The translations under genes and the position numbers were made by a program. Shown one piece after another: positions 1-64,000 of a stretch of 64,000 nt of DNA (positions within the stretch are counted from its first letter, which is position 1; each line of letters begins with the position of its first letter). The stretch is taken from the NCBI GenBank assembly GCA_010093995.1, contig ML992501.1:2685194-2749193 (forward strand), read 5' to 3'. The notes below the pieces were generated by a model. The model did not search any database and was not told the DNA's origin. It saw only the letters and a list, made by a program, of their open reading frames with translations. The stretch comes from Elsinoe ampelina (lineage: Eukaryota).

Positions 1-900
1 AAGTCTCTCTATAGCCTTAAGCCTTAAGCTTCTAGTAGATTATAGTTTCTAGCCTTATCTATAACCTCTTCCTATTACTAAAGCTAATAGTCTATATTCT
101 ATAAGGAAGAACTAAATAGCTACTTCCTCTAGAGTGCTTTAACCTTAAGCTAAATAGCTATATTAGATAGAGTAAATCTGTTCTTTAAAGCTCGAAGGAT
201 AGCCTATAGATAAGGATCCTCTTCTAGCTAGATAATAGTAAGAACTTATAATATAATTAATAACTAAATAAGGCTAGCTAAGTTAGCTAAGGCCTTATAT
301 TATTTATTATACTATACTTATTCTTCCTTATATATCTAGAAGAGTGCTAAGAAGTTAATATTTACTACTTCTAGCCTCTAAGGCTTAGGGAGCTCCTCTA
401 GCTTAATAGTCTTCTAGGGATTAATAAGGTTCTATATCTTAGTATTTAAGGCTCTTATCTTAATAATATATAGCTAGCTAGCCTACTTAGCTAATATAGC
501 AAGAATAATAGGTATTCTAGCTATTAAAGTATTAGTATCTATAGCTTTATTAATCTCTTTATTAACACCTAAATCCTATAGTTGTAATTAAGGTAGTTCT
601 TAATAGATTATAATACTTAAAAAGCAAGATAATAGAGAATTAACTAATAGATCGAGTAGGAAAGTAACTAAGTAATATACTTATATAGGGGTAGTTATAC
701 CGGGCTTATAACTGTTAACTTATATAGGGGAGGAAAAAGGATTAATTACTACCTAATCTACTAAACTAAGGTAGATTATAACTATATAAATACTTAACCT
801 AATAAACTAAGAGATAACTAAATCAATAGAACTCCTAAATAACAACAGATTAAGACAATAACTATCTAATTTGATCATAAATTAGTAGAGTAGTAGATAA
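1..900. mobile_element. RIP-mutated, AT-rich repeat or transposon relic (class not identifiable)
   Basis: Very AT-rich with abundant TpA (taa/tag/cta) and near absence of CpA/TpG. No ORFs. Abrupt switch to ~50% GC DNA at ~900-930. This is the typical signature of fungal repeat-induced point mutation. Confidence 0.85.
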
Positions 901-1400
901 GTGTTTAGTTCCACCAGGGGATGAACTGAATCAGGGTCCTTCTTGGCGCTCCAGCTTATACCTCGGTTGACACAGTGTTTTCAACCCTTGAGCATGACAC
1001 TCAAAGAAGTACTCATGCTGCCTGATATCGCTGAACCGATAATTAATCCGAGCAGAATCCCGAATGTGTCTGATCTGCCATTGGTCGAGAATGCTGCTGA
1101 TAACGACTGCACGGCATCTCGAGCTATTCCGCTTGATGGAATTGGTGCGCGGGATGGCGACATCTCCAAGCTGCATACCCAAGCCTGCGCTATACAGGCA
1201 TGACAGGGAACAAGGTCCACCGCCGAATGCCACCATCGTCACCACGGCTCCCCAAGGTAGGTCTGTGATGTTTGGCAGGAATATAGTATCAGCACTGTTC
1301 CTCTGTGCCCTGCCATGCAGTTTTCTACTCCACACAATCTCACAGGTCTGCCCGCGACAAACCCTCCCATATTGCTTCGCCAAACAAACACAACGCAGCA

Positions 1401-1595
1401 ATGCAGACTCGAGTAGTCTCAATTACACTGGCCGTCGCCCTACTCTCGAACGTTGCCACAGCAAGACCGGTACCGAAGCTTAATCAAGTTAATTACCGAC
1501 AACCTACTCCGACTTGCAATTGGGATCCGGTCTACACATTTGCTTCATCATGGTCTTGGTTGCTCGGATTCTGTCACGAACCAGTTTCGCCATGA
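1401..1595 (+). CDS. Putative small secreted protein (64 aa), effector-like
   Basis: ATG at 1401 in a caacgcagcaATG context. Hydrophobic signal-peptide-like N-terminus MQTRVVSITLAVALLSNVATA|RPVP. Two Cys in the mature part. Close to the RIP block. Confidence 0.45.
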   Translation: MQTRVVSITLAVALLSNVATARPVPKLNQVNYRQPTPTCNWDPVYTFASSWSWLLGFCHEPVSP

Positions 1596-2054
1596 AGACA
1601 CTCCAAATTTCTCTAGCTTCATCAATGGACAAGCACGACATTCAGGTCCGCAGCTGTATCGCGGCAAAGGTGGAGACGAGCAGCGAGTGGTGATGTCCAA
1701 GAACCGTCCGTCCAGGCCTCGAAGTCATGAGCGAGAGCTGAAGCGGAATACGGGCGGAGAATAGGGCGCCGCCACTGCACTGTGCAAAGGGCGGCTCGCA
1801 GGTTTTACATGACGATGGCGACGACGTTACGATGTTACGAAGCACATGAATATAGAATGAAACATCAATGGAAGTGATTGCATCCTGAAAGCCCACCAGA
1901 TCAGCACCTGCACCCTCCACAAGCCTGCCTCCGCCATCGGCAGCCCACCATGGGCGCCAGCCAGACCCCGCCAAGCCCCCGCACTCTCACAACCTCAAAC
2001 CACCTTCAAAAAAATTCCCCTCCATCCCTCACCTCACCACACAAAAATCCAACC

Positions 2055-3071
2055 ATGGCTCCCTCAGCAATCACCCCACCCCCTTCAGACCCAGAAGACA
2101 CCACCATCCTCTCCCTCCGCAAAACCCTCACTTCCGAATCCTCCCCTCTCGCCTCCCGCTTCCGCGCCCTCTTCTCGCTCAAACACCTCGCCAGCGCCTC
2201 CCCTCCCGGCCCCCAAACCCTCCCCGCCATCTCCGCCATCGCCGCAGCCTTCGCGTCCCCCTCCGCGCTACTCAAGCATGAACTCGCCTACTGCCTCGGC
2301 CAAACGCGGAACTTTGCTGCGGTGCCGCACCTGACGACTGTGCTGCAGGACAAAGCGGAAGATCCGATGTGTAGACACGAAGCGGCGGAGGCGTTGGGGG
2401 CGTTGGGACATGAGGGGAGTTTGGAGATGTTGAGGGGGTATAGGGATGATGAGACGGAGGAGACGGTTGTGAGGGAGACGTGTGATATTGCGGTGGAGAG
2501 GATTGAGTGGGAGCGGAGTACACGGGACAAGGAGCAGGTGAGGGGAAGTGATTTTGCTTCTATTGATCCGGCGCCGCCGACGGCGATGTTGGAGGGTAGG
2601 GCTACGGGATTGAGTATACCGGAGTTGGAAGGGGTGTTGTTGGATGAGAAGAAGGGGTTGTTTGAGAGGTATAGGGCGATGTTTGCGCTGAGGGATCTGG
2701 CGAGTCCGCCGGATTTGGAGACGGCGGTGCCGGCGGTGCAGGCGCTGGCGAAGGGGTTTGGGGACAAGAGTGCGTTGTTCAGACATGAGATTGCGTTTGT
2801 GTTCGGGCAATTGAGTCATCCTGCGAGTATACCGGCGCTGGTTGAGGCTTTGAGCGATCAGAAGGAGGAGAGCATGGTTCGTCATGAGGTTGCGGAAGCG
2901 CTCGGCAGTCTCGGGGACGAGGAGGGCGTGGAGGATGTCTTGAAGCAGTTCTTGGATGATCCCGAGCAGGTGGTTCGGGAGTCGATCGTGGTGGCGCTGG
3001 ACATGGCTGAGTTTGAGCGGACCGGGGAGAGGGAGTACGCGACTGTTCCTGTGGCTGAGGTCGCTGCTTGA
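2055..3071 (+). CDS. LIA1: Deoxyhypusine hydroxylase (HEAT-repeat di-iron enzyme)
   Basis: Four HE motifs (LKHELAYCLGQ, CRHEAAEALG, FRHEIAFVFGQ, VRHEVAEALG) and RFRALF/RYRAMF repeats. Start MAPSAIT in an accATGg context. Confidence 0.95.
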   Translation: MAPSAITPPPSDPEDTTILSLRKTLTSESSPLASRFRALFSLKHLASASPPGPQTLPAISAIAAAFASPSALLKHELAYCLGQTRNFAAVPHLTTVLQDKAEDPMCRHEAAEALGALGHEGSLEMLRGYRDDETEETVVRETCDIAVERIEWERSTRDKEQVRGSDFASIDPAPPTAMLEGRATGLSIPELEGVLLDEKKGLFERYRAMFALRDLASPPDLETAVPAVQALAKGFGDKSALFRHEIAFVFGQLSHPASIPALVEALSDQKEESMVRHEVAEALGSLGDEEGVEDVLKQFLDDPEQVVRESIVVALDMAEFERTGEREYATVPVAEVAA

Positions 3072-3143
3072 ACTGAGGCGGACTCATGACATAATGTACA
3101 TTAGATGATTGCTTCCAAGATACCAGAAAAGTATAGAATGCGA

Positions 3144-3560
3144 TCAGTTGTTTTGTCTCCATTGATGGCCGCAGTCGCAGATGTAGAAGATGGTGGACCC
3201 TTCATCAGCACCTCTGAGCTGTCGCTCATAGTAACTGACTTCTTCCTGACCACATTGTGGGCATGTCTCGTTAATTCGAGAGTATTGCTCGCCCTGTTCT
3301 GCACGTGTGGTCTGAACGTCAGATCGCTTGGCGCGCAGAGCCGATGGAAAAGCGTCGGGCTTCGATCTCGTGATAATAGTCTTCTCCGACGTATCTGATC
3401 TTGATGTGAGAGCTGGTTCGAGACAAAAGAGATGTTGCATCATACCTTTACAGACGGCGCCACATACGGAGCAATTCAAGTCTGTCTGTTCAGGTCCGGT
3501 GGCACGGTCGAGCAAGTTACCACAGTCAGTGCAAAATACCAGGGATCCAATAGCCGACAT
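3144..3560 (-). CDS. RPA12: RNA polymerase I subunit A12.2 (one in-frame 51-nt intron, 3395-3445)
   Basis: N-terminal zinc ribbon GSLVFCTDCGNLL...CSVCG. C-terminal TFIIS-type ribbon CPQCG...QLRGADEGSTIFYICDCG. Confidence 0.93.
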   Translation of the reverse strand: MSAIGSLVFCTDCGNLLDRATGPEQTDLNCSVCGAVCKGMMQHLFCLEPALTSRSDTSEKTIITRSKPDAFPSALRAKRSDVQTTRAEQGEQYSRINETCPQCGQEEVSYYERQLRGADEGSTIFYICDCGHQWRQNN

Positions 3561-3999
3561 CGTGTAGGTTGTGCATACAGAAATGACAAAATTAGCAACG
3601 TTCACTTTGGTTTCATGCGAAATGGCAGTAAATCTTTGCGGAAGAACCTTGGAAGCATTTTGAGTTGATGTCTTGGCTGCATGCGGTTCTGTGGTTAATG
3701 CCGGCCCAATCAGAGCACGTTTCCACCAGACCGGCAGTCGCGAGAATGCCTTCTGTTCTTGGATACCGCCACCATCTGTCGACCTCCCACAGTCTCAGCG
3801 ATACTAACTAGTCGGAGGACTAATAATCGTCGCGCCTACTCTGATGGCCAGACACGCTGGCCGTAACCTCTCCGAAACACATGCCGAACCATAGATCCTG
3901 GACGCCGCATTTTACCTCTCAGCTCTGATGGCTGCTGGAGACAAACAACCATGAGACTGCACATGTTCCGCTCACGCAATTGACTCTGACACAATCGTA

Positions 4000-6900
4000 A
4001 TGGCGTCGCACAATCGTGGTGGCCTTCAAGATGGCACCACACCCAGGAGAAGGATTCCCACGGTCGATGAGGCGATGACATTCACCCCATTGTCGTCCAT
4101 CATCCCGTTCGATGCTGAAGTTGTACCCGCACCCGTGGCTTGGCCTGGCACTGCACCTCTGAGACTACTTTCGAACGATCAAGCTGCAGCCGCGAACAGA
4201 TTACTCTCTTCTCTGGACAAGGAAGCGGGCCGCGCTGAAACAGCTTCTGGACGCCTACAACAGACACTTGCGGATGTGCAGAAATTGCTCAGCAGAAAGG
4301 ATGCTCCACAATAGTGCGTTCAAAGTAACGTTGTTCACGCAGACAGACTGACAGTAACAGCAAGTTGAAAAGCTCTCTGAAAGGACTTTCAACGAGAACG
4401 GACACTGCCGCACCTGCACAATCTGCTGGCCAACAACCACATCCCTTGGGTGCCTTCGCACGCCGTGTGATAGAGACTGCAAGATTGCCACCAATAGAGC
4501 CTGTATCATCTTTACCAAACCCACATGCCAGTGCTAGGCAGCCGTCGACTTCACATGCTCATGTGAAGCCTAGATTTCACGACGAAGCACCACCGCAGTC
4601 CAGTCCTTTATCACCCCTGAGAAGCTCTCAGGTAGCCCCGCCGACACCTCTTCACCGACAGCCTCCGACCTCAACTCCTCGTAACGACCATGTGACACCA
4701 ATCCCTAGGACTTTCGTTATAAACAATCCTGTTTTATCTCAAGAACAATTGGCGCAATACGAGCGTGGTCCGGAACCACAGATCCGAACCTACGCACCCG
4801 CGACCTCGAATGCTGCAACCAATGACGCAGTGCCGGATCGTGCAGCTCTTGCAGCCCAACGACAGAAAGCTGGTTTAGCAGTGTCGCGACTTCAAATGCT
4901 TGCAAACGACATCTTTGAGGGTGAGATCCAATTTCAATCAGACCGCCAACATGCTGGCGAAATTTTCACCATGGCCGACACGAATGAAGGCAGCGCCGCA
5001 ATTCTTTCACCCGCCATGCAGGCATCATTGGACAAGGCAATCACGTCAGTCGTGCGGTACAAAGCATTGGGCGATATGCCGGTTGACGATCTTTTACGGC
5101 TTCAGAAGCTGTGCTACGCAACCATAAGAACGACCGAAGACCGTTACCTCGGTGTTGGAGACGGCTGGGACGAGACCGACATCAGCGAATGGACTTTCAA
5201 GTTGGCAGTAGCAGAGCAAGGTCTTACTGCAGCTAGAACTATCCTTCGGATCATGGGATCCGGCACGGAAGAGAAAGTCCTCTTCTCCGAGGATATCTTG
5301 ACAAGCTTGCTCAATTTTATCAGAAATGTGACAGACACGCTGGTTGTGTCTGTAGTGGAGTTGCGATCAAGCGCAGAATCGGACAGTCCTTTTCAGGTGG
5401 CGCACAGGCATCGTTCCAGGTTGGTCTCATTCTTCCGATCCATTGGCAAAGTCGTAGCGCTTCTCGGAAATGTGTTTTTCAAGGTCGACATGGATGAGAC
5501 AGCCGTCACTGCGGTAGAAACCTTATGTACCACCTTGCTCTTTGTGGAGAATGCCCCGTCCGAAGCAGAGTCAGCCTTGGGCATCCAGAGCTTCGAGACG
5601 CTCCGGCGGACAGCTATGGATGCTCTTGCCAAGCTCTTCGCAAGGAACAAGGGCCAGCGACAGTCCATCTTCGACGACATTCTCACGTCCCTGGAGCGTT
5701 TGCCCGTAGGAAGACAGAGCGCCCGACAATACAAGCTCTCAGATGCGAAGCCTATCCAGCTTGTATCTGCACTCCTAATGCGCCTGGTTCAAACCAGCAC
5801 AATGATTGATGATGCAAAGAGTCTGCGAGACAGGAGGCCAGCCTCTGGCAGAGAAGATGACGACGACGATGAAAGCGAGGATGAAGAAAGTGAAGAGGAC
5901 GCGGATTATGACAGTGCGGACGAAAGCCACAGTGCACGTAAGCGCAAGCAGAAGCGGAAGCCCAAGACTGGCACTGGATCCGACGAAGATCTCGAGATCT
6001 TAGTCACACCTCTCTACGATGCAGCAGTCAACCACGCAAGATACGTGACGCATTTTCTCGTCTCCAGAGCCATCAATTCCAGCAAGTCGAGCGGTGAACC
6101 ATACCGGAATCTGCTTGACATTTTCGTCGAGGACTTTATCAACGTGCTGGGCAAGACGGATTGGCCTGCTGCAGAACTGCTACTTCGCCAATTGCTTCAA
6201 CGATTCTACGAGATCACCGAGAATGCAAAGAGCTCTGCGCCATCAAAGGCCATGGCGCTTGAGCTTATGGGAGCTATGCTCACCGGTATCACCGATATTC
6301 GACTGCATACCGCAGAAGCTTTCGATAAGCATATTGACGACAGCACTGTCTTGGAACACCTCAAGTCGATCCATACGGCAATCGCCAACGACGAAGCGAC
6401 CGAGCAGGAGACGCTGGCGCTGGACGGACCTTATCGTGCTGTCGTGGAGTACATCCGGGTCAGGGCGGATGCAGAGCAACAAGATGCTAATCTGGCCACC
6501 GCTCTCAGCTACCACTTTGTCCAGTGGGGACATCAAATCGTCAAGCCATTTGGTCGAGAGTCTTCAGAACCTTTGCAGTCTGCTCTGCACACCAATCAAG
6601 CCATCACTCAGGCTATCCGTAACCCACAACATCAGGATCTGGACGGGACTGTCTACTCTATCAGAACAGAGGAAGCTCGTCTAGGAGCAGCTCTGCTCAC
6701 ACTCCGATTGCCTGTGGGAAGGTTGTTCAATCAGATCTTCAATAAGCTGCTTACTTCCATGAGCAGCGATCAAGCGTCTCTAAGGAGCAAAAGTCTGCGA
6801 AGCGTCGAGGATGTCCTGCAGAAAGACCCTTCAATTTTGGATCGCGGCGGCTTTGTCCTGCAGAACATTGTCCGTTGTATGACAGACTCGTCCACACAGG

Positions 6901-9566
6901 TCAGGGACGCTGCGCTAGGTCTTCTTGCGACATGCTTACAGTTGCGACCCAAGCTTGATGTTAATGCTTTCGAACACATCCTGCGTCGCGCTTCCGACTC
7001 CGCCAGTGTGGTGAAGAAGCGTGCTATCAAGCTGTCCAAGGACATCTATCTCCGCAACGATTCTATACCTCTGCGCTCGAAGGTTGCCGATGCTCTCATT
7101 CATTGCGTCTCGGATATCGAACCTACAGTGGTGGAGCTTGCAAGGCAGACCATCGAGGATGTCTGGATCGCTCCGTATCACACGATGGTCAGATCAGACC
7201 CCGATGATGCAAGAGCGAAAACGAAGCTTGCTCAGCAGACATCTCTCATTGTTGAGACCGTTAAGCGCAGCCCAGACGTGATCGACGTCCTGCAGGACTT
7301 GCTAGAAGATGTCATGTCTCCAAAGTCAAAGACGTCCACCAGCAATATCGCTGTGTGCAAAGCCTTCGTGCTGCTTATGGTCGACGCAGTCATTGATGAG
7401 ACGGCACTGCCCAGCCGCCCACCACGTGCGGTCACCATGAAGACCCTCGCTATCTTCTCACAAGCTCGCCCGAAATTGTTCACATCGGCACAATTGCAAC
7501 CTCTACTGCCATACTTGAAGAATTTGCAATCAACAGACGACCTCGATGTCTATCGCTATACCATCATCATCCTTAGGTGCACGTTACCGCACATCTCGAA
7601 CTTGCCTCGGACAGTCTTGACCGAGACGCAAGCATCTCTGCTCAACAGCGTCGCCAAACTGCCGGCACCAGAATTAAAAGAGGCTACCACTTGTCTTTGG
7701 GCGCTTGCACAGATGTCTGGTGCTCCTGAGAGGCTGATCGCCTTGACTCGATCATCTATGGAAGGTTTGAAGATGAGAAGTACCCACGATCTCAAGAACG
7801 ATCAGACTGCCAGACAGGTTGAGCGGCTTCTATTGCTCGTCGGCAGTTGCGTGGGTGCTTTTGATCTTGACGCTCATTTGGAAACCTTCAAGGCGAAGCT
7901 CCCGGACAAAGACGCCAAACAAGTCGCTTCGCTGGCAGTGTCCATCGTCTGTCCGCTGACCAGTCCTAAAAGCCCTCCAGTGATTAGGAGCACCGCTGTG
8001 AAGTCTCTTCTACAACTTTGTCAAGCTTGGCCCAAGGAATACAAGCGCACAGACGTCTCTAAAGCAATCGAATTGGTTTTGTCCTCGGATGACCAGGGCC
8101 TTCAGCTTGTGCTAATGACTGCTTGGCGAGAATTTTTCATTCCTGGTACAGATCGACGGCCCGTCGAGGACATGACAAATGGAAGTCAAGCCGCCGTTGG
8201 TGCTGATCGTATCAAGCAGACCTATCTTGCAACTGACCGGGATGGAGCTTCCACGGCCATCGCGCAGCGATTCATGTCCGATATCATCAGGATCTCCCTC
8301 AACGCTTCGACCGAATTGTCTACCATGGCTGCCCACGTTGTCATCAACATCAACAAACTTGGCATGGTTCATCCTCGAGAGTCAGCTTCCGCGCTTGTGG
8401 CTCTTCAGACCTCTCCCGATGCTGCAATTGCCAGGGCTGCGGCAGAGGAGCACGGTGCACTGTTTAGCAAGTACGAGAGCATATTCGAAAAAGAGACCGT
8501 TCGTGCTGTCCAACAAGCCTTCGTCTACCAGCGGGACACAATCAAGGATTTGAAGGGATATACTGGACAGCCACCCGTAGCCAAGCTTCATCTGTTCTGG
8601 GACATCCTCAAAACCTGCAAGGCCAAGGTCCGTCAGAAGTTCGTCACGAACATTAGCACTCACATGGATTTTGAATATGGCAAGCTTGATCTCACTGGAA
8701 AGCTACCGAGCCATGTTGGACTTGTGGCCTTCTGCGTACAGAATTTGGCCATGTTCGATTACATTACCCTACAAGATCTGACATTGCTGGTAGACGGTTT
8801 GGAGAAGGTCTTTTCTGCGACTGGTACTGCCGTGGCACACGGAGTTGAGGGATCACTCCTGAACAACACGATTGAAGCGGTGAATTGTCAGATACCACAC
8901 GCCCATGGTGCTCCCAACGGCGTCAATGGAGAAACCCTCGATGGGGTGTCGCTGCCAATCCGTGAGACAATCACACTTGCCGACGACGTCACCACAGTCG
9001 CAGCACAAACTAAGCCGGTCAATCCCGAACTCCTGCGATCACTTGCTGCAGGCTCCCAGGTTCTCCTCCTTCTCTTCGAGCTTCGAACTTTCCTTCGTAG
9101 AGGGTATTCTCTGTCCAAACCACCTGGTGGCCAACGGGGACGACCTCCCAAAGATCCTAATAAAGCCAAAGACAAAGAAGAGAAAGCCAAGGCCCCGCAA
9201 CGAGTCCCCAACGCCACTCTCATGGCCGAGCGCTTCCTTGCTCGTACTGAAGAGATTGTCAAAGCCTACGAGACATCTGATGGACAGCGCAGGATCTGTC
9301 TCCAGTTCCAAGAGAAGATCAGTATCGACGACGAAGTCAGGGTCAAACCTGAAGATGCGGAAGATGTGGGAATGGGCGATGAGCCCGGGTTCCTTGGAGG
9401 CATAGGCAACTACGGCGATCGTGCTACCCCCAGTCTGGATGGTGAGGAGAGCAGTGCTGCTGGCACGCCGGCAAAGCGAGGCAGGAAGAGGAAGAGCGCG
9501 ACACCTGCAGGTACACCAAGGAAGAAGAAGAAGAGAAGCATCGGCGATGATGATGATTGGGATTAG
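4000..9566 (+). CDS. SCC2: Cohesin loader Scc2/Mis4/Nipped-B (intron 4314-4360)
   Basis: N-terminal EAMTFTPLSSIIPF motif, IQLVSALLMRLVQ, PYRNLLDIFVEDF...DWPAAELLL, HEAT region LRSKSL...VRDAA, and GMVHP. The GT..AG intron joins the two ORFs in frame. Confidence 0.92.
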
Positions 9567-9780
9567 AAGCCTTGACTGTCCCATCGACCTGATCGCTGAG
9601 GACGTGCTTGGAAGTGGCTTGATAGGTGAAGGGAAGGATTTTGCTGGGCTTTGAAGACAAACGACGTGCGGGAATAGATAGGGAGATTTGTATACCAGAC
9701 AGCATAATCGCACAGTCTGGTAGCGATACGCATGTCATGACCACGTTCTACAAAGGTCCGTCCATGATGATACAATATGT

Positions 9781-12432
9781 TCAAGGTCTCGAGACGGCAT
9801 CTTTGCCTATGTCCACAACCCCAGTGTCAACTGCATCGTGCAGATGCTTGGGTATTTCCAGTTGCGCAGCCAGATCCGACGGTTTCAGGCTATGCACTGC
9901 AGACTGGACCGGCTCCGACTCTTCCACCGCCAGTTCCTCACCCTCAACCTCAGCAGCAACAAGCTCTTCCGCCCTCCCCACCTCATCCCCCAGGTCCTCC
10001 CTGACCTCCTCCCCGGCAACACCCTCCTCATCCACCTCCTCCCCCTCCCCTTCCGCACCCCACACCTCCGCCTCCCTCAGCCGCACAATCCTCTTCCTCT
10101 TCTCTTCCGTACTCAACCCTCCCAAAACCTTCTCGATCCTCTCCTCCACCCTCCTCTTGACCTCCAAAGCCAAGGCTCTCGTCCCAAACACCCCTGCAAA
10201 GCGATAACTCAACCACAGGTACACGACCAAGGCCTTGTGCAACTTTTCCAGATCACGCAGGTAGGTCCTCGTCATGACGACTTCCTCCTCGAGCAACTCC
10301 AGCGGAATCTCGGCGATCTCGTAAAGCGCGCCGCCGCTCTGCTGCTCCACGCACCGCGCCAACGACGGGATGAGTTCCGCCCACAGGTCCTGGTCTGACG
10401 TCCCCGCCGGCGTGGCGGTGAAGATCACGCGGTCCGTGATGCTGAGGTTGCGCACCGGCTCGATCAGATCCGCGAGCAAAAGTGCGTCGCGTAGACCGCA
10501 GAGATGGAACCGGGTGTGGAGTTGCGCCAGCTCGGAGAGGCGCAGGAGGACGTACGAGAAGGGGGTGCCGGGCGGGAAGTACTGCGCAAAACGATCGACG
10601 ACCGAGACAGGGAAGAAGAGGCCTGCGGATTTGATGACGGGGGGTTCGCGGCGGAGGGCTTTGGAGATGATGGGGTAGTCGATGTTTTGGAGGGTGGTGA
10701 CGAGGCCGATGTTGGTGGGGTCGTTGGGGGGTGGGGCGGGAGGGGAGGATGGGTCGTGGTTGGGGTGGAGGAGGGTGAGGGCGCGTTCGTACGGGGAGGG
10801 GTGGGGAATGGGTTGGTAGCGTTTGTTTGCGAGGGAGTCGGAGGGAGTGGTGATGTTGGATTCGGCGACGAGGTTGACGTCCGCGGAGGTTTCGCCTTTG
10901 GCTGCGGAGAGGTCTTCTGAGGCGGTGGTGTTAACGGGGGCGGTCTTGTATCGGCCAGCGCGACCGGCGATTTGCTTCATGTCGGCGAGAGGGATGGTTT
11001 GGCGATCTTGTCCGTTGAACTTGGTGGTGGTTTCGAAGATGACTCGTTTGATGCTGAGGTTGAGACCCATGCCGATGGCGTCACTGGCGACGAGGTAGTC
11101 ATAGTCGTTGTCGGGGTCGTTGAAGAGTCGTGCTTGCTGAGCACGGGTCTCTGGTGGTAGGCCACCGTAGACTATGGCGACCTTCTTGCCAGTCTGTTCT
11201 TCTATCACTTTGCGCAAGGCGTGAATGCCCATGACGCTGAAGCTGACGATGCAGTCGCCTTTCCTCAATTTGCTAAGATCGCCGTCGAGGCTCTGCTTGT
11301 CCATTTCCAGTGGGGACAGACGGTCGTAGGTATGTATTATTGGCTTCTCTCCGATCATGGCGCACAACTCTTGAATGATAGGTACTGTCCGGGCCTCACC
11401 ACAAAGATGTAGTTCCTTGGCCTGCACACCGAGCAATGCTTGGGTCCATGCCCAGCCACGTTCCTGACTACCAAGCATCTGTATCTCATCAATGACAGCG
11501 ACATCCACGACCCTATTGAGGTCCAGCATCTCGACTGTACAACTGGAAATAGCGAAATCCGTACTAGTGTTATCTGGCGCTCGTCTCTCCTCGCCTGTGA
11601 GGAGCAATGTCCTTTTGCCTTTTGCGTTCATGCGGACATAGACTTCATGCGCTAGAAGCCGAAGCGGTCCAGCATACATTCCTGAGTGGGCAGCTTCCAA
11701 GCTCTTCAGCGCATGATATGTCTTTCCAGAGTTTGTTGGTCCCACGTGCAGATGAACCTTTCTCTGAAGCCTCCTCGTCGCCGGGTACCATTCGACTGGA
11801 TACCGGAGATCTGCAACCGCCTTCTGGTTCTGTATATCCGACTCGGTGAAACGAAGACCACTGACATACCCGTAAAAGCCATACTTCAGTCGCGCTTCCA
11901 GTCCAGTCTGTTTGTTGTTGTTGAATTCATCCTCCAGAGAGTTGAAGAATTTGCTCTCCTCGGGGTCCCATGCTCGTTTTGATCTCCAGACGGAGTTCTT
12001 AAAAGCCTCAAAGGTCGACTTGAATGTGTGACCTTCCTTGTCCAAATACGACACGATAGGCGCCTCTTTCAACTCTTGTTCTATGACTCGCAGAGCCTGT
12101 GGCAGTGCTTGCTCAATGCTTACTGCCGCCCTTCCTCCTCGAAAGCTCAGGGTTCTATTTGTAGCACCCTTGCGTGTTTCTTTGGCAAATGGGTTTCTTC
12201 TCGAGGTCGACGGTCCGTTTATCGACTTGATTTTCGATTGAGACGGTTGCCGTCTGACCACATTGCCGAATTTATGCCCGTGCTCATGTCTTGTAGTGTC
12301 TCCTGCGTGTCGAGTTTGTAATGTCGTGAATGACCTCACCGGTCCCCCTTGTAGTTGAGGAATGCTTCTTGGTGTAGTGGTCGCATGTTGGCAGAACAGA
12401 CAGACGCTGCTCGTGTGGCGGGCTGCTCGCAT
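9781..12432 (-). CDS. SUV3: Mitochondrial ATP-dependent RNA helicase Suv3
   Basis: HVGPTNSGKT, GPLRLLA, IDEIQM...RGWAWT, YGGLPPETR, ASDAIGMGLNL and QIAGRAGR motifs. Arg/Ser-rich presequence. Confidence 0.95.
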   Translation of the reverse strand: MRAARHTSSVCLFCQHATTTPRSIPQLQGGPVRSFTTLQTRHAGDTTRHEHGHKFGNVVRRQPSQSKIKSINGPSTSRRNPFAKETRKGATNRTLSFRGGRAAVSIEQALPQALRVIEQELKEAPIVSYLDKEGHTFKSTFEAFKNSVWRSKRAWDPEESKFFNSLEDEFNNNKQTGLEARLKYGFYGYVSGLRFTESDIQNQKAVADLRYPVEWYPATRRLQRKVHLHVGPTNSGKTYHALKSLEAAHSGMYAGPLRLLAHEVYVRMNAKGKRTLLLTGEERRAPDNTSTDFAISSCTVEMLDLNRVVDVAVIDEIQMLGSQERGWAWTQALLGVQAKELHLCGEARTVPIIQELCAMIGEKPIIHTYDRLSPLEMDKQSLDGDLSKLRKGDCIVSFSVMGIHALRKVIEEQTGKKVAIVYGGLPPETRAQQARLFNDPDNDYDYLVASDAIGMGLNLSIKRVIFETTTKFNGQDRQTIPLADMKQIAGRAGRYKTAPVNTTASEDLSAAKGETSADVNLVAESNITTPSDSLANKRYQPIPHPSPYERALTLLHPNHDPSSPPAPPPNDPTNIGLVTTLQNIDYPIISKALRREPPVIKSAGLFFPVSVVDRFAQYFPPGTPFSYVLLRLSELAQLHTRFHLCGLRDALLLADLIEPVRNLSITDRVIFTATPAGTSDQDLWAELIPSLARCVEQQSGGALYEIAEIPLELLEEEVVMTRTYLRDLEKLHKALVVYLWLSYRFAGVFGTRALALEVKRRVEERIEKVLGGLSTEEKRKRIVRLREAEVWGAEGEGEEVDEEGVAGEEVREDLGDEVGRAEELVAAEVEGEELAVEESEPVQSAVHSLKPSDLAAQLEIPKHLHDAVDTGVVDIGKDAVSRP

Positions 12433-12860
12433 GAATCGACGCGGTGTGGTTGCTATTGACCGATTTGGCGACTTCCACTAATTCGTCAGATATGTTGGCC
12501 TGCTCCGAAGATGAAAGTCGTGTCCAAAGATGTGTTCAACGAGAGTATTGTATCTTTGAAAAAAAAGTGGCCATCATGATGCGCGATGTCGAAGCTTGGC
12601 AAAAGCATTTCCGTTTCGGGAGCTCCTCCGCCGATGTCATTGCTCCGCCGCGGTGAACAGGGCACTTTCAATTGGATTCCATGCGCCTGCCTGACCTTCT
12701 TGAACGATACTGATTTCCATCCCCTCCGATCGGCGTCATAAGCTGTCCTAGATAATCACGACATGTCTGCTGCGCGATAGCAAACACGCCTTGACGACCA
12801 GACTCGGAGCCAGGCAGCACCCCTAACACGCCTGGGCGTTCATGAAGCCCTATCCCCGCC

Positions 12861-15339
12861 ATGGGGCTTTCGATCATTGACGCCCAGCGGGATAGTGAGT
12901 GTAACTCGACAAGCATGGGAAATTGGCGCTGATACCAGCGCAGTAATAATACAGACGATCCGATCCACTACCCGCGGAGAAGTGTGTTACCTACACCAGA
13001 ACTGTCTTACTCAGGCGCTGACCCTCCCGCAGTGGAAGGTCCTCATAGTCGACGAGGATTCGAGGCGGATACTGGACAATGTCATCAAGCAAGATGACAT
13101 CCTCAATGAGAACATCACAAGTCAGCTCGCGAACACTCCCCATCCAGGGTTGGTCTGACTGGGAGCAGATATTGAGAACATTGAAGACCGGCGGCAGCGG
13201 AATCCAGAGCTCGATGCGGTCTATCTGCTCTCGGCGAAGCCGCACATCGTTGACTGTGTAATGGCCGACTTCGAGAAGAGAAGATACCGGAGAACGAACC
13301 TTATATGGACCTCAGTACCGCATCCGTCCCTGCGAGATCGAATAGATAAGTCACCAGTCGCAAGAGAGCAGATTTCCACATTCAAGGTCCTCAACGTCGA
13401 CTTCTATCCCCGAGAATCGCATCTCGTCACATTCAGGGACCCATGGGAATTCCCTGTCTTCTTCCACCCGGATTGCAATGGTCATGTCCGCAAGCAGATA
13501 GAGGACGTAGCACAAAAGGTGAGCAATGACAATCGGGCGATCGCAGGGGGCTGACGAAGGTCACATCAGATAGTGGGAGTATGCGTGGCGCTTGGCGAGT
13601 ACCCTACCATTCGCTACTACAAGCCCAACGCTGCACGCCACGAAGCAAGTGTGCTGGCTTTACACCTAGCGAGATTCATTCAGCAGGAACTGGACATGTA
13701 TGCTAAGTTTCACCAAGACTTCCCACCGCCATCGACGCGACCGCGAGGAGCGCTGTATATTGTGGATAGGTCGATAGACGTCATGGCGCCCTTTCTACAC
13801 GAGTTCACATACCAGGCTATGGTATTCGATCTATTGCCGATCCGAGATGGAGACAAGGTGACTTACAAGACGGTCGTCAATGAAGGTCGACGGGATCAAG
13901 AGTCGAAAGATGCAGAGATTTCTGAGAACGACAAGATCTGGGTGCAGAATCGGCATCAGCACATGAAGGACACAATCGAGAAGCTCATGGGCGACTTTCA
14001 GAAGTTTATTGACTCGAATCCACACTTCACGAAGCAGGACAGCGACAATGCGAACAGTCTGAATGCTATAAAGGACATGTTGGCTGGACTTCCAGAGTTT
14101 CAGGAAATGAAGGAAGCGTATTCATTGCATCTAAGCATGGCTCAAGACTGCATGAACATTTTCCAGAAGAACAAACTACCAGATCTGGCATCTGTTGAGC
14201 AGGTCCGCAATGCACTTGAATCCGTTGGCCCATACACTGACTCTCTATAGATCCTGGCCACCGGTTTAGACGAAGATTATCGCAAACCAAGGAATCTTGC
14301 AGACCAAATCGTCAGGACGCTAGACGATGATGCGGTAACACCACAAGATCGATTACGGCTACTCATATTGTATCTCATCTATCGAGACGGCCTTCTTCCT
14401 GCCGATCTTACCAAGCTCCTACTGCACGCACAGCTTCCTCCTTCCGAACAGCAGACCATGTCTCAACTTGTACATCTGGGTGTTTGCACTACCCGCGCCC
14501 TCAAAGAGGCGCGGCCACCACCAATACCCCCATTCCCGTTCCAACCGCCTCTCAACAATCTCGGGCAGGAGGAGTATGCCCTTTCTCGCTATATACCCGC
14601 TATAGCTTCTCTACTATCAGCACATGCTTCATCAACTCTCGATCCCGCCATCTTCCCATACACGAAGCCTCCTCTCGAGGACCCTAGCGATCCTACAACA
14701 CAGTCCGCAACATCTCTCCGAACAGCCAAGCCAACATGGGCGAAGAAGTCATCATCGTCCGAACCTCGACAACGAGTGATCGTGTATATCGCGGGCGGCG
14801 CAACCTATTCCGAAGCACGAAGCTGTTATGAGGCGTCCGCGAAGCACAATAAAGAAGTCATTCTCGTGACGAGTCACATGATAACCCCTTCCGGCTTCAT
14901 CCAGCAACTCGCCTCCTTGGGCTGGGATAAGCGCCGCCTCGGTCTACCCTCGGAGCGACCTCCGAAGCAGGCTCCGAAGCATCTCTTCGAAGACGAGCGC
15001 CGCCCAGCCGAGCCACAAGGGTCTGGTAACGGGCATTCTCAACCTCAAGCCGCACACTCGCACCACTCTACGACATCTGGACAGCGTAGAGGACAGGGCG
15101 GGTTCGGCGCCGCGCAACCGACATCGATAGCACCGAACGCAGACTTTGACTCCTCGGCTCGCATGAGACCACCCGAGCCTCCTGCAGCTGGGATCGCAAA
15201 TATGAGACTCAATGGTGGGGCGAGTCCGGCACTCAGCCAGGCGAGCAGTGCTGGTAGTCCCAAGCTAGGCTCAAATAAGCTCAGCAAAGATCCCGAGAAG
15301 AAGAAGAAACATCACTTCTTCGGGAAGTCGAAGTCATAG
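12861..15339 (+). CDS. SEC1: Sec1/Munc18 family exocytic SM protein (multi-exon)
   Basis: MGLSIIDAQRD start, WKVLIVD, LGEYPTIRY, PFLHEFTYQAM, RHQHMKDTI, IAGGATYSEARSCYE and a basic C-terminal tail KKKKHHFF. Introns join the ORF pieces. Confidence 0.93.
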
Positions 15340-15685
15340 CGGCACTCCAGCGATGTGTGAGACATGTAGATAGTGGCGAATGTGGTTGTTTCCACCTTAG
15401 CGGCTTGATTCAATGGATAGCGCGGGCGCCCCGATCCGGTTTGTCGGCCCTAATTTGCCTCTCAATGCAGGTAGCAAGTCGAAAGTGCTCGAGTCATTCA
15501 TGTTCCACGACCAAGTGAAAGCTGACTAAGCACGACTACCATCAAGCCAGCAATGCACCGAGCCAGGTGACGTAGGACATGTGACCGCTAGAGCGACAGA
15601 TGCTTCCACATGGTGGTCATAACGGTGTCGTCACATTGTCTGGTAATTAAGACAAGTTGACTCGAACAAGCGCTATCACTTGGAT

Positions 15686-18247
15686 TCACGGACCACCAGC
15701 AACGCAAACCCCATAACCCAACCACAACCCCTCACAATTCGTCCCGGCATTTGGATTCCACCTATAGAACGTATCCAGATCAATGCCGTACAGCTGTGTG
15801 ATACTCCAGCAGCCATCCCCCGACTGCACAGTGTAGTACGTCGAACACGTCGTAGGAGTGCCTGGTAGGATTGGAGCTGCCGGTGTCGTGGTCGCGGCTG
15901 CGCTCGTGGATGTAGAGGTCGGGCCTTCGACACAGTAAGCGTATCCTAGCCATAAACTCTCGCATCGTGCGTCGACTGGAAATGGTCAGTATGGGGTTCA
16001 GGATATTTATGTGGTTGCGGTCGGCACTTACCTGCGGGGTTCCATGCGTAGAATTGTTCGAAGGTGAGGCCGAAACGGCTGTATACGTTGGCGCAAGTAT
16101 CACCCTCGACGACGGTGTAGAAGCGGGTACAGTCTCTCACAATACCTGTTTGTGTTGGTCCCGTTGGCGCAGTGGCTGTCTTGGTGGGAGGTGTGGTTGA
16201 TGGCATGGATCCAGTTGGTGTGACGGTCGGTGCAGTATCGTTGGTCCGTATGCAGATAGACCGCTCTGCGTTTTCGGTCAGGTCCACGAAAAGATTTGTC
16301 TCGCAATCGGATGCTAGCCATGGGTTGTATTCGACCAGTTGTGCTTGAGTTATTCCGCCATCCTCGGCCACCTGTTCGCAATTGACGTCTACGGGCGGGT
16401 TAGCGTGCGGTGTGTCTGACGAGAATGAGACTTACATCCTTTGTCCCGTCCAGCAACGATCGTAAAGCATGAACAGCTAGCTACCGTGCCAGGGTAGATC
16501 TCTTCTACGACTAGACATTTGTTGTCGGTCGTGTTTTGCACTGCAGCTAATTAGCTAATTGCAAAGATACCCAACGGCTTCTACAAACCCGGAACCTCCG
16601 AGCCGTCCCATGCACAATAGCTGTATCCAGGCTGCAGGGCACATGGAGTGACAGATTGAAGACTGGGATTCCAGGATAGAAATGCTTCCATGTCCACATC
16701 GTAGCCAGAGGCGACGAAGTCACATGCATTGATCATATCAGTTGCAATGCTTGGGTCCAGACTCTGAGACTGATCCGTGATGCCGACTACTGGGAAATAA
16801 TCCACCAACGCCTTGCAATTCGCAACGGTGCCGGGAGCAGTAGGCAAGGGCGTATAGGGTGGCCGCGTGGGTAATGCTGGTGGATTGGGCCAGGTAGTTG
16901 TGTTAAATTGTCGCGGTGGAAGCGTATATGCTTGAGAAGTTGTTGGATATCCTGAATAGGTAGAGACAGATCCCACAGCCCGGACGCAATACGCCAGACC
17001 CAACAGCAAATTTGTGCAATTGGAATCGATCTGTGGGTTGAGAAAGAGAAAATCCTGCAGTAGAATCTCTTCTTTCAATGAGACGTCTGCGCAATTGTCT
17101 CCGCTCTGGATGGTGTACCATCGAGCACAGCGTGCGTTCGATTCCGGGGGCGCGTTCGTTGGCTTGGCCGCTGGAGTGGTTGGTACAGCGGTAGTCACGG
17201 TCATAGAGGCGCTGATACTGCTCTGTGGACCGCCTGGCGGGCTATATGGGCACTTCTGTCAGAATCCGCCGACAACTAAGCTACACGAAAGACGGCTCAC
17301 CTGATGCAAATATGGCTACCGAACAATTTCGGTAGATTACCGCACAATGGGTAGATGTTGGCGTTCCAGTCAACGATATTAGCACCTGTAAGTCCCGGTC
17401 TCGCGCTGGTGATGAGGTCGCACGAATCCAGATCCTGAACCTGGTAGATCTCACAAGGCTGCGGAAGACATAATGACACACCAGGTCGTAAATTGGAGCA
17501 GGTGCGATCTAGACCACCAGCTCTGATGATACTAAAAGTCGGTACACGTTGCGACATAGCTATGGATTCGCATGTGTCCCCTTCCTTGACCTGGTAGGGA
17601 CTGTCGCAGGTAGGTGCAGTGGTAGGTAGTCGGGGATCCACAGCTGTTGCGTTCAGGGCGTACGAGGTTGGAGATACGTATGAGTAGCCAGTCGCAGCAC
17701 AGCTAGATGTGGTAGATGCGAAGTCGCTGGCGAACATCGCATCGTACCCGAACGGCGAGGCGAGCTGCAATTGTGCGACTCCGAGCATACAGTCCGAGCA
17801 ATTTTGGGCTCCCGAGAGTACCGATTGATTGAGCCAGGACACGAATATCTCATCGCAAAAAACTCCAGAGGCCACATCCTTCCTGCACGACAAATCGTAT
17901 GTGTACAAAAACCGATTCGCAATCATTGTCGCAGGCCAAGTGATGCCTTCGTACTGTATTACGTCGCTGGGCCCCGAGCAACTTTTTGAAATGGTGTCTC
18001 GGACAGCGACAAGCGAGGACTGACATTGAGCTGTGCATAGTTCCGTCGATTGTTGTGGAGCGAGACGCATGTTGTCGATTGCAGCATCACTAAGAAAGAA
18101 CGGGCACCCTGCCACGGTAGTGTTGAGGGCAGTCATGCAATCAGCGGACATGCCGGGATAATCGACGGCATGCGTTACACCGTCTAGTTGCTGAGCCGTG
18201 GTAGGTCCTGGCGTGAGGAGTAATGCAAAGATCATGGCATCGAACAT
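15686..18247 (-). CDS. Secreted multi-LysM (CBM50) protein, about 7 LysM modules, multi-exon
   Basis: Signal peptide MFDAMIFALLLTPGPTTA and a Cys-rich N-domain. Fungal LysM repeats: YQVKEGDTC, YQVQDLDSC, YTIQSGDNC...LNPQI, WNPSL, YNPWL, YTVVEGDTC...WNPA. The last exon reads YTVQSGDGC...WNPNAGTNCEGLWLGYGVCVAGGP*. Confidence 0.88.
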
Positions 18248-19527
18248 CTTGGGCAGGTGTGATGCTTGACCCAGAATCGTGCAACGAGATGGTGTACTGG
18301 TAGTGCAAGGGGAGCTGTGAAGCAGAGAGAGCAGTGCCAAATTGACGAAGAGGAAGTAGTTGAGTCTTGCAATCTACCACGCCACCGAGTGGTGATCTGT
18401 CTTCATAGGCTGCGGGGCAAACAATATTACCGTACGAACAACAGATTGTGATGTTCGTTACCAGCACTTACAGAGCCTAGCATGCATTGTTCCACCCGGC
18501 GTGGCACGGTAGGTAGCATTCATCCCTCCGGCATTATTATTCGGAAATGCAATTGCAGGGGGGTGATTGACGCCTGGAGCAGCCGGCAATACTAGTAGGT
18601 AACCCAGCGGACTAGTCTCGGATTGTCCTGAGACCATTGCGGACCCTCTTGAAGTGCCGCACTAGGACTATCTCCTGCGACAACCTAGTACACGTCCGCG
18701 GCGCAGCTGATCCACGTTCCGTACAGCACGGCGAATGGCAGACTTTGACTGAGACCCATATCGACCGGTACCTGCGGCTATCGAAGGCTGCGAGGGAATT
18801 TGGCTGAAGCTGACCGGTGAAATAGATTGACAGATCCGTGGGACATCTGTGACCAAGCTCAATGAATCCCTGCCATATTCCTGCATATGCTGCCGATTCG
18901 GGCGTGACTTGAACCAGGTGAAGTGCAGATCTGTCACTGGCGGCACAGCAGGAAATCTGCCCTGAAATCACAAGCGGCAGGCAAACGCCAAGAGATTTCT
19001 CATGCAGGGACTGGAGGCCAAAGCTCTTCCGTTCCTGCATTCGTTCAGCTGAGCACTGACCTCTTCCGCTCTTTTCCTGGGGCAACTGTGCCTCATGGAC
19101 CACATCACACCACACCATGTGTGGATCCTATCCGTCAACGAACTTCCAGGAATTGATCTCATAAGGCACAGTTGCTAACCAGACAACCCTTGCAGATCGA
19201 AATGGCACTAGTCTCAAGGGCTGAGTGCAAGCGCTCAGCTAGTTGGAGGTCAATCATGGCGTAGACTGGGACTGTAACTGAACACCTCCCAGCGATGCCG
19301 GTCCGTCTCCGTGCCTCAATGAAGATAGCCAGGCTATGGCTGCTTCTGTCGTGTCTCCACTGGGATCTTCTCACATGGAAGGAGGGTCTGGCAATCTTGT
19401 TCCCGGCGGCGCAGTTCAACACTCCCTGCAGTATTAGCTTTAACAATTCATTTCATGTTGGCACTGCACTCTACAAGTCCTTTCCTCCCTGGCAATCCTG
19501 GGATACTTCTTCGCCCTGCACACGATC

Positions 19528-22500
19528 ATGGCTGGCGGTACAAGGTTGATTGAGGTCAGCGTGGCCCTCTTGACTGTGCTTCTAGTCGTTCTGTCGAAAT
19601 ACCATGGCGAATCTTTTGCCAATCAGAAAACGATCAAATTGCAAGCCAGAGGCTTTGAGCGTCTGTCCTATGAGTCCGGCTTGACGGACCATTCCAACCT
19701 CACACGCCGCCAAGACTATTCTTGTAGCGCCGACAGGCCTTGTAGCAACGGCGCCTGCTGTGGGAGCTCTGGGTTCTGCGGTTATGGCCAGACCTATTGT
19801 GGTGCGGGTTGTCAATCAAATTGCGATGCCTTCGCCGAGTGCGGCGTAGATTCACGCCCTTCTGGTAAAACTTGTCCACTCAACACTTGCTGTAGCGAGT
19901 TCGGCTTCTGCGGAACGACAGAGGTACGTCCTGATCAAAATTCAGTGGTGGATGATTGATACTGAGATGACAGGACTTCTGCACCGGCGGATGCCAGTCA
20001 AATTGTGACCTTCATCCTGCACCTCCGGGTGGTTCCCCAAAGGGACAGGCTTTGAGAAAAGGTGAGATCCCCCGGTAGAAAGCAGTCGTTGTTGACGATT
20101 GACGCCGTTCAGTCATTGGCTACTATGAATCTTGGAGCGATCGTCTTGCCTGTCACAAGATGTCACCGTCTGATCTGCCTTTGAACGAGCTCACACATAT
20201 CAATTTCGCTTTTGCGTTCATCTCGCCAGAAACGTTTGAGCTGGTGCCTATGGACTCGCAAACGCCCGAAAGCCTATTTCGCGCCACCGTGGAGACGAAG
20301 CAGATCAATCCGTACCTCTCGGTGTGGTTGAGTGTTGGTGGATGGACCTTCTCCGACAATGGCACTGTGACCCAACCACTCTTTGGTCAAATAGCCTCGA
20401 CTGAGGCGAATCGTCGTCGCTTCGCAGACAATGTGGTCACATTTTTGAACAAGTACGGGTTCGATGGGTCTGTAGCAACGGCAATCCTGGATCACGGGAC
20501 AATTTATTGACGATGTGCAGACTCGATGTCGACTGGGAGTACCCCGGCGCTCCGGATCGGGGCGGAAATCCAGAGGATGTGCCAAACTTTGTGCTAATGA
20601 TGGGAGCTCTACGGGCAGCTTTCAATGCATCACCGAGAGCACTTGGCCTCACCTTCACTGTGCCTGCGTCGTACTGGTATCTTCGCTGGTTCGATCTGCC
20701 CGGTCTTCTGAAACATTCGGACTGGCTCAACGTTATGAGTTATGATCTCCATGGGGTCTGGTAGGTGGAACGGGGAAGCCTGGCATGTCCTGAGCATTTG
20801 CTAATCTTGTTCCCCAGGGATCGTGACAACCCAATCGGCAACATTGTACAGGGTCACACGAATCTTACTGGCATCAAAAGCGCTGCTGAACTCCTGTGGC
20901 GAAATGGCGTACGACCGGAACAGGTCGTGCTAGGCTATGGTTTCTACGGCAGATCTTTTGAACTGTCCGATCCGGCCTGTTCTACACCTGGCTGCCGCTT
21001 TAGCGGTGGGGCCCGGCCAGGTCCCTGCTCTGCAACAAGTGGAATCCTGATGTACTACGAGATCAAAGCCATCCTCGAACAGGTCCCAAACCTGAAGCCT
21101 ATACACGACAAAGAGGCAGCTGTAAAGTACCTTGTATTTGACGAAAACCAATGGGTATCTTACGACGATGCCGAGACGTTCAAACAGAAAATGGATTGGG
21201 CAAATAATATAGGCATAGGTGGATCTATGATATGGGCGTCTGACACAGACGACGACGACTACACAGCCATGTCTGGGCTTATTGGCAAGCCGGTTGCTCA
21301 TCCAGATACATCGTTAGAAGCGATTGTCAAAAGCCCGGTCGCCAGTGCTCAGAATCTGGTAGGTATGACTGGACAGCAGTGCGAAATGACAACACAGTGC
21401 ATCTTCGATGATCGACCCGGATGTCAGTCCGGCTGGGTCGAGGTTGGTTGGGATCGAGCAGGCTGTGGTGTGAGTCTCGGATCGTGACTTTGAGCCACCA
21501 TCAACTGAATCTTTCAAGAACGGCCGCAAGCCCATTTGTTGCCCAGCGGATCGTGCACCAGGCTTCTGCACCTGTAAGTCACGATCCACTGATTGCAATG
21601 CTCGGACAACTGACAACACCATCAGGGCGAGGCTCCGGCGGCGACTGCAACGGGCAGTGTCACCCTGGAGAATCGACGCTCTTCAGATCGTCCTGGTAGG
21701 GGTCTTCGTTCCTATGGCATACTGCCCGCTGATGCTGACTCTCAAGGGGCGGAGGATTTGAGGCAGAAAGCAGTGCCGAGAAGAAATGCAGCCGAGGCAT
21801 CAAGGTCTTCTGCTGCGAAGCAAGCGCTTGGCGGGTAGTGACAGACGGCTGTTACATGTCAGACTGGTAGGCCCCAAGAATATCCCACACTGAAGAGCGC
21901 TAACAGTTCCCGAGTGGCGGCCAGTGTCGATCCGGCGATCGTGAATTGTATCAAACCCGAGGCCTTTGCAACTTCTACAAGTCTCGTATGGCAGTCATAA
22001 CGTATCACCAAGAAATACAAGCTCACGTATCTTTCCAGGAGCCAAATGTTGTCCTGCCGATACGCTGCTGTACGACTGCACTTGGAGAGGCACAGCACCT
22101 GACTGTGCAGACGCCAAATGCGAGAAGGATGAAGTGGCAGTGGATCTCGAGAGTCAAGGTGGTAGCGGACGCGGGTGTAGCTGTGAGTCTGATCTGCGTC
22201 GTGCGAAACGATACTAATCTTGATAAGGGGGTCGCAAGAAAACATCTTGCTGCAAAGTCAAATATCGGGGTGCACCTCCATTACAATGCCCGATCACTAC
22301 TTGTGACCTTGAGCCAGGCCTCTGCAACGATGACGCCAAGTTTCAGGATCTTCGTAAGAGGCAAGACAGCGAGAAGGTGGGACACCACGCTACAGGAGAA
22401 GGTCATCTGGTCGATGATGAAGAGAGCTATCTAGCAGATTACGAAGAGAACGACCCAACAGAGGACGGGCATCATCGTCTGGAGAAGCGCGGGTCTGGCC

Positions 22501-23636
22501 GCGACTTTTGGGTCACTTTGAAGAGTGGGAAACGGATTCTCATTCGATCTCTGGGGTATCCGGATCCCGAACAGTATTGGAATGCGGCTAGGAATGGTGC
22601 CGGAGCCCTTGCTGGCTGGTATGTGATGAACTCTCAGGCGTGTGGCGCTCCTCGAGTCACCTTTGTGCCGTTTCAAGGCATGAATGAACGTCCGCCAAAC
22701 GGTCAGGTCGAACACGTCGGTCCTGTAAGTCTCGCCCGTCCTTACAATTCGAAAGCGCTGACGCCGTCGACAGGTCAGTGGACTGTCCCGTTGGATGATG
22801 CAAGCAAGCCACGCGCTCTTCTGGCGACCCAGATCCCCACGGAATGCTATACCTATAGGACCTCCCACACCCCCTGGACCCATCCCGGACGAATTTTGGC
22901 AGAACATCTGGAACAACGCTAGAGCATTACCAAATGAAATCGGTGGTGGCAGAAGTCCAAACCAAATGGTATTCGGAGCCTTTGGTACTAGACAAGATTA
23001 TGAGCCATACGCGATGTTGCAGAACACTCTCAATCGGCTGAAAGGCCAGATCGAAGTGTTCCGCAGACCTATGGCTCCCGAAGTCCGCGATGGACACCTG
23101 GAGAATCTCCAACGAGGTGATATGGGAGCAAGGGAAGAGCTACTTAGACCACTTCGGGAGGTGAGATGCGCCAAACTGGTGCAGAAAAGACAGTTTTACT
23201 GACAGCGGACCTCCAGACAAGGGCTGTGTTCGAGTATCTGAACCAAGATGCTGTCATAACCAGACTGGATAATACCGCCACAAGGGTTTACCTCACCCTG
23301 CGGACCATTGAAGAGAACACGCGAGGTGGTGAAGGGTAAGCAATTGTGTATTGGTCGCAATTCGCCACTAACAAAACCTTAGCCTGGCCGCACATTGGAA
23401 CCTCTTCTGTGAGTATTCGATTCTTGCTGCCCTTCTTTCTTGCTTCTGATCTAATCTATCAAGATCCGCACTACTACGCCCAGGTTTCGGAATTCGTAAG
23501 AGATTGGGGCTTAGGCTTTGTTAGAGTTGTGCGGGAACGATATGGCAATCCCGGACCGTCGGACGACTCATTTCTCAAGGAATTGAAGGAATTGGAGGAC
23601 AGCATCAAAGATTGGAAGTATCCCTTCGAGAATTAA
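19528..23636 (+). CDS. GH18 subgroup-C (killer-toxin-like) chitinase with CBM18 domains, Cys-rich middle region and C-terminal domain of unknown function; many introns
   Basis: Hevein/CBM18 motifs CSNGACCGSSGFCG and CPLNTCCSEFGFCG. THINFAFA and SVGGW motifs, catalytic FDG-LDVDWEYPG across an intron, MSYDLHG, WVSYDD and IWASD. Confidence 0.92.
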
Positions 23637-23647
23637 GCAGTCCTCTA

Positions 23648-24424
23648 TCAATATCTAAAAACAGTCGGAGGGCGCTGATAGACGAAAGTCCAGATATCTG
23701 GCATACCCGACATATAAATGTAGAACGAATAGCTAATGCAGCCAATTGCGCTCTTCATCCAGCCCACATCGTGCTCACGTATTCCACCAATCTCATCGTA
23801 CATCCTCTCCTCAGGTTCCTCTTCGTCGCCCCGAGGCTGCCACGCAGCTTGGATGAGCTTCACATGGGCTTTCGTGTCCAATGGATTGATCGATGGGCCT
23901 TCACGCTTGAACTGCTCGAGTACTTCCCCGTCAACCTGGAAGAAGAATTCGTACCGAGGGGTCTCCACGATACCCTGGTAGAGCTCTGCGCGAGGTTGCT
24001 CTCGCAGGCATGCTGCTGACCTCCACTGTTTGAAATGCCGTCTCAGGTCCTCGCGGGATGCATTGTCGAATTTTGCTGCATCGTCGTCGAAGAAGGTCAG
24101 GTCCACGGTTTCCGATATGACAGGATCTCCGAGCTTCCCGACAGCCTGTTTCATACGTTCGAGGAGAAATGTGCGAAAGTCAGACCAGACCTGCTGGTCG
24201 CTGTATGAAGTGCGATAGATGACCCAGCCCCATTTATCAAGTTTCTGTTCTCGGAGAAGCTCGAGCAGTTCATGTGCTTCCGAGGTGACAGACATTTCGT
24301 TGAATCGGTTGATGCGACTGACCAAACTTGAAGGGTGCAAGCCCGCACGAGCAGGGCTTATGTTTCGGAGGCCTGAGAGCAGACACTGGGGACGCACTGC
24401 TCTAGTGACGAACGCAGTTAACAT
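23648..24424 (-). CDS. Hypothetical 'KWGWVIYRTSY' family protein, copy 1 (possible mitochondrial presequence; alternative ATG at 24295)
   Basis: Intronless ORF, strongly similar to 25085-25885 (LDKWGWVIYRTSYxDQ, NASRxxLRxHFKxWR, REQPR, RYExFFQVD). Confidence 0.8.
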   Translation of the reverse strand: MLTAFVTRAVRPQCLLSGLRNISPARAGLHPSSLVSRINRFNEMSVTSEAHELLELLREQKLDKWGWVIYRTSYSDQQVWSDFRTFLLERMKQAVGKLGDPVISETVDLTFFDDDAAKFDNASREDLRRHFKQWRSAACLREQPRAELYQGIVETPRYEFFFQVDGEVLEQFKREGPSINPLDTKAHVKLIQAAWQPRGDEEEPEERMYDEIGGIREHDVGWMKSAIGCISYSFYIYMSGMPDIWTFVYQRPPTVFRY

Positions 24425-25084
24425 TGATAGCAGAGGCGTTGAGATCTCAGCTCCAGTGCAAGGTTGGTGTACATGGATTGGTACCTTACTTTCTGAAGAC
24501 ACCGCTTGTAAATATACCAGACCCACTCTGCGGCTCAGCAGGGTCCGCAATTTACGCTCTTATTAACCACGAGCCGTTCACAATCAAGAGAATATGACCT
24601 CTTCGACATATCACAAGACAAAATCTCAAGTCTGGGACATCTGCTTCAGCACACTTGGTTGCGCAAAGTCGTCCGCGTCACGTGATGGACCCACTTCGTC
24701 GCCCGCCGCACCATTTGCATGAAGATTCGGCTTGAAAAAGCGCAAATCGCCCTCGATTTCGTGAGAAGCATATGCCACCACCATTGGCTGCTGGTACATC
24801 GGTAGTCCGGCAACGCAGTAGTCGGGCTTACCAATAGCGCAATCGTGGTGACTGCTCGTCCTGTTTGCAAGAGATAAAGTGCATATGGCGGAGTCTTCGA
24901 ATGGGTTGTCAATATGTTAGGGCGGTGAGTATGATGAGAAGAACCTTTTCCAAATCAGTCACGTGACTACATGGCCAATTCGACCCGCCACTCATCTTGC
25001 AACAAGCTTTCGTAATTCTACATATATATGGGTCTGATGGTATGCTCACAGTTTGTCTGAGACTCCATGTACACAATACTCCTA

Positions 25085-25885
25085 TCAATAGATACAAACA
25101 CCAGGCGGCCTGACATAAAACCGGTGCCAGCAATACTCCTCCCCCAGGTACTCGTAGAAGTTATGGCCCACACCTCCCGGCACGGTGTACATCCACCCAA
25201 CCTCTTCGCCTTTTGTCCCGTCAATCTCCTCCATGTCCTCTCCAAAGCCCTCCTCCCAGTAGTCCTCCATGTCTTCTTCGCGCTTGAAGTCCGCCTGGAT
25301 GACCTTCATCCGCACCCGTTCATCATATGGAGACAAGTGCTCCGATGCATGCTTCTTGAACGTTTCCATAGTCTCGTCGTCGACCTGGAAGAATAGCTCG
25401 TAGCGAGTCTCCCATACAGGCCAGGTGAAGTCCATGCGTGGTTGCTCCCGTGGTAGGGCTTCCTGCCTCCATTTTTTGAAGTGCTCTCGGAGGGCAGGGC
25501 GAGAGGCGTTGTTGAAGAGAGACTCGTCGTCGAAGTAGGTGAGTTCTCGGAAGTCCAGTAATTGTGGCGCTTTTGATGTCGAGAGATACTCACGATCTGC
25601 TTGATCGAGATATTCCTTGAAGCGCTCCCATGTAGCTTGATCCTGGTAGGAGGTTCGGTATATCACCCAACCCCATTTGTCTAATTTGCGGGCCCTCATA
25701 TTCTCGTAGACCTCGACGTCTGCATCGGGAAGTTCACGAGTGGGTTTATAGGTGCTATAGGAGCGACTAGCATAGTGATTGAGAGGGGTCGAGGTAGTAG
25801 ACCGTCGGCAGGACGAAAGAGCAAAACGCCATGCGGGCGGCGTGCGTAGTGGCTGCTGCCACAGTCTTCTCACGATACCCGCCAT
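25085..25885 (-). CDS. Hypothetical 'KWGWVIYRTSY' family protein, copy 2 (mitochondrial-type presequence)
   Basis: 266-aa intronless ORF and tandem paralog of 23648-24424. The N-terminus is Arg/Ser/Thr-rich with no acidic residues and ends RSYST. Confidence 0.82.
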   Translation of the reverse strand: MAGIVRRLWQQPLRTPPAWRFALSSCRRSTTSTPLNHYASRSYSTYKPTRELPDADVEVYENMRARKLDKWGWVIYRTSYQDQATWERFKEYLDQADREYLSTSKAPQLLDFRELTYFDDESLFNNASRPALREHFKKWRQEALPREQPRMDFTWPVWETRYELFFQVDDETMETFKKHASEHLSPYDERVRMKVIQADFKREEDMEDYWEEGFGEDMEEIDGTKGEEVGWMYTVPGGVGHNFYEYLGEEYCWHRFYVRPPGVCIY

Positions 25886-26104
25886 CGGTTTAAATACCGT
25901 ATGTCCATGACTCTGTCAAGAAAGTGGTTCACGAGGTCTAGATCATGCGGAAATTGCTCATTTGCTGGACCCTGCTACGCCGCACGGTCACGTGACTCCA
26001 CGAATATTGCAAGAAATGCAGCATTCTCTGCCAATGCCTGTCCATTCCTTATATACTGAACAGCCTGTATATGATACCAAAATCAGGGTAGCGACATAAA
26101 ACCC

Positions 26105-27903
26105 TCACAACTTCGCCCCCCGTTCCCTCTTCACCAACTCCCTCAAATCCTTCCTCAGTATCTTGCCCGACGGACTCTTCGGAATCGCATCCAAGAACAC
26201 CACCCCACCTCTCAACTGCTTATGCCCAGCCACATTCTCCTTCACATACCTCACAATATCATCTGCCGAAATCCTCTTCCGATCAGCAACCACATACGCT
26301 CTCGGCGCCTCATCATACCCATCCTCAATCGGCACGCCAATCACCGCAGCATCCAGTATCAACTCATGACTGAGCAACAACGCCTCCAGCTCGGCCGGCG
26401 CCACCTGCAGACCTTTATACTTGATCAGCTCCTTTTTGCGATCGACGATGTAGAAGAGGCCGTTGGTGGGGTTGAAGTGGCCGATATCGCCCGTGCAGTA
26501 CCATCCGTCTTTGTAGGCTTCGGCGTTGGCGGTGGGGTTGTTGAAGTAGCCTCTGCTGATCACCGGGCCACGGAGGAGGATCTCGCCTGGTGAACCGACG
26601 GGGACGTCGTGGCCTTCTTCGTCGACGATACTGGTTGGGTTAGTAGGGTGGGGGATGGGAGAGGGGTTGCTTACCGAGCTGTCATGTTGGCTACGAGGGC
26701 GCTGACGCTGCCTGTGTCGTCCCGCATGCCTTCGGGCATGACGGTGGCGCTACCGGTGCTCTCGCTCAGGCCCCAGGTTTGTGAGATGAAGATCTTGCCT
26801 TTTCCTAGCTTTGCACTCGCAGCGTACTGCAGCTCCTTGCCTAGGGGTGCGGCCCCGGAGACGGCTGATTCCAGGGTGTCGAACTGATCTGTGACATCCG
26901 GACTCTTCGCAATGAGGAGATATATTGGTGGGACAGTGAAGAAGAATGTGATCCTGTACTTCTTGTTGTACTCCAGAAATCTTGGCCAGTCGAAGCGAGG
27001 CATCCAATACGTCGTCCCGCCGAGGTAGAAAGGGTTCACAAAGTATCCTTGGATACCCGCAATGTGTGCAATAGGTAAGTGCGCCAGCGTTCTGTATTCG
27101 AAGTTTGGGTTCTGAATTGCTCTTCTCTCCTTCATCGGATCTGCTGGTAAGCAGCATTCTGCCACAAAGTTCTCATGCGAGATGCAGACCGACTTGGGTA
27201 GTCCGGTTGTGCCAGAAGAGTAGATCAGAACTACCAGGCTCTCGGCGAGCTCTTTCTGATCGGTTATTTTTCTCCATTGTAACTCGCCGTCACTGAGAAG
27301 TTCCTTCTTTGGCTCGCTCACTCGCTTCAGACTCCATTCCCCACTGTCACTGGTGACCACGACTTTGGTCACTCCGTAGCCCAGCAGCGGCGGCAGCCTT
27401 GACAGCAACGTCCTTCGTGGCTTCATTGCAGATCAAAAGACTGCAGCCAGCTCCATTCAAGAGGCCAGCGAGCTCTTTGTCCGTGCTTGCTGCTGAGACA
27501 GCTGAGAAGATACCCTCTGCAGCTATCACGCCGTAGAATAGCAGAGGTACCATGTAATGACCAGTGGATATGACTGTGACTACATCCTTTCCGGGTCCGT
27601 TGGCACCTATGTCAAAGTGGTTCCGAAGAGCATGTGCTGTCCGCTTGGTGTGCTTCCTGACATCTGCTTTGGTCAGGTACTGTGATGGGTCCTCCGCTGA
27701 GGCATGTAGGATGGTGTCCTCATGCGATGTCCACTTTGTGTTGGTGACTTTGTGGTCTGTGGCATGTCAATGTAAGATTCGATGCTGTGTATTGCTCCAT
27801 CGTTACCAAAGAGCAGTGTCAACAGATCCACGTGCGGATAGTCCCGGATCTGCTCGGGGTGATATATCGTGCCAGATGATGTTGTAACAGCTCTCGATGT
27901 CAT
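26105..27903 (-). CDS. 4-coumarate/phenylacetate-CoA-ligase-like AMP-binding enzyme, peroxisomal; apparent +1 frameshift at ~27364-27366
   Basis: YSSGTTGLPK AMP-binding motif, QTWGLSE, TGD, IVDRKKELIKYKGLQVAPAELE, PKSPSGKILRK and C-terminal PTS1 AKL*. Confidence 0.88.
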
Positions 27904-28309
27904 GTTATTAGGATGCTCGTATGGGAGTCGCGTAAGTTCTGCGATGCTGTATGTCCAGAGATTCAACTAGATGCAGGAGTGTTTCCTCGTTCGTAGAGAC
28001 GGCTGGTGCTACCGGAGGAGCAGCCTGACTGACCCTTGAGATTCCAACCTGATGTGAAGAATCCACAACGCTATCTGTATAATTATGTAATGTCAGTGTA
28101 TTGAAATGTCAAGATAAGCATGATTAGTATGAAATGTAGTTGCCATGGTCAGAAACATGTCGTCGACCTCGGCTGCACCCTGCCCCGCGTCCACCCCCAC
28201 ATCCCCGCACAACCAAAAGCCTAATTGGGAATATCGCGGGTATAGGCACTATCATTTGCCTGACTACCTCCAACCTCCCACCTGGTCCTGCCAACCTCTC
28301 ACCTAAAAG

Positions 28310-28525
28310 CATCCGCCTCCACCATCCCATCATACGCCACATCAGAGCCAACCTCCTCTTCCCTTTCCACAATCCCGCTACCGTCAGCGGCACCCTCGTG
28401 TTCAGCGTAGTCTTGATCGTGCCATCTTCGATCCACTTCTTCAGATCCTCCGAAATCTTCCCATGACTCTCGACATCAATACCATAGTAAGGCTTCGTGC
28501 CCAGCAGCTCCCAGATGAATGCATC
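28310..28525 (-). pseudogene. C-terminal fragment of a zinc-binding alcohol dehydrogenase/quinone-reductase-like (MDR) gene
   Basis: AFIWELLGTKPYYGIDVESHGKISEDLKKWIEDGTIKTTL resembles the C-terminus of fungal MDR proteins. There is no room for the 5' part because the CLC stop is ~100 nt away. Confidence 0.55.
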
Positions 28526-28621
28526 ATGGTGAGTCGAGCTTGTAGTGCTAGCGCCGATCACTCCATGCATGACAGGGAGCAGCGATGAGGAGCTTGTCAA
28601 GAAATGCATTGTAGACGACTG

Positions 28622-31186
28622 TCATCTCATAGTCCGCCGGTCGTCCATTTCGACATCGCTCTCTGCTTCGTTTACGTCGTCCAGAGTCGTTCGTCCTTCT
28701 CTTTCTCCGGCTGTAGCCCCTGCGGCCCTCTCTTCGCCATCATTCAGCTGTACTGGACCATATCCTGCTCGACTCAGACCGACCTTGCCGTCGATCCAGT
28801 CGGCAACTCGCTTCATGATCAGCCATACTCGATCTTGTGCTTCCTTGATTGCACTGTCATCTTTCGGGTTCTCGTTAGCTTCGACCTGGAATTGGTACTT
28901 GAGCACATCCTTGACAGTGACAAGCCCAGCCAATCGTCCTCGATACTCCACCAGGATGACCCGTGGTCCGAGCTTCTTGAATAGCTCCATCACAGTCTCC
29001 AGTGGCAGTCTTGGATGCACAGTGATTGGCGAGAAGTCGACAAATTTGCTGAAATCCACCTTTGTCTGACCTCCGACTTGCTCGATATTGTCGAAAGATA
29101 CAGCCGGTCTAGCGCTTCGAGGAGTTGTTGGCGCCGTCGCGCTGCTTCCAGGGACGAAGCTGCATTTGGCGTCTTTACGAACCATCGTGTCCTTCCGGGC
29201 GCGATCAATGGCATATCGCAGCTCAGTCCTACCGATGTAGCCGACCAGAGTCATGGACTCGCTGTCTTCCACAATCGGGAAGCCTTGAACTGAGGTATCC
29301 AAGAGCATGTCTTCTGCGTTGCCTACCTCCATTCCAGTTGCCAACAGGCAATTGAGATCCGCTGCCATGACTTTGGACACCGGTACCCCGAATGTATGGT
29401 CCTCTTTGTTGTCCAAGAAGGGAAAGCCATTGAACCATATCATCCGATCCGCGATACCACCTTTGCCGAAGCTGTCGCTCACAGCTTTAGTGACTCCCAC
29501 AACGATCATGGTCGGTAAGATATAAGTTAGCGCTCCAGTAAGTTCGAACATGATGACCACCACAGAGACTGTGATGTGCATGATCCCTGACAAGGCAGCG
29601 CCAGCTCCTAGGAAAGCATATGTACCTGGCGTGATGCACGGGACATCAGGCTCGCATGCCGCAAAGAACTTTGAATTCGGGTATGCCTCGTGCAATGCCT
29701 GGACCATAATGCCTACGGTCCTGCCGAATGAAGCTCCGATTGCCATTGAGGGTACAAAGATCCCGGCAGGTACTTTACAGCCGTAGGAGATGATGACGAG
29801 AAACATACGGATCACAGTCGCAATGACCAGGGAGAGGATGATATGTCCTCGATTGTCCTTGTCGCATAGCCGGTCGTAGTCATGGCCTCCCTCGCATTCC
29901 AGAAACAAGATCTCCATAGACTCGGTCATGTCGATTCGCAGGAACCGGTTGGGATAGCAAATGATTGCTGTAAAGAATGCCAGGAGTGTCGCCTCCAAGA
30001 TTGCGTACTTGGTAAGATATCGTTTCCTGAACGCTTGCGCTCGAAGATTCCACTTGATCATAAACTCACCATACAAACCTCCGAAGATGCCAATGATGAT
30101 GTAGAAGACAATCTCGAAGAAGTGCCAGCTCCTGTCGTACTTCACGGTGAACATGACCAACTGTCCAGTCCTGAAAGGATTCATGGCTGAAAGTGTCGCG
30201 GTCGCTACCAGAGCACAGAAGTAACTTCGCCACATTGTTTTCAGCGGGAAGTAGTTTGACATCTCCTCCAGACTGAACAAGACACCCCCAATAGGACTAC
30301 CAAATGCCACAGCCACTCCTGCTGCCGCACAAGCCGAGAGGACCTCTCTGGTCTTGGACGCATTCCTCTTGTACTTGTCGAAGAATCTCGAGATGACATT
30401 GCCCATGCATACAGCGTAATGCACGCTTGGTCCCTCTTTACCAACGCTCAAACCGCTTGCGATTGTGATTGGAAGAGCGATACTCTTGATCAGGAGAGTC
30501 CAGAATCCAAGAAAGCCCTTCATGACAAAGCCAGCAATGATGCATTTGATCTCGCTGATACCACTGCCGGCCGCATAAGGAGCGAATGTCTTGACCAGTC
30601 TCGCCGCTGTGAATGCAAAGGTAGTCGCAAAAGCAATGTAGAGCAAGTAGTTGACAGGCGTGAATCGACTCCAGCTCACCCATTCGTCACACCCTTCTTC
30701 CGAGCCCCAACAGCAGAAGCTCTCGTTGAGGTAGAATGCAGTCGTACAATAGCCTAGCTTGATATCGCTCATCCATTCCGTGACGATGTTGAGGATCGCC
30801 GCATTGAGTCCGATAGCAGCACCGATCAAGCTGATCACTATCCATGCTTGTCCTGCATCGTAGGCTTCATATATCCGGGTCCGCCAGCTCACGTTCTCAC
30901 CCTCGTCGGTGTACACACTCCCATCGTGTCGTCTCCGAGCTCGCCGCCGCTGCTGTTCTTGCGCCGCATCTTGTACCCAGTCTATTGTCGTGAAGTCTTC
31001 ATATCTCTTGATCTCGGCGATTTCTTCGGCGAGTGCAGCATCGGCAGGATTGATGTCTTGCGATCCTCGTTCCGCAGCCGAGAGGTTGGAAACACGTCGC
31101 AGGGATCGGGTGGACGAATAGAATGAATTGAGGGATGGCCGGGTCTGATGTTCTGCGCTTGTAGTTGACCCGTTCGAGAGGCGCAT
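28622..31186 (-). CDS. GEF1: CLC family chloride/proton transporter with CBS domains (Gef1/ClC-3-like)
   Basis: GSGISE, GKEGP, FGSPIGGVLFSLEE, PAGIFVP and FELTG signatures, plus two C-terminal CBS domains. Confidence 0.93.
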   Translation of the reverse strand: MRLSNGSTTSAEHQTRPSLNSFYSSTRSLRRVSNLSAAERGSQDINPADAALAEEIAEIKRYEDFTTIDWVQDAAQEQQRRRARRRHDGSVYTDEGENVSWRTRIYEAYDAGQAWIVISLIGAAIGLNAAILNIVTEWMSDIKLGYCTTAFYLNESFCCWGSEEGCDEWVSWSRFTPVNYLLYIAFATTFAFTAARLVKTFAPYAAGSGISEIKCIIAGFVMKGFLGFWTLLIKSIALPITIASGLSVGKEGPSVHYAVCMGNVISRFFDKYKRNASKTREVLSACAAAGVAVAFGSPIGGVLFSLEEMSNYFPLKTMWRSYFCALVATATLSAMNPFRTGQLVMFTVKYDRSWHFFEIVFYIIIGIFGGLYGEFMIKWNLRAQAFRKRYLTKYAILEATLLAFFTAIICYPNRFLRIDMTESMEILFLECEGGHDYDRLCDKDNRGHIILSLVIATVIRMFLVIISYGCKVPAGIFVPSMAIGASFGRTVGIMVQALHEAYPNSKFFAACEPDVPCITPGTYAFLGAGAALSGIMHITVSVVVIMFELTGALTYILPTMIVVGVTKAVSDSFGKGGIADRMIWFNGFPFLDNKEDHTFGVPVSKVMAADLNCLLATGMEVGNAEDMLLDTSVQGFPIVEDSESMTLVGYIGRTELRYAIDRARKDTMVRKDAKCSFVPGSSATAPTTPRSARPAVSFDNIEQVGGQTKVDFSKFVDFSPITVHPRLPLETVMELFKKLGPRVILVEYRGRLAGLVTVKDVLKYQFQVEANENPKDDSAIKEAQDRVWLIMKRVADWIDGKVGLSRAGYGPVQLNDGEERAAGATAGEREGRTTLDDVNEAESDVEMDDRRTMR

Positions 31187-31436
31187 TGCAGGGTCTATTT
31201 CATGGTCGAGGCCGACAAATCGTGGTCAGGTTATTCCAACTCCCTACTCGAGCAAAGTGTCAAGCACCTTGAGCGGAACGGAGATATCTCGGAGATGGAT
31301 TCCGAGCGCGTCAGCAGTCGCGTCTCCCCACCATGGGAACTTAGAGTGCTGAAGGTAGCTTCTGTGCTTAATCTTTACAATTCTCACAAGGAACATTCAA
31401 CAGCAGGACTACGCATTCACACTACCAGTAGTCAGT

Positions 31437-31987
31437 ATGCCGTACAACAACAATCCAATCCCTCCTTCAAAAGAGGTGACCGGGACAGTGACACTCCCGC
31501 GTCCGTGTCGACCTTGAAGCTCCTCATCTTGCATGGGCTAATGATCGCAGTCGCGCGTACAAAGAAGATCTTGTCAGCCGACTCTGAGCTCTGCAATGTC
31601 TCCAACAACGCTGCTTTTGCCATCACTATCGCTACGGAACAATTCATTCAATATCTAGTCGAACAGACCCACAATGTCGTCAAGGCCGAGAGAAAGCCGC
31701 GCAGGAACATTCAATACCGCGACGTCGCCAACGCTGTAGCAAGACACGACAATCTTGAGTTCTTGACTGACGTCGTGCCCCGAACCATACCATACAAAGT
31801 GCACAAAGAGAAGATGGCGGCCAAGGAGAAGGAAAAGGCTGCCAGAGAGCAGAACGACGGGAGAGTCAGCGCAGGGCCTGTTCCATCAGGAGGGCCAGGA
31901 GCACAACCTTCTGCATCACCGGTGATCACGCGGGAAGAACGACCTGATGTCATGGATATAGACGCCGTCGCAGGGCCACAACCATAG
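31437..31987 (+). CDS. H2A-type histone-fold protein (Dpb3/Dls1/CHRAC15-like; intron 31501-31549)
   Basis: The spliced product reads MPYNNNPI...TLPLARTKKI...ATEQFIQYL...RRNIQYRDVANAV...LEFLTDVVP (CBF/NF-Y histone fold). Confidence 0.85.
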
Positions 31988-32398
31988 GATTCTGGCCAGC
32001 AGGTTGTTGACGAAGAACCCCGAGGCCGACCAACGCTCCCTCCCTTAAGAACCGCATTGCGTGCGCTGGATGTAGAGATTGGAAATAATGAGCTTGGAAG
32101 CCCCGAGATCGCGCCCACGACAGTCACACTCGGCAATGTCCCACGAATCAGGTCGCTGTCCAGACGAAGGAAACTCGCGTATGTGCGTCGTGATCCATTA
32201 GAGCTGCGCGAGGCGAAGGAGTCCGCATGGTCGCCGAATGGCTGGAACTGATGCGGGACTTGGTCAGGCTGCTCAATACTGGGGAACCCAAATAGCAAGT
32301 CCAATTGGACAGCTCAAGCATAGACTAACCAAAGTTGCAAGTTGCAGATTTCATCGCTAACGAGGCGAGAAATGGAATGTCATTCATTCATGAAGAGC

Positions 32399-33283
32399 CT
32401 ACTCAAAATCCGCCCTCTGCTCAAGACGAAGCCTGCGAATCTCCCCAACAAGATCCTTGACCCCACTCCCTCCCTCACAATCCTTCCACTTCCCACCATC
32501 CCTAACACACCACTTCTTCCCATCCACCCTAACCGTACAACTCGTTGTAACGTTCTCCCTCGCTGACCTCTCCACACTCTCCCTCAACAAACTCATCCCC
32601 TTACCCGTATGCTCATCACTCGCGCAATCATTCAGTTTCTCAAAACTAATCCCATGCTCCAACGCACAATCCTGCACCCACGTCTTACCCGGAATCTCCC
32701 TGTACTGGCGCGACATACACATGGTGAAGCCCAAATGAATCTTGGGATCCGGATAAATCTCCGCGGCGCACAACTCCAGGATATTCCCCAAACACTCCTC
32801 GGGACCATGCATACACTCGACCCCGTCGTCCTCTCGCGTCGGCTTCCCGATATAGCTCAGCTTGAAGTCGACTTCACGACTCACCTGCTGCATGGTCGGG
32901 AGGACCAAGTCGCGGAGACAGTCCCGCGCGTCGGGGCACTTTGACATGATGTGGGCTTCGAGGGGGACGCGGCGCAGGGGGCGGTAGGTCGGGTCGTCGT
33001 CGCCGTAGATGATGGCGAAGCCGAGGGCGAAGAGCATGGCGCTGATGACGGTGATGGAGATGAGGCCCACGACGGTGAGGATTATGTTGTGGATGATGGT
33101 GACGGTGCGGCCTTGTTTGGTGTGGCGCCAGGCGGCGGCGTATTGTTTCGACGCTTCGAGGTGGGCGGTGCGGGTGCGGGTGACTTCGTCGCGGAGGTGC
33201 AGGAGGGCGGAGTCTTCGGTGGGAGTTGTGGTAGGGGAGCCCGAGGGGAGGGGGAGGAGGGGGGATTTTTCGGGGTCGGTCAT
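32399..33283 (-). CDS. GILT-like (gamma-interferon-inducible lysosomal thiol reductase family) membrane-anchored protein
   Basis: One N-terminal TM segment, LEAHIMSKCPDARDC, CMHGPEECLGN and SCTVRV...CVRDGG. Confidence 0.85.
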   Translation of the reverse strand: MTDPEKSPLLPLPSGSPTTTPTEDSALLHLRDEVTRTRTAHLEASKQYAAAWRHTKQGRTVTIIHNIILTVVGLISITVISAMLFALGFAIIYGDDDPTYRPLRRVPLEAHIMSKCPDARDCLRDLVLPTMQQVSREVDFKLSYIGKPTREDDGVECMHGPEECLGNILELCAAEIYPDPKIHLGFTMCMSRQYREIPGKTWVQDCALEHGISFEKLNDCASDEHTGKGMSLLRESVERSARENVTTSCTVRVDGKKWCVRDGGKWKDCEGGSGVKDLVGEIRRLRLEQRADFE

Positions 33284-35190
33284 GGTTGCTTGTTTTGAGG
33301 TTATTTGGGTTGGTTGGAAGGGATGAGAAGAGAGATTCCTAATAGATGAAGGCGAGAATACCACGATTGTAAGTGATGATATGAGGTTTCGTTGGAATTC
33401 TGAGGATGAAGAGGGTGAGGAGCAGGCCACATGTACAATGGAAAGTAGTCGCCTGTGGACCCTGTTGTTTGCAGATGTGAGGTCAGTCGCCTCCCAAAGA
33501 GACTTTCGGCTGGCACGGTTCATGCCGAGGGTAGTGCGGGGAGGCTCGCTTGTGCTTCAAGTCTCGATTAGGCAAAGTGGCATTCTTTGTGCTGGGTTTC
33601 TGTTTTGTGCACGATACATTAATTCATCAGTATAGTCAATGTAAATGTCCTTGCGTTTAATGGCACATTCTATCGAGTCTGACTTCCGAAGCGCAGAACT
33701 GGTCTCATCTTTATCAGAAGATCAAATGATATTTTGTTGACAGCGCAGTCACCTACGTTCGCACGCTCGTTGCTACTGTACCCTGCACAGGTTTTCCTAG
33801 CTGAACTGGTTCATGGAATTGAAGGCTCCTGGCTTACGAACGACCTGGGGTGAACAACATGCGAAGATCAATCGCAGTTGACCGAATCCACGGTACAAAA
33901 ATTACTGATCAGACAACCTGAAAAGCCGATTCCATCCTCGTGGCATCGGCTAACCGTGCTCCTCTCCCGATACCGGTTTTCTTCACAGCGCCACCACGTT
34001 GCTTGCACCTCCACCAACCTCCCGCCATGGCAACAAAAGCAGCCATTGCATCATTTCATGACCCGCCAGTGTTGTTGCTTGTCGGTATGCATGGTACCAA
34101 CATCTACCGAGTTGATCCGATGGCACGATTGTGATCAGATTCTGGCAGACGGTTGACCGTCGTGGTCAACGACCCGTTAGGTTGACTCTCGCCCACGGTT
34201 CAAATGGCAATAGCAGGTACCAGGCGTTGTAGGCGATTCCGACAACCTGATGGGGCCGGTTCAGGCCACCGGTGTTTCTCCGACCCTGCGTGGAGGAACA
34301 TCCCGATGGGTTTCCAGACCAGATGGTATCAAGGTAAGTCTTTGTTGCAGGACTGACGCGCGCGCAGCAGAGATGAGACTTCCTCGCGCTGCATTCACCA
34401 GCAACATGACGGAGACGCTTTGAGAGGTCAACAGGTATTGCTTGATCCTCGGCTCCGCTGTCACTGACCAACACGGCTCCTCGTCGCTCCTGATCTCCAA
34501 GATGCGGAAAGCACCAAGAGCCCTGAGGGAGTTGCACGTTTCCGCGGTTCGCCGTTACGCAAGCCGCCCGTCAGATACACTTCGCCTTGTGAGGAATATG
34601 CATCCAGAAGCAATGAACGGTCTTCCTGTCTGAACAAACTTTCGTCATGCACATCCAACACAGCTTGGCGAGCATTTATGGATAGTCTGGTCGTCAAAAG
34701 ATCTATTTTCGCGAATGAGACCCCTGAGTAGGACGCCACCAATTTTCTGAGGATTCGGCTTGGTCGATATCTCTGAAAAGGCCAAAGTCAAAATCCCCCG
34801 CATAGCAGTGCAGCTCGACAACGACTGTACTTCCATGCATTCCTGATCTCAAACACCGAGTCTCACGCACGGCCACGCAACGACCGACAATGCTGTTCCA
34901 ACGGCGAAGGTCGTTGTAAAGTATGAGTTCTGCTACGTGTATCAACGGCGGGTAGAGATGCGGTACATGGTACATGGACCGAGTGCCTCGGGGTCGAGTC
35001 CGATCCATGGTCGCATGGCCTCCACGATTCCACAGCTCGGTTGGCGAGCCAGATGTTGTTATAATGGGGTCGCCGTGCCCTGCTCTCGTAGGCCTCCCTT
35101 CTAGTGTCAGGCCCGGGTTCTTTAGCTGTTGATCAGTCCCTTCTCTTGTATTCTTCTATACCCAGACCCGACAGCACGGGCATCAGCAAC

Positions 35191-36250
35191 ATGGCAGATA
35201 CCACAGACCCTCTGTACTTTGAGACTGCATGGTCCATCCTCAGCTCGATCGGTATCTGTGAGGTCTTTTTCGGAGGGCTTGTCATCAGTCTTACCAACCT
35301 GTCATGGCTCTCAATCTTGCCAGTCATCGTCGGCGCATCTGGAGCGATTGCAAAGTAAGCACTCTTCGAGACATCTATCCTCGACACGAATCTGACAGCA
35401 CCAACAGTGGTCTTTGCTACCAAGCATTCTACGCCAACTACCCATTGCAAGCTCGCCTCATTGGTAGTGGTGTTGCTGATATTATGTGGCTGGTAGGTCG
35501 AATCGCCTAGATGTGCACAAGAAGCTTGTACTCACTGTGCCCAAGGTCCAAGAAGCTGGCTTATCCTTCTATAGCTACCAGATTCTCCTCAAGATTCTCC
35601 GCAACAAGGGCAAGATCATCTTCCTCGTCCTCTTCTGGGCTCTCATGATCCCTATCATCGCCTTCCGCTTTTGTATTCTTGCCTACCGCCAACAAGACCT
35701 AAGGGCTGGATCGACTGAGAACCAGCAGATGATCAACAACTTCCACATGGGCTACTTCTCCTGCATCGCCATGTGTGAAGTAGTCAGCAGTGCATTCCTA
35801 CTCCGTCAATTCTTCCGTGCACACAACAACGCAAAGACATTGTTCTCGACCTCAGCCATCACCGGTCAACTCATCCGCAGTACTGAGACTCGCGTTGGTG
35901 CCCTCGCACTCATCGGTATCACCAGAGCTGTGACCTATTCGTTCCAGCAGAACGCTCAGAGTGCCAACTCGGTAGCAAGCCAGGTCGACAGGTTCGTTTA
36001 CACTTTGGAGACCATGTTCCCATTCGTCATGATCATCGATCTTTTGGCATCTCGTCGGGTCGGGCAGAATGGCGCATATGGACACGGTGCTTCTCGCTCA
36101 GGTCCTCATGGCAAGACGGCAAAGACTGCGACAGTCCGCGGCGAAGACATTGAGATGCACCTGGCTGAGGATGAGCGTGGAATTATTCGCCAGCAAGAGA
36201 TCATCGTCTACGAGTCACATGCTGGTGATATTGGAGTCGCAAAGAGCTAG
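35191..36250 (+). CDS. Multi-pass integral membrane protein of unknown function (introns ~35355-35408 and ~35493-35545)
   Basis: Three exons splice into a protein with about 6-7 hydrophobic helices and a polar tail ending in an IIRQQEIIV motif like fungal receptor-like proteins. Confidence 0.7.
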
Positions 36251-37144
36251 GAGGAATGCTCGAGGGCCGGATGAGATGCTCGTTGCTAGACCTGTACTAT
36301 AGATTTGATACCACAATGCTGCGAGATCAGAAGCGCTAGGGATAGACATTGTCAAGAGAAATACACTCGGACCACACCTCATCACACAAGCACCTTCGGA
36401 TGTGTAGCCGCCTGTGGATCATGACGGAGCATTTGCACCAACCACAAGTAGGATTCCGCGATCAAGCATCTCCAGAATCCGGATTGATCAGATCGACAGC
36501 CGGTTCCCCGCAGGTCGATCAATTTTCTTGTTGCAGGCCTTGTTCCTGCGCGCCTGAGAGCGCTATAGATGCCGCTTGCTCCGCATTCCATCTTTCCTGA
36601 CGACATGGCGTCTGACAAGTCTGTACGAGGTTATTGTTTTGGGCCGCCTGTGCCGTCGCGATATGGAAAGAGCTTCCTTGAGCTTCTTATACTTCGAGGA
36701 CACCTCAATTGGATAACCGCCGTGCTTGGCTGATAGTCAATGGTGATCAGTGGGCGTCATTTCTTAACGGCGACAGGAACACCGTCAATTGGCAGGTAAA
36801 GTCCAAGCAGCACCTTCTCAGCTTGCATGACGCTCGAGCTGGAGGATCTGCAATAGCTGCGTTCCTGACGCTAGCCATCGAGCTACTTTGTCCATTACCC
36901 AATCTATCGTCTCAGCTCGCCCATGCCAGAGCTCTGTGCCGCCTTCCCTCGTTTCGCCAGCAACAACAACTGCCTCTTTCGCTCCAAACGTACACGCAAG
37001 CACTGCATCATGATGTCAGCCTCAAAGCAAGCTCTCTACCTCGCCCTACTGCATAAGACCTGAGCTCTCCACATCTCCCAACTTGCTCAAACTCCCTCAA
37101 CCCACTCCACCGTCTCCACCTCCAAACCCACCATTACCATCACC

Positions 37145-38002
37145 ATGCACTCCACTCTCCTCCTCCCCCTCGGCGCCACCCTCGCCCTGGCCCAATTCGT
37201 CCCACCCCCACCCCCCGTCCTCCTGACCACCACCAAATCCGCCGTCCTCCCCACGCTCCCCACCCCCTTCTCCGGCCTCCTCACCAACCAAGGCGCCATC
37301 ATCGCCAAAGCCCCCGCCCAACCCGGCTACGTGGGGCCGGGCGGCACAGCAGCCATCCAATCCTCCCTCCCCGCAGCAACCTACATCGCCTCCCTACCCC
37401 CCCGCGCCTTCAACGAACTCACCGGCACCATCATCGGCGGCTCCATCCGCGCCTCCTCCTCCCAAGACGGCACGGGCGTCACCTTCTCCATCTCCCTGAC
37501 CAACCTGCCGGACAACGCCCAGTACGGCCCGTTCGCGTACCACATCCACGACTCCCCCGTTCCCGCGGACGGCAACTGCACGTCCACCTTGGCCCACTTC
37601 GACGTGACCAACAGGGGAGAGTATATCCCCTGCGAAGTCGCAAAGCCCGAGACGTGCCAGACGGGCGATCTATCGGGCAAGCACGGCACGGCCAGGGGGA
37701 GCAGTTTCACGGCCGAGTACGTCGATGACTTTGTCAGCACGGACCCGAGTAGTCCGTATTTCATCGGGATGAAGAGTGTGGTTATCCATACCGCCAACAC
37801 AACGAGGTTGACTTGTGCGAATTTTATGGTGGCGAGTGAGAATGGGACCGGGGCGGGAGGGAGTGGTGCTACGGGGACGGGGAATGTGACGGCGCCCACG
37901 GCGACGATGACGCAGCCGGCGATGTTTACGGGGGCGGCGAGTAAGGTGGGCGCTGGGGCGGCGGTGGTGGGTGTTGCGGCGGTGTTTGGGTTGTTGATGT
38001 AG
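37145..38002 (+). CDS. Secreted/GPI-anchored Cu-only superoxide dismutase (Sod4/5-like)
   Basis: Signal peptide, YHIH, CTSTLAHFD, CQTGDLSGKHG, SVVIH and RLTCANF motifs. Thr/Gly linker followed by a hydrophobic GPI-type C-terminus. Confidence 0.88.
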   Translation: MHSTLLLPLGATLALAQFVPPPPPVLLTTTKSAVLPTLPTPFSGLLTNQGAIIAKAPAQPGYVGPGGTAAIQSSLPAATYIASLPPRAFNELTGTIIGGSIRASSSQDGTGVTFSISLTNLPDNAQYGPFAYHIHDSPVPADGNCTSTLAHFDVTNRGEYIPCEVAKPETCQTGDLSGKHGTARGSSFTAEYVDDFVSTDPSSPYFIGMKSVVIHTANTTRLTCANFMVASENGTGAGGSGATGTGNVTAPTATMTQPAMFTGAASKVGAGAAVVGVAAVFGLLM

Positions 38003-39907
38003 GGGTTGGTTGAAGTGGAGGGGAAGAGGGGAGAAGGGAAGAGATAATGGTAGCTGCGTGATGACGGGGTATATACCTAAGACAGAAGCAATAAAACAGT
38101 TCCCTTGTGTGCTCGTACCTACCTTCTGTGGTGATCATCTTGTCGTCCTGGCCAAGTGTTTTCATTGCGCTGCCGCTTGGCTAGGGTGGAGGGACGATGC
38201 ATGACTGCTTGCAAGGCTCTGCCCGACAGCCGATGTGTACTGTTCCACCCCCGGAAGTGGCCCAACAGTTTGGGACCAACCTTCGTCTTGGTCTGAAGCT
38301 GTAAGGTGTCGTATAACCCAGTCCAGATTCCTCGAGGTCAAGCAGACCCTACATCGTCGCACGGCAACATGGACACCTCTTCTCATCGTGCCTATCTGGC
38401 ATACTCGAGAAACTCGGGGTGGTGGGAAGCCGTACGGGACTAGCAGGGGTTGCTTCTTGTGTATCCTCAAACCAAGGAGGGGCGCGGAGATGGTTATGCA
38501 GTTGTTCCTGGGAATCCGGCGGTGGGCCACTGGAACTCGACAGGCGGAGCCATGTCGACTTTGCCTGATTTGTCGGTTCGCGTCTGGAGGGTCATTTGGT
38601 AGGGTAACGCGGTGTGGTTGTCAGATAGAGAAGACTGCCGCTGGTGAAGCTCAGGTCTTGTGCTTTCTTTGAAGACTTCGGGCCGTCGAGGTGGGTTGTG
38701 TTGATTGATGATCGTAGGATCCCATGCGTCACGACCTGGCTCTGAGAGTTGTTCGGCGTCGAGAATGTGTGTTCATGCGAGGCTGCGTTTATGACCTGCG
38801 TTCTTGACCTGCGTGATGGGGCTGGAGGCGGTTTGGCAGCTTTCGTGGCGCCTCTGCTGCTCTTCTTGTTCTTGCAAGCCAGTTGAATTGTCCGAATACT
38901 ACCTCAGTGTCTGTTAGAATGTCGGGCGTTGTTTGAGCTCAGAATGCGGAGCCATGAGGGTCTTGTCGGCTGTCGTTGCTTGAAGCTTGGGATTTAAGAA
39001 CTTCTCTCCGCTCATTCCATCCTTTCTTTGTCACGCAGCCGACTTCCATCAACAGGACTCATCGGCACGACGATTTTCGAACATGGAGGGCCCAAGCAGA
39101 AGACAGCAGTGCCAGCCCAGATGATCTGATCCTTGAAGCAAGGGATTCACACGCGCCGAGACCGAACAGCGGTGTCTGTTCCTCCAAGGTCCTATGCACA
39201 TTAACCACCTAGCAGCAAACGACAGGTCTCATGCTGCTGTTCGCCACGACCACCGTCGAACCGTCACTCGGCATTGACATGATAGTCTCGTCCCGGTCGA
39301 GATGATCTTCAGGATCAGGCCTCGGGTCCAGTCAACGACAGCAGGGTATGAACAAGTGTCTGTTCTCAACCCCGACGACCGAAATGACAAGTCGCCGAAC
39401 ATGCATTCCCGACGGCACGACTCTTCATCCGTGATCAGTAAAAGAGCAGGATCTATGAAACGATGGACATTGACCTTGTACAAGCACAAATTGCTTGCTC
39501 CAAGAGGCTCAACCGAGGTTCCCCAGTTTTTTCACCATCGAACATCGCTTCATGCTCGGTGATATCATCGGGCCTCAAGTTGCTCAGGGAGCATTGCTCA
39601 TTTGCAGGACTCACACAGCTCAAAAGGCTTAGCTGTTGCAACGAGTGGCCTGATCAGTCGTTGACGAAGGACAATTCCCGCTCGAAGTAGCTGTTCGTCT
39701 GCAGCAAGAGGAGAAATCCTTGAAGGCCATCTTGATCAGTAAACGCTTGCCCGGAGACGCCGACCGCACCTCTGAACTCTGTTTGACGACATTGCATATC
39801 AACATTCTCTTCAAGATCAAAGACTTCCATCGAACCGCATCTATTCTTACTTATTCCTTCTTCCTTTTGCAGTACTTCTTCAAGTACATACAGACCTACC
39901 TTGCAAG

Positions 39908-41103
39908 ATGTCTGCCCCCAAGCAAACCAAGCAATACCTGCTTGCAGCGCACCCAAAAGCCGAGGTCAACCCGTCAGAGCAATTCAAGCTTGTCACAACT
40001 GACCTACCGGAGCTCAAAGATGGCCAAGTCTTGGTGAAGGTCAGATACCTGTCCAATGATCCAGCACAGCGAGGATGGATCTCGTACCACCCGAACCCAG
40101 AACGTCTCTACGTACCGCCCGTTCAGATCAACGAGGTCATGCGTGCAGGCGGTATCGGTACAGTTGTCAAGTCCAACTCTTCCAAATTCAAGGAGGGCGA
40201 TAGCGTTGTTGCCACCATCGGCTGGACCGAGTACGCTGTCATCGGGGCTGATCAGTGTACACCGCTCAAGTCTGTGCCCGGTCTCGCAGAAACGCACTTC
40301 CTCGGCGCTCTTGGTATGACTGGTATGACTGCCTTTGCTGGTCTCGAGAAGGTCGATACCACCAGCAAGGATGAGCTTGTCGTCATTTCTGGAGCTGCAG
40401 GCGCTACAGGTAGCATGGCTGTTCAGATTGCCAAGCACCTAATCGGCGTGAAGAAGGTCGTTGGTCTGGCTGGTACTGACGAAAAGTGCCGATGGGTCGA
40501 GAGCATCGGTGCTGATGTCTGCATCAACTACAAGGCCAAGGATTGGAGGAAGCAGCTCAAGGAGGCCACCAAGGGCAATGTTGATGTCTACTTTGACAAT
40601 GTTGGCGCGCCTATCTTGGACGCTGTGATGGCGAGGATGAAGACTCACGGAAGGTGAGATTGTCATTTCAACCATATCGTTGCCGTTGCTGATCGATTTG
40701 CAGGATCGCTGCCTGCGGTGCTGTCGCCACATACAACTCTGGCGAGGGTGCTGACCCAGTCCGCAACTGGTTCGAGGTTATTTGTATGTCCATTGCCTCC
40801 TTTTGCAGTCGCACAAGTCGCTAACGGTATCCAAGCGTCTCGTCTGGTGATCAAGGGCTTCATCGTCTTCGACTTTGCCGACAGATTCGGAGAGTTCACT
40901 AGTCGGCTGGTCAAAGGCTTCCAGGATGGCAAGATCAAGATCAGCGACGCCAACGAGACTGTCGTAGACACCAAGTTCGAAGACATCCCCAACACATGGT
41001 TGAAGCTGGTGAGTGCTCTGATGATGTCACAGGTGTTCGTTTGCTGACGATGAAACAGTTTGTAGGTGCCAATCAAGGCAAACTGGTTACCAAGCTGGTG
41101 TAG
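39908..41103 (+). CDS. NADP-dependent MDR oxidoreductase (prostaglandin reductase/LTB4-dehydrogenase-like); 3 introns
   Basis: YLSNDPAQRGW, LGALGMTGMTA, VISGAAGATGS, DVYFDNVG, GRIAACGAV and GANQGKLVTKL*. Confidence 0.9.
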
Positions 41104-41594
41104 TCAGCTATATATCAAGCTTTGAATACGACGTGTACTACCAGACATGCTTCAGCAGTGATCATCGCATCATGGCCGCCACCGTGGTCAAGCATCACCC
41201 CTGAGATTCAGACGAAGGACAGGTGACTAGAGACCAGGACGAATTCGCCCAGGACAAGTATAACGAACAGGTAAAAGAGGGTGTATGAGATTCAGTAAGT
41301 AATATTTCCCATGATTAGTTGAAAGCATTGGTCGCAGCATTACCAAGAAAGGAGCTGGTCGTCGGGCCAAAAGAGCCGCACTCAAATTTCGTCAAGGCTT
41401 CAGTCAACTTCCCGCCATCAACCTTACCCACAACATACACCACCATCAACCTCACCTACCACCACAACCTCTGCTCCACCATCAAGGCCCCTATCTACCA
41501 CACCGCAGCGCCCTGCGAGTTCTTGGGCACCCTCCTCTCCTGCTCCTCTCCTTCCTCACCACCCTCCCTCCACCCCTCCGTCGTCACCTTGACG

Positions 41595-42582
41595 ATGGAC
41601 ATCATCGTGGATGATGGTCACTGCATCATCCAAACCGACCAGCGAAGATCCTTCCTGGTCTCAATCTCGGGAATTAGGCGTTCCCCCACCCTGAACGCCG
41701 CCTTGTCGTCGCCGGACGCCCATTGGACGGGCGACCTCGTGCTCCTCCATGTGAGGAACGTCGATGCCGTCGCACTCGACCACCTTCTGCGCCGCATGTG
41801 TGGGGATTACCCCGTTCCGGAAGAGGGCTGGACGCCAAGTTCATGCCTGCGCTTGACGCAGGTCTACTGGCACCTCTTCCCGGAGGGGGGATTCTCGTGG
41901 GGCTGGCTCCCCATGCTCCGCAACGTCACCTTGGCGGACTGTGGGGAGCTCGGTCTGGCCATGATGGCTACGGCGGCGGCAAGGGCTCAGCAGGGCCGCT
42001 TTTTTGGGTCGGCGGCGAGGAGGTTGATTTGGCACCACTCCCGCCAAGTGATGGACGGTACGAGCTTTTGGCCGGCCGATGATTGTGTGAGAGGTATGGC
42101 TGACCTTTCTGGTAGTAATTCCTGCGTATACTGATTATCTTACAGCCGGAATCCAAGCTCAAGCTCAACGGACAGAGCAGGCCATCCTGGAAGCAGTGGA
42201 GCCCTTTGTGTCTGGTAGGATCTACCACCTCGACTGCTGCGACGCCGACGTCACCATCGTAAGCGACATTGGCAACATCATCGCTCGGCGTACCACGATG
42301 TCATTTCGAGAGCTGGTCGACGAGATCGGGAGAGCCGAGAAGGACGCGGTCACACAAACTCATTCACCCATTCCACCTACCTGTATCGCGAACAATCTCC
42401 TACTTCCCCCTCACTTCGACGGTACAATCGAACTTTTCAAGGACGTCTTTCAAAACCTGTTCGCCCAACTCGACCGCATCAAAGAAGACTGTCACAACCT
42501 CTGCCCATTCTGCTGTTTGGAGAACAGGCACATCGTTGGTCATGACATTGTCTATTGCGACATTCCCTATCACCGGCGATGA
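41595..42582 (+). CDS. Divergent BTB/POZ-like protein (intron 42094-42145)
   Basis: DGHCIIQT...SFLVS...SPTL...VDAVALDHLL resembles the fungal BTB start. Colinear similarity to the 58101 gene. The phase-1 intron joins the ORFs in frame. Cys/His-rich C-terminus. Confidence 0.6.
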
Positions 42583-42587
42583 TTTTC

Positions 42588-42752
42588 GGATACTACCAGA
42601 CTGGAGGCAGCCCTCGACGTGAGGGACCCTCCGATGCCGACCACGTCCTACCAGCGCTACTGATATCCTGCCAGAGCTCGGGCAGCCCTCGTCGTGAGGG
42701 ACCCGTCCACCGCCACTCCGACCCCTCCTCACACCAACGTCCTACCAGACCA
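42588..42752 (+). repeat. Degenerate ~75-bp tandem repeat (2-3 units)
   Basis: GGCAGCCCTCGwCGTGAGGGACCC at 42606 and 42681. T(A/C)CT(A/G)CCAG cores at 42591, 42666 and 42740. Confidence 0.75.
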
Positions 42753-43264
42753 CAGCAGCCATCCGGTATTCGCGCTTGGTGCGGCTCACATGGCGTTTGT
42801 GGTGGTTCTGTATATCGTCCTGCATCCTGGGAGACTGGTCAGGCTAGCAAGGACATATTACCAAGCTGCCGGTGGCTCCAACGGGGAGGCGTAATGAGGG
42901 AGGGCGCAATAGAGCAGAGTTAGTGGAAGTATAGAAGCCAGCGTGCGCCGAATATGAGACGAATGAATGAATAGGGTCTAATGGTATCGATCATGTCTCG
43001 TAATTGCTTCCGCGACCCCGTGCGGGTGTGCTTGTGCACGATCTGCTCGTGCTTGCCTACATCTGCTTCTTCCGTCAGTCAGACAATGCTGCAAAGACGT
43101 TGCCATGGCTGACTGACCAAACGTACCACTCACGTTGACGCGGGTAGTACAGCTCGAGATCCTCGAGGCTAGGGCCGAGCCCTCTACGTGCTGGGACACT
43201 ACATGTTGTGTATAGAACATGCATGGTCATGGTGATTCTGAGTGATCCGTCCTCCAGTGTCCCT

Positions 43265-44141
43265 TCAGTCATCGTCACTGTTCCTCCGCTTCTTCCCTTT
43301 GCCGCCAGCGGTGCTCACTTCCTCTTCTTAGGACCTTCGCCATCTTCGTCATCCGAGTCAGCGCCGCCCTTCTTCGCTGGCGCATCGGGGATTTTGTCGA
43401 CAATCTCGCGAAGGTTGTCAAATTGCTCGTCTTGCATTACAGCCATCTTCATGTGCTGGGTCATGACGCGTTTCGAGTTTCGAGCTCTGGCGACATCCGA
43501 TGAGGCAGTGATGAGTCGGATCATAAACAACTCGAGCGCTTTGGCTATGAGTGTGTCAGGAATGTACAAGAATGTTGTGAAGTCGGAGACTTACCCATTA
43601 CTACTGGTGTGACTTGAGCGACCTTGCCCACGTCTTCGTCCGCTTGCATGATCCGCTTGATACGAGCCACGGGAAATTTTGTCTTGACTTCAATGCCCCG
43701 GGTATCCATTTTTTGTCCCGGTGTCGAAGTGTTCTTCTTCGCGGATGTTTGTGATCGTGGTTGTGAGGTTGGTTTCACATCGAGCTGAGGTGTCCAGTCT
43801 GCGTCTTCATCTTTGATCCGTTGGGACCGCGTTGATGCTGGCATCTCTTGTGGGTATAATTCAGGGTGTGACGTAGGCTGTTGAAAGTTTTGGTAATTTG
43901 AAGTAGGATATGGGCCAAAGCCTTGATTGCTCTGATCCCAGGAGGAGTCGAGGCTGAAGCTCGGTGGCTGTTGGATTTGAGGCTGGTGATAGCTCGGTAA
44001 ACCTCCAATGTCCGGACTTTGAGGAGCCCAGGTAGAAGCGTGATTGTTGACTTGAGCTTTGTATGCCGAAAGATCTGGGGACTGTGGGGCGTAACCAGCA
44101 AGGTCTGGAGACCTCGGAGCCCAAGATTGATGATTTGCCAT
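43265..44141 (-). CDS. BUR6: NC2 alpha subunit (Bur6/DRAP1) histone-fold protein; one intron; probable 1-nt frameshift near 43319
   Basis: [35 protein letters not shown]...[15 protein letters not shown]. As given, the stop is at 43315. The shifted frame gives the tail [17 protein letters not shown] ending at 43265. Confidence 0.85.
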
Positions 44142-44755
44142 TGGCGGGAAACACGTCCTGTCCGGCCCGGAGGGGCCCAACTTTTGCTTTGTGTGACGCG
44201 AGATGGGCGGAAGGTTCAATGAGTCGCGGAATTATTTTCTTATCGATAAGAGCTGTTGTTTGGCGATTCCAAGTGCGGCCCAAGCTCCACGGGAAGGAGA
44301 AAGGAAGGAAGCTGGGGGATTGTCGGCTAAAATCAACAGGCGCAGCGAAACAGCTTTGGGAATGGGAATTGGCAGCGGACATCGGCGGGAAAGCGCGTGT
44401 CTTTTATCTCAGACCTCACCGTCTTCCCACCTGCAACGACGCGTTCCGTTTCAGGTTTAGCGTCACGCCAGACCCAAGATCCGTTTTTCACGCTCGGACA
44501 GCTGTCATGAAAATTGCATTTTTTTTCTTGAGCATTCTGGTAAACAGAGTCTGCAAAATAGTACCAGGGCTACACGGAAGACAATGTAGCTCTGTCCTCC
44601 TCATGTTAATTACTGCCTTGCCTCAATCACAGCAGTGCTCCTAGTAACAGCATTCCCTTGAGCTGGCTGTATTAGTGGGTTCGCTGATCATCTTCGTGCA
44701 TGCTTCATGTATGCAGGGGCATCTATCTTACATTCGACCTCACTTACAACAGATT

Positions 44756-45988
44756 CTAAGTATCCTTGACCCAGCTGCCATCCTTCATTTTCCCTTCCAC
44801 ACTACCACCTTCTTCCCTCCATGTCTCCACCAGACTGGCCTTGGGGTCCTCGGCCGGTAAGCCCCGGCTCAGCCTCAATTTCAAAACCTCCTGCCTGACC
44901 CTGAGGGTACACTCTTCTCGTAGCTGCACTGCTTCGGCTCCGACCCTCAGCTCATCATCCCTGAGCACACCGAGCTCTCCTGACACGTGATTGCCTTCCC
45001 TCTTCTTGACCTTTTCTTGCAGCTTCCGCCACCGCTCTCTCAAATCTCCGAAAACAATATCCGTGTCGACTTTCCGCCCGAAAGTCACGCTGACTTGCCT
45101 CCCTGCTCGGGGCACAAAGCGAGGAAACTCCCTAGACTCGTGCATGATCTGATCAAATCCTTCGATCCACATTGGTACCAGGTCCGGACATGGCTCCGCT
45201 TCTAGAAGCATTCTTGAAACGCCCCATTTGAAGTACCGCATCGTCATTTCTGGATGCTGGTGGATCTTGCCTTCCGGGAAGACGTGGACCCACGCATGTC
45301 GCCTTGAATGATATGCTGATGGTGCTGGGAATGTGTCCACTCCATTGGTAGTATATGACAGTGATCCGTCGCTAAATGGATCTGGCAAGTCCGGCACAGA
45401 GGTCACGGATCCGGTAGGAAAGGGATGCGACCTCGGTGGGACAAAAGGTCCAGAACTAAGCAGACGGATCGCTTGAGTCATCGTCGGCTGAAATAGTCCT
45501 CCATAGGCTGAGTGTGCAAGTCGATGGGCTGGCAATGTGTTACCCAACGAGAAGAAAGTGGACAACGGCTTGTTCGGAAATGCCAGATCATGGCTAGCGA
45601 GGGACCATCGAATATTGTTTGGACTCCAGTGCGTGGAAAATGGTAATGAGCCCCATATTAAAGGATCATCAAGACTGCCATGGTCAGAGATGGTGGAGTC
45701 AGGACATCATGTGACATACACGCTCGAATGATTAGATACTGCATGACTTGTCAGATTCTGCTTGGGCCATATCGAGACTTGAAAGTTACCAGTGATTAAC
45801 CCACGCTCCCTGCCGGCAACATCTTCCCTCTCCTCCAGCAACCTTTGAAATTCATCCCAGCCGTGCACCTCGAGCTTGTTGAGCCCGACCAAGAAACTTC
45901 TGCACAGTGTCCCTGTCAGGCCTGTGATCACCGCGGACCCAGTCCGCCACAGCAGTGAAGGTTGAGCAGGCAGCTCACTGTCCGTCAT
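44756..45988 (-). CDS. TAZ1: Tafazzin (cardiolipin transacylase); 2 introns
   Basis: GLIT-VSNHSSV-LDDPLIWG (NHxxxxD), RWSLASHD, WVHVFPEGKIHQ and MRYFKWGVSR. Confidence 0.93.
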
Positions 45989-46288
45989 GCCTTCAGTCAC
46001 AATGCATGACAGAGACAAAGTGTCGTACAAGAAGGGAAGAGGGTGAAAGAGTGACTACTTATCAATATTGAAGAAGTTGCAGGTGCTAGGTCAAGTTGAC
46101 CATTGCTCGGCTGCAAACATGAAAACGGGAACCAATGACGACCTTCAGCCTCAGGCACGAGCTCCGGCCGGAGAGCAAACCCTAACATTCGAGCCTCTCT
46201 CCCCCAGCACATCCACATCTCAGCAGCTTCATGTCAAGCAGCTGAGCTCCACCATGGCCTCTGACGTCTCAAACACTCTCTCTTACTC

Positions 46289-47432
46289 ATGGCAAGCTTC
46301 ATCCCTCGCCATGTCTTCCCTCCTCCCGCCTCCCTCCCCAAGTCCTACTTCCTGGGCCACCACCGCGCCGGCCTCACCAAAATGAACAGCATGCTCTCCC
46401 AAATCGACCTCATAATTGAATGCCGCGACTACCGCGTGCCCCTCACCTCCACCAACCCCCTCTTCGAATCTCTCCTCCAAGGCCGCCCCCGCATCGTCGT
46501 CTTCACCAAACGCGACCTCGGCAGCCCACACCCCCCTCTCCCCTCGGACCAAAAAGTACCTCCCCTCATTAACCCCCCACTCCAATTTCCCTCAGCTAAC
46601 CCGCTCCTCCCAGCGCGAATCCCTCCTCACATCCCACCTCCTCCCCTCCCGCTCCCTCTTCACCTCCCCGTCCTCCCCCACCACCATCGCCTCCCTCCTC
46701 TCCCTCATCCGCACCCACGCCGCCTCCCGCACCTCCCTCACCGGCTCCCGCCTCCTCGTCGTCGGCATGCCCAACATCGGGAAAAGCACCCTCCTCAACG
46801 CCCTCAGAAGCAAAGGCATGCAACGCCCAAAGGCCGCACGCACGGGCGCCCAGCCAGGAATCACCAGAAGCGTGGGGACGAGCGTGAAGATCATACCCTC
46901 CGAGACAGACACCCACCCCGGCACGGACGGCCGAGGCCAGAGTCAGGGAAAACCCGGATCCCAGGGGGTGGGAGGAGGCGTCTACCTCCTCGACACACCC
47001 GGCGTCTTCGTGCCCTACGTCCCGGACGCGGAAACGATGCTGAAACTCAGTCTCGTCGGGTGCGTGAAGGATGGGATCGTCCCGCTGGAGACGTTGGCGG
47101 ATTACCTCCTCTACCGTGTGAATCTAGTCGATCCCGGGGTGTATAAACCGTGGTGTGGCCCGACGAACGAGGTAGGGGAGCTATTGGAGGGGGTCGCGAG
47201 GACGACGGGACGGCTTGGGAAGGGAGGGACACTGGATGTGGAGGGGGCGGCGTTGTGGTTTGTTCAGCGGTGGAGGAACGGGCAACTGGGGAGGTTCGTG
47301 TTGGATGAGGTTAGTGAAGCGTCGTTACGAGGCCAGAGGGAGAGGGAGGAGAGGATGAGTTGGAGTCAGGTGAAGAGGAAGGGGAGGGAGATGAGGGGGA
47401 GGGCGAAGGGGAGGGTGGAAGAGGAGGGTTAG
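46289..47432 (+). CDS. MTG1: Mitochondrial ribosome-assembly GTPase (RbgA/YlqF family; intron 46556-46613)
   Basis: SYFLGHH, IECRDYRVP, TKRD (G4), VGMPNIGKSTLLN (G1), PGIT (G2) and LLDTPG (G3) in circularly permuted order. Confidence 0.92.
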
Positions 47433-47496
47433 GCTGGCGGGGAAAGATGTATGATACCCTTGTTCTAGATACTTGTACATTATTGTAGCATAATCA

Positions 47497-48726
47497 TCAT
47501 TTGCCGGGTGGCAATCTCGCTTTTGTGGCGGCTACTATCCTTCTGAGCCCGCTCTGTCGCTCTTCCTGGCTGTCGCACAGGAACAGCTTGACTACAGGCC
47601 ATGCGTGGACCCAGCCGGGCTCTTCGTACACCTCCACGTCTGTCTCTGCTTTTTTCAGGAGACTGACAAGCTTTCGTGCTTCTGGCCCAAATACCTCTTC
47701 CTGCCCGTAGATGAAGTACCAGCCTTTATCGGGGCTTGCCCTCCGCCACCACTCCAGATCCGTGCATGTCCCTGGACTGGCGACGGGGTCTTCTGTTGTG
47801 GCAGCGTTGCCTAGGTACTGACTGCCGTAAAGATGCAGACTGTCTGCGTTGAGGTAGTCGCTTGGTGTGTCCTTGTTGCTGTCGCTGATAATGGTAGTCC
47901 ATGGACTGATCAGAGTTGCGAGACCAGGCATCTTGACTTCGCCTCCTTCGAGCTCGGAGATGCTGAGTAGAAGCGAGAGGATGAGGGTGGCGCCGGCGGA
48001 GTCGCCGCCTACTACAATCCGGCTGGGATCATCGACGATGGACAGGACATATTCGTAACCTGTGCGAGATTCATGGACTTGGTGTGGAAAGGTGGCTTCT
48101 GGTACCAGAGTGTACTCTAACGCGAACAGAGCGGGGTTGGCATAGCCTTGTTCTTTGAGGATTGTCACCCATGCGAGGAGAAATTCGAGATAGAAGTAGG
48201 AGCTGCCCATGCTGAAGCCGCCTCCATGACAGTAGTATACAATGATGTCCGGCTGCGTTGTCGGGTCGCTTGTCACCCATATGCCTTGTAAGCCTGGTCG
48301 CTTGACTTCGTGCCAGTGAATGGGCGAGCGAATGATGAAGTGCCGCAGCTTGCGAAACGTGAAAAAGGGTAGGGCGACTTGCTTCGAGAAGAACACCTTG
48401 CCAATCGCAGCTGGAATGTCAGCGAACGCGTAGCGGACACATCGTATGACAATATCCTGGAAGAGGGTGGCGCTGCGGCAGAATGGCGATTGGCCTGCTC
48501 GATGCGTAAAGTATCGTTCGAGTATGAGTTGATATGGCATGACAATGACTGAATCGCATCAGAAGCGGCATTAATTGATCATAAGCAGCTTTGACTCACC
48601 TAGAAAGGGTAATGCTTGTAGTGCACATGATATCGTGCCTACCAGTCCAACCTGCAGGAGGAGCTGAGGCGCCAGAAACACCAGGAAAGCAAAGCAATCA
48701 AGGAAGGAGATCTGCGTGAGTATCAT
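47497..48726 (-). CDS. Alpha/beta hydrolase of the HSL/GDXG type (Say1/Mug180-like); one intron
   Basis: HGGG oxyanion motif, GDSAG nucleophile, ISPW and HAWP. Hydrophobic N-terminal exon. Confidence 0.85.
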
Positions 48727-49554
48727 CGTGACTTTGCTGCAAGCCTGTGTATATGGAAACAGTAGACGGTCCGAGATGGTGCTCAAGGTGGCTCTCTGGT
48801 CAAGTTATTCCCCAAGCACAAGATTAACGATTAGACAATGACGATTGGCTGCAGGTCAAGCTCCGAGAAAAGCAAACGGCGAGATCGTTCTGCAGATTGG
48901 CAGATTTGTAGATTAGCGACTGGAAGGTATCGGATTTCAGTCCGTATCAAACATGAAATTACTGCATATCAGGCGAGATCGGATTACAAGGCAGGTACAC
49001 AAGTTACCTAGTGTAGCATCCGCAATGTATGGAAGTGATGACGAATGGTCCAAGATTTATCCTGCCGTTCCCTCGGTAAGCAGTGGACAGGCTTCTAATT
49101 TATGGGCAATAGGATATCAGATTTGCTCGGGTACGCGGAACGTGTGAACAATTTGATCGGGTTGTTCGACTGATCCCACGAGCTTCCATGAGGGACAAAC
49201 GAATCACAGCCCTGAGGGCATTGGTAGTCGTGCCTTGCAGACAGAGAGAAATGGAAGTCGTGAATGGTCGTCTCGCGTACAACTGCCAATGTTCAGCGTG
49301 GTCACTCCGGCAAAAGTTACCAACTCAAATTAGGTCGGCGGGAACTTGAAGCAAAGTCCGACATCTTTTTCAGAGCTCTCACCATCTTTATCACCTTGCC
49401 GCCTATCGCTCGTCGAACAATTCGCTGGTCCGATCCACTCAGTTCCTGTCCGAAGACGCGGACTCATCAGGTCATCACGTGTCGCATGATCACCGACCAC
49501 TCCGAGTGAGGTCGCGCCGCTCAAGCAGAGCCGGTCGCTTGACCACGAGCAACC

Positions 49555-52342
49555 ATGGCGGTTCCGAAGGCTTTGAACGCGAAGTCGCAGCGCGAGATGC
49601 ATGATGAGATAGCTCCGTACGGTTCTTGCATACTTTGTGAAAGGTCCTCGCTCATCTAGACAGATTCCTCAAGCCCGAAGCGATACCTGCGAAGCTCCGT
49701 TGTGCGACCTGCAGTCAGTTGAATCTGAATGCTTCCAAACTGCCATGCTGTGATCAATCAATCTGCGAGACATGTAAGAACACTACCTGGGCCATTTGTG
49801 ACAAATCATTGACGCTCTCAGGTTCCCAGAATCTACCGGAAACATGTCCGGTGTGCACACATTCCCCATTCGATCGCACACTTCTCAGCCCTCACAAAGC
49901 GCTTCGTATGACGGTGACGGCGTTCCTACGCGCCGAGATCAAGAAGCGCGCCCCCAAGGCGGAGCCTGCCAAGCAGAAAGAGGAGATCAAGCTGTCTGCA
50001 GAGCCGGAGAAACCTGCTACAACAGTCGAGATGGTAGAACCTGTCCAGGCAGATCCATCGGTTGATTCAAGTCGGGAGGCTGATGGAAAAGTGGTAGGTC
50101 ATTGTCGTTTGCTCACATCAGGGTGATCGTTGATTCATACTTGCAGGACCAAGAGCTGCACCCAGCTGTGACCACGCCAATGGACGCCGTCATATCAATC
50201 GAAGCGGCTGAGCCTGGCGTAGAAGTCACGGAAGGTGTTGTCAGCAATCAGGATGAACATGCTCATGAAGAAGCCGGAGAACAAGTTCCTGGCGATGCCA
50301 ATAACGAAGGGGACAACGCTGGAGAGGTTGATCAGACATCTTCAAATATGAATCAGATGCAGATGGGTATGCAAGGTTCTGGATTTGGGGGGTTCAACAA
50401 CATGATGGGTATGTCTTTCTTCCAAATCGCTGCCGCGCCTCGACTAAAGCTCGTAGCAGGAATGCCAAATATGGCAATGGGAATGCCCAACATGTTTGGT
50501 GGATTCGGTGGTCTGGGTATGGGTAATATGAATGCTATGAACATGAGCATGATGAATGGCTACGGCTGGAATGGTCAACAAGCCTACGCAGGCAACTATG
50601 GATACTATCCCAATGATGGATATAATCAGTCCTTTGGTAACGGGATGCAGCAGTACCACAATCAAGGAAATTACAATCGTTTCCAGGGTCAAGGTTCTTT
50701 TCGAGGACGTGGTCGCGGATTTCGCGGTCGTGGGAGATTTAATCAGAATTACCAGGAGTTTCATAATCAACAAGGATGGAACGGTGACGGCACGAATGGC
50801 GCATTCCACGGTGGTGGTCAGCAGGATTATCCAAACCAGGCTGAGGATGAGGCTCCGACAACTGCAAACGAGCATTATTCTGCCAAGGATGCAGGAGGTG
50901 TAGAGCACGAAACTAATGGTGTTACGGAGCATGACATGGGTACAAATTACCAACTACCGGACGATCCTCAACCTGATACGACCAATACTAAAGGCATTCA
51001 TGATCTCTTGTCTGCTACTAGCGACCCAACACTGGTACGTGAAGAGTCACAGAAAATGGACAAGCCGGCGCCGGTGATCCCTACACCGGAGCCACCTCTC
51101 AACGCACCCACTGGACCAAAAGCTATGCGCGAGCCGCGACCAAGGCGAGCAAGTCATGCCCCATTCGTCCATGAAGAGCGTCGGCCATCTATCGCTCAGT
51201 CCGAGCAACAGTCACATACTTCTCACGATGACTATCGAGAAGAGAAGCACTCTCGCCACTCTTCCCGTGATCGTCATTCGAAGCGGGATCGCTCGCGCTC
51301 ACCACGTCGTGATGAGGAGAGCGATGAGTATACTCGGGACCGCAAGCGTCGCCGTGACGAGAGGGAGGAAAGGTACGCGGACGATCGCCATCGCTCGTCC
51401 AAAAGCAGTCGTCATGGGAGGGACCGATCACGTTCGCCAGCGAGGGATGAAAGTGGTCATGGCTCACGTCATGGCAGAGAAAAGGATAGATCATCTCGTG
51501 ACCATCGTGAGGAAAGGGAATCCGGACGGTCCAAGTATGATCGGAAAGAAAGATCATCCAAGCATGGAAATAGGCATGATCGGAGGGACGACCGAGATTC
51601 CGACCGTGATCGTCGCAGACACGAACGTGAGGATGACCGTCCAAGCAAAGACAGCTCTCGGTCTCGTCGTAGAGAGTATGAGTACGAGGACAAGAGCTCC
51701 AGACGCTCTGAAAGATCCGGCAGAGGCGAAAACCTTCATCCCGATGACCACGATGATGTCGAGTCGTCCGACAAACACTCTAACGGTGACCGTCGCAGAT
51801 CTAATCAGACTGGGTCACGGGACCTTGGCTCACGCATTGAAGCTGGAAGACGAGTCCGTCATGAGAAGGACGAGCGGAGACCAAGTGTGAACGATAGACC
51901 AGCTCCCATCACACCAGTGGATGATGGGATTGGTTTCAGGATCAAGGGGCGGGGAAGCGTTGATGTCACCAGCAAGACCATAAGCAAGACAGACACAGCG
52001 GAATCTCCTACCGCTGCCAGGCCAGAGGCTAGGCGTAAGGAGAAGATGAATGGGGCGAAAGGAGCAGTCGAACGAGGTGCTGAGCCAGAGCAATCGGAGC
52101 CTGCTACTGATGTAGATCCATATGCAGCAGAACGCGAAGCTCGGCAGAAGGAGAGGATGGCAAAGGAAATGAAGCGCCGGGAGTCTGCAACTCTGGGCAA
52201 GCGAGGCCGAGACGAATTCGACCCTCCCACGGGCCCTAAAGCAGAAGTGAGAAAGCGTGGTAGGGGCAGCTACCATGACGACTACGAAGAGGACGATTCT
52301 CGCCGCGAAGGCAAAAACAGACACAGTGGGCGCTGGAGGTAG
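49555..52342 (+). CDS. RING-like zinc-finger protein with M/G/N-rich, RGG and RD/RS-rich low-complexity regions (probably RNA processing); multi-exon
   Basis: The spliced N-terminus reads IPAKLRCATC...LPCCDQSICETC...CPVCTH. Also an FRGRGRG repeat, PxxPTGPK motifs and a long Arg/Asp/Ser-rich tract. Confidence 0.72.
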
Positions 52343-53024
52343 CCTCTCTACTTCTTCTGATACCGTGTCGTGCCCTGGACCCGCCACCCTCGCTGAATCA
52401 TGCATGGACTTTCGCTGGGAAGGAGCATAGTGTAGGATATCCATTTGCTTTATTCTGCTGCCTCCAAGTCGATCTGCGGCACGACTGTCGATCATGAAGT
52501 AGCTGGAGGCATTCGTTTGTACAATAGGTCAAACACAGACATCCAAGCAGGAGGGATATCTGCTGAGCCAACTCAGCGATAAGCATAGCTCACCGCCGAA
52601 TAGACACGCTACAACCGTGTGTCAACCAAGAAACAATTGTGATGCCTGGTGATGCGTGATCTGTCGCGTGAACTCCGTCGTGCAAACGCCCAACTCCGCA
52701 AGTTTGATTGACCTGCCCATTCGGAGAAAGTGCGACCCGAGGATCTGACATGCAGAGACACCGCAGAAACTCAAGCAATTTCTGGTAGGATCTTGCCTCG
52801 ACGGGTCCCGTCCTTTATCGCTGAGATGCTGCTGATTGGCAATTTGGAGCTGTTAGGCTTTCGGCAACAATGCAAGCCCTCCAGAGCCCATTCGCAGATT
52901 ACCTTAGGTAGATCACCGCCTATGGCACCTTCAGGCCTCAGGCAACAGCTTTGACACGCCTGATAGATATGTACAGGTCCTTGACATGGTCTGGGAGATG
53001 TTCTGAAGACCATACGCGTCCATC

Positions 53025-56000
53025 ATGGACTCACTCTGTCCCCAAGACTCGTCTCTCGACGTGATACCACGCGAATGCAAGGGCAGCATTGGCTTCACGC
53101 TAGCCTTTGAGAACTACATTCTTGTTCTCATCCCGGGTGCAATCTTGTTACTGTTGACGCCCTTGCGGCTGAGAACAATATGGTCGAGATCGATCAAGGT
53201 TGTCAGTCCTACTATTCTGCAGGCGGTGAAGACGGTGAGTTGCCCGACACGTCCTGCTTGCGTGCTGCGCTGACAACAACAACAACAGCTTTCATCGCTA
53301 TGCTTCGCAGGCTTCAGCTTGGCCATTCTCATCGTCAGCACCCAGCTTGATGATCAATGGCGACGCAGCGAGACCGCCGCTGCGGTAGTGTCGTTTCTGG
53401 CTGCGCTGGTTTGCCTCGGCCTTTCGCATCTCGAGCACTTCCGATCAGTCCGACCAAGCATACTGCTGCAGCTCTACCTCATGGTAGCTGTCGTTGTCGA
53501 AGCAGTTCATCTCCGGACAGTCTGGATCAGAAGCGACAATGTTATCCTCAAGTCAGTCTGCGCTGGCCAGCTTGCATCATGCGCAGTCTTCCTCGCCAGC
53601 GAATCCATGGACAAAGAATCTATACTGCTCGGACACAAGGTCAGATCGCCTCAGGATATCAATGATCTGTTCAGCCAGCGTCTTTTCTTCTGGCTGAACA
53701 ATCTCTTCGTCCAAGGCTACAGGAAGATACTGGCACCAAAGGATCTCTACAGCATTGATGAAGAGCTTGCATCACCAGAGACACAACGGATCTTTCGCCT
53801 CACGTGGCTGAAGAGACACGAAAAGCAATCGGACAACTATCTTTACTTCACACTTCTGTTGTCGATGAAGAGATATTTTTTGTTCCCGGTCGTACCCCGA
53901 ACGCTATTGCTCGGCGTCAACTTCGCACAGCCATACCTCATCCAGCGTTTCGTAGCATACGTCGGGAACGCTGCGAACGCTCGACCGAATGAAGGACCAC
54001 TGCTGGTGCTTGCAGCGTTCTGTATGTACACTGCCCTCGGCACTACACAAAGCTGGTACTGGCAGGCGTGCAATCGTTTCGAGACCAAGCTGCGGGGTGT
54101 CCTTATCGCAGCCATACACGAAAAAGCATTACGGACAAGACCTTCATCCGAGTTTTCACCACTGATGCTCATGAACGTTGATGTCGAGAAGAGTGTCAAC
54201 GGTTTGCGCTTCCAACACGAGTTCTGGGCTGTTATGGTGTCGATGGCTATCTCGCTGTATTTGCTGAAGGGCCAAGTCGGCTTGAGCTTCATCGCCCCAA
54301 CCATCTTACTTGCCATCATTGCAGCAGCGGTATCTCAAAATGGGACTCAAGTGGCACCCAAGACAAAGGTCTGGCTTTCGAGTACTCAAGCTAGAGTATC
54401 TTTCATCACTGGCGTCATTGCTGCCATGAAGAATATCAAGTTGATGGGACTGGTCCGCACCATCCAAGACATGGGCACCAAGCTACGACAGAAAGAAGTC
54501 CTTGCCCAAAAAGACATTCGCAAGGCCATTTTCTTCAACATCATGATAGCGCAGTTCACCTTCCAGCTCTGTGCTCTGGTGCTGTACGCATCATATGCTA
54601 TTCAGGTGACAAAGGGAGCACCGCCCTTGACCAACGCCAACCTGTTCTCGTCCATGGCCATCTTGAAGCTCTTCACCACTCCGCTCATCTCGACCATCCA
54701 ATATGTTTCGCAGATTGTGCAGGCTGCTGCTGCATTATCGAGGATATCAACGTTCCTCGGCTCCGAGGAACACAGTGATCCTAGAACTGAGGCCGACCAG
54801 ACGCAACTAAGCTTCGCCGCAGGTGCTCCGACTGTTGGCTCGCAGCAGCCTCTACTTGCTGTACTTCAGAAGGTCACTGCTGGCTATACCGGAAAACCGG
54901 ATGCTCTGACCGACTTCGACTGCACAGTGACCAAGGGTCAGCTGCACCTGGTCATTGGCGTCGTTGGTTCGGGCAAGTCGACTTTACTCAAGACAATGGT
55001 CGGGGAGACCGCTGTCACATCTGGAAAGGTGCTCATGTCCACATACGATACCTCCTTCTGCGATCAAGTTCCTTGGCTCTGGAACGGATCCATAAAGGAG
55101 AACATTCTCGGCGAAGAGGATCTCAACGAAGGATGGTTCAACCAAGTCATCTGGGCTTGCGGATTGAACGAGGACTTCCGGCAACTAGCAAAAGGTGCAG
55201 AGTCCAAGTGTGGTGATGACGGCACTGCTTTGAGTGGCGGGCAGAAGAATCGTATCAGTCTTGCTCGGGCTGTCTATTCCAGGAAGAAGCTATTCGTTGC
55301 GGACGACGTCTTGTCCGGCTTGGACACTAGGACGGAAGCTCTTGTTCTTGGTCGGGTGTTTGGCCCGTATGGATTGCTTCGGAAGACTGGCACCACTACC
55401 TTGCTAGCCACCCATTCAGTTGGCTGGCTTAAGTACGCAGACCAAGTCATTGTCGTTGACGGCGGCTCAGCTGTGTACCAAGGACCACCAACTGACTTGC
55501 CATCTCGATTCGCGCCTTTGATATCGCACACCTCTGCTATCAAGGATGAAGAATACGATGCTGCAGCCAAGGAACCGGCCACGACCTCCAAGACTACTGA
55601 CGCCGAGCCCACAGAAGAAGCCACCACAGTACCTCGTGACAAGCATATCTACATCGACTACCTGCGCTCTTTCGGGTTGAAGCTACTTTTGTGGTTCACC
55701 ATAGTCAGCTTGTTCCCCGCAGTCTGCACTGCCATGGAGCAAATCTGGCTGAAGTGGTGGGCGGCCGCCGAAGCTACTTCACCATCTGTATTGGGCATGT
55801 ACGTTGGCGTATTCGGCACCATCATCGTCGTCCATATTCTTACCATGATCGGCGAGATCTGGACAGCCATGATGCAATTGTTTCCTCGCTCTTCCATCTA
55901 CCTGCATGCTATGCAGTGGACCGCTCTTATGGAAGTCAAGTTCTCTTCGTGGGGTCTCATGGATAATGGCTCCGTGGCGAATCGCTTCAGCCAAGATATG

Positions 56001-57395
56001 ACACTGGTCGACATGCAGCTTCCCAATGCCTTTCTCAACTTCTTCACGCTGTTGCTACAGCTCATCTCAATGGTGGTGATCATCATCATTGCCGCGCCGT
56101 TCATCGCCGCCGCCTTCCCAGTGCTGGTCGGGGTGTTGTTTGTCATCCAGGACATCTACTTGCGGACTAGCAAACAGCTTCGTGTCATGGACCTGGAAGC
56201 CAAAGCACCTTTGTGTCGCCACTTCCTCGAAACAGTCGGCGGCGTAGTAACCATCAATGCCTTCGGCTGGAGCGAGAAGAAACGCGACCGCAACATCCAG
56301 CTCCTCGAGGAAAGCCAAGCCCCCTTTTACCTCCTCCTCAGCATCCAACAATGGCTCCAACTCGTCCTCGATCTCGTCGTCGCTGGCCTCGCCATCGTGC
56401 TGATGAGCATCTGCGTCGCCATCGCTGACCGTCTTGACGCAGGCTACCTCGGTCTCGCGCTGATCAGTATTATGGATCTCGGCCAGTTCTTGAACTACTT
56501 CGTCGTGTCTTGGACCATGTTCGACACCAGTCTCGGGGCTGTGGCGCGCATCAAGGACTTTTGCAAACGCATGCCGCGCGAACAGCAGGGTGGCAGGGAG
56601 GTGGGGAAAGATTGGATGGCGAGTCCGACGATTGAGATTCGGGATCTGACGGCGAGTTATGCGGAGGGGAAAGAGGTGATTCTGCGGAACGTGGATCTGG
56701 TAATTCCGCCCGGGAGGAAGGTGGCGGTTTGTGGGCGGACGGGGTCGGGGAAATCGAGTTTGGCATCGGCTTTGTTTGGGTTGTTGCATATCCAGGATGG
56801 GGCGATCTTTATCGATGGTGTGGATATTCAAGAGGTGTCGCAGGATGAGTTGAGGGCGAGGATGGTGGCGTTGCCGCAGGACGCGTATTTTGCTCCTGGG
56901 ACGGTGAGGGAGAATCTTGCGCTGAGGAAGTTGGAGAGGGAGTTGACGACGGATGATATGATGCTTGCTGCTCTTGAGAAGGTTGGGTTGTTGGAGAAGT
57001 TTGAAGCTCTTGCTGTGGCGTCTGAGGGGTCGCTGGCGGGCGCGTTGGATGTCGAGCTGGATCCGAGTAAGATGTTGACCAAGGGTCAGCAACAGCTGTT
57101 CGCTATGGCGAGGACGATATTGTCCAAGGGGCAGATTGTCATGATCGATGAGGCGACTAGTGGTCTGGATAAGGAGAGCGATGATAAGTTGCAGGAGTTG
57201 TTGAGGGGCGAGATGAAAGGGAAGACGATCATTGCGATCGCACATCGGCTGTCGACTATCATGGACTTTGACATTGTACTCGTCATGGATAAGGGTCGAC
57301 TGGTAGAGATGGGCCCGCCGGAAGAGCTGAAGAAGAAGGAAGGTCGGTTTGCTGAGCTGGTCAGGGGTGGCGGAGACGAGCCTGGGCTGGAGTGA
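53025..57395 (+). CDS. Full-length ABCC/MRP-type ABC transporter (intron ~53236-53289)
   Basis: NBD1 has GVVGSGKS, LSGGQ and VADD. NBD2 has GRTGSGKSS, LTKGQ, IDEAT and IAHRL. NRFSQD in TMD2 and an N-terminal FTLAFE extension typical of fungal ABCC proteins. Confidence 0.93.
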
Positions 57396-58100
57396 GAGTG
57401 AGCGATTATCAGGGCACCACGGAGACCAGAACAGGGAATAAGGGGTCAAAGCTCAAGCTGATATTTACGCTGGACTTCACTCGCACACAACCTTTTCTCT
57501 CTTGGTCACCTCAGCGAGCTTCAAAACAGCGTACTACCACGGCGCAGATCTCTCTCTTCTCTTGCTCGCAACAATCATACCAGCTATCAGACCAATAGCA
57601 TCATCAGCAATCAATTTCTGAAGCACAAACGTCCTCTGCATAAGCAAGACACACAAAGATCCAAAGGTTCGTTTGCCTCACTTTCCCATACACAATCAAT
57701 CATACCGGGACCTCTCGGGAGGCAATTACAGCTTCAAATGACTGCAGATGATGAGTCTGCTGCTCATTTGAAGTTGCAGCAAGAGATGGTATAGCAAGCT
57801 CGCCGACGACCTGATCAGCCTGGTGGCAACTTCACTTCCCGACCCAAGACCTACCATATCAACATGGCAGCGACCTTGGTAAGGATCGAGGCGTGATCGA
57901 AGGTCACTATCGACCTAGGCGATTTGGTCGTCGGCTTGTACTGCCTTTTCCACATGACTTTCCACACAATCGAGCTCACAAGGGAGGACAACGCGTCCTT
58001 CAATGGCGAGCCAGAGGATTTGCAACAAACATATGCTAACACATTGCTACAGAGATCCTCCACCTCACCACCTCCCACCTCTCCCTCCTCTCCCGCCACC

Positions 58101-59230
58101 ATGTCCGCCCCCCCCTCCGCCTCCCCCTCCGCCTCCTCCAACCCCCCTCCCGCCCCCACCGCCTCTCTTCCGCCCCCCGCCGCCTCTCCAACTGTCGTCC
58201 GCCTCCCCGGCCCCTCCGACTGCAGTATCACCCTCCCCTGCGGCACCGTCTTCCTGGCCCCCCTCCCGACCCTCCTGCGCATCCCCCTCCTCTCCTCCCT
58301 CTGGCGCGGCCCGCCCTCCTTCACGCGCGCCTCCTCTTACGCCCCCGGCCGCGACTTCCCCCTCCGCGACGTCTCCCCCGCCGCCCTGCGCCGCATCCTC
58401 GCCCGCGCGGCCCGCGAACCCCTCTCCTCCCTCCCCGCCCCCACCCCGGCCTCGCTCCTCGATCTGGCGCGGGCGTACGTCCTGCTCCTCATCAAGGACG
58501 AGCCGACGTGGAGTCTGCGGGGGGCGTTCGCGGCGCTGGACCCGGGCGGGCTCGACGCGTTCGAGCTGGCCACGTGCGCGGAGGCGGCGGCGAGGCTGGG
58601 GTACGGGGCCGAGTTCGGCGCCGCGGTGGGCCGGTTGGTGTGGGTCGAGGGGTGGATGATGTGGGGGAAACAGTGGCGGGGCGGCGTGTTCCCCGAGGGG
58701 TCCATCGCTGGCGGTGAGTCGTTGGCCTTTGCCTGGAGGTTTCTGATCGCGTACTGACGGGCGTAGACATCGTGACCATGTTCTGGGAAGACGCCTGCGC
58801 GCGCGTCGACCAGGCCGTGCGCCAGTGGATGCGGGCCCTCCCTTTGTCGACGTGCGGGTGTGCGTTGCGCTTCTGGAACTCGCGCATGAGCGACCTGGTT
58901 GGTTCCGCGGGACGGTTCGGGCTGGGGTACGTCGTCAGGGAGGCGAGGCGTGTTATGCAGATGGAGATGATGGAGACGTACGTGGTGGATTCGTACGCCG
59001 CGGTGAGGGAAGATCACGTCGCCGCTGGGTGTAAGAATGAGAGCAGGCATGACGTTGAGGCGAGGCTGGAGTATGGACGCAGGAGGAGGTATGCGCTTTC
59101 GTTGTTGGTCGAGGTCGAGAGGGATGTCATGGGGGTTTGTTTGGGGTGTTGGGTGCCGGAGAGTGGGGCGGTCTGTCGTGGGGGACATAGGGGGGTGCAG
59201 TGGGGTGAGAGGAGGCATGGGTTCTGGTAG
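58101..59230 (+). CDS. Divergent BTB/POZ-like protein (intron 58714-58766), paralog of the 41595 gene
   Basis: SDCSITL...VFLA...LRDVSPAALRRIL...TPASLLDLARAY...AAARLG..FGAAVGRLVW aligns with the 41595 protein. Phase-1 intron. CxC and CxxC motifs in exon 2. Confidence 0.62.
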
Positions 59231-59612
59231 TTTTTCTTGGACGAGGGGCGAGGGGGACAAGACGCGTTGTCGGTGTCAAGCAGAGGTGGCGTGGCGGGCT
59301 GGTAGTATTTTGTCGTCGTCGGCATGGCTTTCTGCATAGCGGGAGTCGAGATGTGGTCGCGGTGGCGTGGTTTCTGGTAGTACTTTCTCGTCGGGGGTGT
59401 GGACGCATGAAGCATGGCACGGCGTTGTATTCTTGGTGGCAGGCAATCTGGTAGTACTTTCTCGCTGGCGTGTGGTTTTGAGATGCATGGCACGGCGTCA
59501 CAATCACGGTAGAGGTCAAGCTGGTAGTATTCTCTCGTCGACAATGTAATTACGGCAGACGTGGAGCAACATATTTTCGAACGTGACAGGTGATCTGGTA
59601 GTATTTCTGTAC
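59210..59612 (+). repeat. Periodic array of six CTGGTAGT(A)YT cores spaced 73-75 bp apart with diverged intervening sequence
   Basis: Cores start at 59224, 59299, 59374, 59448, 59521 and 59595 (spacings 75, 75, 74, 73, 74). Confidence 0.9.
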
Positions 59613-59847
59613 AATGCTATATTAAAAAGGTAGTGAGTTGATCACGAGAATAGGCGCTTCCTTGCGTCTGGTGCGCCAGACCTCAATCAAAGTCTATGGC
59701 AATATACCTCAAGGATAGAATTCCCCACACTCTTTTCACACCACATATCCTATTGAACGCCACCTTCGAGTTCCCGACAACCTCCTCAATCGTCATCGTC
59801 AGCCTCAGTAATTGCTTTTCTAGCCTTCGATGTCGCTTGTCGGCAAG

Positions 59848-60354
59848 TCAAGCCCTGTCGACAGCTCTCGATTTCCCTTGACAAGCTAAGCGCACCAGAC
59901 TTAGATGCCTCGAAGGCCCGAACGTCTTCTCACACATGAAGATCTGCGCAGCTCTGCACAGTTTGACTACATTGAAATCGCCTTCCTTCTCGAGGTCGAA
60001 CGAAAGTAGCCACCCTTCGACGACTGGACCGATGGGCTTGAGACAGTCAAACTTGTCGCACAACGCCGCGAAGTCAAGAATAGTTTCGGCGGTATCAAGC
60101 CTTTGACCGTCTAGCTTGAGGTGAAGGCAGCGGAGCATGAGTTCCATCAGACCCTCGTTATCCTCAGACATATGAATGGTGGGTGGATTGACGGTGGACA
60201 AGCTCTGTGATTCTGCAAAGCCGCTTGTGAACATTGCCTTGAAGACTTTTGAGCCATGACTGAGGATGAAGGACGATACGAGGTAAGACCTGGAAGGTTT
60301 GTCGTCTGCCGTGATCACGATGTCACCATGCTCGTGGAGCTTGATGATATCCAT
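59848..60354 (-). CDS. BTB/POZ domain protein A (short; lacks the C-terminal exon of its paralogs, possibly truncated)
   Basis: GDIVI...YLVSSFILSHGSKVFKAMFTSGFAESQ...ED...MLRCLH...LCDKFDC. Confidence 0.75.
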   Translation of the reverse strand: MDIIKLHEHGDIVITADDKPSRSYLVSSFILSHGSKVFKAMFTSGFAESQSLSTVNPPTIHMSEDNEGLMELMLRCLHLKLDGQRLDTAETILDFAALCDKFDCLKPIGPVVEGWLLSFDLEKEGDFNVVKLCRAAQIFMCEKTFGPSRHLSLVRLACQGKSRAVDRA

Positions 60355-60603
60355 TATAGTTGAACTCAACTGAGTATGAAGAAGACGTGACGATCAAGTG
60401 GAGGAAGGTGGATGAGTGGAAGATGAAGAGGAGAGAGTGCAAGAAGACTATTATTTATTATCTTGCTTCAGCATGTGACAGTGCTGCCTGTCAGATTCAC
60501 AGGCCCATGGGATGTGATTGAAACGACATGTCCTTGAATCCCGATGCTGACATCCACCATTCTTTCCACAATGCCGCAAACCTGTGAATAGCTCCGTACT
60601 CCG

Positions 60604-61508
60604 TCATACGAGATCGAGTCCCTGAAAGATATAGCTGTCCGGCTTCAAGGCAGCAAGAGCACGATCTCGTGCATCCTCTAGTGACTTGTAAGTGCCGTAG
60701 ATCCCGTGCTTGATTCCACAAGAAACATGTCGCTTGTTGTCGATGGCATGAATCGCACCACGAACGTATCTATGGCTTCGTCCAGCGGCAAGTCGTCCAG
60801 GTCTTCGAGGAGTTGAACCGCTTGGGAGGGACTCATCGGGGAACGACATTCGCAGCCTTCAGTAGTGTAGACGGCAGTGGAGAGTGCACTGCGAACACTG
60901 CGTTTGATCAAATTCTGGTAGCCGAGGAGAAGTACTACCAGCATCAGTATCAGCGACAGGAGCTCCATGAGATTCTTACGTTGCGTCCCAACGGGCAGCA
61001 GGCTATGCAGTTCTCTGATGGTGGTGACGAAGCAGACTTGGCGTAAAACCAACGCCAGGCTGATAGTTCTGAAGGCTTTCTTGCAGTAAAACGCTTCGGC
61101 GGTGGCCACGAGACGAAACATGTCCTCCAAATCTCGTTTCTTCACTTCGACACCAAGAAGTAGTCCTTCGACGACAGCACTTGCCGCTGCCTCGCACTGA
61201 TATTTCTTGCAGAGCACGGCGAGATCCGCAAAGACTGAAGGTGTCGGTGAAGCGCAATTGGTCATGGTCTTGAGGTGCAGGATCCGTAGCATGAGCTCAG
61301 TTGCATCTGGGCCGTCTTCTGGTAGTTCCACAGTCTTCGGTGCAGCGCTGGACAGTCCTTGAGCTTCGGAAAAATTGCCGGTGAACATAGCCTTGAAGAC
61401 GTCGGAACAATTGGCGAGAATGGCGGAGGATACCAAGTAGCGTTTGGTAGGAGAGTCGCCAGGGATGAGATAGACATCACCGATGCTGCAGAGCTCGATG
61501 GTCTCCAT
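60604..61508 (-). CDS. BTB/POZ domain protein B (intron 60935-60979; apparent 1-nt frameshift at ~60769)
   Basis: GDVYL...YLVSSAILANCSDVFKAMFTGNFSEAQ...LPED...MLRILH...LCKKYQC. Exon 2 has CEC, and CG..H appears only after the frame change. Confidence 0.78.
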
Positions 61509-61936
61509 GTTGGTTGGCTTACCGTGGTGGTGTGAGAGCGCGGTTGAGGACGTGATCATGACACTGAAGGTGACAAGTGGGAGTAAAAGTGAAGAAAACT
61601 GATATGGGTAGAAAAGAGTCTGCAATTTGTCTTGTGAGTGGGGCTTGTCACATGTCAGTCACCGGTCACGTGATGAGCTGTCTGGTAGGTTGGTTCATGT
61701 TTGCTGATGTGGCACAAACAACAGGATATTGAGACTTGACTGACCTGATTCTAAAGACCAACGATAATTCTATGCTGCGTCTCACGCCCTCTTCCCCTTC
61801 CGCCGTCTGTCACTCAGCTTGATCGACCATTGTCACAACCATCCCAGATCTCAAACACAATACCACTGTCCTGCTGTGTCATTCCTCAATTTCGTTGAAA
61901 CCAACGCCCTTCAAGTCGGAGTCCAGGCGGACGAAA

Positions 61937-62799
61937 TTAATGCAAGGCGTGTGATTGTACTTGTCGCGGGCGGGGAAGGGTATCATCTAGCGTGTGCAGT
62001 CCGCAATCGTTGAAGTCCTCTGGATTAAGACTCCTGATGGCATCCTGAGTGCATAAAGCAGCATCATAGGGAGTGACACGATCAATCCTAAGCATGAGAT
62101 CGATTGCTTTGGTCGCATCGAGATTGAAATGGCACTGACAGCGCCTATGCCCCCTCAAAACACTTTCGAAGAAGTACTTCAAGGAGCTTTTCATATCCTG
62201 GTACTCGGCGAAAATCTTGGCTACATATGTCAGATGTTGGTTCTGAGAAGAAAGCGTAAGTACGCACCTGTAATTTCGGCGTCAAATGTGGATGAGTCGG
62301 CGATGAGGCGTCCCATTTGTGCAGCATCCGTCTTGACCACCAGACTGCTGATCAATTCCACCAGCCGTGATTCATTCTGGGAGACTCTGGCAATGTTGGC
62401 GAGCTCGATCATCTCATCGTATTTTGACGTGAGGGGAATCTGAATCGATACCCAGTGCTCGAGAGTCGGGCGCATAGCCTCTAGGCAGTCGTACTTGTCA
62501 CAGAGTGTGACGAAGTCGTGACCCTCGTCAAGCCGCATAAGATGCCGCGAGGGATCAGTCCTGAAATGCGACACACGTAATAGAATCTCCAGTGACCTTT
62601 GCTTGTCTTCCTCAAGTGTGATTGTTTTTGGTTCAGTCTTGGATAGACCTTGGCCTTCTGTAAAACGGTTGGAAAACATGGCTCTAAAAACTGGGGAGAT
62701 GTTGCTGAGGATCACAGATGAGACTAGGAATCTCTTCTCACTACCAGACTCGGCGGTCAAGTAGACATCGCCGTCCATGCAGAGTTGGATCATCTCCAT
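61937..62799 (-). CDS. BTB/POZ domain protein C (intron 62221-62267)
   Basis: GDVYL...FLVSSVILSNISPVFRAMFSNRFTEGQ...LEED...LCDKYDC. Exon 2 has CQC...CGLH. Confidence 0.8.
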
Positions 62800-63199
62800 G
62801 CTGAGACTGAGATCTACTGTATCAATCCCGTGGTGGCGTCGACGCTGGTAGTGGTTTCGCAGGTTAAATTGTAAGATGGTGGGACAGAATGAATGTGGTG
62901 AATGAGAAAGGTTTCGCAAATGCAATAGGAGTGGGGTCGAGCATGTGAATCAGGCTTGTCACGTGATCTGCCTGCATGAATGGAATGTTTCATTTTTCCC
63001 GCGAGGTTACGTATCGAGGTCATGAAGCTGAGTCGGAAGAGTGGGATAATAGATTTTGACTGACCTAAGCATTCGTTGTAGTTCTCCTCGTCCAATCAGC
63101 TGCGCCTGTCCGATGCCTCCCTGTGAACATGTCCTGCGCTGATGTATGATCGAATCTGTCTATCCCGCCAACGCCGCTGATACAGTACGCCGCCAAGGA

Positions 63200-64000
63200 T
63201 CATGCCTTTAGGTCCTCCCACTTCAGCGGCCGGCTGACCTCGATGAGACTGAGGGTCATCAAGCTGATATTCATGATCTGATCCAGGCGACGATCATTTG
63301 GTGAATGCATTGACTTGCCACATTCTTTTATCATCTGGTTGTTGACTCCTCTCAGATACTGTAGCGCACTCGTGACACTCTCTTTGACCGAGATCGTGTC
63401 AATCTTATGGTAGAGCATAGCGATGTCCTCGGCTTTGATTTTGTAATGACACGTGCATCTCTTTGGGCCATCGACGACGTTTTTGAGAGCATCTTTGATG
63501 GCGTTCCTTTTCATCTCGCGAAGTTTGTGCACAGTCACTACCAGTATTAGTGTGTATATCTTCTGAACCCTTGGTAATCATCACCCAGCATCTTTGTTGT
63601 TAGAAGGCTGTCTTCACTCATAACATGATCCAACACAGGCTCAGCCGATTTGAATACCATCATGTGTATCAAGGTCTCGGAGTGGGCAGTCTCGTTGAAG
63701 AATAGCGCCATGTCCAGGAGATGCTCCATCTCGGCGAACACGAGATCAGGGGCGGTCAAATGTAAGGCGATCCACATTTCGGCGACGAATCCGACGGCGG
63801 CCGCGCAATCGTATTTGTCACAGACGACAGTGAAGCCACTACCAGCCGTGATTGGCATGAAGCGCTTGTTGGAACCAATCTTGAGGTGTAGAACGCGGAG
63901 TAAGATCTCCATGCTGGTAGGATCATCGTCCGGACATGTGAAGCTTTTGGGCGAGGCTGCTGAGATTCTTTCGTCTGCATTCCAGCGTTCCGAGAACGTC
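63200..64000 (-). CDS. BTB/POZ domain protein D (5' end beyond the window; intron 63538-63584)
   Basis: CPDDDPTSMEILLRVLH...VCDKYDC. Exon 2 has CTC...CGKSMH. Confidence 0.78.

Follow-up and report, generated by a model that had tools for sequence, protein, structure and literature searches.

A transcribed block of chitinase, LysM, and DUF6924-like genes in Elsinoe ampelina as a candidate fungal toxin/antidote module

Four Genes Lie Between Sec1 and a CoA Ligase

We analyzed a window of 64,000 nucleotides from Elsinoe ampelina, the whole stretch of DNA under study, and followed up a block at 15686-25885. The block holds four genes, all of them real: a multi-LysM gene, a chitinase gene, and two paralogs, A and B, of the WGWVIYR family. 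It is flanked by Sec1 (13555-15336, plus strand) and an AMP-binding CoA ligase (26108-27432, minus strand), and housekeeping genes surround it within the window. Open reading frames, Pfam matches, and RNA contigs thus bear out the four-gene layout between these flanks that the original prediction had described.

15686-18247, minus strand: multi-LysM protein gene, the LysM-only partner, with Pfam LysM in 4/4 large ORF pieces
18248-19527, no strand: divergent intergenic region between the start codons of the LysM gene and the chitinase
19528 (ATG) to 23636 (stop), plus strand: chitinase CDS, 15 exons, 1130 aa, from gene model and RNA contig
19528-19923, 19974-20061, 20113-20467, 20521-20760, 20818-21469, plus strand: chitinase exons 1-5
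21519-21573, 21626-21695, 21747-21866, 21915-21985, 22039-22182, plus strand: chitinase exons 6-10
22228-22724, 22774-23160, 23217-23335, 23383-23408, 23464-23636, plus strand: chitinase exons 11-15
23648-24424, minus strand: paralog A, 258 aa, WGWVIYR / DUF6924-like family, from ORF and RNA contig
25085-25885, minus strand: paralog B (P0001), 266 aa, WGWVIYR / DUF6924-like family, from ORF and RNA contig

RNA contigs cover all four genes, and the chitinase and both paralogs are represented in one run, X1. A single spliced contig of 4655 nt lacks every one of the 14 chitinase introns, each excised exactly; the chitinase contig starts at 19120 and continues through the paralog A ORF to 24467. 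Paralog B is covered by an unspliced contig (25051-25907), and the LysM gene by a contig from which the intron 17242-17300 has been removed.

The LysM gene and the chitinase stand head to head, with 1280 nt from ATG to ATG. Divergent pairing of a subgroup-C chitinase with a LysM gene is a known arrangement, exemplified by tac6/tal6 (PMC4392113), and the Pfam architecture confirms that the prediction had recognized it correctly here. The LysM protein has the makeup of the LysM effector type, with four LysM matches, no other family, and a start that by eye is hydrophobic and signal-like (MFDAMIFALLL...). At the other end of the chitinase, the predicted 11-nt gap to paralog A is exact (23637-23647), although it runs from stop codon to stop codon: the two paralogs occupy the minus strand, so that they converge with the chitinase instead of following it on its own strand, and they are not co-transcribed with it. 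The bacterial-style layout of downstream immunity genes that had been proposed is therefore not found, and the convergent orientation is itself an observation against a toxin/antidote relationship.

The Chitinase Carries a Conserved Tail Behind Putative Kex2 Sites

The chitinase reads, in order, as a signal/anchor segment, two CBM18 domains, GH18, Cys-rich repeats, a linker, and a C-terminal domain, referred to below as the tail. Pfam matches comprise two CBM18 stretches and GH18 in three exon pieces, and the spliced product retains the catalytic motif DxxDxDxE intact (DGLDVDWE). The ∼560 residues after GH18 match no Pfam family. LysM (Pfam) is absent from every chitinase piece, and PF01476 occurs in none of the 120 closest homologs in a precomputed domain column. 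Under the published division into enzymes without (C-I) and with (C-II) LysM/CBM50 (10.1101/2024.10.25.620242), the window chitinase is by architecture a C-I enzyme: it has CBM18, exceeds 1000 aa, and lacks LysM.

22350-22490, plus strand: candidate processing region, with LRKR at 22350-22361 and LEKR at 22479-22490
22491-23633 (span including introns), plus strand: C-terminal domain, residues 819-1130 (312 residues), after LEKR
22641-22643 (C869), 22710-22715 (E892-H893), 23032-23034 (N983), 23041-23043 (K986), plus strand: key residues of the tail

The stretch 22362-22490 encodes 43 residues, free of Cys and with 14 D/E, and is acidic until the closing LEKR. A dibasic, Kex2-like [KR]R immediately N-terminal of the tail recurs in 14 of the 16 aligned homologs listed. 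Cysteines are distributed unevenly around this region, with 47 ahead of LRKR and exactly 1 past LEKR. The C-terminal part holds a single Cys in 9/10 homologs checked, and the number in the N-terminal part is odd in 6/10. In the window protein this last Cys is C869 of 1130, 261 residues from the C terminus.

Homologous tails are present in ∼70 of 120 GH18 relatives (76 BLASTP matches, 6 of them over the Cys-rich part only), and six residues (C, E, H, G, N, and K) do not vary among the 26 aligned sequences. The C-terminal extension singled out in the original prediction hence lies behind a conserved dibasic site and carries invariant, enzyme-like residues. It is, however, one conserved domain and therefore no swappable polymorphic cassette, so the parallel drawn with bacterial polymorphic toxins fails on this point.

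The Tail Resembles a His-Me-Finger Nuclease in Residue Pattern

An AlphaFold2 (AF2) model of the homologous tail of P0245 was predicted with high confidence (pLDDT 94.7, pTM 0.92). In it, H76, the equivalent of H893, directly follows strand 72-75, and N176/K179 lie within helix 173-182, preceded by strand 169-172; the second half of the tail is a long helical bundle. Sequence and model together thus place [DE]H where a strand ends, with the Asn in the next strand-helix unit, as in a His-Me finger. The tail pattern, [DE]H..P ... N..KG, is presumably that of HNH/GmrSD_C. Among the Atlas feature matches listed for the tail, the only Pfam-bearing clusters were GmrSD_C (16% of members) and AHH (69%), which we treat as leads only because both scored 0.79. 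Searches with the tail returned no match in Pfam, PADLOC, and NCBIfam (each at E ≤ 10) or among PDB sequences. Foldseek and VIA searches with the tail model gave just generic helical matches (Z ≤ 6.0), the lists being filled by the helical half, and no clear solved structural relative emerged from Foldseek, VIA, or PDB sequences. In residue pattern the tail is like an HNH/His-Me-finger nuclease, and the E-H and N..K residues, invariant as they are, have a catalytic look.

Two observations weigh against the nuclease reading: HMM and structure searches gave no match to the His-Me finger superfamily, and the H to N..N..K unit spacing is ∼87 residues. Classical HNH domains have a far shorter spacing. 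On the supporting side stands Tox-DHNNK, a family of HNH fold (DH, N, N, N, K) that Zhang et al. (2012) list for ascomycetes (PMC3482391).

The tail might instead be no toxin at all, acting as a β-subunit-like delivery, adhesion, or regulatory part, with the toxic subunit elsewhere or absent. Its conservation among relatives, its generic helical second half, and a single conserved Cys suited to tethering a partner would all fit such a role. There is also a precedent in zymocin, whose chitinase precursor yields α and β, β being disulfide-bonded to a separate γ toxin (10.1101/2024.10.25.620242). We nevertheless consider this unlikely. The E-H and N..K residues argue for an enzyme, the block 15686-25885 has no small secreted-protein gene among ORFs of at least 80 aa, and the paralogs have no signal peptide as judged by eye. 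Moreover, the Cys sits far from the C terminus, whereas zymocin-like chitinases are described as having one near it (10.1101/2024.10.25.620242).

The WGWVIYR Paralogs Are Intracellular and Distantly DUF6924-Like

Paralogs A and B are 42% identical over 212 aa (E 8e-50), have KLDKWGWVIYRTSY in common, and are sister copies in the family tree (SH-aLRT 99); the "spare copy" of the prediction is consequently just one reading of the pair. The family is large in Pezizomycotina (812 clusters). Among 87 members, 19 positions are nearly invariant, charged and aromatic residues are strongly conserved, and R133 is invariant in all 87. The N terminus resembles a mitochondrial presequence in 34 of 50 members with long N termini. 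Profile searches, PADLOC and NCBIfam included, gave no enzyme or transporter family match for the family.

The AF2 model of paralog B (pLDDT 85.3) places the family fold nearest to class IIa aaRS anticodon-binding domains, POLG2, and GCN2, which make up 13 of the 14 best VIA rows; the best match has Z 7.4 and rmsd 3.2 over 111 residues. DUF6924 (PF21962) matches the N-terminal half of the family weakly (25/87 members at E ≤ 1, best 7.4e-5); all fungal scores fall below its gathering cutoff of 24.4 bits, and P0001 has no match. The Atlas model of P0001 aligns with an actinobacterial DUF6924 cluster over 147 residues at TM 0.55 (query) and 0.64 (target). The fungal VIYRTSY.D..W corresponds to the bacterial VIRTDFSDEDAW, but the fungal proteins have an additional C-terminal half and end in RPP. 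A literature search found no mention of DUF6924. In the one bacterial replicon where it was located, DUF6924 stands at the C-terminal end of a 923-aa lectin-domain protein and also occurs in a tandem-domain protein, and this single replicon (n = 1) shows no evident toxin neighbor.

Several of these features run against a toxin/antidote role. The family is strongly conserved and very large, and most of its members seen with long flanks have no chitinase next to them; an antidote working in the cytosol or nucleus would have no need of presequence-like N termini; and the bacterial domain occurs in lectin-domain and tandem proteins with no evident toxin beside it. The same features, together with the invariant R133 and the nearest folds, favor a reading in which the module is functional and the WGWVIYR proteins are not antidotes. 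They would then be intracellular, often mitochondrial accessories that bind ligands or nucleic acids and share their regulation with the chitinase and LysM genes, for instance in a response to stress or cell-wall damage when fungi confront each other. We hold this to be doubtful, though it deserves more weight than the other alternatives: the family gene repeatedly abuts the chitinase 3′ end that encodes the tail, as is typical of pairwise dependency, and the family lacks any enzyme or transporter match.

It is quite improbable that the paralogs are members or functional counterparts of the zymocin Imm family, as a stand-alone defense against foreign anticodon-nuclease toxins with the C-I adjacency a relic. 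Imm genes are numerous, often multicopy per locus, and present also without toxin genes (PMC11848437; 10.1101/2024.10.25.620242), and tRNA anticodon-binding domains are the nearest solved folds of the WGWVIYR family. Against this, the Imm genes of Heneghan et al. are described only beside LysM-bearing C-II chitinases (10.1101/2024.10.25.620242), and none of the linked chitinases examined here has LysM.

The Two Families Are Repeatedly Linked

The original prediction had proposed to look in other genomes for linkage between WGWVIYR genes and subgroup-C chitinases, and the outcome is clearly positive. Family genes adjoin such chitinases or their LysM partners at 8 of 37 metagenome loci. A family gene and a chitinase occupy adjacent locus tags in Aspergillus chevalieri (ACHE_11737S/11738A), and three merged gene models, from A. 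felis, Myotisia sp., and A. flavus, show linkage of the family gene to a chitinase or its LysM partner. Adjacency extends over ∼11 lineages and three arrangements: convergent (the window, L001, L007, and L010), co-directional (only L027, L035, and L036), and on the LysM side. With varying orientation, the family gene is found again and again at the tail-encoding 3′ end. All 14 linked rows of the family tree fall within one clade of 26 rows, and most members with long flanks visible have no chitinase alongside. Between the window and A. chevalieri, identity is 63% for GH18, 32% for the tail, and ∼30% for the WGWVIYR family; judged by these identities, divergence is far quicker in the tail and in the family than in GH18.

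Both families being large in Pezizomycotina, neighbors might coincide by chance or through purely ancestral synteny with no functional tie. We disfavor this as very improbable in view of the number of lineages and arrangements and the position of the block among housekeeping genes. Subgroup-C chitinases are estimated at a handful of genes per genome, so the share of random loci with one within 5 kb should be far below 1/37.

A Candidate Single-Chain Pro-Toxin with Putative Paralog Antidotes

These data suggest that the chitinase tail and the linked WGWVIYR family form an undescribed antifungal toxin/antidote pair. We tentatively propose, at a probability of roughly 40%, that the four genes make up a conserved conflict module of fungi, built around a C-I chitinase that acts as single-chain pro-toxin, with the paralogs as antidotes. 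The proposal builds on what was observed directly: how the genes are built and transcribed, the order of domains, a conserved dibasic site and conserved residues, and the repeated linkage between the two families. The chitinase would enter the secretory pathway, where a Kex2-type protease would cut at LRKR and LEKR and excise the acidic spacer. The single Cys of the 312-residue tail would keep it attached to the chitin-binding/GH18 part, presumably by a disulfide. The CBM18/GH18 part would dock on another fungus's chitin wall and open it, the divergent LysM protein working on chitin together with it. The effector would be the tail, most likely as a His-Me-finger (HNH-like) nuclease that relies on E892/H893 and N983/K986. 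The two intracellular WGWVIYR paralogs would serve as the producer's antidotes, possibly partly in mitochondria.

Such a module would share much with the zymocin-like C-II clusters of the 2024 survey (10.1101/2024.10.25.620242): a nuclear cluster, a large, secreted, intron-bearing subgroup-C GH18 chitinase whose precursor is processed into parts, a LysM-only gene, intracellular candidate immunity genes, and a proposed part in fungus-fungus antagonism. Several paralogous immunity genes per locus are usual in zymocin systems (PMC11848437). The C-II chitinases, however, bear LysM, which the window enzyme lacks, and their clusters encode a separate small secreted γ-toxin (Tox-P1 to P9), whereas the candidate effector here is fused to the chitinase. 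The DUF6924-like candidate antidote is not named in the abstract, Results, or Discussion of that survey, whose main account reports no toxin clusters beside C-I chitinases.

K1 and K28 are Kex2-processed, disulfide-linked A/B killer toxins. With these and with zymocin the window protein would share a secreted precursor, a spacer cut out between two dibasic sites, a lone Cys that would suit an interchain disulfide, and a chitin-binding/chitinase part as wall-docking subunit. It would differ in having its proposed effector, a nuclease-like domain, on the same polypeptide; the tail has no sequence relation to any known killer toxin; and immunity, conferred through the precursor in K28 and pGKL1 ORF3 in zymocin, would come from a separate family. 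Likeness to bacterial polymorphic toxins (Tox-DHNNK and AHH; PMC3482391) extends to a carbohydrate-binding N-terminal part, proteolytic C-terminal release (proposed here), the [DE]H...N...N..K pattern, and a small intracellular neighbor gene, sometimes multicopy. In contrast to those systems, the window tail is conserved rather than swapped, the neighbor gene is convergent, and the genes are eukaryotic and intron-bearing; Tox and Imm family HMMs gave no match.

A speculative extension would make filamentous-ascomycete C-I chitinases in general single-chain, Kex2-processed A/B killer toxins whose tail, a divergent His-Me-finger nuclease, passes through the chitin wall of rival fungi. The DUF6924-fold WGWVIYR family would be their immunity, including orphan copies against foreign toxins, and its many presequence-bearing members would suggest mitochondrial nucleic acids as a target. 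We regard this broader scheme as rather unlikely as it stands.

Killer-toxin-like action of subgroup-C chitinases has been suspected for about 20 years, and in its account of these enzymes a 2015 review reported no biochemical characterization (PMC4392113). As of 2024, toxin and immunity genes are described only beside the C-II branch (10.1101/2024.10.25.620242). The locus offers the C-I branch a concrete, testable mechanism, with a predicted cleavable, enzyme-like tail and six invariant residues to mutate. It also singles out one family as the candidate antidote, with linkage documented across many lineages. Should the toxin/antidote reading be wrong, the conserved linkage would still need explaining; if it is true, it would mean a new type of antifungal toxin, a role for DUF6924-like proteins, and leads for biocontrol.

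Organization and Transcription of the Four-Gene Block

The window DNA is fungal nuclear with short introns, and housekeeping-type genes surround the block (Nipped-B, SUV3 helicase, Sec1, and a CLC channel). The block and its flanks are arranged as follows:

13555-15336, + strand: Sec1 gene, flanking the four-gene block
15686-18247, - strand: multi-LysM gene (Pfam LysM match in all four of its four large ORF pieces)
ATG 19528, stop 23636, + strand: chitinase, 15 exons, 1130 residues, ending in a C-terminal domain (residues 819-1130; "the tail")
23648-24424, - strand: paralog A of the WGWVIYR family, 258 aa
25085-25885, - strand: paralog B of the same family (P0001), 266 aa
26108-27432, - strand: AMP-binding CoA ligase, the other flank

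Paralogs A and B align over 212 residues with 42% identity (E 8e-50), and KLDKWGWVIYRTSY is common to both. The original prediction placed them 11 nt after the chitinase stop and downstream of the chitinase, as in a bacterial toxin/immunity layout. The 11-nt gap is confirmed, but a stop codon lies on each side of it: both paralogs lie on the minus strand, convergent with the chitinase.

We modeled the chitinase by combining splice signals with tblastn matches of 120 homologs. A minimal-intron automatic model was dropped, the 14-intron model being favored by homology and RNA. In a public sequencing run listed only as "RNA?" (X1), a 4655-nt contig spans 19120-24467 minus exactly the 14 modeled introns; the run is therefore RNA, and the chitinase model is confirmed. 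The same contig crosses the chitinase stop (last exon from 23464) and covers all of the antisense paralog A ORF, up to 24467. This fits overlapping convergent transcripts joined by unstranded assembly, a single contig over both genes being no proof of a single transcript. The two genes thus show overlapping transcripts or read-through, and natural antisense pairing between them is possible. Paralog B has its own unspliced 882-nt contig (25051-25907), first ATG included; the first ATG of both paralogs is thus covered by RNA contigs. RNA also confirmed the LysM gene intron at 17242-17300. Contig depths in this run are unfit for ranking expression. A further RNA contig, of 3675 nt, starts on the Sec1 side upstream of 15500 and reaches into the minus-strand LysM gene over its 3′ part (window 15500-16595), and these two genes appear to have overlapping convergent transcripts as well.

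Linkage of the Family to Subgroup-C Chitinases

If the block is a module, family genes should lie near subgroup-C chitinases in other genomes, the check proposed with the original prediction; it was positive in both annotated genomes and metagenome loci. In Aspergillus chevalieri, a chitinase homolog sharing this tail, ACHE_11737S, bears the locus tag next to that of ACHE_11738A, the third-best family match. Two annotated chitinase models, P0234 (A. felis) and P0210 (Myotisia sp.), continue into a family domain, and LysM is joined to such a domain in an A. flavus gene model; in all three cases, neighboring genes appear to have been merged. A weaker hint comes from two family/chitinase pairs, P0017/P0171 and P0286/P0173, each on source contigs of equal size.

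A metagenome contig scan recovered 37 loci with a family gene, near-copies among them (L006/L008 and L034-L036), and a subgroup-C-like chitinase lay within the available DNA in 7 of the 37. The arrangements were as follows:

L001, L007, L010: family gene and chitinase convergent, tail to tail
L027, L035, L036: family gene downstream of the chitinase on the same strand
L006: family gene, LysM gene, chitinase, in that order
L008: the L006 order as far as the LysM gene

Flanks were mostly short in the 29 loci outside these eight, and ten of the 29 that had 2.5 kb or more on one side showed no chitinase. In the family tree, all 14 linked rows fell inside one 26-row clade. Of the rows in a 16-row subclade, 11 were linked, 2 were unlinked, and 3 were of unknown status; a separate 9-row clade held no linked row. 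Paralogs A and B were sisters (SH-aLRT 99).

In two near-identical loci (L035:2286-2516 and L036:3137-3523), the chitinase tail carries in-frame stops or an ambiguous base and the family gene is intact; one lesion falls inside the conserved LL.D..N..KG unit. The explanation could be sequence error or a chitinase in decay whose partner gene survives. Two chitinase-unlinked family genes lie a few kilobases from a HET-domain gene (L025:1025-3526) and from an NPHP3_N/NACHT-type gene (L017:13657-14253), both classes being tied to fungal non-self recognition.

Architecture of the Chitinase

The chitinase begins with a hydrophobic signal or anchor, followed by two CBM18 domains, a GH18 domain with intact DGLDVDWE, and Cys-rich CC-repeats. 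After these come LRKR, a 43-residue Cys-free stretch that is acidic as far as its closing LEKR (14 D/E in all), and the 312-residue tail. No LysM was found in the enzyme or, by the precomputed Pfam column, in any of the 120 closest GH18 homologs. In the part of Heneghan et al. (10.1101/2024.10.25.620242) drawn on here, LysM is present in C-II and VLE chitinases and absent from C-I. Because it lacks LysM, the window enzyme would by that criterion have C-I architecture.

Dibasic [KR]R directly precedes the tail in 14 of the 16 aligned homolog rows shown, and 12 of the 16 have another dibasic site upstream. In the window chitinase, 47 Cys precede LRKR, the linker is free of Cys, and 1 Cys follows it. 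Exactly one tail Cys occurs in 9 of 10 homologs checked, with an odd count in the N-terminal part in 6 of those 10, counts that are blurred by gene-model errors. This distribution would fit an inter-chain disulfide formed between the cleaved parts.

A Conserved Tail with a Nuclease-Like Pattern

BLASTP with residues 701-1130 matched 76 of 120 homologs, 6 of them in the Cys-rich part only. The tail is common to ∼70 of the 120, including Podospora, Daldinia, Colletotrichum, Trichoderma, Claviceps, Aspergillus, and Penicillium. It is therefore one conserved domain and not a polymorphic cassette, which leaves the predicted analogy to polymorphic toxins unsupported. With 20-39% identity to homologs, against 54-77% for GH18, it diverges fast. 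C869, E892, H893, G967, N983, and K986 are invariant in all 26 aligned tail sequences.

An AlphaFold2 model of the homologous tail of P0245 was very confident (pLDDT 94.7, pTM 0.92) and placed the His at a strand end and the N..K in a helix after a short strand. The pattern [DE]H..P ... N ... N..KG is that of HNH-type His-Me-finger nucleases such as GmrSD_C. In the portion of Zhang et al. 2012 (PMC3482391) cited here, Tox-DHNNK (HNH fold; DH, N, N, N, K) is entered for ascomycetes. Among the Atlas feature matches shown for the tail, the sole Pfam-bearing clusters carried GmrSD_C in 16% and AHH in 69% of their members; each scored 0.79, which counts as a lead only, and they lend weak independent support to the nuclease idea. 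The tail's H-to-N spacing of ∼87 residues is long and counts against an HNH-type reading.

Neither the tail nor the paralogs had a match in Pfam (all pieces searched) or in PADLOC and NCBIfam at E ≤ 10, and Foldseek against the PDB gave none at E ≤ 0.001 for the P0245 tail model or the paralog-family model. For the tail, a PDB sequence search with a fragment gave no match at E ≤ 10, a word-based protein search with the tail exon matched nothing, and a wide VIA search returned generic helical matches only (Z ≤ 6.0). We found no account of this tail as a nuclease in the literature. A Pseudomonadota cluster of 226-residue proteins, auto-named "chitin-binding protein," scored 0.91 in Atlas (175 shared features) against residues 671-1004 of P0245, and this bacterial cluster is possibly related to the tail.

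The WGWVIYR Family and Its Bacterial Relatives

A word-based protein search with paralog B matched only itself. A two-sequence profile reached 812 representative clusters with a cutoff of E ≤ 0.001 and still 351 when the cutoff was E ≤ 1e-10, the named members coming from Dothideomycetes, Sordariomycetes, and Eurotiomycetes. No Pfam family reached its threshold against these proteins; a weak DUF6924 match occurred in 25 of 87 members (best 7.4e-5). The Atlas model of paralog B aligned with an actinobacterial DUF6924 cluster over 147 residues (TM 0.55/0.64), and the bacterial motif VIRTDFSDEDAW is similar to fungal VIYRTSY.D..W. With the family's AlphaFold2 model (pLDDT 85.3), 13 of the 14 top VIA rows were anticodon-binding domains, either from class IIa aminoacyl-tRNA synthetases or from the synthetase paralogs POLG2 and GCN2. 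GlyRS ranked first (Z 7.4; 111 residues at rmsd 3.2), at a level that may mean a common alpha/beta arrangement only. A PDB sequence search with the family profile gave a best E of 0.18.

Family proteins have no signal peptide, and we rejected the paralogs as secreted gamma-like toxins on this ground. An N-terminal extension of at least 55 residues is present in 50 of 111 motif-bearing representatives, and ∼43 of the 111 have no extension at all. By a crude count, the first 40 residues are mitochondrial-presequence-like (basic, nearly acid-free) in 34 of those 50, including paralog B and the A. chevalieri neighbor P0003; paralog A, checked separately, has the same pattern. These extensions are 55-110 residues long, basic, acid-free, and Ser/Thr/Pro-rich, and are found in both paralogs, P0002, P0003, P0005, P0009, P0012, P0013, P0016, and others. 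P0058, a metagenome protein of 563 aa, combines a WD40 beta-propeller with the family domain's N-terminal half (profile positions 64-183), an architecture reminiscent of fungal NLR-like sensors, where the domain might take the effector or sensor position.

Scans of prokaryote genomes with the family and chitinase alignments yielded no confirmed relative. DUF6924 was absent from E. coli K-12 and 14 control genomes, and tblastn of P0039 against plasmids gave a single chance-level match. DUF6924 is present on one actinobacterial megaplasmid, pSCAT of Streptantibioticus cattleyicolor, in two proteins:

L046:6443-9214: 923 residues, OAA-lectin and F5/8-type-C domain with C-terminal DUF6924, no signal peptide
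L047:8413-9405: 330 residues, two tandem DUF6924 domains, beside MgtC and an ABC-2 transporter

This context, from one replicon, is ambiguous for or against an immunity role. In the literature, we found no mention of DUF6924 and no account of the WGWVIYR family beside chitinases.

Relation to Zymocin-Like Clusters

LysM genes next to subgroup-C chitinases are an already known arrangement, as the part of PMC4392113 cited here records. Nuclear zymocin-like clusters were described by Heneghan, Salzberg and Wolfe (2024 preprint, 10.1101/2024.10.25.620242). In the sections of that preprint used here, they combine a C-II chitinase carrying LysM with a separate small secreted gamma-toxin gene; some also have Imm genes with relatives on yeast killer plasmids, and all cluster chitinases are stated to be C-II. 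The window locus differs from the clusters so described: its chitinase has the predicted C-I architecture, no small secreted gene lies in it among ORFs of at least 80 aa, and the candidate effector forms part of the chitinase chain, after a putative processing site, with the last Cys 261 residues from the C terminus. The exclusive C-II association stated there argues against identity of the WGWVIYR family with Imm.

The proposed mechanism is that a Kex2-processed C-I chitinase pro-toxin would release a candidate nuclease-like tail as effector, the intracellular paralogs being the producer's candidate antidotes. We hold this specific mechanism as tentative, at somewhat under even odds, because the nuclease idea has no profile or fold match, because the family's strong conservation and mitochondrial-type N termini are ill-suited to a simple antidote, and because the sole bacterial replicon examined for DUF6924 is ambiguous. 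That the LysM gene, the chitinase, and the two paralogs form a functionally tied module is, in our estimate, ∼85% probable.

Follow-up and report, generated by a model that had tools for sequence, protein, structure and literature searches.

Between two convergent genes in the 64,000-nt stretch of Elsinoe ampelina DNA analysed here (the window) lies a periodic array, in which a short core recurs every 73–75 nt and the sequence between the cores differs. What is this array part of, where did it come from, and why has its core been kept so much better than the rest?

Geometry of the array and conservation of its core

A first-pass annotation had placed six cores starting with CTGGTAG at 59224, 59299, 59374, 59448, 59521, and 59595. 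Read directly from the sequence, all six are found at these sites, with start-to-start distances of 75, 75, 74, 73, and 74 nt. A partial seventh copy, CTGGT at 59668, is in phase as well (73 nt past core 6) and lies, as had been reported, inside a small hairpin (TCTGG-TGCG-CCAGA, 59667–59680). Core 1 does contain a stop codon, the TAG at 59228–59230, which closes the exon 2 frame of the gene starting at 58101. With spacings of 75, 75, 74, 73, 74, and 73 nt, the units are arranged head to tail at constant length, as in a minisatellite.

59209–59283, plus strand: unit 1, core 59224–59243, which holds the real stop codon; crossed by contigs of runs X4 and X6
59284–59359, plus strand: unit 2, core 59299–59318
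59360–59433, plus strand: unit 3, core 59374–59393
59434–59506, plus strand: unit 4, core 59448–59467; its closest relative is unit 3
59507–59580, plus strand: unit 5, core 59521–59540
59581–59654, plus strand: unit 6, core 59595–59614, which retains the first 9 bases and a few more; AT-richer
59655–59680, plus strand: partial unit 7, with CTGGT at 59668 in the small hairpin

The 20-nt consensus CTGGTAGTAYTYTCTCGTCG is present without mismatch at 59374 and 59521, with one mismatch at 59299, and with two at 59448. A search allowing up to three mismatches gives four matches in the 64-kb window, with none outside the array, and at least four matches were obtained in 0 of 100 shuffles. The cores at 59224 and 59595 are much weaker copies that retain the first 8–9 bases and scattered later positions. 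The 9-mer CTGGTAGTA occurs nine times in the window, as compared with 0.15 expected, and five of these nine copies are inside the array. Tandem Repeats Finder reports a period of 73 with just 2.3 copies, at 59374–59540. Every core carries GUAG and then a second GUA. In addition, TAC is common to the cores of units 3 and 4, and TAT to those of units 2, 5, and 6. The flanking motifs fared unevenly, since GGTGGCGTGG, said to often precede the cores, is exact at two sites only (59285 and 59361) and merely partial at two more. The sharing of GTGTGG and GCATGGCACGGCGT by units 3 and 4 is borne out by their alignment, as is that of ACAATG by units 5 and 6.

The proposal that the core is kept much better than the spacers, at a tight period, stands up well. 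Ungapped pairwise identity between units is 0.55–0.90 in the 20-nt core versus 0.18–0.37 in the next 38 nt. The best-scoring 20-column window coincides exactly with the core, and its score was equaled in 0 of 100,000 column permutations, a statistic that counts related copies, there being six units only, with a common history. In the spacers, the majority count is 2.89 versus 2.98 for random bases, i.e. at random level. When gaps are allowed, spacers are clearly above shuffles in 2 of the 15 pairs (units 3/4, z 5.85; units 2/5, z 2.87) and not clearly so in the other 13, and homology over the whole length is clear for units 3/4 only. These two units align with 53 of 74 columns identical (72%) and one gap column, and their differences are clustered in blocks separated by identical blocks. 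Cores 2–5 differ at 5 of 20 positions. Uniform decay of core and spacer, which had been set beforehand as the outcome that would speak against a selected motif, is thus not what the alignment shows. These comparisons suggest that the 20-nt core evolves at a rate several times lower than that of the ∼54 nt between cores, and so well kept a piece hints at a repeated control signal. Repeat-induced point mutation (RIP) was considered as a cause of the differences and rejected because transversions are too common. In 12 of the 15 unit pairs they are at least as numerous as transitions, and units 3/4 show 9 transitions and 11 transversions.

An expressed gene has the array as its 3′ UTR

The array stands between a spliced gene on the plus strand, hereafter the host gene, and a convergent neighbor.

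58101–58713, plus strand: host-gene exon 1, beginning with the ATG (58101), open frame, very GC-rich
58714–58766, plus strand: intron of the host gene, GT..AG, 53 nt, with its splice joint in contigs
58767–59230, plus strand: exon 2 of the host gene, from the translation, with its stop codon within core 1
59090–59227, plus strand: last 46 codons of the host gene, with no likeness detected to the 25-residue tail of the ortholog
59848–60393, minus strand: convergent BTB-domain neighbor (Pfam BTB, E 6.1e-05), frame stop at 59848–59850

The only relative found for the host gene is an Elsinoe batatas protein, P0001, known as a protein sequence; the orthologous gene in that species is KVT40_003507. 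Exon 1 is 90% identical to residues 2–200 of this ortholog. Runs X3, X4, and X5 each have one contig with a joint skipping 53 nt (listed as 58712/58766), and the ortholog agrees with the splice, reading ...SIAGDIVTMF across the joint. Identity between exon 2 and P0001 is 84% as far as ...EYGRRRR (...EYGRRKR in P0001), beyond which the sequences differ, and the HMMER match between host gene and ortholog stops at query residue 111. Local alignment of the two protein tails scored under the shuffle mean (p 0.92). The protein tail adjoining the array is fast-changing.

The family of the host gene was approached in several ways. No Pfam family was found for it at E ≤1, BLASTP gave a match in register but weak (E 0.23), and an hhalign profile comparison with four BTB neighbors returned a probability of 0.2%. 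An AlphaFold model built from a two-sequence input has a mean pLDDT of 42.5 and is unusable. The language-model neighbors of the ortholog have 26 of 30 feature hits in the BTB set (score 0.95), and its predicted-structure neighbors include fungal BTB clusters at TM 0.58 and 0.54. These neighbors of the ortholog offer a lead, and only a lead, that the host gene may be BTB-like.

The two convergent stop codons (59230 and 59848) are separated by 617 nt, most of which is occupied by the array. RNA contigs of four runs are colinear with the window here: X4 at 59173–59384, across the stop codon; X6 at 59221–59418; X3 at 59257–59564, over cores 2–5; and X5 at 59278–59461. They show zero differences from the window over the array and together reach through cores 1–5, with contigs of 184–310 nt crossing several units unbroken. 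In X4 and X6 the same RNA is seen to run from the coding sequence past the stop codon, and X3 carries on to core 5. No splice joint falls within 59210–59680 in the contigs of these four runs (X3–X6), so the units are not spliced out as introner-like elements would be. The joints listed for X3–X6 are the 58712/58766 joint of the host gene, 60934/60980 in X3, which removes a 45-nt intron in the BTB neighbor, and 58136/58421 in X6, with a 22-letter side. Because the contigs are colinear from the coding end through cores 1–5, in runs with the spliced intron, the array is the 3′ UTR of the expressed, spliced gene 58101–59230. The X3 contigs end at 59564 and 59660–59803 is covered by none of the four runs, gaps that prove nothing in contigs carrying no strand or RNA-end information. 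The contigs of these four runs are partial, and none of them reaches across the whole array. Antisense RNA may also run over the array, strand being invisible in contigs. Two minus-strand ORFs across the array (200 aa, 59014–59616; 312 aa, 58337–59275) have no Pfam family and were set aside as by-products of the G-rich plus strand. A bacterial promoter/terminator scan of 59000–60000, irrelevant to a fungus, gave 0 sites.

Origin of the repeat unit

Two segments of the coding sequence resemble the units downstream.

59017–59075, plus strand: conserved coding segment, probable source of the unit, aligning over one whole period (CGTCG ... CTGG-AGTAT)
59083–59122, plus strand: degenerate unit within the coding tail, matching unit 1 in both register and frame, with TTG for the TAG of unit 1

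Aligned with the unit junctions, the first segment scored 19.1 against units 3→4 (shuffle p 0.0015), 17.0 against units 4→5 (p 0.003), and 17.3 against units 1→2 (p 0.034). Among 2337 other windows of 81 nt, these three scores were reached by 1, 9, and 13, respectively. The remaining two of the five junctions, units 2→3 (p 0.355) and units 5→6 (p 0.433), were not outstanding. The second segment shares 28 of its 40 nt with 59209–59248 (p 0.007 and 0.04 against shuffles). This colinear likeness of the units to the coding end is weak, and it supports a common descent of the units. Considering that the coding end at 59017–59075 aligns over a whole unit and that the ortholog differs beyond EYGRRKR, the array probably arose when the 3′ end of the gene itself was duplicated in tandem, an origin that these alignments support rather than prove. 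The first-pass annotation had noticed neither this likely derivation nor the place of the array in the 3′ UTR.

Possible roles of the core and comparison with known systems

The core consists of UGGUAGUA and, after it, a run of pyrimidines (YUYUCUCGUCG). We infer that it most likely serves the mRNA as a linear cis-element present in several copies. The core would then be kept by selection on these single-stranded copies, in the mRNA or in the nascent transcript. Each core would be one putative binding site, and the UTR would offer six of them to one RNA-binding or 3′-end/termination factor. Such a factor might control the fate of the mRNA, or 3′-end formation before the convergent neighbor gene. 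The fold check proposed in the first-pass annotation gave z-scores of −0.25 to +1.96 for the array and its units, i.e. no better than shuffles, and this absence of structure fits a linear binding motif. Taken as a whole, an array that is a 3′ UTR, was duplicated from the gene end, and has a core selected as a repeated cis-element comes, in our judgment, just short of an even chance. Should the cores prove to be a real signal, the locus would show a regulatory 3′ UTR assembled de novo from the coding end of its own gene, and it would provide six closely spaced sites for tracking down a fungal RNA-binding or 3′-end factor. It may also show lineage-restricted genes of a plant pathogen acquiring new tails and controls.

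Factors of the Nrd1/Seb1 class provide one point of comparison. Seb1 binds (A/U)GUA(A/G), its top tetramers being GUAG and UGUA, its motif is clustered at 3′ ends, and a Nrd1/Seb1-type motif acts 50–100 nt downstream of the cleavage site (PMC4949328). The array resembles such clusters in having GUAG copies in the 3′-end region of a gene facing a convergent neighbor. It differs in the flanks of the motif, in a conserved block of 20 nt rather than 4–5, and in having cores 1–5 inside RNA contigs. The presence in all cores of GUAG, the top tetramer of this class, makes a Seb1-type factor a candidate only. The GUAG match is 4 nt long, with a preceding G and a Y behind the second GUA that are both off the published consensus.

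A second comparison is with Repeat A of Xist, a mammalian long non-coding RNA. A recent preprint describes it as a ∼450-nt domain of a Pol II transcript made of tandem 50-nt monomers, each with a degenerate, U-rich spacer and a linearly conserved, GC-rich core. The cores contain single-stranded protein-binding motifs, are conserved across eutherians, and have been mutation-tested (bioRxiv 10.1101/2025.05.21.655143). In both systems, a transcript carries monomers in tandem, each made of a conserved core and a degenerate spacer. Here, however, the monomers are 74 nt long, U-rich in the core and G-rich in the spacer, and the evidence comes from the sequence of one species. The likeness is one of layout only, not of membership. 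A bolder version goes further. In it, the mRNA would have made of its own stop-codon region, by tandem duplication, a multivalent platform of six to seven phased 20-nt elements, with motif and 74-nt spacing both selected, which would capture or titrate one RNA-binding/termination factor or small RNA, as a fungal 3′-UTR counterpart of Xist Repeat A. We regard this as unlikely.

The plainest alternative to a selected cis-element is an ordinary, functionless 3′-UTR minisatellite, in which the duplication of the gene end is real and the core was kept without selection on a signal. Gene conversion or unequal exchange over short tracts with the core at their centre could have kept it, or the core could be less mutable than the G-rich, slippage-prone spacers, or the pattern could reflect a small sample of six related copies. 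Several findings are what a minisatellite would lead one to expect. The array is at a single locus in the 64-kb window, where blastn of 59080–59700 against the rest found nothing under E 0.006, the best rows being G-rich low complexity. It has no metagenome relatives, the extended core (up to 4 substitutions of 20) being absent from the 98 loci read, out of 99 stretches reported with three CTGGTAGTA at 71–77-nt spacing; these loci are collagen-like and other coding repeats, CRISPR-like arrays, and unrelated repeats. Because the core is missing from the rest of the window and from the 98 loci, there is no sign of a wider regulon. Moreover, RNA structure is absent, end units 1, 6, and 7 are decaying, the adjoining protein tail is itself fast-changing, and the core differences track spacer kinship (TAC in units 3/4, TAT in units 2/5/6), as simple descent predicts. 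Like known 3′-end minisatellites, the array has head-to-tail units of 73–75 nt, a pair (units 3/4) that is 72% alike, decayed end units, and an apparent local tandem origin. Unlike them, most of its units have in common only the 20-nt core, the remainder being at random level. This large contrast with 5 of 20 differing positions in cores 2–5 is harder to reconcile with a functionless repeat, and so are the youngest pair, units 3/4, which differs in blocks between identical blocks, the exclusion of RIP by the substitution pattern, and a unit length held at 73–75 nt despite saturated spacers. A functionless minisatellite is a serious possibility, if on balance a doubtful one. It would make this an ordinary lineage-specific minisatellite, with a corrected gene model as the gain. 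Among the titles and abstracts found on minisatellites in untranslated regions of filamentous fungi, no such array appears, and the locus is absent by title and abstract from the matches listed for the E. ampelina genome literature.

Alternatively, the cores could act as DNA, with proteins bound at phased sites in the stretch that separates the two convergent genes. A terminator of the roadblock type, an array that positions nucleosomes, or an array of recombination hotspots could be built in this way. About seven turns of the helix fit into the 74-bp period, whose tightness (73–75 bp over six intervals) is better explained by such an arrangement than by an RNA site. For an RNA-binding site, the fixed 74-nt spacing has no evident reason. 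DNA sites would also suit an array that fills most of the gap between stops 59230 and 59848. However, the contigs cross cores 1–5 with no break recurring at the cores, so the cores are no efficient transcription stop, and none of the tools used matched a known factor motif. We judge DNA-level sites improbable.

A reading of the units as protein (stop read-through into 25-residue modules) or as a short intron plus mini-exon (donor G/GTAGTA, acceptor CTGGTAG/) is very improbable. The TAGs at 59228, 59303, and 59378 share one frame, with 24-codon open stretches between them that end in ..GW or ..FW, but the frame is lost past unit 3 (periods of 74, 73, and 74) and a TGA follows 9 codons beyond the third TAG. 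Similarly, CTGGTAG/TA is the verified acceptor of the 45-nt intron of the BTB neighbor (60934/60980, X3) and recurs in a likely intron of gene 41319–42582, but the match to the neighbor's acceptor has an E of 2.2 within the window, GTAGTA is without the G usual at donor position 5 of fungal splice sites, and the contigs of the four runs are colinear over cores 1–5 with no joint in the array. Scarcely credible, finally, is a precursor of ∼74-nt small RNAs or a multi-site decoy for one small RNA targeting the 20-nt core: the unit is in the size range of small structured RNAs, the core is about as long as a small-RNA target, and six copies lie on one transcript, but Rfam gave no match in the array at E ≤10 (two chance-level rows, both outside it), ARAGORN found 0 tRNA-like genes, unit folding is not above shuffles, and the 184–310-nt contigs run unbroken over several units. 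With no covariance-model match or excess folding and with contigs colinear with the mRNA, the earlier suggestion of a processed multi-unit ncRNA is not supported either.

The array also recalls CRISPR in its short repeat, regular period, and dissimilar intervening sequence, and if the cores are not a signal it serves as a warning that CRISPR-like periodicity can arise in eukaryotic UTRs. The first-pass annotation was right not to call it CRISPR. No cas genes are present among the window ORFs read, the repeats are 55–90% identical rather than near-identical, the neighboring spacers of units 3/4 are homologous (z 5.85) rather than unrelated, and the array is part of an mRNA. Its host is eukaryotic rather than prokaryotic or viral: 53- and 45-nt GT..AG introns are spliced, and the nearest protein comes from the fungus E. 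batatas.

Layout of the array and conservation of its core

The array (59210..59682) consists of six tandem units of ~74 nt (u1 to u6), each with a 20-nt core and a spacer, and a partial seventh. Direct reading of 57900-60300 places CTGGTAG at 59224, 59299, 59374, 59448, 59521, and 59595, i.e. with start-to-start spacings of 75, 75, 74, 73, and 74 nt. A partial seventh core (CTGGT at 59668) follows core 6 by 73 nt and lies within a small hairpin (TCTGG-TGCG-CCAGA). This layout confirms the first-pass annotation. The 20-nt consensus has four matches at ≤3 mismatches (0, 0, 1, and 2), and four or more matches were obtained in 0 of 100 shuffles; of the cores at 59224 and 59595, little is retained beyond the initial 8-9 bases, with a few identities after them. 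Nine copies of the 9-mer CTGGTAGTA are present in the window (0.15 expected), and five of these fall inside the array. Tandem Repeats Finder reports just 2.3 copies of a 73-nt unit (59374-59540), indicating that most units are similar only in part.

Pairwise identity, in register and ungapped, is 0.55-0.90 in the 20-nt core versus 0.18-0.37 in the next 38 nt. When spacers were compared with gaps, only two of 15 pairs, u3/u4 (z 5.85) and u2/u5 (z 2.87), were clearly above shuffles. In a stack of the six units, the best 20-column window is exactly the core, and its score was reached by 0 of 100000 column permutations; in the spacer columns, the majority base is present in 2.89 units on average, versus 2.98 for random bases of the same composition. 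Uniform decay of core and spacer, which we looked for in the alignment, is therefore not the pattern, the core being far better kept. In 12 of the 15 unit pairs, transversions are at least as numerous as transitions, and u3/u4 differ by 9 transitions, 11 transversions, and 1 gap column. Repeat-induced point mutation was thus rejected as the source of spacer divergence because transversions are too common for a transition-only process.

The array in the host transcript and its origin

The host gene and the genes downstream of it are organized as follows.

Host gene and neighboring BTB-type genes (window positions, strand, feature, basis)
58101 (ATG) to 58713, plus: host gene exon 1; open frame
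58714-58766, plus: 53-nt GT..AG intron; exact joint in contigs of three sequencing runs (X3, X4, and X5)
58767-59230, plus: exon 2, TAG stop at 59228-59230; frame translation
59848-60393, minus: BTB neighbor, convergent with the host gene; Pfam BTB domain
60678-61658, minus: BTB neighbor; Pfam BTB domain
62230-62949, minus: BTB-type paralogue; paralogue comparison
63547 to window end, minus: BTB-type paralogue; paralogue comparison

The exon 2 frame ends at the TAG within the first core, as had been claimed at first pass, and the array occupies most of the 617 nt between the stop codons of the host gene and the convergent BTB gene. Contigs colinear with the window, with zero differences, cover 59173-59384 (X4), 59221-59418 (X6), 59278-59461 (X5), and 59257-59564 (X3); the first passes the stop codon and reaches unit 3, and the last spans cores 2 to 5. 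X3, X4, and X5 are also the runs in which the spliced form occurs. These contigs, which show neither RNA strand nor RNA ends, contain no splice joints inside the array. They are most simply explained if the array forms the 3′ UTR of the gene starting at 58101.

The sole relative found for the host protein is a hypothetical protein of 333 residues from Elsinoe batatas, the single match among 1.84 billion representatives and again among 464 candidates in a 5.8-billion-cluster search limited to longer proteins. It is continuous across the host-gene splice site, and the two proteins share 90% identity in the exon 1 part and 84% in the exon 2 part. The host protein is a candidate BTB-like protein: it matched no family in a Pfam search, profile comparison with four BTB neighbors gave a probability of 0.2%, and the confidence of its AlphaFold model (pLDDT 42.5) is too low for use. 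For the E. batatas ortholog, the Atlas neighborhood consists of BTB clusters (26 of 30 feature matches at score 0.95; structure TM 0.58 and 0.54).

Likeness to the E. batatas protein ends at ...EYGRRKR, and the tails compared, i.e. the last 46 residues of the host protein and the last 25 of its ortholog, show no likeness (p 0.92). Where the ortholog match stops, there is a weak copy of unit 1 (59083-59122), in register and in frame, with 28 of 40 positions identical and TTG where unit 1 reads TAG. The conserved coding segment immediately before it (59017-59075) can be aligned colinearly with one whole unit period, from CGTCG (end of one core) to CTGG-AGTAT (matching the next core). This alignment scores 19.1 against u3→u4 (shuffle p 0.0015; reached by 1 of 2337 other 81-nt windows), 17.0 against u4→u5 (p 0.003; 9 of 2337), and 17.3 against u1→u2 (p 0.034; 13 of 2337); scores against u2→u3 (p 0.355) and u5→u6 (p 0.433) do not stand out. 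The tail mismatch, the weak copy, and these alignments provide moderate evidence that the array arose when the 3′ end of its own host gene was duplicated in tandem, an event that, with the same moderate strength, may also have supplied the new protein tail in E. ampelina.

Within the 64-kb window, the extended core is found in the array only. Scanning metagenomes for three phased 9-mers gave 99 stretches; none of the 98 loci read contains the extended core, these being coding repeats and CRISPR-like arrays without relation to it.

Readings of the conserved core

We conclude that the array is a tandem-repeat 3′ UTR specific to this lineage, whose core is unusually well kept. The slower change of the 20-nt block makes selection the simplest account: evolving several times slower than its surroundings, the core would be a repeated linear element, and we favor a role as an RNA-level site for a candidate binding or 3′-end factor. 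Consistent with a linear element, it lies on a transcribed unstructured stretch, varies by pyrimidine transitions (Y at two positions), and carries GUAG in every copy. Without implying membership, GUAG recalls the Seb1/Nrd1 motif class, described in PMC4949328 as clustering at 3′ ends. In layout only, again with no claim of membership, the array resembles Xist Repeat A as outlined in bioRxiv 10.1101/2025.05.21.655143, both having tandem monomers with a degenerate spacer and a conserved core.

Nearly as likely as this RNA-level site is a non-selective cause of the kept core, such as local conversion, lower mutability, or a small number of related copies. A DNA-level role for the cores, though less likely, is kept in view by the tight 73-75-nt period, which an RNA site does not account for. 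Rfam and ARAGORN scans found nothing in the array, and folding does not exceed that of shuffles for the whole array (z +1.73) or for any of the six units (range of z −0.25 to +1.96), which leaves a series of structured small RNAs unsupported. The first three TAGs share a frame and are separated by open stretches of 24 codons; this frame is lost after unit 3, and there is no sign of stop-codon read-through. CTGGTAG/TA is the acceptor of a 45-nt intron in a BTB neighbor (verified by X3 joint 60934/60980) and also lies within a likely intron of the gene 41319-42582; units spliced out as introns are unlikely, as the array contigs show no splicing and the core/acceptor match has E 2.2 within the window. 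CRISPR is excluded by the eukaryotic host, non-identical repeats, homologous neighboring spacers, and location within an mRNA. The first-pass interpretation is partly supported: it holds in setting CRISPR aside and in seeing the core as better kept than the spacers, and a multi-unit ncRNA is unsupported.

Neighboring genes and core-like words elsewhere

On the minus strand of 59848-64000, at least four BTB-type paralogues lie in a row, with 25-38% mutual identity. The frame of the gene at 59848-60393 ends shortly past its BTB domain, which may reflect a truncation or an unrecognized intron. The 3′ end of this gene is flanked by an 11-nt perfect inverted repeat (59666-59676 and 59890-59900; GTCTGGTGCGC / GCGCACCAGAC), the left arm of which overlaps the partial seventh core.

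At 58000-58700, the host gene is a GC island (75-77% versus ~50% in its surroundings), with a GC skew that flips mid-gene from −0.65 to +0.60, the coding strand being rich in C over the first half and in G over the second. Two long antisense open frames traverse the array and exon 2 on the minus strand, 59014-59616 (200 codons) and 58337-59275 (312 codons). Neither matches Pfam, and both probably result from the G-richness of the plus strand.

Outside the array, exact CTGGTAGTA occurs at 41136(−), 42109(+), 42591(−), and 60933(−), with 0.15 expected for all copies. The copy at 60933 forms the acceptor end of the 45-nt intron that the X3 joint verifies, and that at 42109 is within a likely intron of a weak host-gene paralogue; the word is at most a candidate for a family-specific acceptor signal. 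A 30-nt segment at 62829-62858, within the leader of a further BTB paralogue, agrees with the pre-core and core at 23 of its 30 positions and has their internal spacing, a match at chance level (E 0.83 within the window). Four metagenome loci (L006, L030, L050, and L063) repeat AATTTTTCCTAGCTGGTAGTAGGATTGCGAC at 73-86-nt periods, in up to 27 copies, and look like one CRISPR repeat family unrelated to the array.
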